Origin: Gemmatimonadales bacterium
GTDB taxonomy: Bacteria > Gemmatimonadota > Gemmatimonadetes > Gemmatimonadales > GWC2-71-9
NCBI GenBank assembly: GCA_037189525.1
Contig: JBBCJC010000003.1
Location: 416,001 to 480,000, forward strand
Reading direction: 5' to 3'
DNA: 64,000 bases
Shown: positions 1 to 64,000 of the stretch, in pieces
How the letters are laid out: every line of letters begins with the position of its first letter
How positions within the stretch are numbered: position 1 is the first letter of the stretch
Translations under genes and position numbers: made by a program
The notes under the pieces: model-generated
What the model was told of the DNA's origin: nothing
The model's database searches: none
Seen by the model: the letters and a program-made list of their open reading frames with translations, nothing else

Positions 1-614
1 AGGTGATGGTGCAGGAGGGCGCGCTGGGCGAGGTGTATTACCTCTATTCGCAGCGGGTCAACCTGGGGCAGGTGCGGCCCGACGAGAATGCGCTGTGGAG
101 CTTCGGCCCGCACGACATTTCGGTGGCGCTCTATCTGATGGGAGAGGCGCCCGTGTCCGTTTCGGCGCAGGGCCACTCGTACCTGCAGCAGGGTATCGAG
201 GACGTCGTGTTCATGGTGATGCGGTTCCGGTCCGGAGTCGTCGCCCATGCGCACCTGTCGTGGCTCGACCCCCATAAGGAGCGCAAGCTGACGGTCGTCG
301 GCTCGAAGCAGATGGCGGTGTTCGATGACATGGCGCCGCGGGAAAAGCTTCGGCTGTACGACAAAGGGATCGATCGACCGCCGGAGTACGGGTCGTACGG
401 GGAGAGCCTGGCCGTTCGGGAGGGAGACATCTGGATCCCCAAGATTCCGACGGCGGAGCCCTTGGCGCTGGAGCTCGCGCATTTCGTACAGGTTGCCCGG
501 GGCGAAGTGCCCACCCGCGCCGATGCGCGGGATGGTCTCCGGGTCGTGAGGGTGTTGGAAGCGGCCACTCGCTCGCTTGGGAGCGGGGGCGCACCGGTTT
601 CCGTGGAGGAATGA
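1..614 (+). CDS. Gfo/Idh/MocA-family oxidoreductase, C-terminal part (5' end outside window); probably a nucleotide-sugar oxidase of WlbA/WbpB type
   Basis: Open frame from window start with RVNLG...ENALWSFGPHDIS, SWLDPHKERKLTVVG and EPLALELAHF motifs; next to nucleotide-sugar dehydrogenases. Confidence 0.8.
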   Translation, partial: VMVQEGALGEVYYLYSQRVNLGQVRPDENALWSFGPHDISVALYLMGEAPVSVSAQGHSYLQQGIEDVVFMVMRFRSGVVAHAHLSWLDPHKERKLTVVGSKQMAVFDDMAPREKLRLYDKGIDRPPEYGSYGESLAVREGDIWIPKIPTAEPLALELAHFVQVARGEVPTRADARDGLRVVRVLEAATRSLGSGGAPVSVEE

Positions 615-618
615 ACTG

Positions 619-1905
619 ATGTCGTTGGCGGATTCGCTGGTCGAAAAGGCACGAAGCCGAGAGGCCTTGTTTGGCATCGTCGGATTGGGATATGTCGGGC
701 TCCCGCTGGCCGTGGAACTGGCCAAAGTGGGCTACCGCGTGGTGGGCTTCGATGTCAGCCAGCGCGTCGTAGACGGGCTCAACGCGGGCAAGTCGCACGT
801 CAAGGACATCAGCGATGCGGACCTGGCGGCCATCAAGGGCAAGTTCACGGCCACCACGGACGGCAACGCGCTCGGGGAGTGCGACGCGATTTCGATCTGC
901 GTACCGACTCCGCTGTCCAAGTTCAAAGACCCCGACGTGAGCTACATCGTCGCGGCCACCGAGACGGTCAAGGATGTGTTGCGCCCGGGGCAGGCGATCA
1001 TCCTCGAGAGTACGACCTATCCCGGGACGACGCGCGAGATCATGCTCCCTGCGCTGGAAGCGACCGGCCTCAAGGCGGGGCAGGATTTCTTCCTGGCCTT
1101 CAGCCCCGAGCGGGTCGATCCGGGCAATCCGGTCTACCAGACGCGCAACACGCCCAAGGTGGTGGGTGGCATTACGGACGACTGCCGCCGGGTCGTGATG
1201 GAGCTCTATCAGCCGGCCATCGACACCCTGGTGCCAGTGTCGACCACGGAGGCGGCCGAGCTCGTTAAACTGCTCGAGAACACCTTCCGAAGCGTCAATA
1301 TCGGCCTGGCCAACGAAATGGCCATCGTCTGCGATATGCTGGGCGTCGACGTCTGGGAAGTGATCGATGCGGCGGCCACCAAGCCGTTCGGCTTCATGAA
1401 GTTCCTGCCGGGCCCCGGGCTTGGTGGGCACTGCATTCCGATCGATCCGCACTACCTCGCCTGGAAGATGCGCGGGCTCAACTACAAAACCCGGTTCATC
1501 GATCTGGCCGGCGAACTCAACACCGAAATGCCGCTCTTCTGGGTGCGCAAGATCAACGAAGCCCTCAACGACGCCGGTAAGGCGTTCAAGGGGTCATCGA
1601 TTCTGATCGTGGGTGTGGCCTACAAGCGCGACATCGAGGACATCCGGGAGAGCCCGGCGCTCGACATCATCCGCCTGCTGGAAGGGCGCGGCGCCAAGGT
1701 CAGCTATCACGATCCGTACGTGCCGTCGTTCAGCGAAGACGGGCACCAGGCGGTGTCGGTGCCGCTGACCAAGGAAGTCCTTGCGGCCGCCGACTGTGTG
1801 GTCATCGTGACCGACCACGCCAACATCGACTACGGTCTGGTGCGCCGTGAGGCGCGTCGTGTGGTCGACACTCGCAACGCCCTGCGCAAAGGCACCACGG
1901 CGTAA
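619..1905 (+). CDS. Nucleotide sugar dehydrogenase (UDP-N-acetylglucosamine 6-dehydrogenase, WbpA/WecC-like)
   Basis: GLGYVGLP Rossmann motif, ICVPTP, LESTTYPGTT, FSPERVDPG, KLLENTFR, catalytic GGHCIPIDP; ATG 619 after GGAGGA. Confidence 0.9.
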   Translation: MSLADSLVEKARSREALFGIVGLGYVGLPLAVELAKVGYRVVGFDVSQRVVDGLNAGKSHVKDISDADLAAIKGKFTATTDGNALGECDAISICVPTPLSKFKDPDVSYIVAATETVKDVLRPGQAIILESTTYPGTTREIMLPALEATGLKAGQDFFLAFSPERVDPGNPVYQTRNTPKVVGGITDDCRRVVMELYQPAIDTLVPVSTTEAAELVKLLENTFRSVNIGLANEMAIVCDMLGVDVWEVIDAAATKPFGFMKFLPGPGLGGHCIPIDPHYLAWKMRGLNYKTRFIDLAGELNTEMPLFWVRKINEALNDAGKAFKGSSILIVGVAYKRDIEDIRESPALDIIRLLEGRGAKVSYHDPYVPSFSEDGHQAVSVPLTKEVLAAADCVVIVTDHANIDYGLVRREARRVVDTRNALRKGTTA

Positions 1906-1908
1906 CCG

Positions 1909-3216
1909 ATGCGGGTCACGGTTATCGGGACGGGGTATGTCGGGCTGGTGGCGGGTGCGTGCCTGGCGGAGACCGGCAACGACGTCATCTGCGCGGATGT
2001 CGACGAAGCCAAGATCGCCCGCTTGAAGGAAAACTGGATTCCGATCTACGAGCCCGGCCTCAAGCCGCTCGTGATTCGGAACCAGACCGAGGGCCGTCTG
2101 GCCTTCACGACCGATCTGGATCAGGCGGTCCGCCACGGCGAAGTCGTCTTCATTGCGGTCGGGACTCCGCCTGGAGAAGACGGCTCCGCCGATCTGCGGC
2201 ACGTGCTCGATGTGGCGCAGGTGATCGGTCGCAATCTCAACGAACCCAAAGTCGTCGTCACCAAGTCGACCGTGCCCGTCGGTACGGCCGAGAGCGTTCG
2301 GCAGGCCATCGCGGCGGAGTCGTCGCAGCCCTTCTTCATGGCGTCGAATCCGGAGTTCCTCAAAGAGGGCGCGGCCATCGACGATTTCATGAAGCCCGAC
2401 CGGGTCGTCGTCGGCGTGGATTCCGACGAGGCGCGCGAGCGTCTGGGCGAGTTGTACGCGCCGTTCGTGCGCACCGGGAATCCGATCCTCTTCATGGACA
2501 TTCCCTCCGCCGAGGTCACGAAGTACGCCGCCAATGCCATGCTGGCGACGCGTATCTCCTTCATGAATCAGATCGCGCTGTTCTGCGAGCAGGTCGGCGC
2601 CGACGTCGGCATGGTGCGCAAGGGCATCGGAACCGATCGCCGGATCGGTCCCGCCTTTCTCTTTCCGGGGCCGGGATACGGCGGGTCGTGTTTCCCCAAG
2701 GACGTCAAAGCGTTGATCCGGTCGGCTGATGAGATCGGCATGGATGCCGATCTGTGGCGGGCGGTCGAAGCGGTCAATCAGCGCCAGAAGAATGTCCTTC
2801 TCGCCAAGCTCGAATACGCGCTCGGCGGCGAGTTGGCCGGCCGGCGGATTGCGGTCTGGGGGCTCTCGTTCAAGCCCGAGACCGACGACATGCGGGAGAG
2901 CCCGTCGATTCCGCTGATCGAAGGGGTGCTCGCTGCCGGTGGTTCGGTCGCTGCGCACGATCCGAAAGCGATGGATGCCGCTCGTCAGGTGTTTGCCGAC
3001 CGGATCCAGTACGCGCGCGACCCGTACGATGCGCTCGGCGGCGCGGACGCCCTGGTGATCGTGACGGAGTGGCTGGTCTATCGCAATCCGGATTTCGATC
3101 GGGTCAAGTCGCTGCTCGTAGCTCCGCTCATCGTCGACGGCCGGAACTTGTTCGATCCGCTTCGGATGCAGCGGGCCGGGTTTCGCTACGCGAGCATCGG
3201 CCGGGTCACGGTATGA
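1909..3216 (+). CDS. ugd: UDP-glucose 6-dehydrogenase
   Basis: [50 protein letters not shown]. Confidence 0.92.
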
Positions 3217-4148
3217 GAGTCGTGATCACCGGCGCGGCCGGTTTCCTGGGGTCGCACCTTGCCGATCGGTTTTTGGCGGAAGGCTATCGGGTCGTCGGTG
3301 TCGACAACTTCCTGACTGGGTCGCGGGAAAACCTGCGACATCTGCTTCAGCAGCCTGAATTCGAGTTTCTCGAGCAGGATGTCTCGCGCGGTCTCGAGGT
3401 GGCCGGGCCGCTCGACGGGGTGCTTCACTTCGCCTCTCCCGCCAGTCCGATCGACTATCTCGAGCATCCTCTCCCGACACTCGAAGTTGGCTCGCTGGGC
3501 ACCCGGAACGCGCTGCTCCTGGCGCAGGCGACAGGCGCCCGGTTTCTGCTGGCGTCCACGTCCGAGGTCTACGGCGACCCGCTGGTCCATCCGCAGCCGG
3601 AGAGCTATTGGGGGAACGTCAATCCGGTCGGGCCGCGGTCGGTCTACGACGAAGCAAAACGCTTCAGCGAGGCCCTGACGATGGCCTTTCATCGTCAGCA
3701 TGGCGTCGAGACGCGGATCGTCCGGATCTTCAATACCTACGGCCCCCGGATGCGGGCCCGGGATGGTCGGGTGGTGTCGAACTTCATCGTGCAGGCCCTG
3801 AAGGGCGAGCCGCTGACGGTCTACGGCGACGGGAACCAGACCCGGTCCTTCTGCTACGTCTCGGACCTGGTCGACGGGATCTACCGGCTGTTCCGGAGTG
3901 ATCGGATCGAGCCGACCAACATCGGGAATCCCAACGAGTTCACCATGCTGGAACTGGCCCGGCTGGTCCAGGAGCTGGTCGGCTCGTCGGTACCCCTTCG
4001 GCACGATCCGCTGCCCGTCGACGATCCGAAGGTGCGCCGGCCCGACATCACCCTCGCCACCACCCAGCTGGGCTGGCAACCCACGGTCGAACTCCGCGAA
4101 GGGCTCGAGCGAACCATCCCGCATTTCCGGGCGGCCCTGACCGCCTAG
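3213..4148 (+). CDS. UDP-glucuronate decarboxylase / UDP-xylose synthase family (extended SDR)
   Basis: [59 protein letters not shown] overlap with ugd stop. Confidence 0.88.
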
Positions 4149-4221
4149 CCTCGGGGTCCGGCAGGCCGGCCTCCGGGCCGGCAGCGCGCCTCCGCGAGCC
4201 GCGCAAATCCGCCGACCACGC

Positions 4222-4227
4222 TATCTT
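4222..4227 (+). promoter_or_regulatory. Putative sigma70-type -10 element (TATCTT) for the TPR-bamD-nadD-secA operon
   Basis: TAnnnT hexamer in an AT-richer patch of a GC-rich intergenic region; the same hexamer recurs at 19372 and 27673. Confidence 0.45.
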
Positions 4228-4356
4228 ACATGCTTGTGCCGGATTCCCGCCGGCCCCCAAATCGGGGCCCGGCGCGACGGTCCGACGGTGCGATTCATCG
4301 TCATCGTCGACGGGGTGAATCGGCCGAGTCGAACCCTCGGAATGACGGGTGGACGG

Positions 4357-5070
4357 ATGGCAATGCAAGTCAGCACCGAGCATCTCCTGCAGCAGGCCAA
4401 TGAACGGTTTGCCGTGCAGGACTACTACGGCGCGGTCCATCTGCTCGATGAGATTCTCGAGTCGGGGCGTCGCTTCGCTGACGTGTATCATCTTCGTGGC
4501 CTCAGCTTGTCGTTGCTCGGCCAGCCGGAAAAGGCCCTCGAGGATTTCGATCGCGCCTTGGGCGTCAATCCGCGGTACATCGATGCGCTGGTGCATCGGG
4601 GCGTCGTCCTGGTGGAGTTGGGACGATCGGGTGAGGCGGATGCTTCGTTTCAGCGCGCAGCGGCCCTGGGACAAACCGGACCGAGCGGCTTTTCGAACCC
4701 GGTGGCGTCGCGATTGGCCAACCTGCACGCCACGGTAGGCGATGCCTACGCCGAGGTCGGCGCGTTGGCGGATGCCATCCGGGAGTATCAGCGCGCGGTG
4801 GGGCTTGGTCCGCATTTCCACGATCTGCGCTACCGGCTGTCGCGGCTCCTGCTCGAGGCCGGGCGGCCGCTCGAGGCGCGCGAAGAACTGGAGCGGATCG
4901 TCGCGGTCCAGCCCAAGTTCGTCGATGCCCAGGCCGCGCTCGGCCTGGCGCACTACTTGTCGGGTGACGCGACAGGTGCGCAGGAAATCTGGGCCCGGTG
5001 CCTGATGCAGCGGCCCGAGAATGCGCGGATCGGTGCCTACCTTGCGATGGCGCGGCGGCTGGTGTCGTGA
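4357..5070 (+). CDS. Tetratricopeptide repeat protein (no signal peptide; start could be 4342, 4357 or 4363)
   Basis: Repeated TPR patterns (ALEDFDRALGVNP, AIREYQRAVGLGP, ALGLAHYLSGD). Confidence 0.8.
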   Translation: MAMQVSTEHLLQQANERFAVQDYYGAVHLLDEILESGRRFADVYHLRGLSLSLLGQPEKALEDFDRALGVNPRYIDALVHRGVVLVELGRSGEADASFQRAAALGQTGPSGFSNPVASRLANLHATVGDAYAEVGALADAIREYQRAVGLGPHFHDLRYRLSRLLLEAGRPLEAREELERIVAVQPKFVDAQAALGLAHYLSGDATGAQEIWARCLMQRPENARIGAYLAMARRLVS

Positions 5071-5963
5071 TGCGCGGGTGGCTGCTGCTCGTACTGGCGG
5101 GGCTGGGGTGCAGCGCCGCCGCGGCCGACCATGAGCGGTTGGGCGACCATGCCTATCGCGAAGGACAGTTTGCGCGGGCGCTGAGCGAGTACCAGGCGGC
5201 GCAGCGGAGCGGGGCCCGCAGCCGGGTCTGGGCCAAAGCGGGCGTGGCGGCGCTCAATGCCAGCGACTTTGCGGCCGCGACCGACGCGTTCACCGCGCTG
5301 GTTCGCGACGATCCGACCCGGACGGTCGAGGCGGCCGTCGGGCTCGAGCGGGCGGCGGCCGGGGCGGAGCGCCAGGGGGATGGCGCGACCATGGGGCGAG
5401 CGCTCCTGGCACTCCGGCAGGTGGCGCCGAGCCGACCGCTTGGTCGGCTGGCGCTCGGCCCGGTCGAGTCGCGCGGCGATCCGGCGACGGAGCTCCATCT
5501 GCTCCCCTCGGCCATGGCCATGGCCGAGGGACCGCGAGGCATCGATGCGCTCTTGCTGCGCTATGCCGATGCGCAGCGATCGACGGTGGCGTGTGAAGCG
5601 GCGGCGCGGAGCTACCAGACCCTGCTGCGGCGGACCGGCGATGCGCGGCTCCGGACGGCGGGGCAGGACGGCCTGGCTGAGTGTGCGCTTTTGCTGGGGC
5701 AGGATGCGCTGATTGCAGGAGACGGTTTTGTGGCGGAGCGATGGTTCGATCTGGTGGTGCGGTCCCAGTCGGCCAATGCGCGCGGCCTGGTGGCGCAGAT
5801 CGGCCTGGGCGATGCCCGGGTGTTGCAGGGTGACGCGCTGGGAGCGGCGGTTGCGTACCAGGCGGTACTCGCGGCCCCGGCCGGCTCGGACAGCCTGCGC
5901 CAGGTTGCCACGACCAAGCTGAATAGTCTCGGGGCCGGTTCGCCGCCCCCTACGGATGGGTGA
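5070..5963 (+). CDS. Hypothetical exported TPR-like protein, possible lipoprotein
   Basis: MRGWLLLVLAGLGC N-terminus, Ala-rich helical repeats; TGATG coupling to the upstream gene. Confidence 0.65.
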   Translation: MRGWLLLVLAGLGCSAAAADHERLGDHAYREGQFARALSEYQAAQRSGARSRVWAKAGVAALNASDFAAATDAFTALVRDDPTRTVEAAVGLERAAAGAERQGDGATMGRALLALRQVAPSRPLGRLALGPVESRGDPATELHLLPSAMAMAEGPRGIDALLLRYADAQRSTVACEAAARSYQTLLRRTGDARLRTAGQDGLAECALLLGQDALIAGDGFVAERWFDLVVRSQSANARGLVAQIGLGDARVLQGDALGAAVAYQAVLAAPAGSDSLRQVATTKLNSLGAGSPPPTDG

Positions 5964-5966
5964 CGC

Positions 5967-6758
5967 ATGAATCTGGTTCGAATCGGCCTGATGGCGGCGG
6001 TGGTCTTGTCCGCCGGGTGCTGGCCGTTCAAGGGAAAGCGAAACGACGCGCCGGTGCCGGTGCTGACCAACTCGCCGCAAGCTGTGGATTCGCTCTGGCG
6101 GGAAGGGGAGCAGGCCTTCAACCAGGGGCGGTGGGGGCGGGCGTCGCAGCTGTTCTCGCAGCTCAATGGCGTCATGCCGGTGACCGATGCGCGGATCAAC
6201 CGGATGGCGTTCTACCGGGGAGAAATCGAGCTGGCGCGCGGCAATCAGCTCGACGCCGTGCGCCAGTTCCGGCGCCTGGCCGACGAGCATCCGGATGACT
6301 CGCTGGCGGCAGATGCCTTGCTCCGCGCCGGCGATGCCTATTCGCAACTCTGGAAGCGGCCGGAACTCGACCCGACCTACGGTCAGACCGCGCTGGCGGT
6401 CTACCTCGAGGTGCAGAGCCGCTATCCCAACTCGCTCGCCTCGCAGCGGGCCGAGATCAAGATTCGGGTGCTGCAGGACCTCTTTGCGCAGAAGGATTAT
6501 CTGAGCGCGGTCTTCTACATCAAGTACAAGGCGTACGACTCGGCCGTGCTGATGCTGCGCGATCTGATTGCGCGATATCCCCGTTCGTCGGTGGTACCGG
6601 CGGCGCTGGAACGGCTGGTCGCGGCCTACCGGGCGCTCAAGTACGAAGAGGATGTCCAGGAAACCTGCCAGTACATCGTGCAGTTCCATCCGGATCCCGA
6701 GGGGCCGCGCAAACTCTGTCCCGCCACGGTGGCGACCGACTCGACCGGGCAGCTCTAG
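5967..6758 (+). CDS. bamD: Outer membrane protein assembly factor BamD (lipoprotein)
   Basis: Lipobox LSAGC, TPR repeats, PELDPTY...RYPNS, YLSAVFYIKYKAYDSA, RYPRS patterns typical of BamD/YfiO. Confidence 0.8.
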   Translation: MNLVRIGLMAAVVLSAGCWPFKGKRNDAPVPVLTNSPQAVDSLWREGEQAFNQGRWGRASQLFSQLNGVMPVTDARINRMAFYRGEIELARGNQLDAVRQFRRLADEHPDDSLAADALLRAGDAYSQLWKRPELDPTYGQTALAVYLEVQSRYPNSLASQRAEIKIRVLQDLFAQKDYLSAVFYIKYKAYDSAVLMLRDLIARYPRSSVVPAALERLVAAYRALKYEEDVQETCQYIVQFHPDPEGPRKLCPATVATDSTGQL

Positions 6759-7324
6759 TGCGCATTGCCGTGCTGGGCGGGTCGTTCGATCCGATCCATA
6801 CCGGCCACCTCGTGATTGCGCAGGTGGCGCTCGAGCTGCTTGGCGCGGACGAGATTCGTTGGATTCCGGTCGGTGAGCAGCCGCTCAAGATCGGCCAGCA
6901 CCGGGCGTCGGGAGCGGATCGGGCCCGCATGGTGGAGCTGGCCACGGCCGGGCAGCCGGGGTTCACGGTCGACCGGGCCGAGATCGACCGTCCGGGGCCG
7001 TCCTATACGGTCGAAACGTTGGACGACCTCCGCCGCCGTTTTCCGGGCGCGGCCATTAGCTTACTTCTCGGGGGCGATGCGGCGGCGTCCTTTACCGCCT
7101 GGAAGTCCCCGGGAGAAATTCGGGCCATGGCGGAGATCGTGGTTTTTGCGCGGGCGGGCGAGTTGCCGCCGGCGGGCATCGCGGACCGGATCATTCCGGT
7201 ACCGCGGATCGACATTTCATCGACCGCCGTGCGCGAGCGGGTGCGGCAGGGGCGGTCGATTCGGTACTGGGTCTCCGATGCGGTGGCCGAGTACATCACG
7301 CAGCACGGTTTGTATCAGGACTGA
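6758..7324 (+). CDS. nadD: Nicotinate-nucleotide adenylyltransferase
   Basis: [41 protein letters not shown]. Confidence 0.95.
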
Positions 7325-7326
7325 CG

Positions 7327-10473
<3,147 letters not shown>

Positions 10474-10570
10474 CGGATCTTCGAGGTGACCCGGCGGGGC
10501 CGGGTCATCTCGGCTGATAATTGTCGCTTTTCGGTTATCGGATTCTGCCCGGCCGCCCCATCTTGTCGGG

Positions 10571-11254
10571 GTGCTGCTGCCGCCCTCTGACGCCCATCCT
10601 GGCGATCTCCCGCGCGAACGGCTGATCCGTAATGGACCAGCCGCATTGACGACTGTCGAGTTGCTTGCGATTCTGATAGGTACCGGTCAAGTCGGTGCCG
10701 ATGTGGTTGTGGTGGCCCAGGCCGTCCATCGGTCCGTGGGCGGTTCGCTGCGGCGTCTGGCCCAGACCCCCGACGCGGAGTTGCGTCGGGTGGCCGGAGT
10801 GGGGGTGGCCAAGGCGGCGCGACTGTCGGCGGCGCTCGAGCTGGGTCGGCGGCTGGTCCGGGAGGAACGCCCGCTCCGGCCGCGGATCCGGTCGCCGGAG
10901 GATGTCGCCAGGCTGATCGGCGACCGGCTGCGGGATCTGGAGGTCGAGGAGTTCCACGTCCTGGCCCTGTCGGCCCAGCGGGACGTGCTCCGGGATGTCC
11001 TGGTGTCCCGCGGGGTGCTGACCGGCGCCCTGGTGCACCCTCGCGAGGTCTTCCGCCCGGCTATTGCCGAGGCGGCGGCGGGGATCATCGTGGTACACAA
11101 CCATCCGAGTGGCGATCCGACCCCGTCGCCCGAGGATCGGGCGGTCACCGGTCAGCTGGTGGCGGCAGGGGCTATCGTCGGCATTCCGGTGCTCGACCAT
11201 GTGATCGTTGGTGGAGACCGGTGGGTCAGTTTCGCGACGCAAGGATTGTTGTGA
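10571..11254 (+). CDS. radC: RadC / JAB-domain protein (UPF0758)
   Basis: PRERL, ELLAILIGTG, HhH-like GVGVAKA, VHPREVF, JAB motif HNHPSGDPTPSPED, LDHVIVG. Confidence 0.93.
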   Translation: MLLPPSDAHPGDLPRERLIRNGPAALTTVELLAILIGTGQVGADVVVVAQAVHRSVGGSLRRLAQTPDAELRRVAGVGVAKAARLSAALELGRRLVREERPLRPRIRSPEDVARLIGDRLRDLEVEEFHVLALSAQRDVLRDVLVSRGVLTGALVHPREVFRPAIAEAAAGIIVVHNHPSGDPTPSPEDRAVTGQLVAAGAIVGIPVLDHVIVGGDRWVSFATQGLL

Positions 11255-13410
11255 CCGAAGCAGTAGCAGGTGGGAGTACCGATTTCAGGGCGGCACTCGA
11301 GCGCCACGCAGATCGTCTCGATCTCGGGCTGATCGATCGCGCCCTCCAGTTCAGTGCGTCGGCCCATCGCGGCCAGAAACGCATGTCGGGCGAGGACTTC
11401 GTCTCGCACAGCATCGCGGTGGCCACGATTCTGGTCAGCCAGCTGCTGGACACCACCTCGATTGCTGCCGCGCTGCTCCACGATGTGGTCGAGGACTCGG
11501 AAGTCACGGTGGCGGACATCGCGACCGAGTTCGGACCGGAAGTGGCCGGGCTGGTCGATGGTCTCACCAAGATTTCCCATCTGACCTTCCGCTCGCGGGC
11601 CGAAGAGCAGGTCGAGAACTATCGTAAGCTGCTGCTCTCGATTGCCAAGGATGCCCGGGTCATCATCATCAAGCTGGCCGACCGGCTCCACAACATGCGC
11701 ACTCTGGAGCACCTCCCGCCGGAGCGGCGGGAGCGGATTGCGCTCGAGACCCGGGAGATCTACGCGCCGCTGTCGCACCGCTTCGGCATGGCCAAGGTCA
11801 AGGCCGAGCTGGAAGACCTGGCGTTCAAGTTCCTGGAGCCCGAGGAATATGTCGGTCTTGCGCGGCAAGTGGCGGCGAAGCGCGCCGAGCGGGAAGAGAT
11901 GATCGAGGCGCTGCGCAAGCCGCTGGAGGAAGAACTGGTGCGTGCCGGGCTGACGGCCGAGGTGACCGGCCGGCCCAAGCATCTCTGGTCGATCTACCAG
12001 AAGATGCGCAAGCGCGGGATGCCGTTCGAGCAGGTCTACGACATGATGGCGCTCCGGATCCTGGTCGATTCGGTGCCGGCCTGCTATCACGTCCTGGGCA
12101 TCATCCACCACACTTGGACGCCGATTCAGGAGCGGATCAAAGACTACATCGCGTCGCCCAAGTCGAACGGCTATCAGTCGCTGCACACCACCATCTTCGG
12201 GCCGAACGGGCAGCTCTACGAAGTGCAGATTCGTACGCCCGAGATGCATCGGACGGCGGAGTTCGGCATCGCGGCCCACTGGCTCTACAAAGCGGATCGG
12301 GGCGGCCGTGACGAACTCGATCAGCACTTCGAATGGTTTCGTCAGCTGCTGGAGTTGCAGCAGGATGCGCACGGGCAGGAGGAGTTCCTCGAGTTCCTCA
12401 AGCTCGACCTCTATCAGGACGAGATCTTCGTGTTCACGCCGGAGGGCGACGTCAAGCAGCTCCCCAAGGGGGCGACGGCGATCGACTTTGCCTTTCATGT
12501 CCACAGCCAGGTCGGGTTGCGCTGCCAGGGAGCCAAGATCAACGGCCGCATCGCGCCGTTGCATCGCGAACTCAAGAACGGCGACACGGTCGAGATTCTG
12601 ACCTCGCCGAACGCGAAGCCGAGTCGCGACTGGCTCAATCACGTCAGAACCGCCCGGGCCCGTCAGCGAATCAAGTCCTGGGTCCGGCACGAAGAAGAGA
12701 CGATGAGCATCACGCTGGGTCGGGATATCCTGAACCGTGAGCTCAAGCGTCGCCGGCTCGATCCGCCCGATTCGGCCACGATCGAACGGGCAGCCAAGTC
12801 GGTCAGTCTGGCGGATACCCGCGCGCTCGAGGCCGCCATCGGACGGGGCGACCTGGCCATCGGGGCGGTGATGCGGGCACTCTATCCCGATCTGACCGAA
12901 GAAGACCTGCGCGAGCCCAAGCCGACCGTCTTTGGCCGGATGCTCAACCGGATCAGGCTCGGCCGCGGCATCAAGATTCAGGGGGTCGACGGCCTGCTGG
13001 TCCGATACGCTCAGTGTTGCCAGCCGGTGCCTGGCGACACGGTGGTCGGCTATGTGACTCAAGGGCGGGGCATCTCGATTCACCGGGCCGATTGTCCCAA
13101 CCTGCTGTCGATCCAGGAGGGCGACCGCCGGGTCGAGATCGACTGGCAGGAGCAGGAGGGAGAATCCTTTGCAGTCCGGCTGGTGCTGAACGCGGAAGAC
13201 CGGCGGGGACTCTATGCCGACATTCTCCAGGCGGTGAGCGCGTCGGGCACCAATATTCGCCGGGCCGACCTGCACACCAAGGACGGGTCGGCCTTCGGTA
13301 CCATCTTCATCGAAGTCGACAACCTTGCGCACCTTGCGAAGGTGCTGCGGGTGATCCGGCGCGTGAAGGGGGTCGTGTCCGTCGACCGGCGCGAAGTGAC
13401 GACCCACTGA
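11251..13410 (+). CDS. relA: Bifunctional (p)ppGpp synthetase/hydrolase, RelA/SpoT family
   Basis: HD domain AALLHDVVED, KLADRLHNMRT, KDYIASPKSNGYQSLHTT, EVQIRT, AAHWLYK, TGS domain (DFAFHVHS), AQCCQP, ACT domain; GTGA overlap with radC. Confidence 0.95.
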   Translation: MTEAVAGGSTDFRAALERHADRLDLGLIDRALQFSASAHRGQKRMSGEDFVSHSIAVATILVSQLLDTTSIAAALLHDVVEDSEVTVADIATEFGPEVAGLVDGLTKISHLTFRSRAEEQVENYRKLLLSIAKDARVIIIKLADRLHNMRTLEHLPPERRERIALETREIYAPLSHRFGMAKVKAELEDLAFKFLEPEEYVGLARQVAAKRAEREEMIEALRKPLEEELVRAGLTAEVTGRPKHLWSIYQKMRKRGMPFEQVYDMMALRILVDSVPACYHVLGIIHHTWTPIQERIKDYIASPKSNGYQSLHTTIFGPNGQLYEVQIRTPEMHRTAEFGIAAHWLYKADRGGRDELDQHFEWFRQLLELQQDAHGQEEFLEFLKLDLYQDEIFVFTPEGDVKQLPKGATAIDFAFHVHSQVGLRCQGAKINGRIAPLHRELKNGDTVEILTSPNAKPSRDWLNHVRTARARQRIKSWVRHEEETMSITLGRDILNRELKRRRLDPPDSATIERAAKSVSLADTRALEAAIGRGDLAIGAVMRALYPDLTEEDLREPKPTVFGRMLNRIRLGRGIKIQGVDGLLVRYAQCCQPVPGDTVVGYVTQGRGISIHRADCPNLLSIQEGDRRVEIDWQEQEGESFAVRLVLNAEDRRGLYADILQAVSASGTNIRRADLHTKDGSAFGTIFIEVDNLAHLAKVLRVIRRVKGVVSVDRREVTTH

Positions 13411-13504
13411 CCGGTTGCCGGGCAGGAGGGCGGTGAGGTAAAGCGGGGATCGGCGCCGTCAGCGGCGCACGCGGGTGTACTCGAACCGAACCACAGGGGT
13501 TGCC

Positions 13505-13924
13505 GTGGCCAATCGTTGGTTGCTCAAGACCGAACCGTCGACATACTCGTATGCGGACCTCGAACGCGAGGGGCGCGCCGTCTGGGACGGCGTGGCCAAT
13601 GCGGTGGCCCTCAGGAACATGCGCGCCATGGCGGCGGGAGACCTCTGTTTCATCTATCACACGGGTGACGAGAAGCAGATCGTCGGCATCGCGAAAGTGA
13701 CCAAGGCGGCCTATCCCGACCCGAAGGGGAGCGATCCCCGGATGGTCGTGATCGATCTGGAACCAGTTCGGAAGCTGGCTCGGCCGGTGACGCTCGCCGA
13801 GGTCAAGGCCGACCCCCGGTACGCGGACTGGGAACTGGTTCGCCAGGCCCGGCTTTCGGTCATGCCGGTCACGGCCGAGCGGTGGGGCTGGGTCGAAACG
13901 GCGAGCAAAGCCAAGGCGCCGTAG
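13505..13924 (+). CDS. EVE domain protein (PUA-like)
   Basis: [40 protein letters not shown]. Confidence 0.9.
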
Positions 13925-13967
13925 AGGGCCGAACAAAAACCGATACCCGTGTTATATTGGGTACCCC

Positions 13968-16040
13968 ATGTCGAGCCCGCCGTTTGAAGTCATTGCGCCG
14001 TTTCTCCCCGCAGGCGACCAGCCCGCCGCCATCGATGCCCTGACGGCAGGGCTTCAGGCCGGGCAGAAGTACCAGACCCTGCTCGGCGTGACCGGATCGG
14101 GCAAGACGCTGACGCTGGCGCACACGATTGCCAACTACGGCAAGCCGACGCTGGTGCTCTCGCACAACAAGACGCTGGCGGCGCAGTTGTACGGGGAACT
14201 GAAGCAGTTCCTGCCCAACAACGCGGTCGAGTACTTCGTCTCGTATTACGACTATTACCAGCCCGAAGCGTACGTCCCCTCGAGCGACCTCTACATCGAA
14301 AAGGACGCCTCGATCAACGAGGACATCGAGTCGCTCCGGCTCCGGGCCACCTCGAGTCTGATGGAGCGCGAGGACGTGGTCATCGTCGCCACGGTCAGCG
14401 CCATCTACGGCTTGGGCGATCCGGCCACCTACCGGAGCATGATGTTCAATCTCCGGGTCGGTCAGGAGCGGGGGCGGGATGCCATCCTGTCCGACCTGGT
14501 GGCCATCCAGTATCACCGGAACGACGTCTCGTTCGATCCCGGATCGTTCCGGGTCCGGGGCGACACGGTGGAAATCTTCCCCGCCTATGCGGAGCAGGCG
14601 GTACGGGTCGAGCTCTGGGGCGACGTGATCGAGCGGATCACCAAGATCCATCCGGTCTCCGGTAAGACCATCGCCCAGCTGGAGCATTGCGCCATCTTTC
14701 CCGCCAAGCACTTCGTGACCGAGCGGCCAGCCATCGAACGGGCCGTGGGGTTGATTCGTGCGGAGCTGGCGGAGCGCCTGATGGAGCTGCGGGTGGCGGG
14801 GAAGTTGCTGGAGGCGCAGCGGCTCGAGTCGCGCACCAATTTCGACATCGACATGCTGCTCGAGATCGGTACCTGCCCGGGCATCGAGAATTACTCGCGG
14901 CTGATTTCGGGGCGCCAGGCGGGCGAGCGGCCAGCCTGTCTGATCGACTACTTCCCGGCGGACTTCCTGGTGGTGGTCGACGAGTCCCACGTCAGCCTGC
15001 CGCAGATCGGCGGGATGTTCAACGGCGACCGCGCCCGCAAGCAGACCCTCGTCGAATACGGCTTCCGGCTACCCTCGGCGCTCGATAACCGCCCGCTGCA
15101 TTTCGACGAGTTCATGGCGCTCGCTCCGCAGATGCTGTCGGTCTCTGCCACGCCCGGAGAATTCGAGTTGGGCTTGTCGGAAGGGCAGGTCGTCGAGCAG
15201 ATCATCCGGCCCACCTTCCTGGTCGACCCGCGGGTCGAGATCCGGCCGGTCCGGGGCCAGGTGGACGATCTGCTGGGCGAGATCCGGGAGCGGGTGCGCC
15301 TCCGCGAGCGCGTCCTGGTGACCACGCTCACCAAGCGGATGGCCGAAGATCTCTCAGACTACCTGCAACAGGTCGGTGTCCGGGTGCGCTATCTCCATTC
15401 CGACATCGATGCCATCGAGCGGATGGAGATTCTTCGCGGGCTCCGGTTGGGTGATTTCGATGTCCTGGTGGGCATCAACCTGCTGCGCGAGGGCCTCGAC
15501 CTGCCGGAGGTGTCGCTGGTTGCGATTCTCGACGCGGATCAGGAAGGCTTTCTGCGGAGCGACCGTTCGCTGATCCAGACCGTCGGCCGGGCCGCCCGCA
15601 ATCTCAACGGGCTCGGCATCCTGTACGCCGATAAGGTGACCGGCTCGATGCGGCGCGCGCTCGACGAGATGGATCGCCGCCGTGCGCGGCAGCTGGCGTA
15701 CAACGCCGAGCACGGCGTCACGCCCCGGTCGATCACCAAGTCGTTCGACGAAGTGCGGCTCTCGACCTACGTGGCGGATGCGCGGACCGAGCGCCCGACC
15801 GGCAAGGACAAGCGGGAAGCGCCGGTGGCGCCCGACCTGCGCGATCCGGCCTCGCGCGCCAAGGCCATGCAGGCGCTCGAACATCAGATGCGGGAAGCGG
15901 CGGCCAATCTCGAGTTCGAGCTGGCGGCAATGCTCCGGGACCAACTCAACGAACTGCGGGCGCTGGACACGGGCAACGTCTCCCGGCCCTCCATGGGGTC
16001 GGGCCAGCCTCGGCGGATGGCCCGGCGGGGGCGGCGTTAG
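13968..16040 (+). CDS. uvrB: Excinuclease ABC subunit B
   Basis: [48 protein letters not shown]-terminal UVR coil ([11 protein letters not shown]). Confidence 0.98.
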
Positions 16041-16044
16041 GCCG

Positions 16045-16452
16045 ATGCGCCGCCTCGTGAACGAGTCCCAACTGGCCGCGCTGGGTGAGCAGATCGGACG
16101 CAACCTGACGCGCCATGGCGTGGTCTGGCTCGAGGGAGAAATGGGCGCCGGCAAGACGACGATGGTGCAGAGCCTGGTGCGGGGCCTCGGGGTAGTCGGT
16201 GAGGTGACCAGTCCGACCTACGGGTTGGTCCATCGATATGAGAGCCCGCTTGGTCCGGTCTATCATGTCGATTGCTATCGGCTGTCCCGTCCGGAGGAGA
16301 GCCGGGACATCGATTGGGATTCTCTGGTGCAGGGGCAGGCGCTCCTGGTCGAATGGCCCGAGCGGGCCGCCGGATGGATTCCGGAGCCGAGCCATCGGAT
16401 TCGCCTCGAGTATGCCGACGATCCCGACAACCGCTGGATCTCCATCTCATGA
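16045..16452 (+). CDS. tsaE: tRNA threonylcarbamoyladenosine biosynthesis ATPase TsaE
   Basis: LEGEMGAGKTT, VTSPTY, HVDCYRL, VEWPER. Confidence 0.93.
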   Translation: MRRLVNESQLAALGEQIGRNLTRHGVVWLEGEMGAGKTTMVQSLVRGLGVVGEVTSPTYGLVHRYESPLGPVYHVDCYRLSRPEESRDIDWDSLVQGQALLVEWPERAAGWIPEPSHRIRLEYADDPDNRWISIS

Positions 16453-17162
16453 TCGTGCTTGCGCTTGATGCGGCCACGGATCGTCTCTCGGTTGCTGCGG
16501 GCCAGCCCCGGGGCCGGCAGGCCATGCGCGGGTTGCGGGGTGCGCGCCGGCATGCCGGTGCGTTACCGCAGTTGGTCGACGAGGTGCTGGCCGAAATCGG
16601 GGTGAGCCTGGATCAGGTCGAGGCGCTTGCCGTGAGCGACGGTCCCGGCAGCTTTACCGGTCTTCGGGTCGCCGCCTCGTGGGCCAAAGCGGTCTGGCGT
16701 GTCCGATCGCTGCCGTTCTGGACCGCGTCGACCCTGCTGGTGCGCGCGGCTCGTCATGCGGAGCCGGGGGTGGATCTGATCGGGGTCGGATCGGCGCTCC
16801 GGGGTGAGGTCTATGCGGCGGGATATCGGGTGACGGATCACGGAATCGAGACCATATTCGCCCCATCAGTGGCGAGCCCGGGGCGGGGTCACCTCCAGGA
16901 TCGGACGGTGGACCTCCTGGTCGGCGACCTTCCCGAAGCCGAAATGGCCTCGTGGGGTCTGGCCCGCCGAGTGGTGGCGGGTGAGGAGGGGCAGCCCGAT
17001 GCGCGGACCCTGATCGATCTGGTCGGGGTTCCTGGCGGGGCCCGGTTGATCGACGCGCCGTCGGAGTGGGAGCCGGAGTACGGGCGGCCCGCCGAAGCCC
17101 AGGCAAAGTGGGAGCAGGCCCATGGCCGACCGTTATCGGATTCGACCGGCCGACCCGGCTGA
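16449..17162 (+). CDS. tsaB: tRNA threonylcarbamoyladenosine biosynthesis protein TsaB
   Basis: LALDAAT, GPGSFTGLRV, RGEVY, EPEYGR; follows tsaE. Confidence 0.92.
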   Translation: MIVLALDAATDRLSVAAGQPRGRQAMRGLRGARRHAGALPQLVDEVLAEIGVSLDQVEALAVSDGPGSFTGLRVAASWAKAVWRVRSLPFWTASTLLVRAARHAEPGVDLIGVGSALRGEVYAAGYRVTDHGIETIFAPSVASPGRGHLQDRTVDLLVGDLPEAEMASWGLARRVVAGEEGQPDARTLIDLVGVPGGARLIDAPSEWEPEYGRPAEAQAKWEQAHGRPLSDSTGRPG

Positions 17163-17592
17163 TATCGACGCCCTGGCCGGGGCGGAGAAGCGGTCTTTCT
17201 CCGACCCCTGGAGCCGGGCGGGGATCACGGAGCTGTTCGATAACGAAACAGTTCGGGGCTTTGTCGCCGTCGACGATGGTCCGGAAATGCGCCTTGCAGG
17301 ATACGTCTTTGCTCGAGTCGTTGCGGGTGAGGCGGAGATTCTGAACATTGCAGTCGTGCCGGAGGATCGGCGGTCCGGGTTGGGACGGCGCCTGCTCGAA
17401 GTGGTACTCGAAGCGGTGCGATCGGCGGGGGCAGAGTCCGTCTTTCTCGAGGTCAGGGAATCGAACGAGGCCGCCAAGCGCCTCTATGGTGGCCTGGGGT
17501 TTCGCCCGATAGGATTTCGGGCGGATTACTATCGCAAACCACGTGAACATGCCCTGGTTTTGCGACTCGACCTCAAAATGGTGTTGATTTGA
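17122..17592 (+). CDS. rimI: Ribosomal protein S18 N-acetyltransferase (GNAT)
   Basis: FSDPWS, EAEILNIAV, RRSGLG, FLEVRESNEAAKRLY, RADYY; usual position after tsaB. Confidence 0.9.
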   Translation: MADRYRIRPADPADIDALAGAEKRSFSDPWSRAGITELFDNETVRGFVAVDDGPEMRLAGYVFARVVAGEAEILNIAVVPEDRRSGLGRRLLEVVLEAVRSAGAESVFLEVRESNEAAKRLYGGLGFRPIGFRADYYRKPREHALVLRLDLKMVLI

Positions 17593-17690
17593 TACATTGT
17601 GCGTAAGTTTGGTAACAGTAATGACTTGTGACGCCGCTACCGTGGTGGTGTCCCCGGTGGTCCTGCCCTGAATCGTTAGGAGAGTTCGCC

Positions 17691-18164
17691 ATGAGCCGCA
17701 GTCTCAACAAAGTCACCCTGATCGGGAATCTCGGTTCGGATCCTGAGGTCCGGAGTACCGCCAACGGAGGCCGGGTTGCCACTTTGTCGGTGGCCACGGG
17801 CCGCCGGTGGAAGGGGCAGAGCGGCGACATGCAGGAAAAGACCGAGTGGCACCGGGTGGTGCTCTGGAACAACAAAGGCTCGAACCTTGCTGACATCGCC
17901 GAGCGGTATTGTAAGAAGGGCGACAAAGTCTACGTCGAAGGGTCCATCGAGTACCGGAGCTGGCAGGACAAGGAGGGGCAGACTCGGTACACCACCGAGA
18001 TCACTGCCCGCGAACTGATCCTGCTCTCCGGTCGGGGTGGTCCCGACGGCGAGTCCTTCTCCCCGGCCCGGGCCAGCGCTGCGGCTCCGGCGGCGGGCAA
18101 GAAGGAGTCGTTTGATGATTTCCCGGAGGCGCTCGATGCCGAGGAAGATGATTTGCCGTTCTAA
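17691..18164 (+). CDS. ssb: Single-stranded DNA-binding protein
   Basis: LNKVTLIGNLGSDPE, EKTEWHRVV, KGDKVYVEG, acidic tail DDLPF; AGGAG RBS. Confidence 0.98.
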   Translation: MSRSLNKVTLIGNLGSDPEVRSTANGGRVATLSVATGRRWKGQSGDMQEKTEWHRVVLWNNKGSNLADIAERYCKKGDKVYVEGSIEYRSWQDKEGQTRYTTEITARELILLSGRGGPDGESFSPARASAAAPAAGKKESFDDFPEALDAEEDDLPF

Positions 18165-19308
18165 GTTGTTCGCAAGCCTGGTTCTGCTGGGCGCCGCGGC
18201 CGTTCCGTTTTCGGCCGCGGTATCCCAGGCGGCCAGCCGTCCGTCCGCGACCTACACGGTCCGGCCGGGCGACACCCTGTTCTCGATTGCCCGGCAGCTG
18301 CTGGGCGACCACCACCAGTGGAGCCGGATCTACGAGCTGAATCGCGATGTGCTCGGCAATCCGAATCGGATCGAACCGGGCCAGGTGCTGCGAATGCCGT
18401 TCGAAGGCGAGACGGCACGTCCCGCCGAACCGGCGCCTGCAGTGGACACGCCCGCGGCAGCTCCGGATGTCAAGCTTCCGACTCCGCAGCGTCCTGCCCG
18501 CGGCGTCGTGGTCTTTCCGAGCGAGCCGACCGAAGCCCAGCAGGATACGACCTTCCGTCGGCGCCGCGCGGTCGATGCGACCTCCGCGCTTCGGACCTAC
18601 CGGGACCAGCCGTACCGCGCCTTGCGGTCGGGGGAGTTCCATTCGGCCGGCTTTCTGACCGAAGATGCCGCGTTGCCCTACGGCACGCTGCTCGGCACCG
18701 TCACGCCGCCGCAGATTCGCAACATGACCAATCGGACCTCGGCCACGCTGCATACCACGGTGGCGGTTCGGGCTCCTGAGGGCGCCACCTACCGGGTTGG
18801 CGACTCGCTGCTCGTGGTGCAGTTGCAGCCCGGGCCGGCCGGGTTCGGCCAGATCGTGTTGCCGACGGGCATGGTCCGTATCACCGAAGAAACCGGGGCG
18901 CAGTTGATCGGCACCGTGGTGGCAGTGTACGGACCGATTCGGAACGAGCAGCTCCTCCTGCCGGTCGAGCCGTTTACGGATGGCGGCAGCAGCCGGGCCC
19001 AGCCGGTGGCCGATGGAGTGACCGGGACGGTCCTGGCGCGCCGCGAACTGCGTGAGCTCGCCCAGCCCCAGCAGTTCCTCTTCATCGACCGGGGCAGCCG
19101 GGATGGTGTTGCGCGCGGCGACCTCTTCGAGATCCGCCGAGCCCCCGACGCCCGAAACGGCGATGCCGGGACCATCGATGAGCTGATGGCCGTGGTTCAG
19201 GTCGTCCACGTCCGCGAGCGGAGCGCGACGGTCCGGATCGTCAACGTGATCTCGCCGGATGTCCCGCCGGGCACCCCCATCAAGCAGGTCGGCAAGCTGC
19301 CAACCTGA
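18148..19308 (+). CDS. Exported LysM peptidoglycan-binding protein with C-terminal beta domains (TsaP-like architecture)
   Basis: Signal peptide, LysM YTVRPGDTLFSIA...IYELNR...NPNRIEPGQVLRMP, Pro/Ala linker, FIDRGSRDGVARGDLFEIRR; start uncertain (18148 or 18166). Confidence 0.8.
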   Translation: MICRSKLFASLVLLGAAAVPFSAAVSQAASRPSATYTVRPGDTLFSIARQLLGDHHQWSRIYELNRDVLGNPNRIEPGQVLRMPFEGETARPAEPAPAVDTPAAAPDVKLPTPQRPARGVVVFPSEPTEAQQDTTFRRRRAVDATSALRTYRDQPYRALRSGEFHSAGFLTEDAALPYGTLLGTVTPPQIRNMTNRTSATLHTTVAVRAPEGATYRVGDSLLVVQLQPGPAGFGQIVLPTGMVRITEETGAQLIGTVVAVYGPIRNEQLLLPVEPFTDGGSSRAQPVADGVTGTVLARRELRELAQPQQFLFIDRGSRDGVARGDLFEIRRAPDARNGDAGTIDELMAVVQVVHVRERSATVRIVNVISPDVPPGTPIKQVGKLPT

Positions 19309-19337
19309 CCGATCGACCGACAGCAGCAGATTGAATC

Positions 19338-19372
19338 GCGCGGGGCCGTCCATAACGGCCCCGTGTGCTTTT
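19338..19372 (+). terminator. Putative intrinsic terminator after ssb-LysM
   Basis: GCGCGGGGCCGT-ccata-ACGGCCCCGTGT hairpin followed by a T tract. Confidence 0.65.
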
Positions 19373-19488
19373 ATCTTGTTGTCTGTCAACGTCGATGAGC
19401 CTTGGGCGTCTCCCCTCGCCAGGTGCTCGGGACGGCCGCGGTTTCCCCGACAGGGACCGCGGTAAGAGCCTTCAATTGAGGAGAGTGG

Positions 19489-20205
19489 ATGCTTTTCGCC
19501 ATCCAAGGGTCCGACGTCGCTCCAGGGTCCGTGCGAGAACTGCTCGCGATCGCCACGCCGATTACGCTGGTCGTGCTCGCCGTCATTGCCATCCTCTCCC
19601 TCTACTCCTGGTTCGTGATGGGAGTGAAATGGTGGCAGTTCCGTAAAATCCGAAAACAGGCCGACCGGTTCTTCACGGCGATCGAGGGAGCGCCCAAGCT
19701 GCCCGACGCCTATCGCGTCGTGATGAAGCTGCCGCCGTCGCCCTTCAACCGCCTGTTTCGCGAGGCCATGAATTTCTACGGCGAACTGGTGCCAGGCTTC
19801 ACGCGGGAAGGGCCGACCGAAAAGGTCGGGCTCACGCCGACCCAGCTCGATGCGTTCAAGATGATGCTGGCCAAGGAGGTCGGGACCGAGCGGGATGCCG
19901 CGACGCGAAGCGTCTCGTCGCTGGCGACGGTCGGCACGGTCAGTCCCCTCCTGGGTCTGCTTGGTACGGTGCTCGGCGTGATGCACACCTTCGTGGGCCT
20001 GGGTTCCAAGGGAAGCGGGAACATTGCCGCCGTGGCGCCGGGTATTGCTGACGCGCTGATTGCGACCGCGGGCGGCATCGGGGCCGCCATCCCCGCGCTG
20101 ATGGCGTACAACTATTTCGCCAATCGGATTTCGCAGTTCGAGTCCGAGCTCGAAGGGTTTGCCAACGGCCTGGTCGGCTGGATGGCGCGGGAAGGGTGGT
20201 TGTAG
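19489..20205 (+). CDS. tolQ: TolQ (MotA/TolQ/ExbB proton channel)
   Basis: LATVGTVSPLLGLLGTVLG, AVAPGIADALIATAGG..AAIPA; first gene of the tol-pal cluster. Confidence 0.88.
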   Translation: MLFAIQGSDVAPGSVRELLAIATPITLVVLAVIAILSLYSWFVMGVKWWQFRKIRKQADRFFTAIEGAPKLPDAYRVVMKLPPSPFNRLFREAMNFYGELVPGFTREGPTEKVGLTPTQLDAFKMMLAKEVGTERDAATRSVSSLATVGTVSPLLGLLGTVLGVMHTFVGLGSKGSGNIAAVAPGIADALIATAGGIGAAIPALMAYNYFANRISQFESELEGFANGLVGWMAREGWL

Positions 20206-20208
20206 CCG

Positions 20209-20640
20209 ATGGCGGGCGGGATCAGCGGAGCCAGCGTCGGGCGCAAACGCCTCGCGGTCAATACCGAAGTCAACATGACGCCGCTGGTCGACGTGGCGCT
20301 CGTGTTGCTCATCATCTTCATGATTACGGCGCCCATCATGATGGGCGGGGTCGACGTCCAGTTGCCTCAGGCCTCGGCGACCCCGTTGGCGGCCAAGGAT
20401 GGCGTGGTCATCACGGTCGATCGCAACGGGCAGGTCTTCGTCGATGACATCCCGGTGTCGGCGGCCGAGTTGCAGGCCACGGTCCGCCGGTTGATGGATC
20501 AGCGGAATGCGTCCGGCGTCTATGTCCGGGGCGATCGGGCGACGCCGTACGGCAACGTGGTGCGGGTGATTGCCGCGCTGCACCAGGCGGGGATCACCTC
20601 CGCCGGGTTGGTAACTGAAGAGGAAGACATCCGACGATGA
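20209..20640 (+). CDS. tolR: TolR (ExbD family)
   Basis: EVNMTPLVDVALVLLIIFMITAP, VQLPQA, RGDRATPYG. Confidence 0.88.
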   Translation: MAGGISGASVGRKRLAVNTEVNMTPLVDVALVLLIIFMITAPIMMGGVDVQLPQASATPLAAKDGVVITVDRNGQVFVDDIPVSAAELQATVRRLMDQRNASGVYVRGDRATPYGNVVRVIAALHQAGITSAGLVTEEEDIRR

Positions 20641-21332
20641 TCTTTCGGCGCGCGACGGGGTGGTCTCGGGAAGGGGTCCTGGCCGGGGTGGGGGGGACGC
20701 TTGCCGTGCACGCGCTGCTGGTCGCGGTGCTGTTGATCTCGTCGCGCGGGTCCAGTGGTCCGGCGCCGATCGTCTACTCCGTGAACCTGGTCGCGGCGCC
20801 TGCGCCGACCACGTCGACCGCGCGGGTGGTGCCGCCCTCGGTGCCACCGCCGCCGCCGGCGCCGCCCAAGGTGTCGCCGGCTCCCTCACCGGTGCCGCGC
20901 CGCACTCCGCAGCGGACGCCGCCGCCGACGGTCGACCCGAAGGCCACGCCGGCTCCGCCGACACGGACCCAGAATCAGCCGGTCCCGGGGGCCACGCCGA
21001 GCACCGGTACCGACGTGGACAACGTCCGGGTCCAGGGTGTCGCCTTTCCGTATCCGGACTATCTCAACCGGATCGTCAATGAAATATTGCGTCGCTGGGC
21101 GCGGCCGGTCGGGGCCGGGGCGCTCGAGGCGGAGATCAGTTTTACGGTAATGCGGGACGGCTCGGTCAAGGATATCCGAGTGCTCCGGTCGTCGCGCAAT
21201 TACACCTTTGATTTGGAAGCGCAGGGGGCCGTCGAGCAGGCGGCTGAAGACCGGGCGTTTGGTCCGCTGCCAGCAGGGTGGGGATCCGACATACTGCAGG
21301 TGGCGTTTTCCTTCACGCCGAGGAGGCGGTGA
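20637..21332 (+). CDS. tolA: TolA/TonB-like energy transducer (Pro-rich linker, TonB-C-like domain)
   Basis: N-terminal TM with TLAVH, Pro-rich stalk, FTVMRDGSV...RSSRNYTFD...PLP; lies between tolR and tolB. Confidence 0.75.
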   Translation: MIFRRATGWSREGVLAGVGGTLAVHALLVAVLLISSRGSSGPAPIVYSVNLVAAPAPTTSTARVVPPSVPPPPPAPPKVSPAPSPVPRRTPQRTPPPTVDPKATPAPPTRTQNQPVPGATPSTGTDVDNVRVQGVAFPYPDYLNRIVNEILRRWARPVGAGALEAEISFTVMRDGSVKDIRVLRSSRNYTFDLEAQGAVEQAAEDRAFGPLPAGWGSDILQVAFSFTPRRR

Positions 21333-22615
21333 TGCGGCGTTGGTTGCTTCTGATGATGGTCACGCTCGGAGTGAACTCCCTCTGGGCGCAGGATACGGTG
21401 CGGGTGCGCGGGGTCTACGACCCGGGTACGCGAGCTGGTCTGGTCGTGCTGCCGACGACACCGGCACTGGATTCGATCAGGGCAATCATTGCTCGGGATC
21501 TCGACTACAGTGATCTGTTCGACGTGATCACGCTGCCGGCTGTGGGTCCGGTCACCGACCAGGTGCTCACGACGATCAACTATCCATTATATCGATCGTT
21601 GAAGGCCGGGCTCGCAGTCGAAGTCACCGGCGTAGGTGGAAATGTTACGATCAAGATTCACGATCTGGGCACGGAGTCGGTCCGGCACGAGATGACTCAC
21701 CCCCTCGACGCCTCGGGGGTCGGGGAAGCGCGGATGGCGGTGCATCGGGTTTCCGACGAAATCGTGAATGTGACCACGGGGAAGACCGGGATCGCGGCCA
21801 CGCGGATCCTGTTCGTCAACAACAACGACAAGCGGATCTATCGGATCGACAGCGACGGGTATGGGCTCGCGCCGATGAGTCCTGCCAACGTGCTCGCGAT
21901 CTCGCCCGTCTGGTCGCCGGATGGGAGTCGGTTCGCCTATACCCAGATTGGTGGGGAAGGGCCGGGTACGCTGATTCTGCAGTCCACTTCTACGGGAACC
22001 CGCGTGGTGGTGCCGACGACGACCTCGGGCCAGAACATCACGCCGTCATTTTCATCCGATGGGCGCCGCCTCGTTTTCTCCAAAATTACGGAGCAGGCGG
22101 CCAACCTCTACACGGTCAACGTTGCCGATCTCTGCTGCGCGGAACGGATTACTGCCGTTCGGTTTGCAGAAAACCTCTCGCCTGTCTATTCTCCCGACGG
22201 TCGGCGGGTCGCGTTCGTCTCCAATCGAGCCGGTTCGCCACAGATATATGGCATGGCGGCTGATGGTACGAATCAGGAGCTCCTGATTCCGTTCGACTAC
22301 GGTTCTGGCGGAAGTTTTGCTCCTGATTGGTCCGTCGATGGGACAACGATCGTGTTCCATCGAGAATATCAGGGGGCGCCGCAGATCGTCACGTACGATA
22401 TGGGGAGCCGGCAGTTGAAGCAGCAGACGTCGTCTGGACGGAATGAAGATCCCAGTTTCGCGCCGGATGGTCGTCATGTCGTATTCATCTCCAACCGAAC
22501 CGGGCGGGGGCAACTTCATGTCCTCGATCTGGAGACGGCGCGGGTTCGGCAGATCATGACCCCAGGCGTCGCTCGGTTGCCGTCGTGGTCGCGTTCGCTC
22601 GGTCGCGGACGCTAG
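21332..22615 (+). CDS. tolB: TolB periplasmic beta-propeller protein
   Basis: IIARDLDYSDLF, HRVSDEIV...GIAATRI, PD40 repeats (SPVWSPDG, SPVYSPDG, DPSFAPDG). Confidence 0.9.
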   Translation: MRRWLLLMMVTLGVNSLWAQDTVRVRGVYDPGTRAGLVVLPTTPALDSIRAIIARDLDYSDLFDVITLPAVGPVTDQVLTTINYPLYRSLKAGLAVEVTGVGGNVTIKIHDLGTESVRHEMTHPLDASGVGEARMAVHRVSDEIVNVTTGKTGIAATRILFVNNNDKRIYRIDSDGYGLAPMSPANVLAISPVWSPDGSRFAYTQIGGEGPGTLILQSTSTGTRVVVPTTTSGQNITPSFSSDGRRLVFSKITEQAANLYTVNVADLCCAERITAVRFAENLSPVYSPDGRRVAFVSNRAGSPQIYGMAADGTNQELLIPFDYGSGGSFAPDWSVDGTTIVFHREYQGAPQIVTYDMGSRQLKQQTSSGRNEDPSFAPDGRHVVFISNRTGRGQLHVLDLETARVRQIMTPGVARLPSWSRSLGRGR

Positions 22616-22650
22616 AGGCTACTCACCCAATTTTATCCGAGGTACACCTC

Positions 22651-23205
22651 ATGCGAATTCGGACTTTCGCTCTGGCGCTCGGTGTCATGGTCACGGCTGC
22701 CTGCGGTAAAAAGGAGCCCGAGGTCATTCCGACGCCGACTCCCCCGCCCGCAAGCCCGACCCCGGCGCCGACGCCTCCTCCGCCGCCACCGCCGGCAACG
22801 GACGGTGATGCGGCAGCGGCTGCTGAGCATGCCGAAGTAACCCGCCTGCTGCAGCAGGTGATCTACTTCGAACTCGACAAAGATGAGATTCGGGCCGAGG
22901 ATCGGCCGGTGCTCGAGCAGAAGGCGGCGATTCTGCAAGCCAATCCGTCGTTGCGGATCCGGATTGCCGGACACGCCGACGAGCGCGGCTCCGACGAGTA
23001 CAACCTCGTTCTCGGCACCCGCCGCGCCACCTCGGCCAAGCGGTTCCTCGAGACCCGCGGCATCGACGGCAGCCGGATCGATATCATCTCGTACGGCGAA
23101 GAGCGGCCGGCCAACCCGGCGTCGAACGAAGGCGCCTGGGCCCAGAATCGTCGCGATGAGTTCGAAATCACGAGCGGCGGCGCCCGCCTGGTGAGACCGC
23201 GGTGA
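22651..23205 (+). CDS. pal: Peptidoglycan-associated lipoprotein
   Basis: Lipobox TAAC, IYFELD, GHADERGSDEYNLVLG, SYGEERP, AQNRR. Confidence 0.93.
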   Translation: MRIRTFALALGVMVTAACGKKEPEVIPTPTPPPASPTPAPTPPPPPPPATDGDAAAAAEHAEVTRLLQQVIYFELDKDEIRAEDRPVLEQKAAILQANPSLRIRIAGHADERGSDEYNLVLGTRRATSAKRFLETRGIDGSRIDIISYGEERPANPASNEGAWAQNRRDEFEITSGGARLVRPR

Positions 23206-23981
23206 ACCGACTGTTGCTGGTGGCCCTCGCGGCCGGCCTGACCGCGGGATGCGCCACCAAAGGCTCAGTGCGCCAGGTCGAGACGCAGGTACTGGTGCTC
23301 CGCGCAGAGACGGCGCGCCAGGACTCGGTGCGGGCTGCGGAGCTGGCGCGCATCATTCGCCTCCAGCAACAGGCCATCGATTCACTCAACGCGTCACGTC
23401 AGGCCATCCGGGTGCTGGAGGCCCGGGTAGGCAGTGACCTGACCGACGTCCAGCGTCAGCTGCTGCAGATTCAGGAGTTGTCGGGCCAGAGTCAGCGGCA
23501 GCTGTCGCTCCTCAAGGCGCAGCTGGATGCCCGTGCCGAGGCGCAGTCGCTGGGGCCGGTAGATTCGACCCGCCCGGTCGATTCGGCGGCCCCGCCGCCC
23601 GCGGCCTCGGCCGAGCAGATGTATGTCGGCGCATTGCAGCAGTATCAGCGGGGAAGTCCGGGCGTGGCCCGCCGGGCGTTCCTCGAATTCCTGCAGCAGT
23701 ATCCGACCCATCCGAACGTGCCGGATGCGATGTACTGGGTGGCGGAATCGTTCGAGGCCGAGTTGCCGGATACGGCTATTGCGCGGTTCCAGCAGCTCCA
23801 TGCGAAGTTCCCCCAGTCCCGGCGCTCACCGACCGCGTTGTACAAGATCGGTTACGTGCTCGAGACGGTAAAGAAATCGCCGGCCCAGGCTCGGGCGGCG
23901 TACCAGCGGCTGGTGACCGAGTATCCTCGTTCGGAAGATGCCGACTTGGCCAGGGCGCGACTCGAGAGCCTCAAACCCTAG
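23202..23981 (+). CDS. cpoB: Tol-Pal associated CpoB/YbgF (coiled coil plus TPR, lipoprotein)
   Basis: LTAGC, coiled coil, FLQQYP...PDAMYW, PTALYKIG, LVTEYPRS; directly after pal. Confidence 0.85.
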   Translation: MNRLLLVALAAGLTAGCATKGSVRQVETQVLVLRAETARQDSVRAAELARIIRLQQQAIDSLNASRQAIRVLEARVGSDLTDVQRQLLQIQELSGQSQRQLSLLKAQLDARAEAQSLGPVDSTRPVDSAAPPPAASAEQMYVGALQQYQRGSPGVARRAFLEFLQQYPTHPNVPDAMYWVAESFEAELPDTAIARFQQLHAKFPQSRRSPTALYKIGYVLETVKKSPAQARAAYQRLVTEYPRSEDADLARARLESLKP

Positions 23982-23996
23982 GTCCGGGTTGGTTGG

Positions 23997-26900
23997 ATGG
24001 CGCGGTCCAGTGGAGAAATGCCGTTCCTCGATCATCTCGAGGAACTCCGATCGCGATTGCTCAAGGCGGTTCTCGCCCTGGTCATCGCGATCGGTATCGG
24101 CATATGGGTAGTCGACCATTTTCAGCTGGTCGACATCCTGCAGCGCCCCATCCTTCCCCTGCTCGAGGGACGCCATCTCGTCATTCAGAGCCCGACCGAG
24201 CAGTTCATGATCCTGCTCAAACTTGGCTTCATCGTCGGGCTGGTGCTCGCGTCTCCCGTCATCATCTGGCAAATCTGGGCCTTCCTGTCGCCGGCCCTCT
24301 ACTCGCGTGAAAAAAAGGCCATCGTTCCGGCCCTGTTCGTCGGCGTGGCGCTCTTCATCACCGGGGCCACCCTGAGCTTTATCTACATCGTGCCCCAGGC
24401 TCTGCGCGTGCTGCTCGGCATGGGGCCTGGCACCTTCGAGATGCTGATCACCTGGCGTTCCTACTTTGCCTTCGTGATGCAGGTGGTGCTGGCGATGGGG
24501 CTCTCGGCCGAGTTACCGCTGCTCATCATCATGCTGGCGGTGCTCGGCGTGGTCACACCGTCGATGCTGGGCCGGTTCCGGCGCTTTGCGATCGTGCTCT
24601 CCTTTGCCGGCGGGGCCATCCTGTCACCGGGTGGGGATGTCTTCTCGATGGTGCTGATGACGGCGCCGTTGATCGTGCTGTACGAGGTCGGCTATCTCGG
24701 AGCCTGGATCGTTCACAAGCGGCGGACCCGGGCGGCGGCCGCCGCGGCGTCGGCCGCGATGTTCGTCTGGTTCCTCCTGCCGGCGCCGTTGGAAGCGCAG
24801 CAACCGCCTCCACCTCCGCCCCGACAGGCCCAGGACACTACCCGGCGGCAGGCAGGCGACTCGGCCGCCGCCAAGCGCATGGGACTCCCGTCGGCGCCGA
24901 AGCGGTCGTTTCCGGCGGCGGATTCGCTGTTGCTCGACCTGCAGGAACTCGAGGGATACGAGATTACCCGGTACCGGGCGGACACGGCGCAGGTCAGCCC
25001 GCGGGACAAGGCGGTTCAGCTGGGCGGCAACGCGATGACCGAGCGCACCGACGCAGTGCTCGAGGCGGATCGCATCTTCTACCGCGAGGGCGATTGCCGT
25101 TTCGAGGCGCAGGGCGAGCCGCATCTCTTCCAGCAGGGTACCGTGGTGGTCGGTCGCACCGTGTTGTACAACACCTGTATCGAGCGCGGACTGGTACAGG
25201 ACGGCCGGACCAGCTTCCCGCAACAGGGAGCCAACTGGATCGTCAGCGGTCACATCGCGATGGACTCGACCGCCAGGCGCGTCTTTGCCAGCGCGCGCGA
25301 AATCACCAGCTGCGATCTGCCCGATTCGCACTATCACTTCCGATCCAAGGAACTGCGCTGGGTCGGAGGCTCGACCATGGTGGCGCGTCCAGCCGTGCTC
25401 TACATCCGCGATGTGCCGATTGCCTGGGTGCCGTTTCTCTTTCAGGACACCAAGCGGGGCCGTCGCTCGGGGATTCTGATTCCCGAACTCGGCTTCAACG
25501 ATATCGTGCGCCCGAGTCGCAACTACAACCGCACGGTGAAGAACCTCGGATACTATTGGGCGGCGAGCGAAAAGGTTGACCTACTCGCCCGCTTCGACTG
25601 GTACTCGAATCGGTACATCGAGTTCGGTGTCGAAGGGCAGTATCGCTGGATCGATCAGTTCATGCGCGGCGCGGTGAGCTTTTCCCGGGCGCAGGAAATC
25701 GGCGGCTCGACCAACACGCGTGTCGTCTGGAATCACAACCAGACCTTCAGTGTCACGACCAAACTGAACGTCAGTCTCGACTACTCGACCAACTCGTCGA
25801 TCATCCGGCGGAACTCGATCGATCCGCGGATGACCACCCAGCAGATCCGAAGTTCCGCCAACCTGAATCGCCAGTTCAGTTGGGGCAACATGGCACTCGG
25901 TGGTACCCGAACACAGAATGTCACGGACGGCAGCGGCCGGATGACGGCGCCCAGCCTAACGCTGTCGCCCAAGCCGATCGACTTCGGCTCGGCGGTAACC
26001 TGGTCGCCGGACATCAATTTCACCAACGACCTCGCCTTCAAGCAGCCGATGCCGTCGGTGCTCGTGCCGCGGGGACCCGGCGGAATCGTCGATACGCTGG
26101 CAGTAACCGGCGGGAGCCGATTGAGCCGGTTCAGTATGAACACGCCGCTCCGCATCGGCAGCTTTCAGTGGACCAACAGCGTCAGTCTGATCGACAGCGA
26201 CTCGACCGGGCTTCGTGAGGAACTGATCACGGTTCCGAATGAGAGTACAGAAGACCCGACCGACTCGGTCACCATCCGCCGGGTGCGCTCCGGTGGGTAC
26301 GGCAGCGAGTTCGATTGGAACACCGGGATCAACTTGCCGATTCTCTTCCGCACCTCGTGGAAGATCACGCCGACGCTGGGGATCACCAACACGACGTCTC
26401 AGGCGCCGTTCGCGGTGCGCAATGCGCGCACGGCGGGCGAGTACGTCCGCCAGGGCAAACGGTTCCAGTTCGGTCTGTCGGCCGCGCCGACGTTCTACGG
26501 ATTTTTCCCGGGCATCGGGCCGTTGGACCGAATTCGTCACACCGTGTCGCCGTCGATCAGCTACAACTATAGCCCGGCGGCGGACATCCCGATCGAGTTT
26601 GCCCGCGCCATCACGCCGGTCGGGCAGCCGCTGGTGCTGCGCAGCATCCCGACCCAGTCGATCAGCCTGACGCTGAACCAGAATTTCGAGGCCAAGACCA
26701 AGCGGCCGGCGGGTGACACGACCGATACGCGCGTCCGGAAGATCCGCCTGCTGAGCATCAGCACCAGCGGTCTCGCCTACGATCTCGAGAAGGCCAAGTT
26801 GCCGGGCCGGACCGGCTGGTCGTCGCCGACGCTGAGCAACTCGATCATGAGCGATCTGGTGCCGGGGCTCAACCTGTCGATGACGCACGATCTCTTTGCC

Positions 26901-27530
26901 GGGGCGTTCGATCCCGCGACGGGCCGGGTAGGGGCGTTCGACAGCAGCACCGCGCGATTCAGCCCGTATCTGTCGGGGGTGACCGCCAGCTTCTCGCTGA
27001 CCGACGGCACTTTCCGGTCGATCGGTCGCTTGCTTGGCTTGGTTTCGGACGACGATCCGCCGGAGCAGCAGCAGCGCCAGGCGTCCGTTCCCGGGGCGCC
27101 CACCACGGTGCCCGGGCAACCGCAGCAGCAGTTCGGCATGATGGATGACATGCGGCGGGGGACGGGCTTTACCAGCAACCAAAACTTCGTGCGCGGACAG
27201 CGGGGCTTCAACGCCAGCGTCAACTACACCTTGAACCGGACTCGTCCGATTCCGGGGGTGGCGGAGGTGCCGAGCCGCAGCAATCTGTCGCTCAACACGA
27301 GCTTTGCGCCGACGCAGTTCTGGCAGGTGAGTTGGAACACGCAGTACGACGTGACCAATCGGACCTTCGAGGCGCAGCAGGTCAATCTGACCCGCGATCT
27401 CCACGACTGGCGGGCCACCTTCTCGTTCCTCCGGTCGCCCAACGGGAACTTCTCGTTCTCGTTCCTGATCACCCTGATCGACCTGCCCGATCTCAAGTTC
27501 GACTACCGCCAGAGCTCGATTCAGCCCTGA
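23997..27530 (+). CDS. tatC: Fusion ORF: twin-arginine translocase TatC (aa ~1-243), internal signal-like linker, then LptD-like LPS-assembly beta-barrel (aa ~268-1177)
   Basis: TatC: MPFLDHLEELRSRL, WQIWAFLSPALYSREK, ELP, RRFAIV, SPGGD, LYEVG. LptD: ITSCDLPDSHY, PAVLYIRDVPIAWVP, RRSGILIP, LGYYWA, C-terminal RDLHDW...DLKFDY. One uninterrupted frame. Confidence 0.85.
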   Translation: MARSSGEMPFLDHLEELRSRLLKAVLALVIAIGIGIWVVDHFQLVDILQRPILPLLEGRHLVIQSPTEQFMILLKLGFIVGLVLASPVIIWQIWAFLSPALYSREKKAIVPALFVGVALFITGATLSFIYIVPQALRVLLGMGPGTFEMLITWRSYFAFVMQVVLAMGLSAELPLLIIMLAVLGVVTPSMLGRFRRFAIVLSFAGGAILSPGGDVFSMVLMTAPLIVLYEVGYLGAWIVHKRRTRAAAAAASAAMFVWFLLPAPLEAQQPPPPPPRQAQDTTRRQAGDSAAAKRMGLPSAPKRSFPAADSLLLDLQELEGYEITRYRADTAQVSPRDKAVQLGGNAMTERTDAVLEADRIFYREGDCRFEAQGEPHLFQQGTVVVGRTVLYNTCIERGLVQDGRTSFPQQGANWIVSGHIAMDSTARRVFASAREITSCDLPDSHYHFRSKELRWVGGSTMVARPAVLYIRDVPIAWVPFLFQDTKRGRRSGILIPELGFNDIVRPSRNYNRTVKNLGYYWAASEKVDLLARFDWYSNRYIEFGVEGQYRWIDQFMRGAVSFSRAQEIGGSTNTRVVWNHNQTFSVTTKLNVSLDYSTNSSIIRRNSIDPRMTTQQIRSSANLNRQFSWGNMALGGTRTQNVTDGSGRMTAPSLTLSPKPIDFGSAVTWSPDINFTNDLAFKQPMPSVLVPRGPGGIVDTLAVTGGSRLSRFSMNTPLRIGSFQWTNSVSLIDSDSTGLREELITVPNESTEDPTDSVTIRRVRSGGYGSEFDWNTGINLPILFRTSWKITPTLGITNTTSQAPFAVRNARTAGEYVRQGKRFQFGLSAAPTFYGFFPGIGPLDRIRHTVSPSISYNYSPAADIPIEFARAITPVGQPLVLRSIPTQSISLTLNQNFEAKTKRPAGDTTDTRVRKIRLLSISTSGLAYDLEKAKLPGRTGWSSPTLSNSIMSDLVPGLNLSMTHDLFAGAFDPATGRVGAFDSSTARFSPYLSGVTASFSLTDGTFRSIGRLLGLVSDDDPPEQQQRQASVPGAPTTVPGQPQQQFGMMDDMRRGTGFTSNQNFVRGQRGFNASVNYTLNRTRPIPGVAEVPSRSNLSLNTSFAPTQFWQVSWNTQYDVTNRTFEAQQVNLTRDLHDWRATFSFLRSPNGNFSFSFLITLIDLPDLKFDYRQSSIQP

Positions 27531-27648
27531 GCACTCGGGGCGGGGCGAGCGGACCGGCCGGCCGGGGTGGTCAAGTCCGGCCCGTTCCATGCCGATCGTG
27601 AAAGGGATCGACCGCCCCGGCTCCCGGACGGCTCGGATTGGCGGTGCC

Positions 27649-27678
27649 TTGCCCCGGTCCTTCCCGATGGCCTATCTT
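27649..27678 (+). promoter_or_regulatory. Putative sigma70 promoter TTGCCC-N18-TATCTT
   Basis: Hexamer pair 50 nt upstream of ATG 27729. Confidence 0.45.
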
Positions 27679-27728
27679 AAGCGCTGGCAAGGTGTTGCTT
27701 CGCTTGGTGCCCCTCACCCGCGAGCCGG

Positions 27729-29927
27729 ATGAATCTCGATAAGCTCAAAGAATCCGCGCGGAAGTACGAGCAAAACGGCCAGTGGCGCCAAGCCATTGAC
27801 GTTTACAAGAAGGCATTGCGCGAATTCGAAGAGTCGGGCGAGGGAGTCCTGGACCCGTCGCTGTACAATCGCATCGGCGATCTCGAGATGCGGGTCAACG
27901 ACACCAGCGCGGCCATCCGGGCCTACGAGCAGGCCTCCGATCTCTACACCGAGCAGGGTTTCTTCAACAACGCCATCGCGCTCTGCAGTAAGATCCTGCG
28001 TGTCAATCCGGGCCGCACCGCAACCTACCTCCGCCTGGCTCAGCTCAACGCCCGCAAGAACTTCGTCGGCGATGCGCGGAAGAATCTGACCGAATACATC
28101 GAACGGATGACGGCGCTGCATCACCCCGCTGAGGCCGTCGACGCCGTCAGGATCTTCGTCGGGCAGTGCGCCGAGAATCCTGATATCCGGGCCATGCTGG
28201 TGGAGTTGCTGCGAGGCGGCTCGTTCGATCCGTCGATGCGGGAGCCGTTCGACCAGCTGATTCGTGAGCTGGAACGCCAGGACACCCCGGACGAGGACGA
28301 CGCGGGCGACGGAGAGGTCGCGGTCGACACCGATGCCGCGCGCCGCGTGGACGCCGCCTCCGGGCTGGTCTTTCTGGATCTGGAGGGCGGCCAGGCACGG
28401 GACACGGGCTACGTCAGTCCGGTCGAGGGACTCGAAGTCATCCACCAGGAGCAGGAGCCCGAAGAGCCCTGGCGCCAGGATACCGACCGCGTCGACGGCT
28501 TCGAGTACACCGGTCTCGACCCGGTTGATACCGAGATCGGGGCTTCGGTCGAGTTCGTGACCGAATCGGCCTTCGAGGTGGGTGAGCCGCTCGATCTCGA
28601 AGGGGAGGACGCCGACCCGCTCGATATCGATTCGTATCCGAGCGTCGAGCTGGACGAGGCATTGGCCGCAGCCAGCGGGGATTCCGAGGTGGAGTCCCTC
28701 GACGAAATCGCCCTCACTCCGACCGCCGGACTCGAGGTGCTCGAGCCGATCGATCTGGAGACGACTCCCGAGGTCGAGTTGCCGCTCGAAGAGGGCGAGG
28801 CGCTGGCGGTCGAGGTGGATCTGGACCTCGACACCGACGAACCGCCGGAAGCAGCCGGCGACCTCGTCTTTCTGGTCGAGAGCGACGACGTGGCAGCGCC
28901 AGCTGCGCAGGAGACGTCGCGGACGGATGGGCTGTCGTTCATCTCGGATGAAGTCGATGAGCCAGAGGCCGAAGCGGAGGCCGAACCGGCTCGGGATCTG
29001 GCGCAATTTGCCGAGGAGCAGGCCCGGGTCTTGTTGACGGTCGGCGACCGTACGGCTGGCATGGCGGCGCTCGACGAAGCGCTCCGCCAGTACGAGGGAT
29101 CGGCGCGGCTGGCCGAAGCGCTCCGGGTGGCCGATGAGTTGATCCGGTTCGAACCGGATGCGATCTATCGTTACCAGAAGCGGGTCGAGATCGCCTACCG
29201 GGCGGGAGACCGCGGCGCCATGCTCGATTCGTATCTGGGCCTGGCCGATGCGCTGGCGCGGAGCGGGGGGCTCGAGCACGCGGTCACCGTCTATCGCCGG
29301 GTGCTCGAACACGATGCCGACAACGTGACGGCGCGCACGGCGCTGATCCGCCTGGAAGCTGCGCTGGCGCCTCCACCGCCGCCGCCTCCGCCCGCCGCAT
29401 CGTTCGTCGATCTGGGCAGCCTGATCCTCGATGAGCCGGCGGTTCGGGACACCCGGATGCGGGTCGACCAGGGCGCGCCGATCGAGAACGAGGACGAGGC
29501 GTTTCACGAGGCGCTGGCCCAGTTCAAGCGCGGTATCGACGAGAACATCGACGCCGAGGACTTCCAGGCGCACTATGACCTGGGCATTGCCTTCAAGGAA
29601 ATGGGGCTGCTCGACGAGGCGATTGCGCAGTTCCAGAAGGCGCTGCGGTCGCCGGATGGCCGCCTCAAGACCTCGGAACAGCTGGGCATTGCCTTCTACG
29701 ACAAATCGCGCTTCGCGATCGCCGAAGCCGTGCTGCGCAGGGCCATCGAGAGCCTGCCGGGCGGCGACGAGGAAAAGATCGGTTCGATCTACTGGCTCGC
29801 GCGGTCACTCGAGGCGCAGCGGCGTTTCGAAGAAGCGCTCCGATTCTATGAACGGGTCCTGGCCGTCGACATCCGCTTCCTGGATGTGGGTGACCGGGTC
29901 CACCGCCTGACTTCGGGCGCCTCATGA
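27729..29927 (+). CDS. TPR protein with long acidic linker and C-terminal TPR cluster
   Basis: N-terminal TPRs, D/E-rich middle, C-terminal AHYDLGIAFKEMGLLDEAIAQFQKA and following TPRs. Confidence 0.8.
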   Translation: MNLDKLKESARKYEQNGQWRQAIDVYKKALREFEESGEGVLDPSLYNRIGDLEMRVNDTSAAIRAYEQASDLYTEQGFFNNAIALCSKILRVNPGRTATYLRLAQLNARKNFVGDARKNLTEYIERMTALHHPAEAVDAVRIFVGQCAENPDIRAMLVELLRGGSFDPSMREPFDQLIRELERQDTPDEDDAGDGEVAVDTDAARRVDAASGLVFLDLEGGQARDTGYVSPVEGLEVIHQEQEPEEPWRQDTDRVDGFEYTGLDPVDTEIGASVEFVTESAFEVGEPLDLEGEDADPLDIDSYPSVELDEALAAASGDSEVESLDEIALTPTAGLEVLEPIDLETTPEVELPLEEGEALAVEVDLDLDTDEPPEAAGDLVFLVESDDVAAPAAQETSRTDGLSFISDEVDEPEAEAEAEPARDLAQFAEEQARVLLTVGDRTAGMAALDEALRQYEGSARLAEALRVADELIRFEPDAIYRYQKRVEIAYRAGDRGAMLDSYLGLADALARSGGLEHAVTVYRRVLEHDADNVTARTALIRLEAALAPPPPPPPPAASFVDLGSLILDEPAVRDTRMRVDQGAPIENEDEAFHEALAQFKRGIDENIDAEDFQAHYDLGIAFKEMGLLDEAIAQFQKALRSPDGRLKTSEQLGIAFYDKSRFAIAEAVLRRAIESLPGGDEEKIGSIYWLARSLEAQRRFEEALRFYERVLAVDIRFLDVGDRVHRLTSGAS

Positions 29928-30916
29928 CGACTTTCGATACGACGCCTGTTTCGCTTGCCGACCTCCAGGCCGGGCTCGACGAGCCGCTGGCTGCGGTGCG
30001 GGAACAGATTCGCCAGACCATTGCTGCCGACTTCGCCCTGATTGCCGACGTCAATTCGCACTTGCTGCGGATGCAGGGCAAGATGTTTCGTCCAACGTTG
30101 CTCTTGCTCGTCAACCGCGCCTCGGGGGCGCCGGACGAGCGCGCGGTCCGGCTGGCTGCCGTGCTGGAACTGACCCACCTCGCGACGCTGATCCACGACG
30201 ATTCGGTCGATCACTCGGTGCTTCGGCGCGGCATGCCGACGATCAACTCGATCTTCAGCCACCAGGTGTCGGTCATCATGGGAGACTATCTCTACTCCCG
30301 CGCCATGATCGAGCTCGTCAATCTGGGGGATCTCAAGCCGCTCGAAGTGATGAGCCGCGTCACCAACGAGATGACGATCGGCGAGATGCGCCAGCTGCTG
30401 GCCCATGATCCACTGACCTTCAGCGAAGACGACTACGACCTCCTGATTCGCGCCAAGACCGCGTCGTTGATTTCGGGCGCGTGCGAATGCGGGGCGCTCC
30501 GGGCGTCCCCGGAGGTGCGAGCCGCAATGGCGCGGTTCGGTAACGCCCTGGGCATGGCTTTTCAGATCATCGACGACGTGATCGATGTTACGGAAGTCGA
30601 GTCGGTCACCGGCAAGCCCACGGGGCACGACCTTCGGGAGCACAAAGTCACCTTGCCGCTGATCTACGCACTGCCACGTCTCTCTCCCCAACAGCGAAAC
30701 GACGTCAACGTCCTGATGGCCACACCCGAACCGACGGCGGAGCAGGTGTCCGGCGTGGTGGCCCACATTACCGCCGCAGGCGGGATCGAGTACGCCCGGT
30801 CCCGGGCCCAGTCGCTGGCCTCGGATGCGCTGCGGGAGCTCGACTCGTTGCCGTCGGGCTCCGACCGCGAGCGGCTGGAGGCAGCCGTGGCCTTTGTGAC
30901 GGAGCGTCGGAGGTAA
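29924..30916 (+). CDS. Polyprenyl diphosphate synthase (IspB/HepT-like)
   Basis: GKMFRP, LIHDDSVD...RRG, GDYL, KTASL, FQIIDDVID, TGKPTGHDLREHKVTLP. Confidence 0.93.
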   Translation: MTTFDTTPVSLADLQAGLDEPLAAVREQIRQTIAADFALIADVNSHLLRMQGKMFRPTLLLLVNRASGAPDERAVRLAAVLELTHLATLIHDDSVDHSVLRRGMPTINSIFSHQVSVIMGDYLYSRAMIELVNLGDLKPLEVMSRVTNEMTIGEMRQLLAHDPLTFSEDDYDLLIRAKTASLISGACECGALRASPEVRAAMARFGNALGMAFQIIDDVIDVTEVESVTGKPTGHDLREHKVTLPLIYALPRLSPQQRNDVNVLMATPEPTAEQVSGVVAHITAAGGIEYARSRAQSLASDALRELDSLPSGSDRERLEAAVAFVTERRR

Positions 30917-30918
30917 TC

Positions 30919-31203
30919 ATGGCAGGAGGAGGTGCGCGCGGCCCCCGTCGGCCCAGATTCTACGCTGCGGTACTCACCACCGGGTTCATGCTGGGTGGAT
31001 TCCTGCAGGGTTTTCTGTCGAAGTTCCTGCCCGACAGCCCCGCCAAGGACGTCTTTACCAGCGCGTGGCGTGGCGAATTCGGACCTGTCAAAGTAGATCT
31101 CATGGTTGTAGACTTTACCCTGGGACCGCTCGGCGTCGAGGTATCCGTGCTGAGTCTGTTCGGGGTCCTGATCGCGTACATGATTGCGCGATCGCTCTTT
31201 TAG
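30919..31203 (+). CDS. Small membrane protein (DUF4321-like)
   Basis: Two hydrophobic segments around a [11 protein letters not shown] hairpin; GGAGG RBS. Confidence 0.6.
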
Positions 31204-31216
31204 TAGGAGCCCTGGT

Positions 31217-31471
31217 ATGATCGGGAATCTGGGTTTTGGCGAGATTCTGGTCCTCGCCGTCATCGTACTGCTCGTGTTCGGCGCGAAGCGCCTGCCGGAA
31301 ATTGGCCAGTCGCTCGGCAAGGGTATTCGGGAGTTCAAGAAGAGCTTCTCGGAAATCGGCGACAACGTGACCAGCGGTCTGAACGAGCCGCCGTCATCCA
31401 ATGCGCGCCAGATCGACTCGGCGCACTCCCAGGCCCCCACTTCGAGCGAGCCGAAGCGGCTGTCGCAGTAA
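31217..31471 (+). CDS. tatA: Twin-arginine translocase TatA/TatE
   Basis: [42 protein letters not shown]. Confidence 0.93.
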
Positions 31472-31548
31472 GAGCCCCGAAGGCGGCGCATTGAGCGCTG
31501 ATTCGAGGAGTTGCTGATTCCAGGAGTTGGAGGGGCAGGGCGGAAACG

Positions 31549-31585
31549 AACGGGGCGACCATCGCTGGTCGCCCCGTTGTGTTTT
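31549..31585. terminator. Probable bidirectional intrinsic terminator between convergent tatA and the SurA/PpiD-like gene
   Basis: 13-bp perfect stem AACGGGGCGACCA-tcgc-TGGTCGCCCCGTT with A-rich and T-rich flanks. Confidence 0.75.
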
Positions 31586-31602
31586 CCGGACTGGCCGGTC
31601 GA

Positions 31603-33465
31603 CTACTGCATCGTCGGGAGCGCCGCCGTCGCAGCGGCCTGCTGGGCCGCCGTGCGGTAGATCTCGCCCCGGCGATCGACGATCTTGGCCGAGCTGCGCA
31701 AGGAGGCCAGGTACGACTGGACTCGGCTCCGCTGGGCCGCCTGGAGGGCCTGCTGGCGGATCACGGCCAGGTTCGACGCGAAGTCGGCCGAGTCGGCCGG
31801 GAACCGCTCGATGCCCTCGAGCAGGTACACGGCATGGTCACCCGACACCGAGTCGCCCTGGGTCGGACGGCTCAGCTGTCCCGGCTGGAGCGCGAACGCC
31901 GCCCCGATCAGGCTCGGTGAGCCGAGCGGGGCCGTGAGCCGGGCAAAGGGGCCCAATTCCTGATACTGGAGCCCGAGGGTGGCGGCCGCTGCGCTCAGCT
32001 TGGCTCCCCCGGAAACCTGCTGCGCAAGGCGCTCGGCCATCTGCTTGGCCTCGGTGACCTGCCGGCTGGTCCGGATGGCCGCTTCGACCTCGGCGCGCAC
32101 CGCCGTGAGCGGAGGGAGCCCTTCGCGGCGGAGGCTGTCCAGACGGAACAGGAAGAACGCCGAGGGCGACTCGATGACCTGGCTGTGCTCGCCCGGCTTG
32201 GCCTGGAAGGCCCAGACGCCGGCATCGGGAACCTGGCCGGCTTCCGGAACCACGACCCGGACGCCTTCGGCCACCGGACCGACCTGGCGCACCGTCAACT
32301 TGAGCGCGGCGGCAGCGGTGTCGAGCGCCGCGACCTCGAACTGCTCGGCCGCGAGGGTCTCGAGCGAGTCGGCAATGGCGTCCATCTGATCGCGGTGGTC
32401 GCCCACGATCTCGATCGGGATCAGGATGTGCCGAGCCTTGAAGCTGTTCCCCGAGCGGCTCTCGACCCGAATGATGTGATAGCCGAAAGGGCTCAACACC
32501 GGCTCCGAGAGCGTGTTGAGGGGCAGCGACATGGCGACGTTGCCGAACTCGGGCACCACCGAGTTCCGGTCCATCTCGCCCAGATCGCCGCCGCGGCGGG
32601 CGCTGACGCTGTCGGCCGATTCGCGGGCGGCCACTTCGTCGAAGCTGGTGCCGGACACGACCTCGGCGCGCACGGAGTTGGCGCGGGCGCGGGCGGCGGC
32701 GGTATCGGCCGCATTGGCCAGCCGCGGCACGTAGACGTAGCTCAGGAACGCGCCCTTGGTGCGGCGGAACTGTTCCTTGTGAGCGTTGTAGTACTCGGCG
32801 GCCTCGGCGTCGGAAATCGGCGTGGCGGGCGCGGAGACCGCGCTGCCCGGGTCGATCCGGACCAGGCCGACCCGAACCCGTTCCCGCTCGTCACGATAGC
32901 GCTCCCAGAGCGCCGCATCGGAAACGAAGACGTCGGCCACCACGGAGCGGAACAGCTTAGCCTGGAGCAGCTGTTCCCGGTACTGCGCTTCCAGAACCGG
33001 GATGTACTGCTGGCCTTCGGCCGACGCCAGCCAGCGCTGATACTTTTCGAGGTCGAACTGGCCGTTGGTCTGGAAGGTCGGGACCTGCTGCAGATCAGGC
33101 AGCGGCATGTTGCGGATGGCATCGACGATTTCCGCGTCGGAGACCCGCAGCCCGCGACGCTCGTATTCCTTCCGGAGCAGGATCGTCTGGACCGTCTGGT
33201 CCCAGACCTGATCGCGAACGGTGTGCATCTGATCGAGGCCCAGGGTAATGCCGCGCTGCTGATACTCCGCGCTGGCATTCTGGACCTGCTGATCGAAGAC
33301 GCGGATGTCGATGGACTCACCGTTCACCTTGCCGACGGAGCGGGAGGTGAAGATGTTGCCGGTGCCGCTGCCGAGCCCGCTCAAGTCCCACACGAGCCAG
33401 ATGAGGAAGGTGACGGCCACGAGGACCATGACCGGCTTTGCCGCATTTCTGAACGCTTGCATCAT
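31603..33465 (-). CDS. Membrane-anchored parvulin-type PPIase chaperone (PpiD/SurA family)
   Basis: N-terminal TM, VGKVNGESI, SurA-N-like helices, rotamase FDEVAARESAD..SARRGGDLG...PVLSPFGYHII, ARHILI. Confidence 0.88.
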   Translation of the reverse strand: MMQAFRNAAKPVMVLVAVTFLIWLVWDLSGLGSGTGNIFTSRSVGKVNGESIDIRVFDQQVQNASAEYQQRGITLGLDQMHTVRDQVWDQTVQTILLRKEYERRGLRVSDAEIVDAIRNMPLPDLQQVPTFQTNGQFDLEKYQRWLASAEGQQYIPVLEAQYREQLLQAKLFRSVVADVFVSDAALWERYRDERERVRVGLVRIDPGSAVSAPATPISDAEAAEYYNAHKEQFRRTKGAFLSYVYVPRLANAADTAAARARANSVRAEVVSGTSFDEVAARESADSVSARRGGDLGEMDRNSVVPEFGNVAMSLPLNTLSEPVLSPFGYHIIRVESRSGNSFKARHILIPIEIVGDHRDQMDAIADSLETLAAEQFEVAALDTAAAALKLTVRQVGPVAEGVRVVVPEAGQVPDAGVWAFQAKPGEHSQVIESPSAFFLFRLDSLRREGLPPLTAVRAEVEAAIRTSRQVTEAKQMAERLAQQVSGGAKLSAAAATLGLQYQELGPFARLTAPLGSPSLIGAAFALQPGQLSRPTQGDSVSGDHAVYLLEGIERFPADSADFASNLAVIRQQALQAAQRSRVQSYLASLRSSAKIVDRRGEIYRTAAQQAAATAALPTMQ

Positions 33466-33510
33466 ACGCGGGCGATATGCTCCGAGGGACCAGTCTAGGG
33501 GAAGGGGATA

Positions 33511-33539
33511 AACGTAACGAGGGAACGGGGCTTGCTCAA
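33511..33539 (-). promoter_or_regulatory. Putative sigma70 promoter for the PpiD-like gene: TTGAGC-N17-TACGTT
   Basis: Hexamers with 17-nt spacer on the minus strand, 45 nt upstream of the ATG. Confidence 0.5.
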
Positions 33540-33560
33540 GCGACGGGAGGGGGCAGCCGA

Positions 33561-33590
33561 TTGACAGGGCCGCTTTCCGGTTGGTAATCT
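33561..33590 (+). promoter_or_regulatory. Putative sigma70 promoter TTGACA-N18-TAATCT (with TG extended -10)
   Basis: Perfect -35; divergent and back-to-back with the PpiD promoter. Confidence 0.6.
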
Positions 33591-33631
33591 TAGCCCAAAT
33601 GCCACAACAACTTAGCGCGTAGAGTCAGGCC

Positions 33632-35836
33632 ATGGCGCCATCCCGCGAAATCGAGAAACTGCAGCGCCGATGGCAGGAGAACCCATTGGGGCTCACCTTC
33701 GCCCCTCTGGCGGAGGCGTATCGTAAGGAAGGGATGTACGAGGACGCGTTGGAGCTGCTCAGCATCGGGCTGGCGCAGCATCCCAACTATGTCCCCGCGC
33801 ACATCGTCCGCGGTCGATGCTATGTCGACACCCATACGGACACGGCAGCGGAAGAAGCCTTCCAGCGGGTTACCGAACTCGATCCCGAAAATGTCATTGC
33901 GCTGAAGGGGCTCGCGGACCTGGCGGAAAAGGGCGGACGCTTTGACGAGGCGATTGCCCGGCTGGAGCGCTTGCTGGAGTTCGACCGGAGCAACGACGAC
34001 GCGCGCGCTCAGGCCGACCGGCTTCGGGCCGCGTTGGCGCCGGTGGTCGAAACTCCGGTTGCTCCGCCGGAACCCGCACCGGCGCCGATCGAGGCCGAAC
34101 TGCCCGAGCCGACGATTCCGGAGTTCCCGCGGGTCGAGGCCGACGCCGTGCCCGATGCGGAGCCTGCGCTCGACGAGCCGGATCCGCTGGTCGACCAGGC
34201 GCGTGCGGCGGTGGTGGACATCAGTGCCGCCGACGTCGAGGTCATCACCTATCGGCCGCTCGAGTTGGTCGCCTCGGCCGATTCGGAGTATCAGCTGGCC
34301 GACGCTGCTGCGGATCTGGTGCCGCCGCCGTCGGAGGATCTTACCGCCGCTTCAGGACTGGCGGATTCGGTTACGGAGCAGGCAGATGCCGTTGCGGAGC
34401 GAGCGGATGGTGCTGCGGATCAGATCGGCCTTGCCGGGGATCGGAATGCCGTTGCTGCGGAACAAGCCGACCCCAGTGTGGAGCAGGTAGATCCTGTTGC
34501 GGATCAGGGTAGTGTCGTTGCGGACCAGGCTGATGGCGCGGTGGGGCAGGATGGTCTCGCTGCAGGGCAGAATGGTCCCGTTGCGGAGCAGGCTGACCTC
34601 GTGGCAGAGCAGATTGACGGGGGCGTGGGACCGGATAGCTCTGTTGCCGAGCGGGTTGATTTCGTTGCGGAGCAGGTCGATCGCGGCGGGGAGGGTGTAG
34701 ATCTCGTTGCGGAGCAGGTTGGGGTTGTGGCGGAGCAGATTGATCGCGGCGCGGAACAGGTAGATCCCGTCGTCGACCAGGCCGCTCTCGATGCGGGGCA
34801 CGTGAATCCCCTTGCAGGGCAGGTTGATCTCGCTACGGAGCGGGAGGATGCTGCTGCTGAACACCCTGGCCCTACTGGGGAGCGTGAGAGCACTGCTACG
34901 GAACTGCCCAGTCTTGTTGCAGACCAGGGCGACCGGACCGGGGAACAGACAGGTCCTGTGGCGGATCTGGTCGGCGGGCCGGTCACCGAAACCGTTTCTG
35001 CGGTGAGTGAGCCAGTCCCGCCGGCGATTGCCACCACCGATAGCCCGATCGGGGATGGCTCGGTCGCAACCGACTCTCCAGCCGGGGCGTTTGCTCAGGC
35101 GGAGTCGGCGGATGGCTCGGATGTCGCAGCTGTCGACGAAGTAGTTGCGGAGCTTCCGGCGGTCGCATCTCTATCTGCGACGCCTGCCGATCTCGAGACC
35201 GATGCATCGATCGCCCCCGAGCCGGTACTGCCGGCCGAGGCCGCGTACATCGAAGCCGACGAACTCGACGAGACCGCCTTCGACGTCGATGCGCTCGATC
35301 CGGAACGCGACGATGCCGAAGCAGTTGCCGGCGTCGAGGCGGAGCCCGATCTCGTCGTGACCGAAACGATGGCCGAGCTCTTCATGCGGCAGGGTCACCG
35401 TACCCTGGCGCTGGCCGTGTATACGCAGCTTTCGGAGCGCGACGGAGACAATCCGCGGATTCGGGGCGCGATCGAGCAGTTGCAGGCCGAGTTGCGGCCC
35501 GCGTCGAGCGTGGGTATTCCGGCGTACGCGGCGGTCCTGACGGGTGGCCAGTCGGTGCGCGCCTTCTTCGAGCACCTGCTGGCGGCCACTCGGCCGGTTG
35601 CTCCGGATCGCCAGGCCACGGGGTTGTCGCTCGGAGCGGTCTTCGGAGAAGAGCGGGCGACACCAGCCACGTCCGCGCCCGCCGAGGATCGCGGTCCGAG
35701 TTACGACGAGTTCTTTGCCGAGGAGCAGCCGCCTGCGGAGCTTCCCAAGCGGCCCGACCGTGAAGGGGCGGCGGTCGATGCGGCCGCCGAAGATCTCGAG
35801 CACTTCACCTCCTGGCTCAAGGGGCTCAAGCGCTGA
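33632..35836 (+). CDS. TPR protein with long acidic, repeat-containing linker
   Basis: N-terminal TPRs ([22 protein letters not shown]), acidic middle, [14 protein letters not shown] helix, C-terminal [14 protein letters not shown]. Confidence 0.8.
34370..34978 (+). repeat. Intragenic degenerate tandem repeat, 29 units of 21 bp (7 aa, consensus about VAEQxDx)
   Basis: Units such as GTTGCGGAGCAGGCTGACCTC and GTTGCGGAGCAGGTCGATCGC stay in exact 21-nt register from 34370 to the unit starting at 34958. Confidence 0.8.
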
Positions 35837-35837
35837 C

Positions 35838-36284
35838 ATGCGGGTCACCGTTCTCAACGGCCCGAACCTGAATCTGCTGGGACAGCGCGAGCCTGCGGTC
35901 TACGGGCGGGCGACCTTGGCCGAGGTGGAATCGCTGGTTCGGGTGGAAGCTGCGCAGCTCGGTATCGAGGTGCAGTGGCAGCAGAGCAACCACGAAGGGG
36001 CCCTGGTCGACGCGATCCAGGCGTTGCCGGGTGCGGCGGACGGCCTGATCCTGAATGCCGGCGCCTATACCCACACCAGCCTGGCGATTCGCGATGCGCT
36101 GCTGGCGGTCCGGGTGCCGTTTGTCGAAGTCCACCTTTCCAACGTCTTTGCGCGGGAAGCGGAGCGGCATCGCTCGCTGATGGCGGATCTGGCCATCGGG
36201 GTGATTGCGGGCTTCGGGCCGCAGAGCTATCTCCTCGGGTTGCGGGCGCTCCACGCGCGGGCGGGCGACGGCCCGTCGTCGTGA
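35838..36284 (+). CDS. aroQ: Type II 3-dehydroquinate dehydratase
   Basis: [39 protein letters not shown]. Confidence 0.96.
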
Positions 36285-37366
36285 TCGATCGTTATGCCGA
36301 TCGTCTGGCCCGACTCGCCGCCGCCGCGCTGGCGGAAGGCCTCGATGGTCTGATCGTCGCGGGCGCGACCAACATCCGGTACCTGACCGGGTTCACCGGG
36401 AGTGCCGGGCACCTGGTCGTGTCCGCCGGGGGCGCCACGCTGCTGACCGATTTCCGCTACGCCGTGCAGGGACCGGCGGAAGTCGGGTCGGGCGTAACCG
36501 TTCGGATCGAACGCGCCAGCCTCTGGAAGGGTCTCAGGGCCCTGGTCGGCGGCAGCGGGCTCCGGCGGGTTGGGATCGATCGTCAGCGGGTCACGCTGGC
36601 GGATCTGGACGAACTGCGGCAAATCGAGGGAGTCGAACTGGTGCCGGGGGCGGGGCGGGTCGAAGCGCTCCGGATGGTTAAGGACGACGACGAAATTGCC
36701 CGGATCAGGGAAGCCGCCCGCCTGGCAGCCGAGGCGCTCGCGGCCGTGACCGGTGGAATCAGGCCGGGACGTCGCGAGATCGATATCGCCGCCGACCTCG
36801 AGGCCGCCTTGCGGGTGCGGGGGAGCGAGTGGCACCCGTTTCATACCATCGTGGCGTCGGGGCCTCGGAGCGCTCTGCCGCACGCGCAATCGACCAGCCG
36901 GCAGCTCGAGGTAGGGGACCTGCTGGTCGTCGATTTCGGGGCCCAGCTCGACGGCTACTGCTCGGACATCACCCGGACCTTCGTGGTCGGAGCCCTGGCC
37001 GATGGACGGCAGCGCGAGGTGTACGGTATCGTTGAGCAGGCTCAGCATCGGGCGCGGAGCCTGATGCGGGCCGGAATGACCGGTCGGGAGATCGACGCCC
37101 TGGCCCGCGATCCTATCACCGCTGCCGGGATGGGCGAGGCCTTCGGACACTCGCTGGGGCATGGGGTGGGGCTTGATGTCCACGAGGAGCCTCGGCTGGC
37201 CAAGACCAGTGAAACGGTGGTGCCCCGGGGCGCGGTGGTGACAGTGGAACCGGGAGTCTATTTTGAAGGTTGGGGCGGCGTCCGAATCGAGGACGACGTC
37301 GTGGTGACGGCCAGCGGGGCGGAATGCCTCTCGGACGGCCGGACCGAACTGATCGAACTTTCCTAA
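36281..37366 (+). CDS. Xaa-Pro aminopeptidase/dipeptidase (M24B)
   Basis: [26 protein letters not shown]...[33 protein letters not shown]. Confidence 0.93.
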
Positions 37367-37397
37367 CTTACGCACTCACGCCGTTCGGATAGACGAG

Positions 37398-37931
37398 ATG
37401 AATCCGGAAAAAATCAAAGCGCTGGCCGAGGTCATCGACAAAGTGCCGGGAGCCAAGGCCATCGACATGAAGGACGTCCGTCGCCTGGTCGAGTTGCTCC
37501 GCGATTCGCCCGAAATCGGCTCGATCGAGCTCAAGGGATGGTTCGGGACCGGCGTGATCGTCACCCGGACCTCCAGCGCGGTGGCGGCAGCGGTGACGCA
37601 CTATCAGCCAGCTGCGCCGGTTGCGGCCGCCAATCCGGCCCCCGCCGCCCCGGCGGCGCCCGCGGAAGCGCCCAAGCCGGCGGTGGCGCTCAAAGAGATC
37701 AAATCCCCGATGGTGGGCACCTTTTATGCAGCCCCGGAGCCGGGGGCCGAGTCGTATGTGAAAGTCGGCGCGCGGGTCACCCCGGGCCGCACGGTGTGCA
37801 TCATCGAGGCGATGAAGATCATGAACGAGATCGAAGCCGAGTTCGGTGGCGTGATCAAGGAAGTTTGCGTGGAGGATTCGCAGCCGGTCGAGTTCGGCCA
37901 GGTCCTCTTCCGAGTCGATCCCAATGGGTGA
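37398..37931 (+). CDS. accB: Acetyl-CoA carboxylase biotin carboxyl carrier protein
   Basis: Ala/Pro linker, IKSPMVGTFY, biotinylation motif EAMKIMNEI, PVEFGQVLF. Confidence 0.95.
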   Translation: MNPEKIKALAEVIDKVPGAKAIDMKDVRRLVELLRDSPEIGSIELKGWFGTGVIVTRTSSAVAAAVTHYQPAAPVAAANPAPAAPAAPAEAPKPAVALKEIKSPMVGTFYAAPEPGAESYVKVGARVTPGRTVCIIEAMKIMNEIEAEFGGVIKEVCVEDSQPVEFGQVLFRVDPNG

Positions 37932-39114
37932 ACCGTTAGGCGGTGACATCAGCGGCCCGCCACCGTTCAACTTCAAGCAGGCGATTGCCCAGATGGTGCA
38001 GCGGCAGGCGTCCGACCTGCTGCTCAAGGTGGGGCGTCCGCCGACCGTACGCGTCAACGGCGACCTCCAGGCATTGCCGATGCAGCCGATCCGCCCCGAG
38101 GAGCTCAAGCACCTCGCCGAGCAGATCATGACGCCGCGGCAGGTCAAAGAATTTGCCGAGAAGAAGGAAGCCGACTTTGCCATCGGTGTGCCGGGCGTCG
38201 GCCGCTTCCGGACCAACATCTATCAGCAGCGCGGCACCCTCGCGTTTGCGCTCCGCGCCATTCCGTACGAAGTCCGCACCCTGAAGGAGCTGATGCTTCC
38301 CGAGGTGCTGGAGCAGGTGTCGCTCAAGCCGCGCGGCGTGGTGCTGGTGACCGGGATTACCGGTTCCGGTAAATCGACGGCGCTTGCTGCGATGATCCAT
38401 CACATCAATCGGAACCGGCGCGTCAACGTCATCACGGTCGAAGATCCGATCGAGTTTCTCCACCGCGACCAGATGTCCAACATCTCCCAGCGCGAAGTGG
38501 GCAGCGATACGCTGTCGTTCGGCGCGGCGCTCCGCCACGTGCTGCGGCAGGATCCGGACGTCATCCTGATCGGTGAGATTCGCGACCAGGAAACGCTCGA
38601 TACGGCGCTCAAGGCCGCCGATACGGGTCACCTGGTCTTCTCGACGCTGCACACGACCGACGCGACTCAGTCGATCAGCCGGATTCTCTCGTTCTACCCG
38701 CCGCACCAGCAGCAGGAAATCCGTTCGCTCCTGTCGACAGCGCTGGCGGCGATCGTCTGCCTTCGTCTGGTGCCCCGCGCCGACGGACGGGGCCGGGTGC
38801 CGGCCGCCGAAGTGCTCATCAATACCGCCGCGGTGGCCGAGAACATTCGCAGCCTCGAAAAATCGCTCAATATCCCCGATCTGATTGCGGACGGGTCGAT
38901 CAGCTACGGCATGCAGTCGTTCGACCAGTCGCTGATGATGTGGTACAAGAAGGGGATGATCACGTACGAGAGCGCGCTGTTCTATTCCAGTAATCCCAGC
39001 GAGTTCGCGTTGCGCGCCGCCGGTGTCACGGCGGCCTCCGATCGAACCTTTGCGGAGATCGCCTCGGCGCAGGATGAGCCGGTCGATCTCACGCGCGACG
39101 TAACGCCGACCTAA
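37924..39114 (+). CDS. pilT: Type IV pilus retraction ATPase PilT/PilU family
   Basis: ASDL, GRFRTNIYQQRG, Walker A GITGSGKST, EDPIEF, LRQDPDVILIGEIRD, TGHLVFSTLHT, GMQSFDQ. Confidence 0.9.
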   Translation: MGEPLGGDISGPPPFNFKQAIAQMVQRQASDLLLKVGRPPTVRVNGDLQALPMQPIRPEELKHLAEQIMTPRQVKEFAEKKEADFAIGVPGVGRFRTNIYQQRGTLAFALRAIPYEVRTLKELMLPEVLEQVSLKPRGVVLVTGITGSGKSTALAAMIHHINRNRRVNVITVEDPIEFLHRDQMSNISQREVGSDTLSFGAALRHVLRQDPDVILIGEIRDQETLDTALKAADTGHLVFSTLHTTDATQSISRILSFYPPHQQQEIRSLLSTALAAIVCLRLVPRADGRGRVPAAEVLINTAAVAENIRSLEKSLNIPDLIADGSISYGMQSFDQSLMMWYKKGMITYESALFYSSNPSEFALRAAGVTAASDRTFAEIASAQDEPVDLTRDVTPT

Positions 39115-39222
39115 CGGCCGACCCGCGCGTCACCCGGTACGGGCTCTGTTCCCGCTCGGCGTCGTGGCGCCGTCCGGGGCGTTCGCGTTCCGTCAACCAG
39201 AACGGTTTCATGCTCAACTCGC

Positions 39223-40581
39223 ATGTTCAATAAAGTCCTCATTGCCAATCGCGGCGAGATTGCCCTCCGGGTCATCCGCGCCTGCCGGGAACTCGGTATT
39301 CACACCGTGGCCGTGTTCAGCGAGGCCGATCGGGAGTCGTTGCACGTTCGGTTCGCGGACGATGATGTCTGCATCGGACCGGCGCCCAGCCGCCAGTCGT
39401 ACCTCAACATCCCGCGGCTGATCGCGGCGGCCGAGATCACCGGCGCCGACGCGCTGCATCCGGGCTACGGCTTTCTGGCCGAGAACGCGGAGTTCGCCGA
39501 GATCTGCAAGGCGTCCAACATCACGTTCATCGGACCGACCGGTGAGCAGATTCGCCAGATGGGCGACAAGGCCTCGGCGCGCCGTCTGGCCAAGGAAGCG
39601 GGCGTACCAACGGTGCCGGGGTCGCCCGGGATCATGGGCGATGCGGAGGAAGCGCTGGCGGTTGCCGAGGAAATCGGCTTTCCGGTCATCATCAAGGCCA
39701 CGGCCGGCGGGGGCGGGAAGGGGATGCGCATCGCCACCGATGCGGAGCAGTTCACCCAGCTCTTCAACCTGGCGCAGAACGAGGCGCTCTCCGCCTTCGG
39801 CAACGGCGACGTCTACGTCGAGAAGTATCTGGAGCATCCGCGGCACGTCGAAATCCAGGTCATGGGCGACACCCACGGCCGGGTGGTCCATCTCGGCGAG
39901 CGCGACTGCTCGGTCCAGCGTCGGCATCAGAAGCTGATCGAAGAGAGCCCGAGCCCCGCGCTCACCGCCGAGTTGCGGGAGCGGATGGGAGCGGCGGCCG
40001 TGGCGCTGGCCGAGGCCATCGGCTACGTCGGCGCCGGGACGATCGAGTTCCTGCTCGATTCGGACGGCAGCTTCTACTTCATGGAAATGAATACCCGGAT
40101 TCAGGTGGAACATCCGGTCACGGAAATGGTGACCGGATTCGATCTGGTCAAGGAACAGATCCGGGCGGCGGCCGGCGAGCCGCTGACGTTCCCGGCCGAT
40201 CTGCGCGGCTTGCGCGGGCATGCCATCGAGTGCCGCGTCAACGCCGAGGATCCGTATCGCAACTTCCAGCCCTCGCCGGGGCTGATTACCGCCTATCATC
40301 CGCCGGGCGGCCCGGGCGTGCGGGTCGATACCCACGTGTATGCCGGCTATCGGGTGCCGCCGCACTACGACTCGCTGCTCGCCAAGGTTATCGTGCACGG
40401 GCGGGATCGCGCGGAGGCGCTGGCCCGGATGGGGCAGGCGCTCGACAGCTTCATCCTCGAAGGCGTCACCACGACCATTCCGTTCCTGGCGCGCGTGATC
40501 CGCCATCCGGACTTCGTTGCCGGTAACATCGACACGCGGTTCCTGGCGCGCGAAAAGCACCTGCTCAGGCCAGACGCATGA
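39223..40581 (+). CDS. accC: Acetyl-CoA carboxylase biotin carboxylase
   Basis: [60 protein letters not shown]. Confidence 0.97.
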
Positions 40582-41312
40582 GAATCGATGTCGCATTTTC
40601 ACCCGCGGGCCTCTCGAAAGACGAGGTCGCGGGGCGCGGGGTATTCGTGATCGATGTGCTGCGCGCCACGACGACGATGTGCGCCGCGCTCCATCACGGG
40701 GCTCGGAGTATCGTGCCCGTTTCCACCATTGCGGACGCGATGGCCATGGCGCAGACGCTTGGTCCGGATATCCTGCTGATCGGGGAACGGAACGGGCGCG
40801 CCATCGAAGGGTTTACCTTGGGCAACAGTCCGCTCGAAATGACGGAGGACCGGGTGCGCGGCAAAACCCTCGTGATGACGACGACCAACGGGACCGGTGC
40901 GCTGCTCGCTGCCGCCGGCGCCGCGCAGGTCTTCGTTGCGGCGGCCGCCAATCTGTCCGTCGCCACCGACAAGGTGCGCCAACTGGTGGCCGACGGGGTG
41001 TCGATCCTGGTGCTGTGCGCGGGCCGGGACGGGCGCTTCGGGTTGGACGATGCCTATACCGCCGGGCGCCTGATCGCGCCGGTGGTCGGCGAGCGTCGCC
41101 GCCTGGACGGGCTCAATGACGCTGCAGTTGCTGCGCTCGATCTGGTTCGCCGCTACGGCACCCGCTGGGCGCGTCCGTTCCTCCGCTCCGCGGCCGGCCG
41201 GCATCTCATGTCGATCGAGATGGGTGAGGATGTGGCTGATGCCGCGTTGCCCGATCGTTATCCCGTGTTGCCGGTCTTTCAGGATCGGCGGGTGCAGCTG
41301 AGCGCGCCATGA
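40578..41312 (+). CDS. comB: 2-phosphosulfolactate phosphatase family protein
   Basis: [35 protein letters not shown]. Confidence 0.85.
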
Positions 41313-43594
41313 CTCCGGAAGCACGACGGCAACTCGGCGCGATTGCCGCGCTCGTGATCGGGGTCTTCATCGGCCTCTGTCTGCTGCCGTTCGTCCCGAC
41401 CGGAGCGTTAGGCAATACCCTCGGTACGCTGCTCTGGCGGACGCTTGGCATCGGCGCCGTCGGCCTGCCGTTGTTGGGCGGCATGCTGGCGCTGGCCGGT
41501 TTCGACCGGTTACCCCGGCTCGACATGAAGCGAACCGCGATCCTGGTCGGTGGTTTGGCCGTGATCGTCCCGTTCACGGTCGGGGTGCTGGCCGGTGTGA
41601 CGCCGGCGTCTTTCGACCCGCGGCTCGAGGAGTGGACCGCTTCGGCTCGCGCCAGTGGTATGGTGCCCGGGATTGCCGCCTATGCGGTTACGGGACTGAT
41701 CGCCAAGCCCGGCGGGATACTGCTCGCGTTTCTTGCCGTCTCCGCGTTGACCATCTTCACCATTGCCTGGCACCCGCTCCGCCGGCTCGAAAAAGGCCCG
41801 GCAGCGGCGGAACCGGTCGTTGCCAAACCGGTCGTGGCGCGCCGGGCACCCAAAGCGATGCTGCCGGCGGCGAACGATGAGGACGAGGCGGACGACGATG
41901 ACGCCGAAGTCGCCAAACCCAAAGCCGCCGCCGCGGTCGTTGCCGGAGCCAAACCGGCCAAGCTGCTTGCTGCGAAAGCCGGAAAGCCGGCTAAACCGGT
42001 CAAGAGCGGCCCGGCGCCACAGCCAACCGGCGACGAGAATGAACTCCCTCCCGTCAACCTGCTGACCGAGCCGGTCCAGGGCGATGTAGTTGCTGACCAG
42101 GCGCAGCTCGATCGCCTGGGGCAGTCGCTGCTGGAAACGCTTCGCACCTTCAAAGTCGACGGCACCATCGAAGGCTACACCAGTGGTCCGGTCGTGACGC
42201 AGTTCGAGGTCAAGCCTGCACCCGGGGTCAAAGCGGGACGCATCATCGGCCTGGCGGATGACCTGGCCATTGCCATGCGGGCATCGAGTGTCCGGGTAGC
42301 TCCCATTCCCGGACGGGGCGCGGTCGGAGTCGAAGTGCCCAATCCGAAGGCCAAGATGGTCACGCTTCGGGAAATGCTGGAAACGCCGGAGTGGGAGAAG
42401 TCCAAGGCGATCCTTCCGATTGCACTCGGCCTCGATCTCGAAGGGAAGCCGGTCATCACCGACCTGGCCAAGATGCCGCACCTGCTGATTGCCGGTGCCA
42501 CCGGTACCGGTAAGTCGGTCGGGATCAACAGCATCATCAGCTGCCTGGTCTACCGCTATACCGCCAAGGACCTCCGGTTCCTGATGGTCGACCCGAAGAT
42601 GGTCGAGCTCTCGATGTACAATGCGTTGCCGCATCTGCGGCACAAGGTGGTTACCAACAACAACGACGCGGCGCGGGTGCTCAAGTGGGCCGTGTTCGAG
42701 ATGAACCGCCGCTATGAGTTGTTGAGCGCCAACGACTCCCGCAACATCGCTGATTTCAATCGGAAGCTGGCCGACGGCAAGTCGCTGCGGAACCCGATTC
42801 GCCCGGAGCCGACGCTCAAGGAACTGGCGGCCCAGGAAGGCACCACGCCGCCCGAACCGCCGCTGCCCGAGATCTATTCGGACGGGGCGCTGCCGTACAT
42901 CGTCATCATCGTCGACGAGTTGGCCGATCTGATGATGACGGTTGCTGCGGAGGTGGAAACGCCGCTGGCCATGCTGGCGCAAAAGGCGCGCGCCATCGGG
43001 ATCCACCTGATCCTGGCCACGCAGCGTCCGTCCGTGAACGTGCTCACCGGTCTCATCAAGGCCAACTTCCCGAGCCGGATCGCGTTCCGGGTGGCGTCCA
43101 AGGTCGACAGCCGCACCATCCTCGATCAGAACGGGGCGGAGTCGCTGCTGGGCAACGGCGATATGCTCTTCCTGCCTCCGGGACGCAGTGAACCGATGCG
43201 ACTGCAGGGCGCCTTCATCGGGACCGAGGAAACCGAAACGGTGATGGACTGGTTCACCAAGCGGCGCGAGAAGCGCGAGGCCGATCAGCTGGCCGAGCGC
43301 CGCGAGGAGAACATCATCGAACTGATGCGGGCGCAGGAAGCGGACGAGAACGGCGGTCCCGATGGCGCCGACGACAGTGATCGCGACGACCTCTTCCGCG
43401 AGGCCGCCGAAGCCTGTCTGCAGAATCAGGGCGGCTCGACCTCGCTGCTGCAGCGGAAACTCAGGATCGGGTATGGTCGCGCGGCCCGAATCATCGATCA
43501 GCTCCATGCGGCCGGGATCCTGGGGCCGTCGGACGGGAGCAAGCCCCGTGAAGTGCTGATCAGCCTGGGGCAGCTGGACGAATACACCGACTGA
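41309..43594 (+). CDS. ftsK: DNA translocase FtsK/SpoIIIE
   Basis: N-terminal TMs, GPVVTQFE, MPHLLIAGATGTGKS, DPKMVEL, DELADLMM, ATQRPS, gamma domain STSLLQRKLRIGYGRAARI. Confidence 0.96.
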   Translation: MTPEARRQLGAIAALVIGVFIGLCLLPFVPTGALGNTLGTLLWRTLGIGAVGLPLLGGMLALAGFDRLPRLDMKRTAILVGGLAVIVPFTVGVLAGVTPASFDPRLEEWTASARASGMVPGIAAYAVTGLIAKPGGILLAFLAVSALTIFTIAWHPLRRLEKGPAAAEPVVAKPVVARRAPKAMLPAANDEDEADDDDAEVAKPKAAAAVVAGAKPAKLLAAKAGKPAKPVKSGPAPQPTGDENELPPVNLLTEPVQGDVVADQAQLDRLGQSLLETLRTFKVDGTIEGYTSGPVVTQFEVKPAPGVKAGRIIGLADDLAIAMRASSVRVAPIPGRGAVGVEVPNPKAKMVTLREMLETPEWEKSKAILPIALGLDLEGKPVITDLAKMPHLLIAGATGTGKSVGINSIISCLVYRYTAKDLRFLMVDPKMVELSMYNALPHLRHKVVTNNNDAARVLKWAVFEMNRRYELLSANDSRNIADFNRKLADGKSLRNPIRPEPTLKELAAQEGTTPPEPPLPEIYSDGALPYIVIIVDELADLMMTVAAEVETPLAMLAQKARAIGIHLILATQRPSVNVLTGLIKANFPSRIAFRVASKVDSRTILDQNGAESLLGNGDMLFLPPGRSEPMRLQGAFIGTEETETVMDWFTKRREKREADQLAERREENIIELMRAQEADENGGPDGADDSDRDDLFREAAEACLQNQGGSTSLLQRKLRIGYGRAARIIDQLHAAGILGPSDGSKPREVLISLGQLDEYTD

Positions 43595-43660
43595 CCTGCC
43601 GGGTACTCCCCGGCTTCCTTGGACGGCAACGTTCGGCGGGGGTACGGGGTCCAACTCTTT

Positions 43661-46081
43661 ATGCGCAACCACTTCCGTCTGGCCTGGCGGGTCATTCGCC
43701 GCCGGCCCGTGCTGTCACTGGTCATTGCCCTGACCATCGGCGGCGCGCTCGCGGCCACCACGGTGGCCTTTGCGGTCGTCAACGGCGTTTTGCTGCAGCC
43801 TCTCCCGTACAAAGAACCCGACCGGCTGGTGGCGATCTGGGAGCGATCGCTGGTCCGGGATGCGCCTCGCAACGTCGTTTCTCCGGCCAATTACATGACC
43901 TGGTCGGAGGAACTTCGCTCGGTCACCCAGCTGACGTCGCTGATCGTGACGAGCGGAGCGCTCTCGGGCGACGGGGAGCCGGAGCAGGTGGGTGTGGTGA
44001 TCTCCGGCGGCAACTACTTCGATCTCGTCGGGGCGGTGCCGCTGGTCGGACGGCTCTACGGGCCAGCCGACGACGTGGCCGGGGCACCCAACGTCGTGGT
44101 GCTGGCCGAGGGGCTCTGGCGGAAGCGATTCGGCGCCGACCCGGCGATCGTCGGGAAGACGATTCAGTTCAACGGCAACTCGAACACGGTCATCGGCGTC
44201 CTGCCGGCGTCGTTCGACTATAAGCCACGGTACGAGTTTGCGGGGATTGGCAGCCGCGATCTGTGGACGCCCCAGCGCTTCGGTGAACAGGCCCGGAACG
44301 CGGGCGGCCGATATCTCCAGGTCATCGGGCGCCTGACACCCGGCGCCACGGTCGAGTCGCTGCGGCGAGAGGCATCCGCGCTCGCTGCGGATTTGCGGAC
44401 CCGTTTTCCCGAGCGTCAGGCGGGCTGGGACGTCACGGTTGCGAGCCTGCACGACGAGCAGGTGGGCGACGTGCGCACCCCCGTCTGGATCGTCTTCGGC
44501 GCCGTCAGCTTCGTCCTGCTGATCGCGTGCGCCAATGTCACCAACTTGCTGCTTGGCCGCGCCGCCGAACGGCAACAGGAGATGGCGGTGCGGTCGGCGT
44601 TGGGCGGGAGCCGAGCCGACCTCTTCCGGCAGATGCTCAGTGAGAGTGGCGTGCTCGTGGCCGCAGGGGCCGTGGTTGGTCTGGTGCTGGCCTCATGGGG
44701 GATCAGCGCCCTGGTCGCGTCCGCTCCGGACCTTCCGCGGCTCGAGGCAGTTCAGCTCGACGGGTGGGTGATCGGTTTCGGACTCGGCATGGCGGCGCTC
44801 ATCGCCATCCTGGTGGGATTGGCGCCTGCGATGGAGCTTTCGGGTAGTGGTTCGGCGCGCTGGCTCACCCAGCGGGGTGATGTGACGGGGCGTCGTAAGG
44901 CGCGCACCATGCGGAACATGCTGGTTGCCGTGCAGGTCGCCCTCTCGTTCACGTTGCTGGTTGGCGCGGGCCTCCTGCTCAAGAGCCTGGCCAACCGGCT
45001 CAACGTCCGGCTTGGTCTCGACGCTGCCGATCTCGTCACCGGTCAGATCACGTTGCCCGGTTCACGGTATGAAACTGTCGAGTCGCGCGAGCTCTTTTAC
45101 GAGCAGCTCGCCGATCGGCTCCGTACCATTCCGGGCGTCGAAAGCGCGAGTCTCGCCAGCATCATCCCGATGAGCGGCGACGGCCAGGCCACGGGTATTC
45201 GCGTCGTCGGCGCCCCGCCGCCCGAGCCCGGCCAGGAGCCGGTGGCCCATGTCCGCTTCGTGCACCATGCCTATCACGAAACCATGCGGATTCCGCTTCT
45301 GGCCGGTGAGTATCTCGACGGGCGTGACCGGCGGGGGGCGCCGGCCCGGGTGCTGATCAACGAAACCGGCGCACAGAAGTTCTGGCCCGGCGAATCGGCC
45401 ATCGGGAAGCGGATCGAGATGGCCTGGTTCGATTCGCTCTTCGCCGAGGTCGCGGGCGTCGTCGCGGATGTGCGGTTGAACGCGCCCGATGAACCGGAGA
45501 CCGGTGTAACGCTCTATTGGGATTATCGCCAGGTGGGCGTACCCGCCCGCATGGTAGCGGTTGCCCGGACCCGGCTGGGCGAAACTGTCGTTCCGTCGAT
45601 GCGTGCGGAGGTCGGCCAACTCGACCCAGCGATACCGCTCTTCAATGTGCGCACCATGGAGACGCTGCTGGGCAAGGCTGTGGCGCGATCGCGGTTTACC
45701 GCCGTGGCGCTCGCGATGTTTGCCGGTCTGGCGCTCGCGCTTGCCGCGCTAGGCGTCTACGGGGTCATGGCGTACGCTACCCAGCTACGTACCCGCGAGA
45801 TCGGAGTCCGGCTCGCGCTCGGTGCGGATCGGACGCGCGTGGTCCGCATGGTGGTGGGGGAAGGAGCCCGGGTCGTCTTGCCGGCGTTGATAGCGGGCGG
45901 GCTTGGCGCCCTGGTGCTCAGCCGGTTCCTGCGCTCATTGGTATTCGGGGTGTCGCCGACAGACCCGGTGACGCTTGCAGGCGTAGCGACGTTGCTCGGC
46001 CTGATTGCGCTCGGCGCCTGCTGGATCCCGGCGCGGCGGGCCGGCGCCATCGATCCCGTGGAGGCCATCCGGAACGAGTAG
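43661..46081 (+). CDS. Duplicated MacB/FtsX-like ABC permease (ADOP-type)
   Basis: Two MacB_PCD plus FtsX halves: LLIACANVTNLLL..R..E.AVR.ALG, and GVYGVMAY...REIGVRLALGA...PARRAGAIDP. Confidence 0.9.
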   Translation: MRNHFRLAWRVIRRRPVLSLVIALTIGGALAATTVAFAVVNGVLLQPLPYKEPDRLVAIWERSLVRDAPRNVVSPANYMTWSEELRSVTQLTSLIVTSGALSGDGEPEQVGVVISGGNYFDLVGAVPLVGRLYGPADDVAGAPNVVVLAEGLWRKRFGADPAIVGKTIQFNGNSNTVIGVLPASFDYKPRYEFAGIGSRDLWTPQRFGEQARNAGGRYLQVIGRLTPGATVESLRREASALAADLRTRFPERQAGWDVTVASLHDEQVGDVRTPVWIVFGAVSFVLLIACANVTNLLLGRAAERQQEMAVRSALGGSRADLFRQMLSESGVLVAAGAVVGLVLASWGISALVASAPDLPRLEAVQLDGWVIGFGLGMAALIAILVGLAPAMELSGSGSARWLTQRGDVTGRRKARTMRNMLVAVQVALSFTLLVGAGLLLKSLANRLNVRLGLDAADLVTGQITLPGSRYETVESRELFYEQLADRLRTIPGVESASLASIIPMSGDGQATGIRVVGAPPPEPGQEPVAHVRFVHHAYHETMRIPLLAGEYLDGRDRRGAPARVLINETGAQKFWPGESAIGKRIEMAWFDSLFAEVAGVVADVRLNAPDEPETGVTLYWDYRQVGVPARMVAVARTRLGETVVPSMRAEVGQLDPAIPLFNVRTMETLLGKAVARSRFTAVALAMFAGLALALAALGVYGVMAYATQLRTREIGVRLALGADRTRVVRMVVGEGARVVLPALIAGGLGALVLSRFLRSLVFGVSPTDPVTLAGVATLLGLIALGACWIPARRAGAIDPVEAIRNE

Positions 46082-46104
46082 GCTCGGCGCCGGTGTCTCG
46101 ATGG

Positions 46105-46305
46105 TTACTGTGCTGGCGCAATATCGCCGAATTGGCGGACCTTGACGTCCCCTTCGGGGAATCGGGCAATGATGTCCAACGAACCGCCCATTCCCTCCAT
46201 GTCCTGCAGCGACATCTCCGCGAGCATCTCGCGGGCACAGGCGTGTGCGCGGTCACGGCTTTCCCGAGGCATATTGGCCCGGAGGCTGTTGAACTTCTTA
46301 GCCAT
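46105..46305 (-). pseudogene. Internally deleted XRE/HTH antitoxin-like gene (HigA-type partner of Gp49/RelE-like toxins)
   Basis: Family-like N-terminus MAKKFNSLRANMPRES...EMSLQ joined directly to family-like C-terminus EGMGGSLDIIARFPEGDVKV with no HTH between; AGGAG RBS retained. Confidence 0.6.
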
Positions 46306-46363
46306 TGATCTCTCCTGTCATTCGCAGGTCTTCAATTGTCTGGGTGCCCGTTGATCGATGCCT

Positions 46364-46711
46364 TCAGCGCCCGAGCACGATATCGATGCCGTGGAGGATT
46401 TGCAGGAGGTGTTTCGGTCCCAACCGGGTTACCGGCTCGTCGAGAAAGCGACGATCGATCGTCGTGAGCTGTGACGCATTCGCGACGGAGTCCTTCGTCA
46501 GGCGCGTCACCTTGGCCGGGAGTAACGTGTTGCCCGGCGCGTCTGCCCAAGCGAGGTTGCTCGTGAGTGGGACGCACACAACGGTGGCGATGCGGCTCCG
46601 GTTGAGACTGTTGCCTTGGACGACGACAACGGGTCGGCGGAACCCGGGCCCGGACCCGGCGGGAGCGGGAAGGTCAGCCCACCAGATCTCCCCTTGGACA
46701 ATGCCTACCAT
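46364..46711 (-). CDS. mazF: MazF/PemK-family endoribonuclease toxin
   Basis: GEIWWADL...RRPVVVVQ...CVPLTSN...DSVANASQLTTID. Confidence 0.92.
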   Translation of the reverse strand: MVGIVQGEIWWADLPAPAGSGPGFRRPVVVVQGNSLNRSRIATVVCVPLTSNLAWADAPGNTLLPAKVTRLTKDSVANASQLTTIDRRFLDEPVTRLGPKHLLQILHGIDIVLGR

Positions 46712-46944
46712 TCCGTCCGCTCGAACGTGCGCCGAGCCGCTTCCGTGGAGAACGGATCGGGTTGCGGTTCACTCACGCGGTCGACGACCTGATTGATCGC
46801 TTCCGTGACCTCGTCGGGCGCATGACGGGTGAGATACTCGGCAAGCGCGTCCGCGTAGAGCTCGCTTCGCGATTTTCGGGTTCGCTTTGCATGGCGCTCG
46901 GCGGCCTGAAAGAGGCGGTCGGGCAGGGAAATAGCCGTTTTCAT
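46705..46944 (-). CDS. Ribbon-helix-helix antitoxin paired with the MazF toxin
   Basis: MKTAISLPDRLF...SRSELYADAL; ends in W; overlaps toxin start by 7 nt. Confidence 0.85.
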   Translation of the reverse strand: MKTAISLPDRLFQAAERHAKRTRKSRSELYADALAEYLTRHAPDEVTEAINQVVDRVSEPQPDPFSTEAARRTFERTEW

Positions 46945-46960
46945 ACCGGAAGTATAACTT
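46941..46960 (-). promoter_or_regulatory. TA promoter -10 (TATACT) within an inverted repeat, putative autoregulatory operator
   Basis: TCATAC-cggaa-GTATAA (one mismatch) overlapping the start codon; -10 lies 6 nt before ATG. Confidence 0.6.
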
Positions 46961-47078
46961 CGTCTTTCCGTGGACGCCACCGATCATCAAATGCATCAGA
47001 GTTGGCCCTGCACTTTTCGGTACCGGTCTGCGTTCGTTTGGTTATTGCCTCCCCTGCAGTTGTCCCCATCGTTGGGCC

Positions 47079-47489
47079 ATGCACGCGCCCAACATCGTCC
47101 GACCCGTCACCCAATGGCGTGACCCCCGCCATCGCCGAGGCCTCGCCGGCGAGCTGGCTGCCGCCCGGTATCTCGAGGCTCGCGGCTGGCTCATCGAAGC
47201 CCATCGCTTCCGCTTTGGCCACTCCGACCTCGACCTGATAGCCCGCAAAGGCGGCCTGGTTGCCTTCGTGGAGGTCAAAACCCGGCAGTCCGATCTATTC
47301 GGCGGGGGCCTCAACGCGGTGGGATGGCGGAAACGCCAGACGATCGCCGTCGGGGCGACGATCTGGATGTCCCGATTCGGTCTGCCCGGAGATTTGTTTC
47401 GCTTCGATCTAATAGTGGTGGACCTCTCGATGGGAGGTTTTCCACAAATCACCCACATCGAGGACGCATGGAGGCATGTGGAAAAGTGA
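47079..47489 (+). CDS. yraN: YraN family (UPF0102) putative endonuclease
   Basis: GLAGELAAARYL, DLDLIAR, FVEVKTR, RFDLIVV. Confidence 0.88.
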   Translation: MHAPNIVRPVTQWRDPRHRRGLAGELAAARYLEARGWLIEAHRFRFGHSDLDLIARKGGLVAFVEVKTRQSDLFGGGLNAVGWRKRQTIAVGATIWMSRFGLPGDLFRFDLIVVDLSMGGFPQITHIEDAWRHVEK

Positions 47490-47634
47490 AAAAATGCCCC
47501 CTTGTTTCGGATAATCTTCGGACTTACATTGAATGGAGTAATGTTGTGGAGTGTATTGCTCCACAAAAACACTTGGCTGATTTTGAGCCTATGGCCATCA
47601 TCGTTTCACGTCTCATTTGGGGAGTCTGCTGATC

Positions 47635-48690
47635 ATGCCACCCGTCGACGAAGTCCGGCAGGACGCCGAGCGTAAAAAGGCGCTCAATCTCGCCATTGCC
47701 CAGATCGAAAAGCAGCTGGGCAAGGGCTCCATCATGCGGATGGGTACCGACGCGCCGCGTGAGAAGATCGGGGTGATCTCGACCGGGGCCGTCAATCTGG
47801 ACGCGGCCGTCGGGGTGGGCGGGGTGCCGAAGGGGCGGATCACCGAGATCTACGGACCGGAGTCGTCCGGTAAGACCACTCTCTGTCTCCATCTGGTGGC
47901 CAACGTTCAGCGGAGTGGTGGCGTGGCGGCCTATGTCGACGCCGAGCATGCGCTGGATGTCGAGTATGCCCGGAAGCTGGGGGTCGACGTCGACGCGCTG
48001 CTGGTGTCGCAGCCGGATACGGGGGAGCAGGCCCTGGAAATCGTCGAGATCCTGGTGCGTTCCGGTGCGGTCGATCTGATCGTGATCGACTCGGTGGCGG
48101 CGCTGGTGCCCAAGGCCGAAATCGAAGGTGAGATGGGCGACAGTCACGTCGGTCTGCAGGCCCGTCTGATGAGCCAGGCGCTCCGCAAGCTGGCCGGCGC
48201 CATCAACCGATCGAACGCTGCGGTGGTCTTCATCAACCAGCTGCGCGAAAAGATCGGCGTCATGTTCGGCAACCCGGAAACGACCACGGGCGGCAAGGCG
48301 CTCAAGTTTTACGCGTCGCTCCGGCTCGACATCCGGCGGATCGGGCCGGTCAAGGAGCGCGAGAACGTCATCGGCAACCGGGTCCGGGTCAAGATTGTCA
48401 AGAACAAGGTGGCGCCGCCGTTCAAGCAGGCGGAGTTCGACGTCCTGTTCGACGAGGGCATCAGCCATAACGGTCTCCTGGTCGATCTCGCGTCGGAGGC
48501 CAACATCATTCAGAAGTCCGGCGCCTGGTACTCCTATGGCGACCAGCGGATCGGGCAGGGTCGTGAGAACGCCAAGCTCTTCCTCAAGGACAATCCGGCC
48601 TTGCAGGTCGAGGTGGAGCAGAAGGTCAAAGAATGGCTGGGCGTGAAGACCGGTCCGGAACTCGAGGCGGATGACGACGACGACGAGTAA
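47635..48690 (+). CDS. recA: Recombinase A
   Basis: [64 protein letters not shown]. Confidence 0.99.
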
Positions 48691-49312
48691 AACGATCGAG
48701 GCCATCGAGCCCGATCGCCGGCAGAAGGGGGTCGTCCGGATCGTCATCGACGGGCGGACGGTCCTCTCGCTGCCGGACGATCTGGTGCGTCGGGAGCAGC
48801 TGGTCGTTGGCAGTGAACTGACCCCCGAGCGTCTGACCCGTCTGATCGGGGCGGACGATCGCGAGGCGGCCTATCGGACGGCGCTCAGGGCCCTGGAGCG
48901 GCGTCCGTTTGCCAAGCGAGACCTCCACCGCCGTCTGGTGCTCAAGGGGCATCTTCCCGACCTGGCAGCGGCGGCGGTCGAGCGCGCCGAAGCGGCGGGT
49001 TATCTGGACGACGCCAAGTACGCCCAGATGTATGTCGCCAGCCGGTCGGCGCGGGGACGGGGGGCGACCCGACTCCGTCGGGAGCTGGCCCAGTTGGGCG
49101 TGGCTCGCGAACTGGTCGACGCGGCTCTGGCCGAGCAGTCGGTCAGCAATCCGTCGGCGGAGCGGGACCAGATCGAGGCGATCATTGCCCGCAAACGGCC
49201 TCAGCTCGAAGGGCTGCCGCCGTACCAGGCCCGCCGCCGGCTGCTCGCCGTGCTGGCTCGGCGCGGCTATACCGGGTCGCTGGTCCGGGACCTGGTTCGC
49301 CGAATCTGCTAG
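48671..49312 (+). CDS. recX: RecA regulator RecX
   Basis: [36 protein letters not shown]; follows recA. Confidence 0.9.
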
Positions 49313-49357
49313 GGAACCGACTGCCGTCCGGTGTCGCCCTCCCCATATATTGCGGGT

Positions 49358-51969
<2,612 letters not shown>

Positions 51970-51985
<16 letters not shown>

Positions 51986-52278
51986 GCCAGGCCTGGCTGG
52001 ATGCTCAGCTGGCAGGAGCCCCCGACGAACTGGTGGCTCGAACCCGGGAGTTCATTCGGCGTGAGGGAGGCGTCGTCTCTGCCGACGTGCTGGCGCGTGC
52101 GGGACGTGCCGCGCTGGCCACGGCGGTTGCCGAGTCGCCCGATCGGACGGCGGCGCTGGACCTGCTGGCGGCCGATGCGCTGGTGACACTCGCGCTCGCT
52201 GCGCATGCGGAGGCCGACCCTGAAACGCTCCGGGCTTTTGCGGCCCGCGTGCGGCGGGAGGGTGAGGGGGCGGCGTGA
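51970..52278 (+). CDS. Small Ala-rich hypothetical protein
   Basis: Fills the gap between alaS and the phosphatase with overlaps at both ends; ALDLLAADALVTLA helix. Confidence 0.6.
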
Positions 52279-53036
52279 TCGATCTGCACTGCCACCTCCT
52301 GCCCGGCGTCGACGACGGATCGCGGTCGGTTGCGCAGTCGGTCGAGGTGCTCACCCGCATGGTGGCCGGCGGCGTGACCGATATCGTCCTCACCCCTCAC
52401 CTCGAAGCGAGCCGGGTGCTGGAGGGGCCGCCTCCGTCGCATGACGAAGCGTTTGCTGCGCTGACCAAGGCGGCTCCACCCGGGGTCAGGCTGCACCGGG
52501 GCGCCGAGGTGATGCTGGACCGGGCGTTGACATCCCGCGCGGTCGAAACCCGCCGGATCACGCTGGCAGGGAGCCGGTACGTGCTGGTCGAGTTTACCGG
52601 GATGGTCGCCGCGCGGGCGGCGTCGAGTGCCTTGGAGCAGGTGGTCAAGGGAGGCCTGGTTCCGCTGCTGGCGCATCCGGAGCGCTATGCCGCCTGTTCG
52701 GTCTCGATGGTGACCCACTGGCGGGCGCTCGGCGCGCGGATCCAGGTCGATGCCAACACGGTGTTTCGACCCTCGGGACGCGGGCGCCGGGCCCGTGCGC
52801 TGCTGGCGGCCGGCCTGGTCGATGTGCTGGCGGCGGACAATCACGGCGATTCGCGTTCTCTGGTCGAGCCGTTCCGACAGCTCGAGGCGGCCGGGGCCGA
52901 CGAGGTGGCGAGACTGACGATGATGAGCAATCCCGAGGCCGTGTTGCGCGATGTCCTGATGGCCGAGCCGGCGACCGTGGAGGTCAAGCTGCCGCTGTTC
53001 GATAGAATGCGAGGCTGGTTCGGAGGATCCGAATGA
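52275..53036 (+). CDS. CpsB/CapC-family PHP tyrosine-protein phosphatase
   Basis: MIDLHCHLLPGVDDGS, TPH, GAEV, LVEF, AHPERY, DNHG. Confidence 0.9.
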   Translation: MIDLHCHLLPGVDDGSRSVAQSVEVLTRMVAGGVTDIVLTPHLEASRVLEGPPPSHDEAFAALTKAAPPGVRLHRGAEVMLDRALTSRAVETRRITLAGSRYVLVEFTGMVAARAASSALEQVVKGGLVPLLAHPERYAACSVSMVTHWRALGARIQVDANTVFRPSGRGRRARALLAAGLVDVLAADNHGDSRSLVEPFRQLEAAGADEVARLTMMSNPEAVLRDVLMAEPATVEVKLPLFDRMRGWFGGSE

Positions 53037-53596
53037 GTCTGATCGAGGCCGGCCTTCGGGATCTCGCGGCATTGGCGCGCCTGCTTTCTACGCAGGCCGA
53101 CCGGATCGAGCGGTTGGCGCGCCGATATGCCGACACGTTGCGGAGCGGCGGAACGATTTTTTTCGCCGGGAACGGCGGCAGCGCAGCTGATGCGCAGCAT
53201 GTGGCGACCGAATACGTGGTACGCTTCGCGCGCGATCGGCGTGCGCTGCGGGCTATTGCGCTGACGACCGATACCTCGCTGCTCACGGCCGCGGGCAATG
53301 ATCTCGGTTTCGAACGGGTCTTTGCCCGCCAGGTCGAGGCGTTGGCGCGCCCGGGCGATCTCCTGGTGCTGCACAGCACGAGCGGCCGGAGCATCAACCT
53401 GCTGGCGGCCGCCGAGGCAGCCCGTGCGGTTGGTGTGCAGACGGTGGCGCTGCTGGGCCGGGACGGGGGAGAACTGGCGTCGGTCGTGGACGACAGCCTG
53501 ATCGTGCCGTCCGAGGAAACGAGTCGAATTCAAGAGCTGCATCTGGCGATCGAACACTTGATCGTCGAATGGGTGGAGCAGGAGCTGATTGGATGA
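53033..53596 (+). CDS. gmhA: Phosphoheptose isomerase (SIS domain)
   Basis: GNGGSAADAQH, LTTDTS..TA.GND, STSGRS, RIQELH. Confidence 0.9.
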   Translation: MSLIEAGLRDLAALARLLSTQADRIERLARRYADTLRSGGTIFFAGNGGSAADAQHVATEYVVRFARDRRALRAIALTTDTSLLTAAGNDLGFERVFARQVEALARPGDLLVLHSTSGRSINLLAAAEAARAVGVQTVALLGRDGGELASVVDDSLIVPSEETSRIQELHLAIEHLIVEWVEQELIG

Positions 53597-54345
53597 TTTC
53601 GCTGGCAGGCAAGGCAGTACTGATTACGGGTGGCTCGCGGGGCATCGGGCGCGCAGCGGCGCTGATGGCCGCCGAGGCTGGTGCGGATGTCGGGATCACC
53701 TACCACCGTCGCGCGGCGGAGGCCGAGGCCGTGGCCAAGCAGGTGCGCAGCCTGGGGAGACGGGCTTTTGTCGGGGGTGGGGATCTGTCCGATCCGGCCA
53801 TCGTCGACCGGGTCTTTCGAGAACTCAAGGCTGCGTTCGGAGGGCTCGACGGGTTCGTGGCCAATGCGGGTGTCTGGCCGGCCGATGAAACGCCGATTGC
53901 CAAGATGGCGCACACCCGGTGGCGGGAGACGCTGGCGCAGAATCTCGATTCGGTCTTCCTGACCACGCGCGCGGCGCTCAACATGATGCGGCCGGGCGGT
54001 TCCGTCGTGATCGTCTCGAGTACGGCGGGGCAGCGGGGCGAGGCGTTTCATGGGGACTACGGCGCCTCCAAGGGTGCACTCATTTCTCTCACCAAATCTC
54101 TTTGTGTCGAGGTTGCTCCGCAGATTCGTGTCAATTGTGTCGCTCCGGGATGGGTCGATACGGAGATGAGCGCCGTGCCATATGCCGATGGCGGCAAGGC
54201 GCGCATCACCGAGACGATTCCCCTCAAGCGGATTCCTCCGGCCGAAGACATTGCCGGGCCGATCCTCTTTCTGCTGAGCGGCCTGTCGCGGCACATCACC
54301 GGCGAAGTCATCAACGTGAATGGTGGCAGCGTTCTCTGCGGATGA
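53593..54345 (+). CDS. SDR-family oxidoreductase (FabG-like)
   Basis: TGGSRGIG, NAG, YGASK, VNCVAPGWVDTEM, TGEVINVNGG. Confidence 0.9.
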   Translation: MISLAGKAVLITGGSRGIGRAAALMAAEAGADVGITYHRRAAEAEAVAKQVRSLGRRAFVGGGDLSDPAIVDRVFRELKAAFGGLDGFVANAGVWPADETPIAKMAHTRWRETLAQNLDSVFLTTRAALNMMRPGGSVVIVSSTAGQRGEAFHGDYGASKGALISLTKSLCVEVAPQIRVNCVAPGWVDTEMSAVPYADGGKARITETIPLKRIPPAEDIAGPILFLLSGLSRHITGEVINVNGGSVLCG

Positions 54346-54352
54346 CGGCGGC

Positions 54353-55570
54353 GTGACGCCCGGCCGGGAAGGGGCGGCCGAGGGCGCAGCGGCGTTCCGG
54401 CCGCGGCAGTTGACCCTGCCTGATGAGATCCTCGAGATAGCGGCCACTCTGGAACGGGCGGGGCACGAGACGTGGTGTGTGGGCGGCTCGGTGCGCGACG
54501 CCGTGATGGGCGGGCCGCGTGATGACATCGACCTGGCGACGGCGGCCACCCCGGATCAGGTGCTGGCCCTCTTTCCTCGGACGGTGCCGGTCGGGATCAA
54601 GTTCGGGACGGTTGGTGTGCTCGATCGCCAGCGCCAGCTGCACGAGGTGACGACCTTCCGGCGCGATGTCACGACCGACGGGCGCCATGCCGAGGTGGTC
54701 TTTGCAGCGACGATCGACGAGGACCTGGGCCGTCGCGATTTCACCATGAATGCGATTGCCTACCACCCGCTGCGGCACGAGTGGCGCGATCCGTATGGCG
54801 GGGCGGCCGACATCTCGGCGCGCGTCGTGCGGGCGGTGGGTGTGCCCAGCGAGCGGTTTCACGAAGACTACCTGCGGATTCTCCGGGCCCTGCGGTTCGC
54901 GGCCCGATTCGATTTTGCCATCGATGCCGTGACCTGGCAGGCGGCGCTCGCCGGGGTCGACGGCTTGCGACGACTTTCGGCGGAGCGGATTCGGGACGAG
55001 TGGTTCCGAACGTTGGAGACCGCCCGGTCGGTGCGCCGCGCGGTCGGCTTGTGGCGGGATGTCGGGGCGGCGGCGGTGTGTCTGCCTGGACTGCACGACG
55101 ACTATCCGCTGGCCGCGGACGACCCGTCACCGCGAGACCCGGTGTTGCTGACGACCTTACTGGTGCGGCAGGCGGGACGCCTTTTGGACCGGCTCAAGGC
55201 CTCGCGGGCCGAGATCGATCGAGCCTTGCGGATCGAGCGGGGGCCTGAGGAGCCGCACGATACGTCGCCGGTGCGGGTCCGGCGGTGGCTGGCACAGGTG
55301 GAGCCCGCGGCGGATGACCTGCTGGCCGCGCATCGGCTTCGTACCGGGACCGAGGCGCCGTGGGCTTCGGTGGTAACCGAGATTCGTGATCGCGGCGAAG
55401 CGACTTCCCGTGCGCAGCTTGCTGTGACCGGCGACGATCTCCGCTCGGCGGGCATCGCCCCCGGTCCTGATCTCGGCCGGATTCTCGGTCTTTTGATGGA
55501 CGAGGTGCTCGACGAGCCGGGACGCAATCAGCGGGATCGGCTCTTGGCCCGAGCGCTGGAGTTGCGATGA
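54353..55570 (+). CDS. cca: Class II tRNA nucleotidyltransferase (CCA-adding / poly(A) polymerase family)
   Basis: VGGSVRD, DIDLAT, FGTV, EVTTFR, DLGRRDFTMNA, EDYLRILRALRF; start approximate. Confidence 0.85.
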   Translation: MTPGREGAAEGAAAFRPRQLTLPDEILEIAATLERAGHETWCVGGSVRDAVMGGPRDDIDLATAATPDQVLALFPRTVPVGIKFGTVGVLDRQRQLHEVTTFRRDVTTDGRHAEVVFAATIDEDLGRRDFTMNAIAYHPLRHEWRDPYGGAADISARVVRAVGVPSERFHEDYLRILRALRFAARFDFAIDAVTWQAALAGVDGLRRLSAERIRDEWFRTLETARSVRRAVGLWRDVGAAAVCLPGLHDDYPLAADDPSPRDPVLLTTLLVRQAGRLLDRLKASRAEIDRALRIERGPEEPHDTSPVRVRRWLAQVEPAADDLLAAHRLRTGTEAPWASVVTEIRDRGEATSRAQLAVTGDDLRSAGIAPGPDLGRILGLLMDEVLDEPGRNQRDRLLARALELR

Positions 55571-56895
55571 GCGGCCCCTCCTTGTTCGAATCGGAAAGCC
55601 TGCCGCTCCCCGAGCGGATGCGGCCGCGGGCGCTCGACGAATTCGTGGGCCAGCGGCAACTGCTGGGCCCGGGTCAGGCGTTAGGCGAAGCGATCCGCCG
55701 CGGCGACCTGGGTAGCACCATTTTCTGGGGGCCGCCCGGGGTCGGCAAGACGACGCTGGCGCGGCTGATTGCGCAGCACACGGGCCGCGAGTTTGTCGCC
55801 TTCAGCGCCGTGACGGAAGGGGTTCCCCGGGTTCGCGAAATCATTCGGGAAGCCGAGCAGCGCCTGATGATGGGGCGCGGGACGATCCTCTTCTGCGACG
55901 AGATCCATCGCTTCAACCGGGCCCAGCAGGACGCCTTCCTGCCCCATGTGGAGCGCGGTACGGTCACCCTGATCGGCGCGACCACGGAAAATCCCAGCTT
56001 CAGCCTCAACGGCGCGCTGCTGAGCCGATGCCGTGTCTTCGTCCTCGAGCCGCTGGCCGTGCAAGACCTGGTCGGGTTGCTCCGCCGGGCGCTCGGCGAT
56101 GTCGAACGGGGCCTCGGTGCGCAGGGTGTCGAGGCTTCGGACGAGGTCCTCGAGATCATCGCCACTCAGGCGGACGGCGACGCGCGGATGGCGCTCACCA
56201 CCCTGGAGGCCGCCGCTCGGCACGTAGGTCTCAAGGGGGAGCTGACGCGCGAGGCGCTCGAGGTGGCGCTGGCCCGACGGATGCCGCGCTACGACGCGAC
56301 CGGGGAAGAACATTTCAATCATCTGTCGGCGTATCACAAGTCGCTCCGGGGCAGCGACCCCGACGGGGCGCTGTACTGGATGGCGCGGATGATCGAGGGG
56401 GGCGAGGATCCGCGGATCCTCTTCCGGCGGGCCACGGCCATGGCGGCCGAGGATATCGGCCTGGCCGATCCCAACGCGCTCCTGCTGGCGGTCGCTGCGC
56501 GGAATGCCTATGAGGTCCTGGGGCCGCCGGAGGGGTACCTTCCGCTGGCCGAGATGACCATCTACCTGGCGACTGCGCCGAAATCGAACAGTACGATCAA
56601 GGCGCTCCATGCGGCCTTGGCAGCGGCGCGGGAGACGCCATCGGCGCCGGTGCCCGCGCATCTCCGGAACGCCCCGACCAAGCTGATGAAGGAGCTTGGG
56701 TATGGGGCCGAGTATCGTTATGCACATGACGCCCCGGAGCATTATGTGGCACAAACGTACCTCCCGGACGTCTTGAAGGGCCGGAGCCTGTATCAGCCTG
56801 GTCATCTGGGGTTCGAAAAGAAGGTCGTCGAACGGATTGCCCATTGGCGAACCCTTGGGGGCAAGGCCGAGCCCGATCAGGAAAGGAAAGGGTAG
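55567..56895 (+). CDS. rarA: Replication-associated recombination protein A (MgsA/RarA)
   Basis: PERMRP, WGPPGVGKTT, DEIHRFNRAQQD, GATTENP, KSLRGSD, EDIGLAD, HLRNAPT. Confidence 0.95.
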   Translation: MSGPSLFESESLPLPERMRPRALDEFVGQRQLLGPGQALGEAIRRGDLGSTIFWGPPGVGKTTLARLIAQHTGREFVAFSAVTEGVPRVREIIREAEQRLMMGRGTILFCDEIHRFNRAQQDAFLPHVERGTVTLIGATTENPSFSLNGALLSRCRVFVLEPLAVQDLVGLLRRALGDVERGLGAQGVEASDEVLEIIATQADGDARMALTTLEAAARHVGLKGELTREALEVALARRMPRYDATGEEHFNHLSAYHKSLRGSDPDGALYWMARMIEGGEDPRILFRRATAMAAEDIGLADPNALLLAVAARNAYEVLGPPEGYLPLAEMTIYLATAPKSNSTIKALHAALAAARETPSAPVPAHLRNAPTKLMKELGYGAEYRYAHDAPEHYVAQTYLPDVLKGRSLYQPGHLGFEKKVVERIAHWRTLGGKAEPDQERKG

Positions 56896-56911
56896 TCGTA
56901 TCAGTCGTCAG

Positions 56912-58168
56912 ATGATCGAAGTTGCGCCTCCGATCGAGCGGGCCATTCTGGTCGGCGCGCCACGGAAGGGAAGCCGGGATTCGGAGCAACTGGCCGAGCA
57001 TCTCGAGGAACTGGCCGAACTGGTGGACACGGCGGGGGCCGAGATCGTGGGCCGGACCTGGCAGCATCTGGCGTCGGCCAGCGCAGCGACCCTGATCGGT
57101 GAGGGAAAAGTCGCCGAGGTCAAGGCGATGGTAGCCGACTTGGGCGCGACCCTGGTGGTGTTCGACGAAGAGCTGACGCCGGTGCAGGGGGCCAATCTCG
57201 AGAAGGAACTCGAGGTTCGGGTGATGGATCGCGCCGAGGTCATTCTCGATATTTTCTCGACCCGGGCGCGATCGGCCGAGGCCCGATTGCAGGTCGAGCT
57301 TGCGCAGCTGCAGTACATGTTGCCTCGGCTGGCTCGGATGTGGACCCACCTTTCCCGAATCCGGGGCGGTATCGGTCTACGGGGTCCGGGTGAAACGCAG
57401 ATCGAGACCGACCGCCGGATGATCCGGAAGAAGATCCAGCATCATCAGGCCAAGTTGCGGGATGTGGCGCGCCATCGTGAGACGGTGCGGTCGGGGCGGC
57501 AGCAGATGCTCAGCACGGCGCTGGTGGGCTATACCAACGCGGGCAAGTCGAGCATCCTGCGCGGCCTGACGGGCGAGAAGGAGATCTTCGTCGAGGATCG
57601 CCTGTTTGCGACCTTGGATACGCTGACGCGTGAGGTGGAGTTGGGGCCGGGGCTTCGGACGCGGGTGACCGACACGGTCGGCTTCATTCGCAAGCTGCCG
57701 CATCACCTGGTGGCGAGCTTCCGGGCGACGCTGGAAGAAGCGCGGGAGGCGGATGTGCTGCTCCATGTGGTGGATGCGAGCCACCCGGAGTGGGAGGAGC
57801 ACGTCCAGGTGGTCGAGCAGGTGTTGAGTGAACTCGAGATGGCGGATCAACCGACGCTGCTGGTCTTCAACAAGAGCGATCGGCTGGAGGATCCGGCGAG
57901 TTTCGAGGCGCGGGTAGTAGAGTTGTACCCGGGCTCGGTGGTGGTGAATACGGTTGATCCGCACGGGTTGGATCGGTTGCGGGAGGCGCTGACGGAGCGG
58001 GCGCGCCGGCTCCGGCCGACGGTGCGGCTGGTGGTACCGGCGACGGATGGGAAGCGCCTGGCGGAGGTCTACCGGGCCGGGGAGGTGGTGGCCCGGGAGG
58101 ACACGCCGGACGGGGTGGCGTTGACGGTGCGGATGGACGAATGGAAGGCGCGGCAGTTCGGAAATTAG
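56912..58168 (+). CDS. hflX: GTPase HflX (start uncertain, see findings)
   Basis: LEELAELVDTAG, ILDIF..RA, GPGETQIETDRR, GYTNAGKS, LFATLD, DTVGFI, NKSD. Confidence 0.96.
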   Translation: MIEVAPPIERAILVGAPRKGSRDSEQLAEHLEELAELVDTAGAEIVGRTWQHLASASAATLIGEGKVAEVKAMVADLGATLVVFDEELTPVQGANLEKELEVRVMDRAEVILDIFSTRARSAEARLQVELAQLQYMLPRLARMWTHLSRIRGGIGLRGPGETQIETDRRMIRKKIQHHQAKLRDVARHRETVRSGRQQMLSTALVGYTNAGKSSILRGLTGEKEIFVEDRLFATLDTLTREVELGPGLRTRVTDTVGFIRKLPHHLVASFRATLEEAREADVLLHVVDASHPEWEEHVQVVEQVLSELEMADQPTLLVFNKSDRLEDPASFEARVVELYPGSVVVNTVDPHGLDRLREALTERARRLRPTVRLVVPATDGKRLAEVYRAGEVVAREDTPDGVALTVRMDEWKARQFGN

Positions 58169-58184
58169 CGGGGCACGCGCTTCG

Positions 58185-59192
58185 CTAGGTTTTCCTGCGG
58201 GCCGTGACATCTGCGATGATGTCGCGCAACCCGTCGCGGCGAACCGGATAGGTGAAGTTTGCAAGAATATGATTACGCCCTTGCCGACCCATGTCAGCTG
58301 CGTATGAGGGGTTGTCGAGGAGCCTGATCGCCGCCGTTGCGATCAAGTCCGGTTCTGGTCGTTCAAGGAGGATCGCGCCAGGGCCGACTACTTCGGCAAC
58401 AGCTCCTTGCGGATTTGTTACCACCGGCGCTTCGCAGGCGATCGCCTCGGCGATTGCAAGCCCGAATCCTTCCAGGAGGGTCGGTTGCAGGTAGGCGGCG
58501 CATGTCTGCATCAGGTGGATTTTTTCTGTTTCGCTGATGATGCCGAGGAAATCGATGGCGTGCTCGACGTTGAGATGCCTGGCAGTGTCCACCAGCGTCG
58601 TGTGATACTCTCCTTGTCGTCCGGCCATTCGGAGCCGAACGTTCGGATGCTTCTCGAGGATGGCCGGCATTGCCTCGATGATCTCGCGAAGGCACTTTCT
58701 GCGACCGTTCGTTGCGCCGCTCCATGCGACGTTGAACAGGAACGGCTCACGCGGCTGATTGCCGGGATGGTACCGCTCTGTGTCGACCGTACAAGGGACG
58801 TAACGGGGATTCGGAGCGCCGAACAGACGTGTCACGAGTTCCAGTTCGTAGTTCGATACGAAGACATTGGCGTCGGCACGGTGGAGCATGGCCTTGAGGA
58901 CCTGGCGTTTCCACCACGAGCGGCCGATCCCGGGGATACGTTCCGACGAGTAGTCGTACACGCCGGTGATGATCATCGGCTTGCCCTTGGCTCGGGCATG
59001 GAAGTAGGGTAGAAATGCCCAGGACCACCACCATACGAAGTAGAGATCGCAGTCCGGTGGGATGTCGCGAAATCGTGTGGCGGTCACTACCTCGTGACCG
59101 AGATCTTTCAGGGCACGAATATCCTGAGCGTAGAAATTGACGGTGACGAGAATGTCTTCCGAGGGCACTTTGGCAAAGAAGCAAATACGCAT
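58185..59192 (-). CDS. Glycosyltransferase family 4 (GT-B fold)
   Basis: FVSNY, VDTERYHP, EGFGLAIAEAIACEAPVV, GAVAEVVG. Confidence 0.88.
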   Translation of the reverse strand: MRICFFAKVPSEDILVTVNFYAQDIRALKDLGHEVVTATRFRDIPPDCDLYFVWWWSWAFLPYFHARAKGKPMIITGVYDYSSERIPGIGRSWWKRQVLKAMLHRADANVFVSNYELELVTRLFGAPNPRYVPCTVDTERYHPGNQPREPFLFNVAWSGATNGRRKCLREIIEAMPAILEKHPNVRLRMAGRQGEYHTTLVDTARHLNVEHAIDFLGIISETEKIHLMQTCAAYLQPTLLEGFGLAIAEAIACEAPVVTNPQGAVAEVVGPGAILLERPEPDLIATAAIRLLDNPSYAADMGRQGRNHILANFTYPVRRDGLRDIIADVTARRKT

Positions 59193-59365
59193 CAGGTTGC
59201 GAGGCTGTCAGATGGTAGTAGGCGCATGTAGCGGAGGCCACGAAGTTCCCGACCATGACCACTATATACCCATCGTGAACGGGTTGCCAGGGTGTCCCGT
59301 TCGGATAGTGTGAGGAAAAGGTAATGTGTCATGCGATCTGACTTCTTTGATGTGAGAATGACTCG

Positions 59366-60319
59366 ATGATCATGGGACGCCTGCTGAACCGGTTTGATAC
59401 GCTGCTCCGCGCCTGGCGAAAACTTCTTTTGGGAGCGATCGCAGGAGCGACCGTCGGCGTGGCGGTGTCATTTCTTGTTCCGCGCCAATACACTGCCACC
59501 GCTTCATTCATTCCGGAGTCGACGGACAGTGGCAACCTTCTCCGTGGTCTGGCTGGTGTTGCCGCGCAGCTCAATCTGGGTGGGAGCATGACGCCGGGGC
59601 AGAGTCCGCAGTTCTTTGCCGATGTCCTCACATCGCGTGAAATCATCGACGCTGTCCTGGCGCAGCCGATATCCGGTAATGACTCGACGGTACTGGATCT
59701 GTTCGTCGGACCTGACGACAGTGTCATATCTCGCGTTGAAGAGGGGCGCCGCGAACTTCGCCGCCACGTATCGGCGTCCGCCAACCCGCGAACCAGTATC
59801 GTGTCGATCAATGTTTTGGGGCCGACTCCGGCTCTCGCCACGGCCATTGCGTCCTCGTTTCTGAGGGTTCTGGATCAGTTCAATCGTAAGACGCGCCAGT
59901 CGCAAGCAGGCGCACGCCGGCAGTTTGCGGAAGCTCGGGGCAGGGAGGCCAATGACTCTCTGGCCAGTGCCGAGCGTCAGCTGCGACTGTTTGTCGAGCG
60001 CAATCGCATGTACAACGACTCACCCAGTCTGCTCCTCGAATATGAGCGACTGCAGCGTCAAGTCGCGCGGACCCAGGACCTTGCGACGAACCTGGGCCGG
60101 GAGTATGAGATGGCGAGGATCGCTGAGGCTAACGACACGCCAGTCCTCTCGATCCTCGACCGGCCGTACGCCGATGCCAAGGCCTCGGCGCCTCGTCGGC
60201 TGCTCTGGATGATTGCCGGTTCATTCGCCGGGCTGATGCTTGCGATAGGCAGTGCTTTACGAGCCGGGACCTATCTGCGCCAGTGGTTTCGGCCGTCGTC
60301 TCAGACATCATCTGAGTGA
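59366..60319 (+). CDS. Polysaccharide co-polymerase, Wzz/GumC-like (no kinase domain)
   Basis: TM1 plus PRQYTATASFIP, LTSREI, periplasmic coiled coil, ILDRP...PRR plus TM2. Confidence 0.82.
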   Translation: MIMGRLLNRFDTLLRAWRKLLLGAIAGATVGVAVSFLVPRQYTATASFIPESTDSGNLLRGLAGVAAQLNLGGSMTPGQSPQFFADVLTSREIIDAVLAQPISGNDSTVLDLFVGPDDSVISRVEEGRRELRRHVSASANPRTSIVSINVLGPTPALATAIASSFLRVLDQFNRKTRQSQAGARRQFAEARGREANDSLASAERQLRLFVERNRMYNDSPSLLLEYERLQRQVARTQDLATNLGREYEMARIAEANDTPVLSILDRPYADAKASAPRRLLWMIAGSFAGLMLAIGSALRAGTYLRQWFRPSSQTSSE

Positions 60320-60332
60320 GCATCAACGCGCT

Positions 60333-61589
60333 GTGGTGATCCGCCGGATTACGCCCGGTCGACGCGAGTTCCTTTACCTCGCGGCCTTTACCGGTTTGGT
60401 GCAGGGCGGTCCGCTGCTTTCACAGCTCGTTCTTGCGCGAGCTTTGGGGCCGTCGCTCTTTGCGCCGATTCGGGTGGCTGAGAGTGTCCTCTCGATTGCC
60501 TGGGTCCTTGCCGGCGCTGGTTTCGCCTCCGCCGCGGTCCGATTTGCCGGCGCGGTGGCCGTCGATCGTACTGCCCAAGCCGTTCTCGGGTTTGTCCTCA
60601 AGTCTGCAATTGTCGCCAGTATCGTGGTTGCCGCCGCGATTGCCGGTGCGGGCGGTTTTGCTCCTCTCTCTCCGCAGGCATTGGCCGCATCCCGGATTGC
60701 CTGCTGGTCGCTGGTCGGCATGGCCATCTCCCGAGTCCTCGTCAACTATTTCCAAGGTCGAGGTGAGCTGCATCGCATTGTGGTCGTTGGACTGAGCACC
60801 TTCGTCGTGTCGGCGATGCTGCCGATCATTGGTGGCGTCCTCTCGGGAGCAGAAGGCTGGGCCTGGTCTCGCCTGGGCGGAGAGACCATAGGTGCGCTTG
60901 CCTTGCTCGCGATTGCGCGAGTCCAGTTTCGCTTGGGGCTCGACCAGGTCCTGCGGCGACAAACGCTGCGCTACGCATTGTGGCTTGCCGTGTCGCTGTC
61001 CTTCGATCGAGTGACAGCCATGGCGGACGCCATCTATCTCGATGCGCTGGTTCGGGATCCTGAATTGGTGGGCCAATACGGTGCGGCCATCGCAATCGTT
61101 TCAGGCGCGCTCGTCATACCGGGGGTCTGGGCTGCGTACCAGTTGCCCCGTCTCGCGCGTGTAGTGTACGAACCCGCCGCGTTTCGAGCTGCTGTCATCA
61201 GGTGGTCCCGAGGGTACTTCGGGGTGCTCGGAACTCTTGGAGTCACGATGTGGATCGGGGCAGGAGTGATCGTGAACCTCCTGGTCGGACCCCAGTACTC
61301 TCTTGCCGAGCAATTGGTTCGAGTCCTTGCAATCTGGATGTTCTGCAGCGGTGCCTTGACGTTTTTCGGGACCTTGCTGCTCGCCTTGGGTCGTCCTGCC
61401 TGGGCCGTTTCGCAGAGTGCGGTGGGATTGGCCGTTAGTGTTCCGCTCAATCTCGTGCTCATCAGCCAGTTCTCGGTATGGGGCGCCGTCGCTGCAGCCT
61501 TGATCACGGTTGCCGTCCGGTTGCTGTTGATCATTCCGATGGCCTATCTCGGCGCGCGGCGCGCGGCTCTGGCGGGAGTCCCCGGATGA
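60333..61589 (+). CDS. Wzx-type oligosaccharide flippase
   Basis: Many TM segments, LARALGP, VGQYGAA, LNLVLISQFSVWGAVAA; start approximate. Confidence 0.8.
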   Translation: MVIRRITPGRREFLYLAAFTGLVQGGPLLSQLVLARALGPSLFAPIRVAESVLSIAWVLAGAGFASAAVRFAGAVAVDRTAQAVLGFVLKSAIVASIVVAAAIAGAGGFAPLSPQALAASRIACWSLVGMAISRVLVNYFQGRGELHRIVVVGLSTFVVSAMLPIIGGVLSGAEGWAWSRLGGETIGALALLAIARVQFRLGLDQVLRRQTLRYALWLAVSLSFDRVTAMADAIYLDALVRDPELVGQYGAAIAIVSGALVIPGVWAAYQLPRLARVVYEPAAFRAAVIRWSRGYFGVLGTLGVTMWIGAGVIVNLLVGPQYSLAEQLVRVLAIWMFCSGALTFFGTLLLALGRPAWAVSQSAVGLAVSVPLNLVLISQFSVWGAVAAALITVAVRLLLIIPMAYLGARRAALAGVPG

Positions 61590-63838
61590 TCTCGCGACCG
61601 GGATCGTACGGATTCAAAGTCGGCGTCTTCGGGTGCGCTGCCGTTGCGATCGTGTCGCTAGGCCTTGCCTCGGTGGTGAGGGTGGGGTTTTTCCCAATCG
61701 AATTGTTAGGCGCTTTGGTTGGATTGGCGTCGGCAGGGGTCATTGCTCGTCGCAGGGTCGAAGAACAAATGTGGGCGTGGATCGTTCTTTTTGTCCTGTT
61801 GATGGGTTACGTCGTCAAGTCGTTCGCTTTTCTCTTATGGACCGAGTATCTCGGGGGTGAGTTGGCCGAACTCGACTGGGTCAGAGTCGACGATGTGGTC
61901 AACGGCTTTTTGCCTATCGGTACTGCCTTTCTTGCCTTCGGGCTTGCCGCATCGTGGCTTGCACGGGGATACCGTAGTTCATCCACGACGATCAGTCTCC
62001 GGCCTCCGGATCACGGCGTGCTTCGCTCGGTCATCGTCATTGCAATCGCACTCGGGGTGATTACAACAGTCATCCCCTTCCTGCTCGGATTCGGAGCAAT
62101 GGGAGTTGCACACCAACCGCTGCCATTCAGGCTCGATATCCCCATAACGCGCATGCGGGTCACGCTGGTTCCTGCCGTCCTTGCCTGCTGCGCGTGGATC
62201 GCTGATCGGCATCGAATGCGGTCCGCCGTGGTCCTGGCGATCGGTGGCTTGGTCGGGGTTGCCCTGCTGGATGCTGTGGTTCGGGGCAGCAGGGGGAGTC
62301 TGGTGCTCTTCGTTCTTCCGGTGCTGCTGACGTGGATTGTCGAGGACCGTGTTACGCTGCAACGTCGTTGGGGCATGGTTGCGTTCGTCGCGACGTTCCT
62401 GGTGCTTCACCCGGTGCTCAGCGCCGTGCGGTATGCTCGCATGTTTGGTGACGTGGTGAGTGTCGGGGCGGTCCTTGACGCTTTACGCTCAGGTGATCTC
62501 GCCAGTCTGTTCAGCGGCGCATTTGTCGGAGCATCGATGCGTGTTTCCGGGGCGGACGGTGTATGGTGGGTCGGTTTGAATCAGCCGACGGCATGGAATT
62601 GGCAATTCCTGTCGTTGTTTCTTCAGGACGGGAAGTTCACTCAGATTTTCACATGGGATATCATCGGAGTGGCGAGAGAGGCCGATTGGCGAGCTCCGAC
62701 ACTGTTAGGAGTTTTCCTCTTTATCGGCGGCCTGTCCGCGGTTGCCGCGCTTACTTTCGCGTGGTCTGGGGTTTTGGCGAAGGCGAATCAATGGGTGAGC
62801 CGTCTGCATTCGGCACCTGCAGCACTCGGGATCTTTGGAACGTTCTGCTTGATTTGGGTGAGCGAAGGCAAGTTTGGTATTCGGGAACCGATTGGCCTGG
62901 TGATTGCCCTCATTCTGGTCGAGATATTGACGCGCTGGCTTTGCAGTTCGAGCCGTTCCACCGGCCAGCGCGATTCGAACACCGATCCTCTACTCCGGCA
63001 GAAGTACGTTCATTGGGTAACCGTTGGGGCTGCAGTCGGGCTCGTGGGCGCCGCGATAGGCAGCCGGCAGGCGATGGTAACGGCGCGGGTTCTCCCGCTC
63101 AGCGACGTCGTGCGGGTCGAGACCCAGGTCGACGTGGATCGCGAACTGGACGATCTGGGCTATGACGTTCCGCAGCCAGGTAACCCCCATGTGGTCGCGC
63201 AGCTAGCAAGGGCGTCTGTCGTTCTCGAATCGTCGGTGCGGCGCTCCTTGGGGGCTGAAGGGCAGCAGTGTGAGTTGTGCGTTCAGGAGGCAATCTCGCG
63301 TCTGCGGAGGAATTTACGGGTGTCGGTACGCGGGGCAACGGGTGTCGTCAGCTTTCAACTCGCGTCGTCCGACGTTACGGAGGCCACGTCATTGATCGAG
63401 GGCGTGATCGCGGCAATCGACTCGGTCGAGGTCCGGCGCAGGCAGGGGCAGGCGATCACCCAGGCTGACTTGCTTCGGCGTCTCGAGCATGAACGGGTGG
63501 AAGAGGAGCGACGTGCGGAGCGTACGCGGACAGCATTTCTTGACGCCAACCGCCTGATTGCTGGTGCGCCTCGGTTGGAGGAGCGCCTTCGGGCGCTCGA
63601 CAACGACCTGGTGAGGGCGAGGGACGAGCGCGCTCGGGTCTCGCGGTTTGCCGCCCAGAGAAGTCTCGATGCGGCGGATTCTCGCTCGGCAATCGCCTAT
63701 ATCGACAGGCCTGCTGCGGAGGATGGCGGCGTTCCCGGGATGCGGCTTTTCTGGCTCCTGATGGGTGCGAATTGTGCTGGAATCGCGTTCGGACTCTGGT
63801 CGTCGAGGTCGGCGTCTAAGCCGGGAATCGCCGGTTGA
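61586..63838 (+). CDS. Polytopic membrane protein (Wzy-like polymerase) fused to a C-terminal Wzz-like co-polymerase domain
   Basis: About 450 aa of TM segments with a GSRG motif and a loop region, then a TM-coiled coil-TM module alignable by eye to the Wzz-like protein at 59366; ATGA coupling to the flippase. Confidence 0.7.
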   Translation: MISRPGSYGFKVGVFGCAAVAIVSLGLASVVRVGFFPIELLGALVGLASAGVIARRRVEEQMWAWIVLFVLLMGYVVKSFAFLLWTEYLGGELAELDWVRVDDVVNGFLPIGTAFLAFGLAASWLARGYRSSSTTISLRPPDHGVLRSVIVIAIALGVITTVIPFLLGFGAMGVAHQPLPFRLDIPITRMRVTLVPAVLACCAWIADRHRMRSAVVLAIGGLVGVALLDAVVRGSRGSLVLFVLPVLLTWIVEDRVTLQRRWGMVAFVATFLVLHPVLSAVRYARMFGDVVSVGAVLDALRSGDLASLFSGAFVGASMRVSGADGVWWVGLNQPTAWNWQFLSLFLQDGKFTQIFTWDIIGVAREADWRAPTLLGVFLFIGGLSAVAALTFAWSGVLAKANQWVSRLHSAPAALGIFGTFCLIWVSEGKFGIREPIGLVIALILVEILTRWLCSSSRSTGQRDSNTDPLLRQKYVHWVTVGAAVGLVGAAIGSRQAMVTARVLPLSDVVRVETQVDVDRELDDLGYDVPQPGNPHVVAQLARASVVLESSVRRSLGAEGQQCELCVQEAISRLRRNLRVSVRGATGVVSFQLASSDVTEATSLIEGVIAAIDSVEVRRRQGQAITQADLLRRLEHERVEEERRAERTRTAFLDANRLIAGAPRLEERLRALDNDLVRARDERARVSRFAAQRSLDAADSRSAIAYIDRPAAEDGGVPGMRLFWLLMGANCAGIAFGLWSSRSASKPGIAG

Positions 63839-64000
63839 TACGTGTCGCACATGTGTGCTTGGGCTATGCTGCGACGTCCTTCGATGGGTGCCCGGGGGCG
63901 GATGGGCGATTACGTTCTCACGCCTGGCGCTGTGGTGGTGGGGCCATGGCGTCCAACGTGCAGGATTCCGGATCAGATGGATCTGGCAACGGGCGTGAAT

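What the first reader, a model, noticed from the sequence alone, without database searches (positions are those of the whole stretch)
23997..27530. TatC-LptD fusion: an inner-membrane translocase core and an outer-membrane LPS barrel in one reading frame
Seen: one stop-free 1177-codon frame holds a full-length TatC (all six TM regions and hallmark motifs) followed by a full LptD-like protein (jellyroll region, SCD..HY, RRSGILIP, barrel strands, RDLHDW terminus). I found no plausible internal start with an RBS ahead of a complete signal peptide. Known: TatC sits in the inner membrane, while LptD is exported by Sec and folded by BAM in the outer membrane, so they are normally separate. Inference: either a polyprotein cut after membrane insertion, giving 1:1 synthesis, or a tethered trans-envelope protein. 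I know of no characterised example. An assembly error that removed a stop cannot be excluded from one sequence.
Basis: partly seen in the sequence, partly recalled or inferred. Interest (0 to 1): 0.88.

Follow-up and report, generated by a model that had tools for sequence, protein, structure and literature searches.

The report
TatC-LptD polyprotein with internal signal peptide
In this bacterium and most of its family, an inner-membrane export protein (TatC) and the outer-membrane lipopolysaccharide inserter (LptD) are written as one gene joined by LptD's own export signal, so the cell most likely makes one chain and cuts it into two ordinary proteins.

Summary
The 1177-codon frame is real: full TatC (Pfam 12-224) then an LptD_2/LptD-fold protein, each the genome's only match. 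It is no assembly slip: 80 of 91 same-family loci cut out are fused, 118 of 120 listed homologues carry both domains, and contigs of three other studies cross the joint without a gap. No ATG/GTG/TTG lies between TatC's last-helix Glu230 and the core here, and there is no excess of start-plus-SD sites in the family. The tree suggests fusion of an overlapping gene pair, later undone about seven times. Best reading (0.8): a polyprotein cut by signal peptidase I after Ala267; cleavage is inferred, not shown. Closest precedent: Bradyrhizobium FbcH (recalled). My searches found no paper on it; this scan noted the same fusion in at least 12 other genomes.

The parts
23997..27530 (+). tatC-lptD fused gene, 1177 aa (about 130 kDa precursor)
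23997..24716 (+). TatC, residues 1-240, six helices; F96, E105, E172, D214, E230 kept (F96/E105 correspond to E. coli F94/E103)
   Evidence: Pfam 12-224; alignment to A. aeolicus TatC 4B4A; conservation; model; only TatC match in the genome
24717..24731 (+). basic patch K241-R245: TatC's cytoplasmic tail start, serving as n-region of the internal signal peptide
   Evidence: 3-9 basic residues in all 82 fused joints; the same patch follows helix 6 in unfused TatC
24732..24779 (+). hydrophobic core (h-region) A246-L261 of the internal signal peptide; holds the one in-frame ATG of the joint (M255, 24759), not kept in the two closest relatives (CTG and GTG codons there)
24780..24797 (+). c-region P262-A267 ending L-E-A; predicted signal peptidase I cut between A267 and Q268 (24797/24798)
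   Evidence: -1 = A/G/S in 82 of 82 fused joints (72 A), -2 highly variable; null; inferred, not shown
24798..24878 (+). Pro/Gln-rich low-confidence N-terminal segment of mature LptD, present also in unfused LptD
   Evidence: pLDDT < 50 over 250-286; length Q to GLP motif median 39 (27-56, n = 73) in fused f1, 34-47 in 7 of the 9 unfused f1 loci scored sensibly
24969..25496 (+). LptD beta-jellyroll-like N-domain (about residues 325-500), three Cys (367, 394, 439)
25530..27476 (+). LptD-like beta-barrel (about residues 512-1160; roughly 26-28 long strands by my count of the DSSP list)
23202..23981 (+). cpoB/ybgF-like TPR gene directly upstream (end of a tol-pal cluster; Pal-like OmpA gene before it)
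   Evidence: same order in relatives
31184..31471 (+). tatA, the only TatA/B/E family match in the genome

Best explanation
A natural two-protein precursor. The ribosome makes TatC first; it is inserted co-translationally into the inner membrane with its C-terminal end in the cytoplasm (established TatC topology, recalled). The basic residues behind helix 6 plus LptD's old hydrophobic core and c-region then act as an internal Sec signal peptide that threads the 910-residue LptD chain into the periplasm. Signal peptidase I cuts after Ala267, giving a 29 kDa TatC that still carries the signal remnant as a seventh segment (perhaps trimmed later) and a 101 kDa LptD starting at Gln268 (probably cyclised to pyroglutamate), which goes to BAM and the outer membrane as usual. 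The gene arose when a translationally coupled tatC/lptD pair lost TatC's dispensable tail and LptD's start. Shown: the frame, both domains, spread, signal-peptide anatomy, gene-pair ancestry. Inferred: translocation, cleavage, the fate of the remnant, LPS-insertion activity.
For: (1) Joint anatomy: first Gln after the hydrophobic core has small -1 (A/G/S) and small/aliphatic -3 in 75 of 82 fused loci; the 7 others have it at the next Gln. Same rule: 67 of 1528 internal membrane segments, 19 of 366 such segments preceded by two or more K/R, 188 of 363 N-terminal hydrophobic segments in this genome. In the protein homologues 153 of 163 fit at the first Gln, 7 at the second, 3 at neither. (2) Column entropy is 0.59 bits at -1 and 3.41 at -2, and the joint varies from 32 to 71 residues, always in frame. 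(3) The uncharged core is 12-22 residues, median 16, like a signal peptide. (4) Unfused relatives put their own signal peptide and the same |Q site at this place, with lptD start overlapping or abutting the tatC stop in most of 48 split loci. (5) No ATG/GTG/TTG between Glu230 and the core here and in 16 of 82 fused loci from 8 genera; start-plus-SD sites near the end of helix 6 are no commoner than synonymous shuffles give (18 observed, 17.3 +/- 3.1 expected, 80 loci). (6) The fused parts are the genome's only TatC and only LptD-like matches, and it has lptF/G, lpxC, tatA, five Tat-signal matches, two signal peptidase I genes and a glutaminyl cyclase. (7) Re-splitting and loss of tatC from the locus show that LptD needs no tether.
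Against: No protein-level evidence; no signal-peptide predictor was available, the rule is my own heuristic, and kin are not independent. -3 is Leu in 38 of 82 joints including this one, less canonical than Ala; with a strict -3 set only 39 of 82 pass at the first Gln. 53 of 82 fused loci do have a GTG/ATG/TTG at the end of helix 6 or later, and the raw SD score there is stronger in fused than split loci (p = 0.004), an effect that vanished against synonymous shuffles. A conserved cleavage motif would also be expected if LptD were started internally. No LptE was found with PF04390 and the barrel lacks C-terminal cysteines, so canonical LptD function is not fully established.
Confidence: 0.8

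Rival explanations
1. Internal in-frame initiation: LptD is started on its own from a codon in or just after TatC helix 6, and the long product is a by-product or is cut as well.
For: 53 of 82 fused loci have a start-like codon at the end of helix 6 or later; here M218 has an SD-like stretch (-7.0 kcal/mol); one family-f2 fusion (G118) has an ATG right before a complete signal peptide; four f6 genomes seem to start lptD at CTG, so odd starts occur in the phylum.
Against: None of ATG/GTG/TTG between Glu230 and the core here or in the two closest relatives; 28 of 80 f1 loci (13 genera) have none from offset +5; no excess over synonymous shuffles; GTG share of Val codons 0.57 against 0.51 in the gene body, p = 0.2. 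TatC would still need the cut, since it has no stop of its own.
Confidence: 0.09
2. Uncleaved or partly cleaved trans-envelope protein: the seventh segment anchors LptD's N-terminus to TatC in the inner membrane while the barrel sits in the outer membrane, tying LPS insertion to Tat sites next to the Tol-Pal genes.
For: One frame kept across 32 genera; a flexible Pro-rich segment lies between anchor and jellyroll; the gene follows tol-pal/cpoB.
Against: The cleavage motif is the only tightly held part of the joint; the Pro-rich segment is not longer in fused forms; the model gives the joint pLDDT < 50; the fusion is undone about seven times.
Confidence: 0.06
3. The retained signal remnant is a working seventh helix of TatC that fills the helix-6 TatA/TatB site in a system without TatB.
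For: Only one TatA/B gene here; E. coli TatC has a TatA/B site at helix 6 (PMC5577447, passages).
Against: A single TatA/B match in 17 of 20 fused and 16 of 20 unfused genomes; no conserved polar residue in the segment; low model confidence.
Confidence: 0.03
4. LptD is exported by the attached Tat machine, the Arg cluster acting as an internal twin-arginine signal.
For: RR in nearly all joints; internal Tat signals exist in polytopic proteins (PMC13673990, passages).
Against: 0 of 163 joints match [ST]RRxF[LIVM]; unfused TatC has the same Arg patch; beta-barrels travel unfolded (recalled).
Confidence: 0.01
5. Assembly or sequencing error that removed a stop.
For: Two same-genus genomes and 4 more of the family have split genes.
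Against: 80 fused family loci, 118 of 120 listed homologues, and contigs of three other studies across the joint with 0 gaps.
Confidence: 0.01

Closest known systems
Bradyrhizobium japonicum FbcH, cytochrome b/c1 precursor (Thony-Meyer, James, Hennecke 1991, PMID 1647023; only the title seen, in the reference list of PMC6976685; content recalled)
   Same: One gene, two proteins: a polytopic inner-membrane protein followed by an internal signal-like spacer and an exported partner, cut after translation (recalled).
   Different: FbcH joins two subunits of one complex in one membrane. Here the halves belong to unrelated pathways and end in different membranes, the exported half is a 910-residue beta-barrel, and cleavage has not been shown.
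Adjacent, separate tatC and lptD (LptD_2) genes of other Gemmatimonadota
   Same: Same order behind cpoB, same proteins, same signal peptide and |Q site.
   Different: They keep a TatC stop and an lptD start, mostly overlapping; here TatC's tail and LptD's start are gone and the frames are one.
TatC (PF00902, TIGR00945; structures 4B4A, 4HTS, 9DZZ)
   Same: Full profile, six helices, twin-arginine-binding Phe/Glu kept.
   Different: C-terminal tail replaced by a signal peptide and LptD. The natural TatC fusions in the passages I saw of a 2026 review are TatC-TatC tandems of haloarchaea; 'LptD' and 'Gemmatimonad' do not occur in its main text (PMC13673990).
LptD (PF19838 LptD_2; proteobacterial LptD structures 9KN3, 4Q35, 5IV9)
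   Same: Jellyroll-like N-domain plus large barrel; best fold matches are all LptD.
   Different: 10-13% identity, rmsd 10-13 A; PF04453 not matched; no C-terminal Cys; no LptE found; born as the tail of TatC.
Viral envelope polyproteins cut by ER signal peptidase at internal signals (search listing only)
   Same: Internal signal sequences released by a signal peptidase.
   Different: Eukaryotic viral setting; here two chromosomal bacterial housekeeping proteins.

Membership tests
TatC | Full-length match to TatC profile above curated cut-off | tested here: met
   PF00902 1-208/208, 197.5 bits; TIGR00945 187.6 > 132.7
TatC | Six-helix fold | tested here: met
   Model helices and Foldseek TM-score by target 0.79-0.85 to 4HTS, 4B4A, 9DZZ
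TatC | Twin-arginine-binding residues (E. coli F94, E103; PMC13673990) | tested here: met
   F96 and E105 in 82 of 82 fused and 48 of 48 split loci; mapping through 4B4A alignment
TatC | TatA partner and Tat substrates in the genome | tested here: met
   One TatA; five TIGR01409 matches over cut-off
TatC | Transport of folded substrates | not testable with these tools
   Needs experiment
LptD | Match to an LptD family profile above cut-off | tested here: met
   PF19838 130.9 bits > 22.5; the proteobacterial models PF04453 and NF002997 are not met
LptD | N-terminal beta-jellyroll plus 26-strand barrel | tested here: inconclusive
   Top Foldseek hits all LptD (E 1e-22) but rmsd 10-13 A; about 26-28 long strands by my count; residues 457-508 low confidence
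LptD | Disulfides between N-domain and barrel end (E. coli type, recalled) | tested here: not met
   Only Cys 367, 394, 439; whether LptD_2 members need them is not known to me
LptD | LptE plug partner in the genome | tested here: inconclusive
   PF04390 found nothing in a 98% complete genome; a divergent LptE may be missed
LptD | Rest of the LPS pathway present, no other LptD | tested here: met
   lptF/G, lpxC present; only LptD-like match
Signal-peptidase-cleaved bacterial polyprotein (FbcH-like) | One conserved reading frame for two normally separate proteins | tested here: met
Signal-peptidase-cleaved bacterial polyprotein (FbcH-like) | Internal signal peptide with SPase I site and correct topology | tested here: met
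   (own heuristic, no SignalP); topology from TatC, recalled
Signal-peptidase-cleaved bacterial polyprotein (FbcH-like) | No independent start for the second protein | tested here: inconclusive
   None canonical after Glu230 here; no family-wide excess; helix-6 Met or near-cognate starts not excluded
Signal-peptidase-cleaved bacterial polyprotein (FbcH-like) | Two mature products seen | not testable with these tools
   Needs proteomics or expression test
Internal twin-arginine signal (class IV Tat substrate) | S/T-R-R-x-F-L motif before the helix | tested here: not met
   0 of 163

The most novel reading that the evidence does not exclude
Part or all of the product stays uncut, so that one polypeptide spans the envelope: TatC in the inner membrane holds LptD's N-domain through the seventh helix while the barrel sits in the outer membrane, placing LPS insertion at Tat/Tol-Pal sites, with cleavage as a regulated switch.
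Probability: 0.07. Interest if true: 0.9.

Novelty: new variant of a known kind. Interest (0 to 1): 0.62.

Why it matters
If right, a whole bacterial family makes its only Tat receptor and its only LptD-like barrel from one chain that feeds both membranes. That extends signal-peptidase-cut polyproteins in bacteria from one respiratory complex (FbcH, recalled) to unrelated core envelope machines, and shows that an internal signal can restart Sec export of a 100 kDa outer-membrane protein behind a six-helix membrane protein. Fused, re-split and separated forms in close relatives give a natural series for studying how overlapping genes fuse and part. Practically, databases name these proteins TatC only, so LptD is missed in these genomes and N-terminal signal predictors would overlook it.

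Tried and rejected
Assembly error: rejected. Tat-type internal signal: rejected. Seventh helix as TatB substitute: no link to TatA/B number. Selection for an internal start: a raw SD difference (p = 0.004) disappeared against synonymous shuffles; SD scores are weak even at true tatC starts (median -3.25), so the SD test has little power. Expression: no RNA holder listed, so nothing on transcripts; the four runs laid were contigs, not reads, X1 may be the source of the window, and only 40 of 436 substitutions were shown, the six near the joint making no stop. No complex prediction was run, as no binding is claimed. No AU test or bootstrap tree: one search is a FastTree tree of 133 of the 137 loci (4 contig-edge loci left out). 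Literature: nine searches; (TatC, LptD, fusion, Gemmatimonad; 15 papers, listing and abstract starts only) showed none on this fusion; the FbcH papers are not in the library, only the title was seen. Subscription journals and supplements were not searched. Nearby scan notes: none.
Full report
OBSERVATION. The frame 23997-27530 has 1177 codons and no stop. Pfam TatC covers residues 12-224 over its whole profile (E 3e-58) and LptD_2 matches behind it (E 7e-38); TIGR00945 passes its cut-off. An AlphaFold model from an 88-row alignment (mean pLDDT 75.7, pTM 0.51) has six TatC helices, a low-confidence joint (250-286), a beta-rich N-domain and a long barrel. Foldseek ranks LptD structures first (E 9e-23, rmsd 10-13 A) and TatC structures next (TM-score by target 0.79-0.85). 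In the genome (98% complete) these are the only TatC and the only LptD-like matches. The genome also has one tatA, five Tat-signal matches, lptF/G, lpxC, two signal peptidase I genes and a glutaminyl cyclase; LptE was not found with its Pfam model. Database names of the homologues place it in Gemmatimonadales.

IS THE FUSION REAL? Yes. 118 of the 120 homologues listed carry both domains, down to 50% identity; 2 are LptD alone. A search with the TatC part among proteins of 647-2060 residues gave 726 hits, and all 120 listed have both domains. From two genome searches (41 and 151 genomes) I cut out 137 loci. In the window's family (91 of 96 genomes cut out, the window included): 80 fused, from 32 genera; 6 split but adjacent; 3 with no tatC at the locus; 2 cut by contig ends. 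In other families (46 of 82 genomes cut out): 2 fused, 42 split, 2 at contig ends. One of the 80 is the unpublished genome G085; no claim depends on it. Contigs from three other studies cross the joint with no gap (X2 24520-26395, X6 24263-25112, X9 24486-24926).

THE JOINT. After TatC helix 6 come K241-R245, sixteen uncharged residues, then P-A-P-L-E-A and Q268. This is the n/h/c layout of a Sec signal peptide. I located the hydrophobic core, took the first Gln behind it without looking at -1/-3, and then scored those positions: 75 of 82 fused loci have A/G/S at -1 and a small or aliphatic residue at -3; the other 7 have A/G at -1 of the next Gln. The same rule fits 67 of 1528 internal membrane segments and 188 of 363 N-terminal hydrophobic segments of this genome's roughly called proteins, and 153 of 163 protein homologues at the first Gln. 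Position -1 has entropy 0.59 bits, -2 has 3.41, and the joint length runs from 32 to 71 residues: the cut site is held while the rest drifts. Caveats: own heuristic, related sequences, and Leu at -3 in 38 of 82. A Gln at +1 marks signal peptidase I substrates in Bacteroidetes (PMC5837995, passages; Gemmatimonadota not mentioned), and this genome shows the same bias and has the cyclase.

ORIGIN. In most of the 48 split loci lptD starts at or within a few bases of the tatC stop, usually as a four-base overlap, with its own signal peptide ending at the same |Q. On a FastTree tree of TatC plus the LptD N-terminal part (133 loci, joint left out), the family is one clade (support 1.0) and its unfused members are nested among fused ones; the minimum of 10 changes reads as one gain at the family's base, two lone gains in the sister family f2, four re-splits and three losses of tatC from the locus. 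In those three genomes lptD follows cpoB with its own signal peptide and tatC lies elsewhere. The fused TatC is the only TatC in 29 of 31 fused genomes tested, and its key residues are as well kept as in split genes (F96, E105 in 82 of 82); F94/E103 are the twin-arginine-binding residues in E. coli (PMC13673990, passages).

INTERNAL START? Here and in the two closest relatives there is no ATG/GTG/TTG between Glu230 and the core; M255 lies inside the core and is not conserved. Across the family 53 of 82 loci have a start-like codon at the end of helix 6 or later, mostly Val codons, and raw SD scores are stronger than in split loci (p = 0.004). Against synonymous shuffles the counts are as expected from the protein sequence (49 vs 48.0 with a start; 18 vs 17.3 with start and SD). 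Starts at helix-6 Met codons or near-cognate codons cannot be excluded, and SD signals are weak in this group.

MECHANISM. Most likely (0.8) a polyprotein: co-translational insertion of TatC, restart of Sec translocation at the internal signal, cut by signal peptidase I after Ala267, giving 29 kDa TatC with the remnant and 101 kDa LptD. The translocation and cleavage steps are inferred from anatomy and established Sec/SPI rules. Rivals: internal start (0.09), uncleaved tether (0.06), remnant as TatB substitute (0.03; single TatA/B match in 17 of 20 fused and 16 of 20 unfused genomes), Tat export (0.01; 0 of 163 motifs), artefact (0.01). The tether is disfavoured because the Pro-rich segment is no longer in fused than in unfused LptD and the fusion is often undone. 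The pattern fits a tolerated, near-neutral fusion made harmless by a ready-made cut site; a benefit from fixed stoichiometry is not shown.

KNOWN KINDS AND NOVELTY. It works like B. japonicum FbcH (title seen in a reference list; content recalled) but joins unrelated machines of two membranes. Nine literature searches found no description; a 2026 Tat review and a 2013 TatC survey, searched by term, do not mention it; subscription journals and supplements were out of reach. This scan has noted the same fusion in 14 findings from at least 12 other genomes, with the same reading; I consulted them after forming my reading, and they are not independent support. Verdict: real, conserved, a new variant of a known kind; interest 0.62.

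Noticed in passing
whole genome G000; glutaminyl cyclase at G000:C2:1274226-1274924: A Bacteroidetes-like Q-rule seems to hold: 188 of 363 N-terminal hydrophobic segments are followed by small-x-small|Q, and a PF05096 glutaminyl cyclase is present. The Q-rule paper's main text does not mention Gemmatimonadota.
   Followed up: partly
L079, L080, L099, L133 (family f6), around the tatC stop: lptD has no ATG/GTG at the overlap; a CTG overlapping the TGA stop in the usual -4 position, behind a purine-rich stretch, looks like a CTG start.
   Followed up: no
L068 (G069) and L114 (G096), joint: Long insertions (acidic Gly/Pro-rich, 71-residue joint; Pro-rich, 53 residues) between TatC's basic patch and the hydrophobic core, still in frame, as expected of a cytoplasmic loop.
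   Followed up: partly
L061, L064, L065 (G063, G094, G066): tatC is missing between cpoB and lptD and lies elsewhere in the genome; lptD has its own signal peptide.
   Followed up: yes
L075 (G118) and L076 (G035), family f2: Two lone fusions among split relatives: G118 keeps an ATG before a full signal peptide; G035 keeps TatC's tail and has a second tatC/tatA pair elsewhere. Either could be a recent event or a sequence error.
   Followed up: partly
L026 (G032), start of lptD: The lptD frame lacks a signal peptide; the hydrophobic start lies in another frame, suggesting a frameshift or sequencing error.
   Followed up: no
whole genome G000: No LptE found with PF04390 although lptF/G and lpxC are present.
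   Followed up: no
window 27729-29927 and 33632-35836: Two large TPR proteins with long acidic, low-complexity middles; the second has a run of short imperfect repeats.
   Followed up: no

Follow-up and report, generated by a model that had tools for sequence, protein, structure and literature searches.

A single stop-free frame of 1177 residues in a Gemmatimonadales genome was found to run from TatC, the six-helix core of the twin-arginine translocase, through a signal-peptide-like linker into the outer-membrane beta-barrel protein LptD (Table 1; the window is the whole stretch of DNA that was analysed, 64,000 nucleotides long). The fusion is real and family-wide, being present in most sampled members of the family, and from the sequence of its junction we consider it likely that the fused gene encodes a two-protein precursor, that is, a polyprotein processed by signal peptidase I. 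What such a polyprotein calls for, namely two proteins in one frame with an internal signal in between, was present. TatC and LptD_2 were each matched once in the genome, which is 98% complete, and both of these matches lie in the fused frame. The junction consists of the basic stretch K241-R245, the hydrophobic core A246-L261, the segment P262-A267 and then Q268 and Q269 followed by a run of prolines. An earlier note on this DNA had given the same order of segments, and its coordinates agree with the frame and translation, in which K241 begins at 24717, A267 finishes at 24797 and Q268 begins at 24798.

Table 1. Features of the fused tatC-lptD gene, its neighbours in the window and related genes elsewhere in the genome.
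Feature	Position	Strand	Basis
Fused tatC-lptD open reading frame, 1177 aa	23997..27530	+	Frame reading; sole TatC and LptD_2 matches in genome
TatC part, residues 1-240, six-helix twin-arginine translocase core	23997..24716	+	Pfam/NCBIfam, 4b4a profile match, alignment columns
Basic residues K241-R245 at the cytoplasmic end of TatC helix 6, putative n-region of internal signal	24717..24731	+	Sequence, net charge
Hydrophobic core A246-L261 (h-region)	24732..24779	+	Sequence and junction comparison
c-region P262-A267 (Leu at -3, Ala at -1), behind which signal peptidase I is predicted to cut (nt 24797)	24780..24797	+	99-junction residue counts and control
Q268, predicted first residue of mature LptD, probably pyroglutamate	24798..24800	+	Genome-wide Q enrichment, glutaminyl cyclase gene; modification predicted from the accessible text of PMC5837995
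LptD, residues 268-1177, with a Pro-rich leader that varies, an N-terminal domain rich in beta structure and a large beta-barrel	24798..27530	+	PF19838, AlphaFold, Foldseek
cpoB/ybgF-like gene, upstream neighbour, last of tol-pal cluster	23202..23981	+	Domain matches
tatA-like gene, partner of TatC part, outside the fusion	31184..31471	+	Domain matches
PF05096 glutaminyl cyclase gene	L167:1501-2250	-	Domain match, genome search
vWA + TPR gene in a MoxR/DUF58-like/vWA operon, internal basic-hydrophobic-AVA-Q junction	L180:3283-4896 (G000:C5)	-	Genome scan

Both halves of the chain look intact. The TatC part matched PF00902 over residues 12-224 (E 3e-58, 197.5 bits against a cut-off of 25.1) and TIGR00945 over residues 11-229 (187.6 bits against a cut-off of 132.7), and it stayed under the cut-off of the enterobacterial model PRK10921. 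A profile built from 43 fused TatC parts matched the Aquifex TatC 4b4a with E 1e-70 and the alignment covered the core. In the 43-row alignment H13, E16, R18, F96, E105 and P211 were invariant and D214 was present in 42 rows. The accessible text of PMC3712464 describes TatC as a protein of six helices and F94, E103 and D211 of the E. coli protein as critical residues; when mapped by motif and by eye, their counterparts were present in 43, 43 and 42 of the 43 rows, respectively. An AlphaFold model of TatC with the junction, made free of membrane, extended helix 6 and the core as one continuous helix of falling confidence and did not display a seventh membrane helix.

The C-terminal part matched LptD_2 (PF19838) above the cut-off with E 7e-38, and its AlphaFold model (885 residues, from a 54-row alignment) had a mean pLDDT of 80.9. 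The top Foldseek matches of this model were all LptD structures (E 1.4e-24, TM about 0.5, identity 11-12%). A PF04390 search of the source genome found no LptE; this model detects LptE in only 3 of 14 control genomes and a divergent LptE is possible. The two products of the fused gene are probably ordinary proteins. No TatA/B/E match besides the tatA-like gene of the window was found in the genome; the Tat system may have two components, TatA and TatC. The window also encodes two long acidic TPR proteins, at 27729-29927 (+) and 33632-35836 (+), the former of which gave a partial match, far under the cut-off, to the type IV pilus SgmX model. A related-locus search returned five loci, which sufficed to assign the group to Gemmatimonadota, the named relatives being Gemmatimonadota assemblies, and in an exact protein-cluster look-up neither protein was matched. 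Only a fraction of 0.06-0.08 of the words occurred in RNA runs.

The junction carries the features of a Sec/signal peptidase I signal, namely a basic n-region, a hydrophobic core, a small residue at -1 and a small or aliphatic residue at -3, as called by hydropathy and pattern heuristics, and this signal is internal (residues 241-267) and not at the N-terminus of the translated chain. There is no Cys in the source junction and +1 is Gln, so a lipoprotein (signal peptidase II) signal was not found there. The conservation of these features was assessed in 99 fused junctions that were inspected directly (96 from family f1 and 3 from family f2, after ten duplicate, partial or off-target loci had been dropped), which are related sequences and hence not 99 independent trials. 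Two of them (G162 and G097) come from genomes flagged as unpublished and the conclusions are independent of both. The best 9-residue hydrophobic window after TatC helix 6 was picked without regard to Gln, and the motif [LAVS]-x-[AGS]-Q was sought within 15 residues of it. All 99 junctions carried the motif. Of 550 hydrophobic peaks taken from the TatC domains of these same chains, 5 were followed by it, and 1000 shuffles yielded it in 16.0 ± 3.5 stretches (27 at most). An initial rule that took the first Gln as the site passed 92 of the 99; the other seven contain a Gln ahead of the site and passed once the following Gln was taken, and the site was redefined accordingly.

Every one of the 99 junctions has the basic stretch and the hydrophobic core together with the motif, the net charge of the basic stretch being +2 to +7 in 98 of them, and the distance from the last charged residue to the site is 15-32 residues (median 21). 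The residue at -3, which played no part in picking the site, was Leu in 49, Ala in 38, Val in 8 and Ser in 4 junctions and nothing else. The composition at -1 (Ala 87, Gly 10, Ser 2), like that at +1, follows by construction from the picking, and the residue at -2 was variable (3.5 bits). The rows of alignment A1 were cut 25 residues past the chosen site, so its near-invariant A267 and Q268 columns are biased and were not used as independent evidence. The source core lies at the weak end of the family, with a best 9-residue mean Kyte-Doolittle value of 2.44 in a fused range of 2.38-3.62 (median 2.98). Beyond the site the proline run is not conserved; conservation is confined to -3, -1, +1 and, partly, +3. 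The earlier note had proposed conservation of linker hydrophobicity and of the cleavage motif among fused homologues as a test of its reading, and both are kept in 99 of 99. Judged from this pattern, the linker resembles a substrate of signal peptidase I that has been maintained.

The distribution of the fusion was examined in a draw of 201 genomes of the family, in which 150 of 197 TatC matches were listed and the frame length served as a proxy for fusion. Among the 150 matches listed, 115 TatC frames had at least 1000 residues, 8 had 500-999 and 27 had fewer than 500. The 27 short frames comprised 14 separate, adjacent tatC and lptD genes, 6 frames at a contig edge (3 of them with the fused junction), 6 TatC genes without lptD behind them, and one with the fused junction followed by a later in-frame stop. 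In the draw from the order, frames of 1000 or more residues outside family f1 occurred, among the matches listed, in three genomes, all of family f2, and all were fused on inspection. TatC frames did not exceed 451 residues in any of the 43 genomes sampled from families f4-f12.

The separate tatC and lptD (LptD_2) genes of other Gemmatimonadota stand in the same order after tol-pal, with a signal ending in a small residue and Gln and often with an overlapping stop and start; unlike the fused gene, they have their own TatC stop and their own LptD start. Among 39 split loci, an automatic test recovered the same motif at the LptD start in 35, and two of the four misses have the motif when read by eye, another seems to be frameshifted and the last carries Cys at -1. 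A start-like codon overlaps the TatC stop in 25 of the 39. In split relatives this basic stretch closes TatC and LptD begins just after it, which bears out the suggestion of the earlier note that the basic tail of TatC doubles as the n-region of the LptD signal. In five family genomes (G105, G160, G202, G042 and G037) tatC has moved, and lptD, bearing a signal of its own that ends in a site of the same kind, comes immediately after the cpoB-like gene.

Several loci depart from these arrangements. TatC genes not followed by lptD were seen at L059, L060, L092, L096, L097, L098, L106 and L112, and the genomes G115, G195 and G029 each have a lone TatC besides a fused one. The split forms of genus g53 (L054, L062, L087 and L089) have no ATG, GTG or TTG for LptD where TatC stops; as read by eye, LptD may begin at a conserved GTG that lies, in the other frame, some eight codons before that stop. 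At L091 (G079) the junction is intact and an in-frame TAA occurs early in the LptD part, and at L108 (G210) an intact junction is followed by a frame that ends early in the LptD part after 717 residues; each is a broken gene or an assembly error.

A FastTree tree was made from TatC together with the N-terminal part of LptD, with 136 rows (97 fused and 39 split), omitting 12 TatC-only loci, the broken L091 and two short rows. Family f1 formed one group with weak support at its base (0.30). Nested in this fused family were seven split groups, five of them beside fused relatives with support of at least 0.996. Three of the seven are single genomes, which could be assembly errors, and the other four comprise 2-7 genomes each. 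As read from these sequences, the fusion would have been re-split at least seven times (three possibly assembly errors) with reuse of the same signal at the LptD start. The fused genomes of family f2 were found in two places beside split relatives, which suggests that their fusions are separate in origin. The repeated reversion of the internal segment to an N-terminal signal indicates that the segment stayed functional and that the link was not required. Because the fusion is family-wide and yet reversible, the link between TatC and LptD looks like tolerated drift more than a necessity binding two machines, and the fusion looks dispensable.

The choice of residues at the junction follows a habit of the genome as a whole. 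In genome-wide counts, for which genes and signals were called heuristically, 237 of 406 signal peptidase I-like N-terminal signals ended in [LAVS]x[AGS]Q, as against 5 of 116 lipoprotein signals, and Gln followed 213 of 554 [LAVS]xA sites in c-regions, as against 3.3% in protein interiors. The residue at -3 of the N-terminal signals was mostly Leu (99), Ala (90) or Val (37). The earlier note had taken x-x-A followed by Gln to fit signal peptidase I processing, and this can be refined to L/A-x-A followed by Gln, which matches the signal-peptide habit of the genome. Two LepB-type peptidases are encoded in it. In Bacteroidetes, as described in the accessible text of PMC5837995 and PMC10653852, Gln is exposed by signal peptidase I and then cyclised to pyroglutamate, a habit known as the Q-rule. 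The Gemmatimonadota genome resembles this, to the extent covered by those texts, in having Gln at +1 in the majority of predicted signal peptidase I substrates and a glutaminyl cyclase gene, but its enzyme, a PF05096 member, may or may not be of the Porphyromonas type, and its cyclisation of Gln is predicted. The junction and the genome-wide signals suggest a Q-rule in Gemmatimonadota, a phylum with no mention in the accessible Q-rule text of PMC5837995. The retention of Gln at +1 makes most sense if Gln becomes the N-terminus, and we infer that it is kept as the future N-terminus. By analogy, mature LptD probably starts with pyroglutamate, and looking for a free QQPPPP peptide by N-terminomics would miss it.

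The likely course of events may be drawn as follows. A small frame-shifting change would have removed the overlapping tatC stop and lptD start. TatC helix 1 would target the ribosome and SecYEG would insert the six helices, so that the basic stretch behind them stays on the cytoplasmic side. TatC proteins have a cytoplasmic C-terminus, and a hydrophobic segment after it would enter in the N-in/C-out orientation; the core after the basic stretch would insert like a normal signal peptide and send the unfolded LptD chain through Sec. Signal peptidase I would then cut after A267, glutaminyl cyclase would cap Q268, and the 910-residue LptD would reach the outer membrane by the chaperone/BAM route. 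TatC would retain a seventh helix (267 residues in all) or lose it by trimming. The fusion would be tolerated because the cut restores both products.

If the chain were instead uncleaved or only partly cleaved, the core would be a true seventh TatC helix and LptD would remain tethered to it, the Pro-rich linker spanning from the inner to the outer membrane; we regard this as improbable. A permanent anchor needs no residues at -3, -1 and +1 that copy the signal-peptide rule of the genome, and the junction is, over 19 residues, less hydrophobic than TatC helix 6 (median 1.73 vs 1.97). The disordered Pro-rich linker that comes after the site could serve as the spanning arm, but its length and sequence vary freely. 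Likewise, the frame is intact across most of the family, but the repeated splitting and the loss of tatC from the locus show that LptD needs no tether. A precedent for incomplete cutting exists in wild-type LtaS, which is largely full-length despite its signal peptidase site according to the accessible text of PMC11323550.

A second possibility, to which we give a small chance, is that LptD is translated separately from a hidden codon near the end of TatC helix 6, the long product being minor or a TatC with a dispensable tail. The search for such starts covered ATG, GTG and TTG. An in-frame codon of this kind giving a signal of 15 or more residues was present in 80 of the 99 junctions, in 49 of these after the first basic residue and in 12 with an SD-like motif, but the positions of the candidates were scattered and there was none in the other 19, the source junction included. 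The ATG at 24759 lies within the source core, 13 codons before the site, where it would leave 13 residues of which none is basic; it is not conserved, being CTG in a 94%-identical relative. GTG made up the same share of Val codons at the junction (111 of 209) as in the TatC body (1222 of 2309; both 0.53), and Met was rarer at the junction than in the TatC body. In the split members of genus g53, LptD does appear, by eye, to begin within the final codons of tatC, at a GTG in the other frame. In the fused loci no stop codon closes the TatC part, which means that the fused chain is made in any case. A hidden LptD start was not supported, with no ATG, GTG or TTG giving a signal of 15 or more residues in the source junction and no rise in GTG use.

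There is a very slight chance that the halves are separated by some other protease (rhomboid, RseP-type or self-cleavage), or that LptD, through the twin arginine tethered to it, is exported as a Tat substrate by its own TatC. The conserved pattern is of the signal peptidase I type, which speaks against another protease. RR does occur in 91 of the 99 fused n-regions, but it is likewise present in 30 of 39 split TatC tails. The Tat signal consensus is S/T-R-R-x-F-L-K; RRxF was found in none of the 99 and the relaxed consensus in six. Moreover, beta-barrels cross the inner membrane unfolded through Sec, which counts against Tat export. The proposal of LptD as a Tat substrate was dropped on the absence of RRxF and the commonness of RR in unfused tails. 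That a stop codon was lost in a single metagenome assembly is next to impossible. The source genome is a 16-contig assembly, but the fusion stands in 99 inspected loci of different genomes, and independent contigs from runs X2, X6 and X9, which belong to three studies distinct from that of the possible source run X1, cross the join with zero indels.

The signal peptidase-processed polyprotein that we favour has few relatives. To our knowledge, few descriptions exist of natural polyproteins in bacteria that the cell cleaves with its own signal peptidase. Bradyrhizobium japonicum FbcH, studied by Thony-Meyer and colleagues, is reportedly a cytochrome b/c1 precursor from one gene that has an internal signal and is split at a site of the Ala-x-Ala type. 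The fused gene resembles FbcH in joining a polytopic membrane protein, an internal signal sequence and a second protein in one bacterial gene. FbcH joins two subunits of one inner-membrane complex, whereas TatC and LptD belong to unrelated machines of two different membranes and the second product is an outer-membrane beta-barrel. In Staphylococcus aureus LtaS, SpsB cuts behind five helices, between A217 and S218, and frees the extracytoplasmic part, the processing being partial and regulated (PMC11323550 and PMC12445088, accessible text). As far as those texts go, LtaS is alike in having a type I signal peptidase site behind a multi-helix membrane domain, at which cutting of TatC-LptD is predicted, and it differs in being one enzyme and not two genes fused via a retained signal peptide. 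Viral polyproteins offer an analogy only, in which internal signals restart translocation and host signal peptidase separates the products; they differ in belonging to the eukaryotic ER and to viral genes. Among the papers listed in searches outside most subscription journals and supplements, none was seen to describe a TatC-LptD fusion, and PMC3827258 contains no occurrence of fusion, fused or LptD.

The genome was also scanned for membrane proteins in which this internal pattern precedes a soluble tail, which left 3 of 81 candidates: tatC-lptD, a vWA + TPR gene and an HTH-membrane-hydrolase gene. We tentatively call the vWA + TPR gene BatB/BatC-like and the gene that follows it in the operon BatD/BatE-like. 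The junction motif of the BatB/BatC-like gene was present in 23 of 25 family loci as a raw count, the exceptions being one stop and one Ile at -3, and on its sequence it is a second candidate polyprotein. By eye, the BatD/BatE-like gene (L180:988-3279, minus strand) starts with a signal and continues with a membrane helix and a further signal-like segment, internal and ending in VAA-Q, ahead of a TPR-like part. The gene at L181:1534-3141 (minus strand, G000:C1) holds HTH and membrane helices, a signal-like segment ending in LWA-Q and an alpha/beta hydrolase in one frame. We put at about even the chance that the family uses signal peptidase I polyproteins recurrently, with TatC-LptD, the BatB/BatC-like protein and probably the BatD/BatE-like protein each carrying a retained internal signal whose end is a small residue followed by Gln.

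Fused genes of this type are liable to be annotated as one half only and, if the reading is true, predictors of N-terminal signals would overlook an entire class of exported proteins. One chain that unites a translocase of the inner membrane with a barrel of the outer membrane across most of a large family, with natural reversions as controls, raises the questions whether LptD can be delivered co-translationally, whether a seventh helix is tolerated or shed by TatC, and whether fusing coupled envelope genes becomes nearly neutral through signal peptidase I. If the family does use such polyproteins recurrently, a large essential outer-membrane barrel would be exported co-translationally behind a six-helix inner-membrane protein, the synthesis of LptD would be fixed 1:1 with the Tat translocase, and TatC would work with a seventh helix.

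Follow-up and report, generated by a model that had tools for sequence, protein, structure and literature searches.

The WzyE-WzzE complex of enterobacterial common antigen (PMC10030265; PDB 8C0E) combines a Wzy-type polymerase with a kinase-less PCP that has two transmembrane (TM) helices; the stoichiometry is 1:8, there is a 57-Å cavity for a Wzy of about 50 Å, and WzzE TM2 faces Wzy. In Pseudomonas aeruginosa (PslJ-PslE-PslD) and Escherichia coli (Wzy-Wzc-Wza), the Wzx, Wzy, PCP, and outer-membrane export (OPX) components are encoded in one cluster, and the hairpin of the PCP (i.e., Wzc or PslE) meets the OPX protein (PMC13469938 and PMC13434223). The latter paper also describes PslJ as docking to its PCP by N-terminal TM1-2, beside the C-terminal tail of the PCP. 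EpsV of Myxococcus xanthus (PMC12004946) is another kinase-less PCP of a Wzx/Wzy pathway with an OPX protein. A 2025 review states that no Wzy structure has been solved (PMC12004945), and the polymerase appears at low resolution only in the maps of WzyE-WzzE (PMC10030265) and PslJ-PslE (PMC13434223). How the PCP ring seats and controls Wzy is still an open question in the field.

We analyzed a window of 64,000 nucleotides (i.e., the whole stretch of DNA examined) from a Gemmatimonadales bacterium, in which a Wzy-like polymerase and a PCP module form one protein. Whereas WzyE and WzzE are encoded by separate genes and assemble as 1 Wzy to about 8 identical Wzz, one PCP copy at this locus is covalently attached after the last polymerase helix and is 22 to 24% identical to a free copy. 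The join at the Wzy C terminus also differs from the N-terminal docking of PslJ, although Wzx, Wzy, PCP, and OPX genes occur together as in the Psl and Wzc systems. Unlike EpsV, which is larger, stands alone, and works with the pseudokinase EcpK, the PCPs described here have no kinase partner among the 16 cluster ORFs scanned. Our literature search returned no paper on a Wzy-then-PCP fusion.

Gene organization of the locus

The features are as follows (coordinates of the window).

58185..59192, minus strand: glycosyltransferase of family GT4, oriented divergently to the free PCP gene; shares 42% identity with the GT4 after wzz in sibling contig L058
59366..60319, plus strand: free PCP (Wzz-like), kinase-less, 317 aa; Pfam Wzz above cut-off
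60336..61589, plus strand: flippase of the Wzx type, with an uncertain start codon; Polysacc_synt above cut-off
61586..63838, plus strand: fusion gene, 750 aa, Wzy-like polymerase and PCP module (from translation and junction contigs)
61586..62944, plus strand: Wzy-like module, residues 1-453; 12 predicted TM helices, with a periplasmic loop of ~100 residues after TM9
62945..63004, plus strand: polar linker, residues 454-473; predicted cytoplasmic
63005..63064, plus strand: PCP TM1, residues 474-493; rich in Gly and Ala, and last of 31 sequences in TM1 hydrophobicity
63065..63733, plus strand: periplasmic domain of the PCP (residues 494-716), made up of a four-stranded sheet base and a long helical hairpin
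63515..63580, plus strand: hairpin tip, residues 644-665; F651, N655, and P662 are the only invariant alignment columns
63734..63811, plus strand: PCP TM2, residues 717-742; the chain ends ~9 residues later, without a kinase domain

The natural Wzy-like/PCP fusion is real. The ORF (61586-63838) encodes 750 aa plus a stop codon and is free of internal stops, and its ATG overlaps the TGA of the flippase gene (ATGA; 61586-61589). The linker (SSSRSTGQRDSNTDP, residues 454-468; 62945-62989) is predicted to be cytoplasmic, as had been expected, since 12 predicted TM helices precede it; no in-frame ATG, GTG, or TTG occurs within 62945..63004. A previous sequence-only reading had proposed a natural Wzy-Wzz fusion of about 750 aa 3' of the flippase, with a polar linker at about 62945-62990 and a free Wzz paralogue alongside, and these elements are borne out here for a Wzy-like polymerase and a PCP-fold module; the segments that it quoted are likewise all present in the fusion and free Wzz proteins. 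As a whole, that reading is partly supported; the co-assembly of fused and free Wzz that it also suggested is hypothetical. The free PCP gene lies two genes upstream of the fusion.

The labels "Wzz" and "chain-length control" used in that reading proved too narrow. The profile of the PCP family matched Wzc best among PDB proteins (E = 1e-20), followed by KpsE (2e-14), FepE (4e-11), the chain length determinant 6RBG (4e-9), and WzzE (4e-4), and is thus nearer to Wzc and KpsE than to WzzB/WzzE, while the cluster ends in an OPX gene. The OPX gene suggests export of a capsule or EPS no less than a role in O-antigen length. In comparison with Wzc, the module has a much shorter hairpin (~65 Wzc residues, 296-363, lack a counterpart), and the C-terminal tyrosine-kinase domain is absent. 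Ribosome-binding energies gave no sign of higher expression of the free PCP gene, and promoter-like sites (3 versus 1.3 ± 1.2 in shuffles) and terminator-like sites (7 versus 6.6 ± 2.8) were near shuffle level.

A diverged PCP module at the C terminus

In the predicted model, the C-half has a PCP fold from end to end (pLDDT, 86.7), with two marginally hydrophobic TM helices around a sheet base and helical hairpin. Foldseek matched it to Wzc (E = 5e-10), WzzE (2e-8), and KpsE (9e-8). At the sequence level, it aligned with the free Wzz at 22% identity over 295 columns (E = 9e-11), scored 63.8 bits against a profile of 30 stand-alone relatives (at most 5.2 bits for 200 shuffles), and reached an HHalign probability of 97.8. 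An LW(M/L)xxG motif at the start of TM2 is common to the fused, free, and sibling (L058) PCPs. Neither Pfam Wzz nor GNVR was found in the fused module, and the intact sibling P0166 likewise lacks a match to these families.

By sequence comparison, no other member of the family has diverged nearly as far as the fused module. It diverged 4 to 6 times faster than its relatives (branch lengths of 3.2 to 4.8 in quick trees versus a median of 0.8) and kept 23 of the 72 conserved columns, of which stand-alone relatives kept 48 to 69. Scores fell below those of all 30 stand-alone relatives in the two shafts of the coiled coil, in the first strand, and in the Pro-rich segment before TM2 (P709 is kept, and the second conserved Pro is replaced by E712), and family-like sequence persists only at the sheet base, the hairpin tip, and TM2. 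Moreover, ~25 residues of the variable insert of the family were lost and a CxxC was gained. On crude hydrophobicity scales, TM1 ranked as the least hydrophobic of 31 and TM2 was at the edge. Since the module is the most diverged member and its shafts score below all stand-alone relatives, it is apparently not an ordinary protomer, and its divergence speaks against an ordinary ring subunit.

The origin of the module is placed less surely. The free tree search put it beside P0115, an unsure placement on a long branch; a clade of the fused, free, and L058 PCPs was not rejected (p-AU, 0.709), with a log-likelihood 12.3 above that of the quick free tree. When 44 PCPs were ranked by the rare residues that they have in common with the fused module, the free PCP came first, though narrowly.

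Proposed role of the tethered module

We propose, with a rough probability of 0.45, that the fusion is a likely Wzy tethered to a diverged PCP, which acts as one specialized subunit of a ring otherwise made of free PCP; the complex would probably serve the export of a capsule or EPS. The fusion would have arisen when neighboring wzy and wzz genes lost their stop/start overlap, and the second PCP copy, encoded upstream, would have stayed free. The fused module would join free PCP subunits in the ring; a ring of fusion chains alone is unlikely because published rings hold one Wzy per about eight PCP. Because of the tether, each ring would have a fixed complement of one polymerase, and the fused subunit would be under looser sequence constraint. 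The hairpin tip has been retained and may still contact the OPX export protein of the cluster, and the product is therefore likely to be a capsule or secreted polysaccharide. Retention of TM2 and the tip supports this role, because TM2 faces Wzy in WzzE and the hairpin meets OPX in Wzc/PslE. Also in its favor are the frame kept in two studies, the split form in L058 and the gene order of same-genus loci (both described below), the end-to-end PCP fold, the rare residues shared with the free PCP, and the published stoichiometry and cavity. The docking mode of PslJ, however, suits the opposite fusion order; here the Wzy C terminus joins an outward-facing TM1. This counts against the tethered-subunit reading, as do the 22 to 24% identity between the fused and free PCPs, the few conserved columns kept, the low-scoring shafts, first strand, and Pro-rich segment, the weakly hydrophobic TM helices, the unsure tree placement, the low depth behind the strain differences, and the lack of a second independent fusion among the matches listed.

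A more specific version, which is possible but doubtful, is an asymmetric PCP ring in which one Wzy-welded subunit with a re-shaped, lumen-facing coiled coil sits among approximately seven ordinary subunits. Such an arrangement would build the register of Wzy and the 1:8 stoichiometry into the complex, in which the odd subunit might be a seam or gate where substrate enters or polymer is released. If the tether exists as proposed, the complex could ease the study of the poorly resolved Wzy-PCP assembly; a natural tether, accompanied by a free PCP from the same operon, would hold Wzy at a set position in the ring and is a plausible cure for the blurring of the maps.

It is rather unlikely, by our estimate, that the fused module, although folded and required, takes no place in the ring and serves instead as a private adaptor or stabilizer of the polymerase or as a link to OPX, with the free PCP forming rings alone. 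The pattern of loss would suit this explanation, given that the shafts, which should contact neighboring subunits, lost their family-like sequence whereas the tip, sheet base, and TM2 kept theirs, and the long branch, the insert loss, the CxxC gain, and an excess of silent changes (described below) are also consistent with it. However, the whole protomer architecture, including the hairpin length, is preserved and is not obviously needed for a simple adaptor, and a Wzy with two extra helices would be a poor fit to the published cavity (PMC10030265) unless these occupy a ring position. 

Among strain differences, all of which come from contigs at a depth of 2 to 3.8, those in residues 496-720 were silent in 10 of 10 cases (0.32 expected; P of about 1e-5), while the three in the linker and TM1 all change a residue. 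The latter, together with the strong divergence, the marginal TM helices, and the fact that the fusion is a singleton, would be expected if the C-half were a redundant duplicate acquired by chance read-through and now decaying, with function confined to the Wzy half and the free PCP. We regard this as improbable in view of the silent differences in the periplasmic part, the 289 codons that carry neither stop nor frameshift despite several changes per site, and a loss of conservation that is patterned rather than uniform, although the divergence could predate the fusion. A stop would be enough to regain an ordinary Wzy, yet these 289 codons appear to have been kept open; this and the silent excess also favor the tethered-subunit reading.

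We considered it still less probable that the gene yields two proteins, either through cleavage of TM13 by signal peptidase (at A490-I491-G492) or through a restart at the in-frame TTG of L448 (62927). TM13 is indeed Gly/Ala-rich, marginal, and preceded by basic residues, but the free and L058 PCPs also have a Gly-rich TM1. The TTG falls within TM12, and its ribosome-binding energy is -3.6 kcal/mol versus -6.6 kcal/mol at the fusion start, although several real starts are equally weak.

The N-half represents an unannotated family that looks like Wzy

Wzy proteins are described as having 10 to 14 TM helices, a long extracytoplasmic loop near the C terminus, and outer-face Arg residues (PMC12004945 and PMC10920833). 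The AlphaFold2 model of the N-half (pLDDT, 90; pTM, 0.91) contains 12 membrane helices, a number within this range, and the long loop (~100 residues) after TM9. Conserved Arg residues are present on its outer face: R282 and R319 are invariant in 124 family sequences, and R236 and R285 are conserved in 85% and 77%, respectively. S235, G322, T356, and P371 are conserved along with R236, and the GSRG motif corresponds to residues 234-237 of the fusion. Clusters of O-ag_pol_Wzy led the language-model matches (25 of 30). Besides the flippase and PglF, the N-half is the only multi-TM candidate in C3:472000-500000; it is the only polymerase candidate of its Wzx cluster, and its relatives lie directly after or near Wzx flippases in two of the three named genomes (L059 and L061).

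Domain and structure searches gave less. The fusion protein had no Pfam or NCBIfam match (O-ag_pol_Wzy and Wzy_C included), and none of the 103 N-half relatives scanned passed a Wzy cut-off (best, PF14296 with an E value of 1e-4 in P0136). Of the 14 weak genome matches of the N-family profile, 8 were scanned, and all 8 matched Wzy families, namely Wzy_C in 6 (above the cut-off) and O-ag_pol_Wzy in 2 (below it), which gives an indirect link to Wzy. HHalign comparisons of the family with single Wzy_C and O-ag_pol_Wzy proteins were not significant, the profile had no real match among PDB sequences, a plasmid search returned no match, and Foldseek returned nothing at an E value of ≤0.001 in PDB or viral structures. 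The only matches of the model that aligned >200 residues were RodA (Z = 9.2; 245 aligned; rmsd, 5.0), FtsW (Z = 9.2; 235 aligned; rmsd, 4.6), and WaaL (Z = 7.4; 247 aligned; rmsd, 5.7), all below the Z of about 13 advised for helical bundles. Across these structures (PDB 6PL5, 8BH1, 8TJ3, and 7TPJ), Z ranged from 7.4 to 9.2 and rmsd from 4.6 to 6.1 Å, and the first four helices of the N-half remained unaligned.

On the basis of the language-model matches, the resemblance to SEDS/WaaL-type folds at moderate Z, the invariant Arg residues, and the flippase context, the N-half family looks like an unannotated 12-TM Wzy, which would be predicted to polymerize lipid-linked repeat units. The Wzy identity had earlier been argued from topology, context, and the GSRG motif; it now rests on far more than that motif, although Foldseek and Pfam returned no match. 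A different GT-C enzyme (i.e., a ligase or modifying transferase) seems very improbable. The absence of domain matches, the empty Foldseek search, and the inclusion of WaaL among the moderate fold matches would fit such an enzyme, but the lead of O-ag_pol_Wzy clusters, the lack of another multi-TM candidate, and the flippase-linked relatives argue against it. Furthermore, the O-antigen ligase WaaL has a conserved catalytic His in its periplasmic loop (PMC10920833), whereas the loop of the N-family has no conserved His (no column exceeds a His share of 0.42, and the column that reaches it lies outside the loop, at query V225 in TM7). Decay of the docking segment (N-terminal TM1-2) following the fusion was also considered and rejected; this segment lies at the 30th percentile of the family. 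The case defines a Wzy-like family with at least 146 representatives, none of which, among those listed, is fused to a PCP.

Continuity of the junction and related loci

Contigs from two studies cross the junction without a stop or frameshift. In run X1, possibly the source of the assembled DNA, one contig spans the whole stretch at a depth of 96.6 with zero differences. In run X3, from a separate study (depth, 2.5), a 348-nt contig covers 62816-63163, extends 129 and 173 nt to either side of the linker, and bridges it in frame with four substitutions and no gap or stop; it is the only junction bridge among the matches listed from seven other runs. That assembly or sequencing joined two genes artificially is hardly credible given the variant-free depth of X1 and the independent X3 contig, even though this evidence consists of contigs rather than reads and X1 may itself be the assembly source.

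The fusion was seen in one species only. A word-indexed protein search with the whole protein and with the N-half returned only the fusion protein itself, as did a profile of the last two-thirds of the N-half against proteins of 616 to 2,000 aa (weak evidence). No second independent fusion was among the best matches listed in a screen for short PCPs, in which 317 more matches went unlisted and modules as diverged as the fused one (E = 5e-17) would rank below those listed. The sibling contig L058 carries the split form: a wzy gene (45% identity to the N-half) is followed, through a TGATG overlap, by wzz and then by a GT4 gene. The L058 Wzz is 43% identical to the free PCP and 23 to 25% identical to the fused module. 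Two of eight loci from the same genus have wzx, a gene of the Wzy_C type, and wzz next to one another, joined by ATGA overlaps.

Fusion gene and junction

Translation gives a single open frame of 750 residues, in which a Wzy-like module is followed by a polysaccharide co-polymerase (PCP) module; a stand-alone Wzz-like gene (the free PCP) lies upstream. In genome coordinates, the window is G000:C3:416001-480000.

61586-63838 (+), fusion gene: Wzy-like module (residues 1-453), linker (454-473), fused PCP module (TM1, 474-493; periplasmic part, 494-716; TM2, 717-742)
59366-60319 (+), free PCP gene

The start of the fusion overlaps the flippase stop as ATGA, and the ribosome-binding signal there is of fair strength (-6.6 kcal/mol). 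Junction support was drawn from eight runs as assembled contigs. The X1 contig, possibly from the assembly's own source, covers the entire window with zero differences (depth, 96.6), and a 348-nt contig of X3, a run from a separate study, crosses positions 62816-63163 without gaps (depth, 2.5) and is the sole bridge over the junction among the matches listed for the seven runs other than X1. The four X3 substitutions at the junction (I432V, Q461P, Q472R, and A483G) create no stop, and a stop or frameshift there, which was looked for in the contigs, is absent from X1 and X3 (i.e., the frame is open). The junction is genuine and not an artefact.

Identity of the two modules

The N-terminal half matched no Pfam or NCBIfam family. 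Its AlphaFold2 model (124 sequences; pLDDT, 90; pTM, 0.91) has twelve membrane helices, TM9 being followed by a loop of ~100 residues. An even helix count should leave both termini on one side of the membrane, predicted to be the cytoplasmic one; the loop charges agree with this only modestly. The fusion keeps R282 and R319, which are invariant in the family, as well as the nearly invariant S235, R236, G322, T356, and P371. Language-model features matched O-antigen polymerase Wzy (0.99; 76% of the top cluster carries PF14296), by a method uncalibrated for protein parts. The sole rows of a wide structural search aligning >200 residues were RodA (Z = 9.2; 245 aligned; rmsd, 5.0), FtsW (Z = 9.2; 235 aligned; rmsd, 4.6), E. 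coli RodA (Z = 8.4), and WaaL (Z = 7.4); these Z values are moderate, designed helical repeats reaching equal scores across short ranges. Foldseek with the same model returned no match. The family profile had weak matches at 14 places in 401 genomes, all eight of those scanned being Wzy_C or O-ag_pol_Wzy proteins, and relatives of the N-terminal half adjoin Wzx flippases in two of three named genomes. On the basis of the topology, invariant residues, language-model match, profile matches, and Wzx neighbours, the N-terminal half most likely serves as the Wzy, as the sequence-only reading had proposed, and would represent a family outside Pfam coverage. WaaL itself was considered and is disfavoured, because no conserved histidine was found in the family's periplasmic loop (criterion from PMC10920833). 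In a Fimbriimonadales genome (L061:7397-8692, -), a Wzy of this family has a flippase before it and a convergent PCP-like gene after it (weak Wzz and GNVR matches).

The C-terminal half was modelled (pLDDT, 86.7) as TM1, a four-stranded base, a long helical hairpin, and TM2, and Foldseek retrieved Wzc (E = 5e-10), WzzE (2e-8), and KpsE (9e-8). It shares 22% identity with the free PCP (E = 9e-11), all of the segment pairs originally matched between the two were located in both translations, and it scores 63.8 bits against a profile of 30 stand-alone relatives (200 shuffles, ≤5.2). Since the family profile favours Wzc and KpsE over O-antigen and ECA Wzz and the cluster contains an export gene, "kinase-less PCP" is the safer name. 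A periplasmic CxxC (QQCELCV; C562 and C565; window 63269-63280) sits at the family's variable insert, which is ~25 residues shorter in the fused module, and possibly forms a disulphide stabilising the shortened loop.

Origin of the fusion

In the nearest relative found, a metagenome contig (L058), the Wzy (45% identical to the N-terminal half) and an intact PCP are separate genes: the TGA of the former overlaps the ATG of the latter, and the next gene is a GT4 that is 42% identical to the window GT4. The L058 PCP shares 43% identity with the free PCP and 23 to 25% with the fused module. In two same-genus genomes, wzx, a Wzy_C-type gene, and wzz are likewise consecutive with ATGA overlaps. A small in-frame loss at such a stop-start overlap could have produced the fusion, in which the gap from the last Wzy helix to PCP TM1 is ~13 codons shorter. 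It is plausible from sequence comparison that the fused and free PCPs are duplicates of one another: LW(M/L)xxG at the TM2 start is common to these two and the L058 PCP, and the free PCP ranks first of 44, by a narrow margin, in rare residues shared with the fused module. A forced clade of the three was unrejected (p-AU = 0.709; 28 of 31 rows, LG+G4); unconstrained searches put the long branch of the fused module outside it. In the window (58185-59366), the GT4 gene and the free PCP gene point away from each other, whereas in L058 the GT4 gene follows wzz on the same strand, and the cluster has thus been rearranged around the PCP gene.

Possible role of the fused module

In the published structural work, one Wzy lies within about eight PCPs (57-A cavity; TM2 inward, TM1 outward; PMC10030265), PslJ is placed likewise and docks through TM1-2 (PMC13434223), and the PCP hairpin contacts the outer-membrane export protein (PMC13434223, PMC13469938). 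A ring of eight fusion chains would have no space for eight polymerases, which leaves two options for the fused module: a place among free subunits or a position outside the ring. We tentatively favour the former (probability, roughly 0.45), i.e., a tethered, specialised ring subunit; a tethered ring protomer had been suggested by the sequence-only reading. The linker of 14 to 20 residues might bridge one helix layer. A folded adaptor outside the ring, which the same space argument allows, is rather unlikely.

Decay of the fused module is improbable, even though its divergence is pronounced. Leave-one-out scores were 268 to 452 bits for the 30 stand-alone PCPs versus 63.8 for the fused module, which keeps 23 of 72 conserved columns (stand-alone PCPs, 48 to 69), has a branch length of 3.2 to 4.8 (median, 0.8), and has the least or almost least hydrophobic TM helices of 31. 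The Wzy half lies inside its own family's range in six of six segments (26th to 79th percentile). By segment, three parts of the fused module score inside the range of its family, namely the sheet base (560-596), the hairpin tip (644-665), and TM2, and the remaining ones (the first strand, the two shafts of the hairpin, and the Pro-rich segment) score lower than in any relative; most relatives scored were retrieved with the fused module as the query, possibly biasing this toward kept segments. Among 49 strain differences listed, those in residues 496-720 are silent without exception (10/10, with 0.32 expected by chance; P about 1e-5), compared with 6/10 in the N-terminal half, 4/5 in the free PCP, and 0/3 in the linker and TM1; all come from contigs (depth, <5), in which errors would skew toward residue changes. 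Because these periplasmic differences are all silent despite the divergence, the module looks specialised rather than dead.

That the product is cleaved, or that translation restarts to yield separate halves, is quite improbable. A non-polymerase N-terminal half is very improbable, given the missing loop histidine and its position as the sole multi-TM polymerase candidate in C3:472000-500000. An artefactual fusion is hardly credible in view of the gapless X3 contig.

Distribution of the architecture

Exhaustive phmmer with the fusion gave 217 matches, the best 150 comprising itself, 146 matches to the N-terminal half, and 3 to the C-terminal half. Homologues of the same architecture, as envisaged from the sequence, were absent from these 149 non-self representatives, some of which are fragments and one of which (P0079; 694 aa) has a length of at least 550 aa. 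P0079 belongs to the Wzy-like family and carries a C-terminal dual-specificity phosphatase tail (Pfam DSPc above cut-off) and no PCP; it is either a true fusion or a gene-calling join. No second fusion was found in a word-indexed profile search of long proteins (a weak test), among 35 non-self C-module matches in 401 genomes, or at 12 long-frame places among the matches listed (317 weaker ones beyond) in a PCP screen of the same genomes (tally, 262/401, including the unpublished G361, which supports no other claim). No close relative of the N-terminal half was found in 400 genomes of the phylum or 21 of the genus. We found no natural Wzy-PCP fusion in the literature covered (supplements and most subscription papers being outside its scope), nor in the available parts of PMC10030265, PMC12004945, PMC13434223, PMC13469938, PMC12004946, PMC12819527, PMC7310880, and PMC10920833. 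The fusion is thus a singleton, which is a weakness, and co-assembly with the free PCP is putative; it is a genuine and apparently undescribed arrangement that falls inside the known Wzx/Wzy pathway, and its value lies in being a naturally tethered construct that can be compared with both a split sibling and a free paralogue.

Gene neighbourhood

The genes upstream of the fusion encode the divergently oriented GT4, the free PCP (which passes the Pfam Wzz cut-off), and the Wzx flippase. Downstream, past the window end, 12 scanned ORFs include a GT4, a heparinase II/III-like gene, a dehydrogenase, a Bac_transf initiator, PglD-, DegT-, and PglF-like genes, and more transferases, and the opposite strand encodes an 855-aa export protein (Poly_export and six SLBB domains).

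L039:2225-4063 (G000:C3:481225-483063), heparinase II/III-like protein encoded within the cluster, also in two same-genus loci
L039:11142-11915 (G000:C3:490142-490915), 257-aa ORF with no Pfam match, between pyruvyl-transferase-like and PglF-like genes, with relatives in two same-genus loci
Window 46364-46711 (-), 115-aa ORF flanked by genes for an ABC permease and a YraN-like protein

The heparinase II/III-like protein could trim or clear polymer. GC3 is 0.65 to 0.71 in four measured cluster segments versus 0.81 to 0.85 in five housekeeping genes, which suggests a foreign origin of the cluster. The interval after hflX carries variable polysaccharide genes in eight same-genus genomes; within the stretch fetched, six of the eight have one stand-alone PCP and four have an export gene. 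A second polysaccharide region (L040 and L041; G000:C1, about 211000 and 249000) contains a gene for an 810-aa protein that has a Wzz domain and is similar in size to Wzc, as well as a Wzy_C gene that passes the cut-off, and a further Wzy_C gene lies at C5:713621; a ligase for the fusion cluster's product could be encoded there. The 115-aa ORF, we assume, resembles the PemK/MazF-type toxin of a toxin-antitoxin pair.
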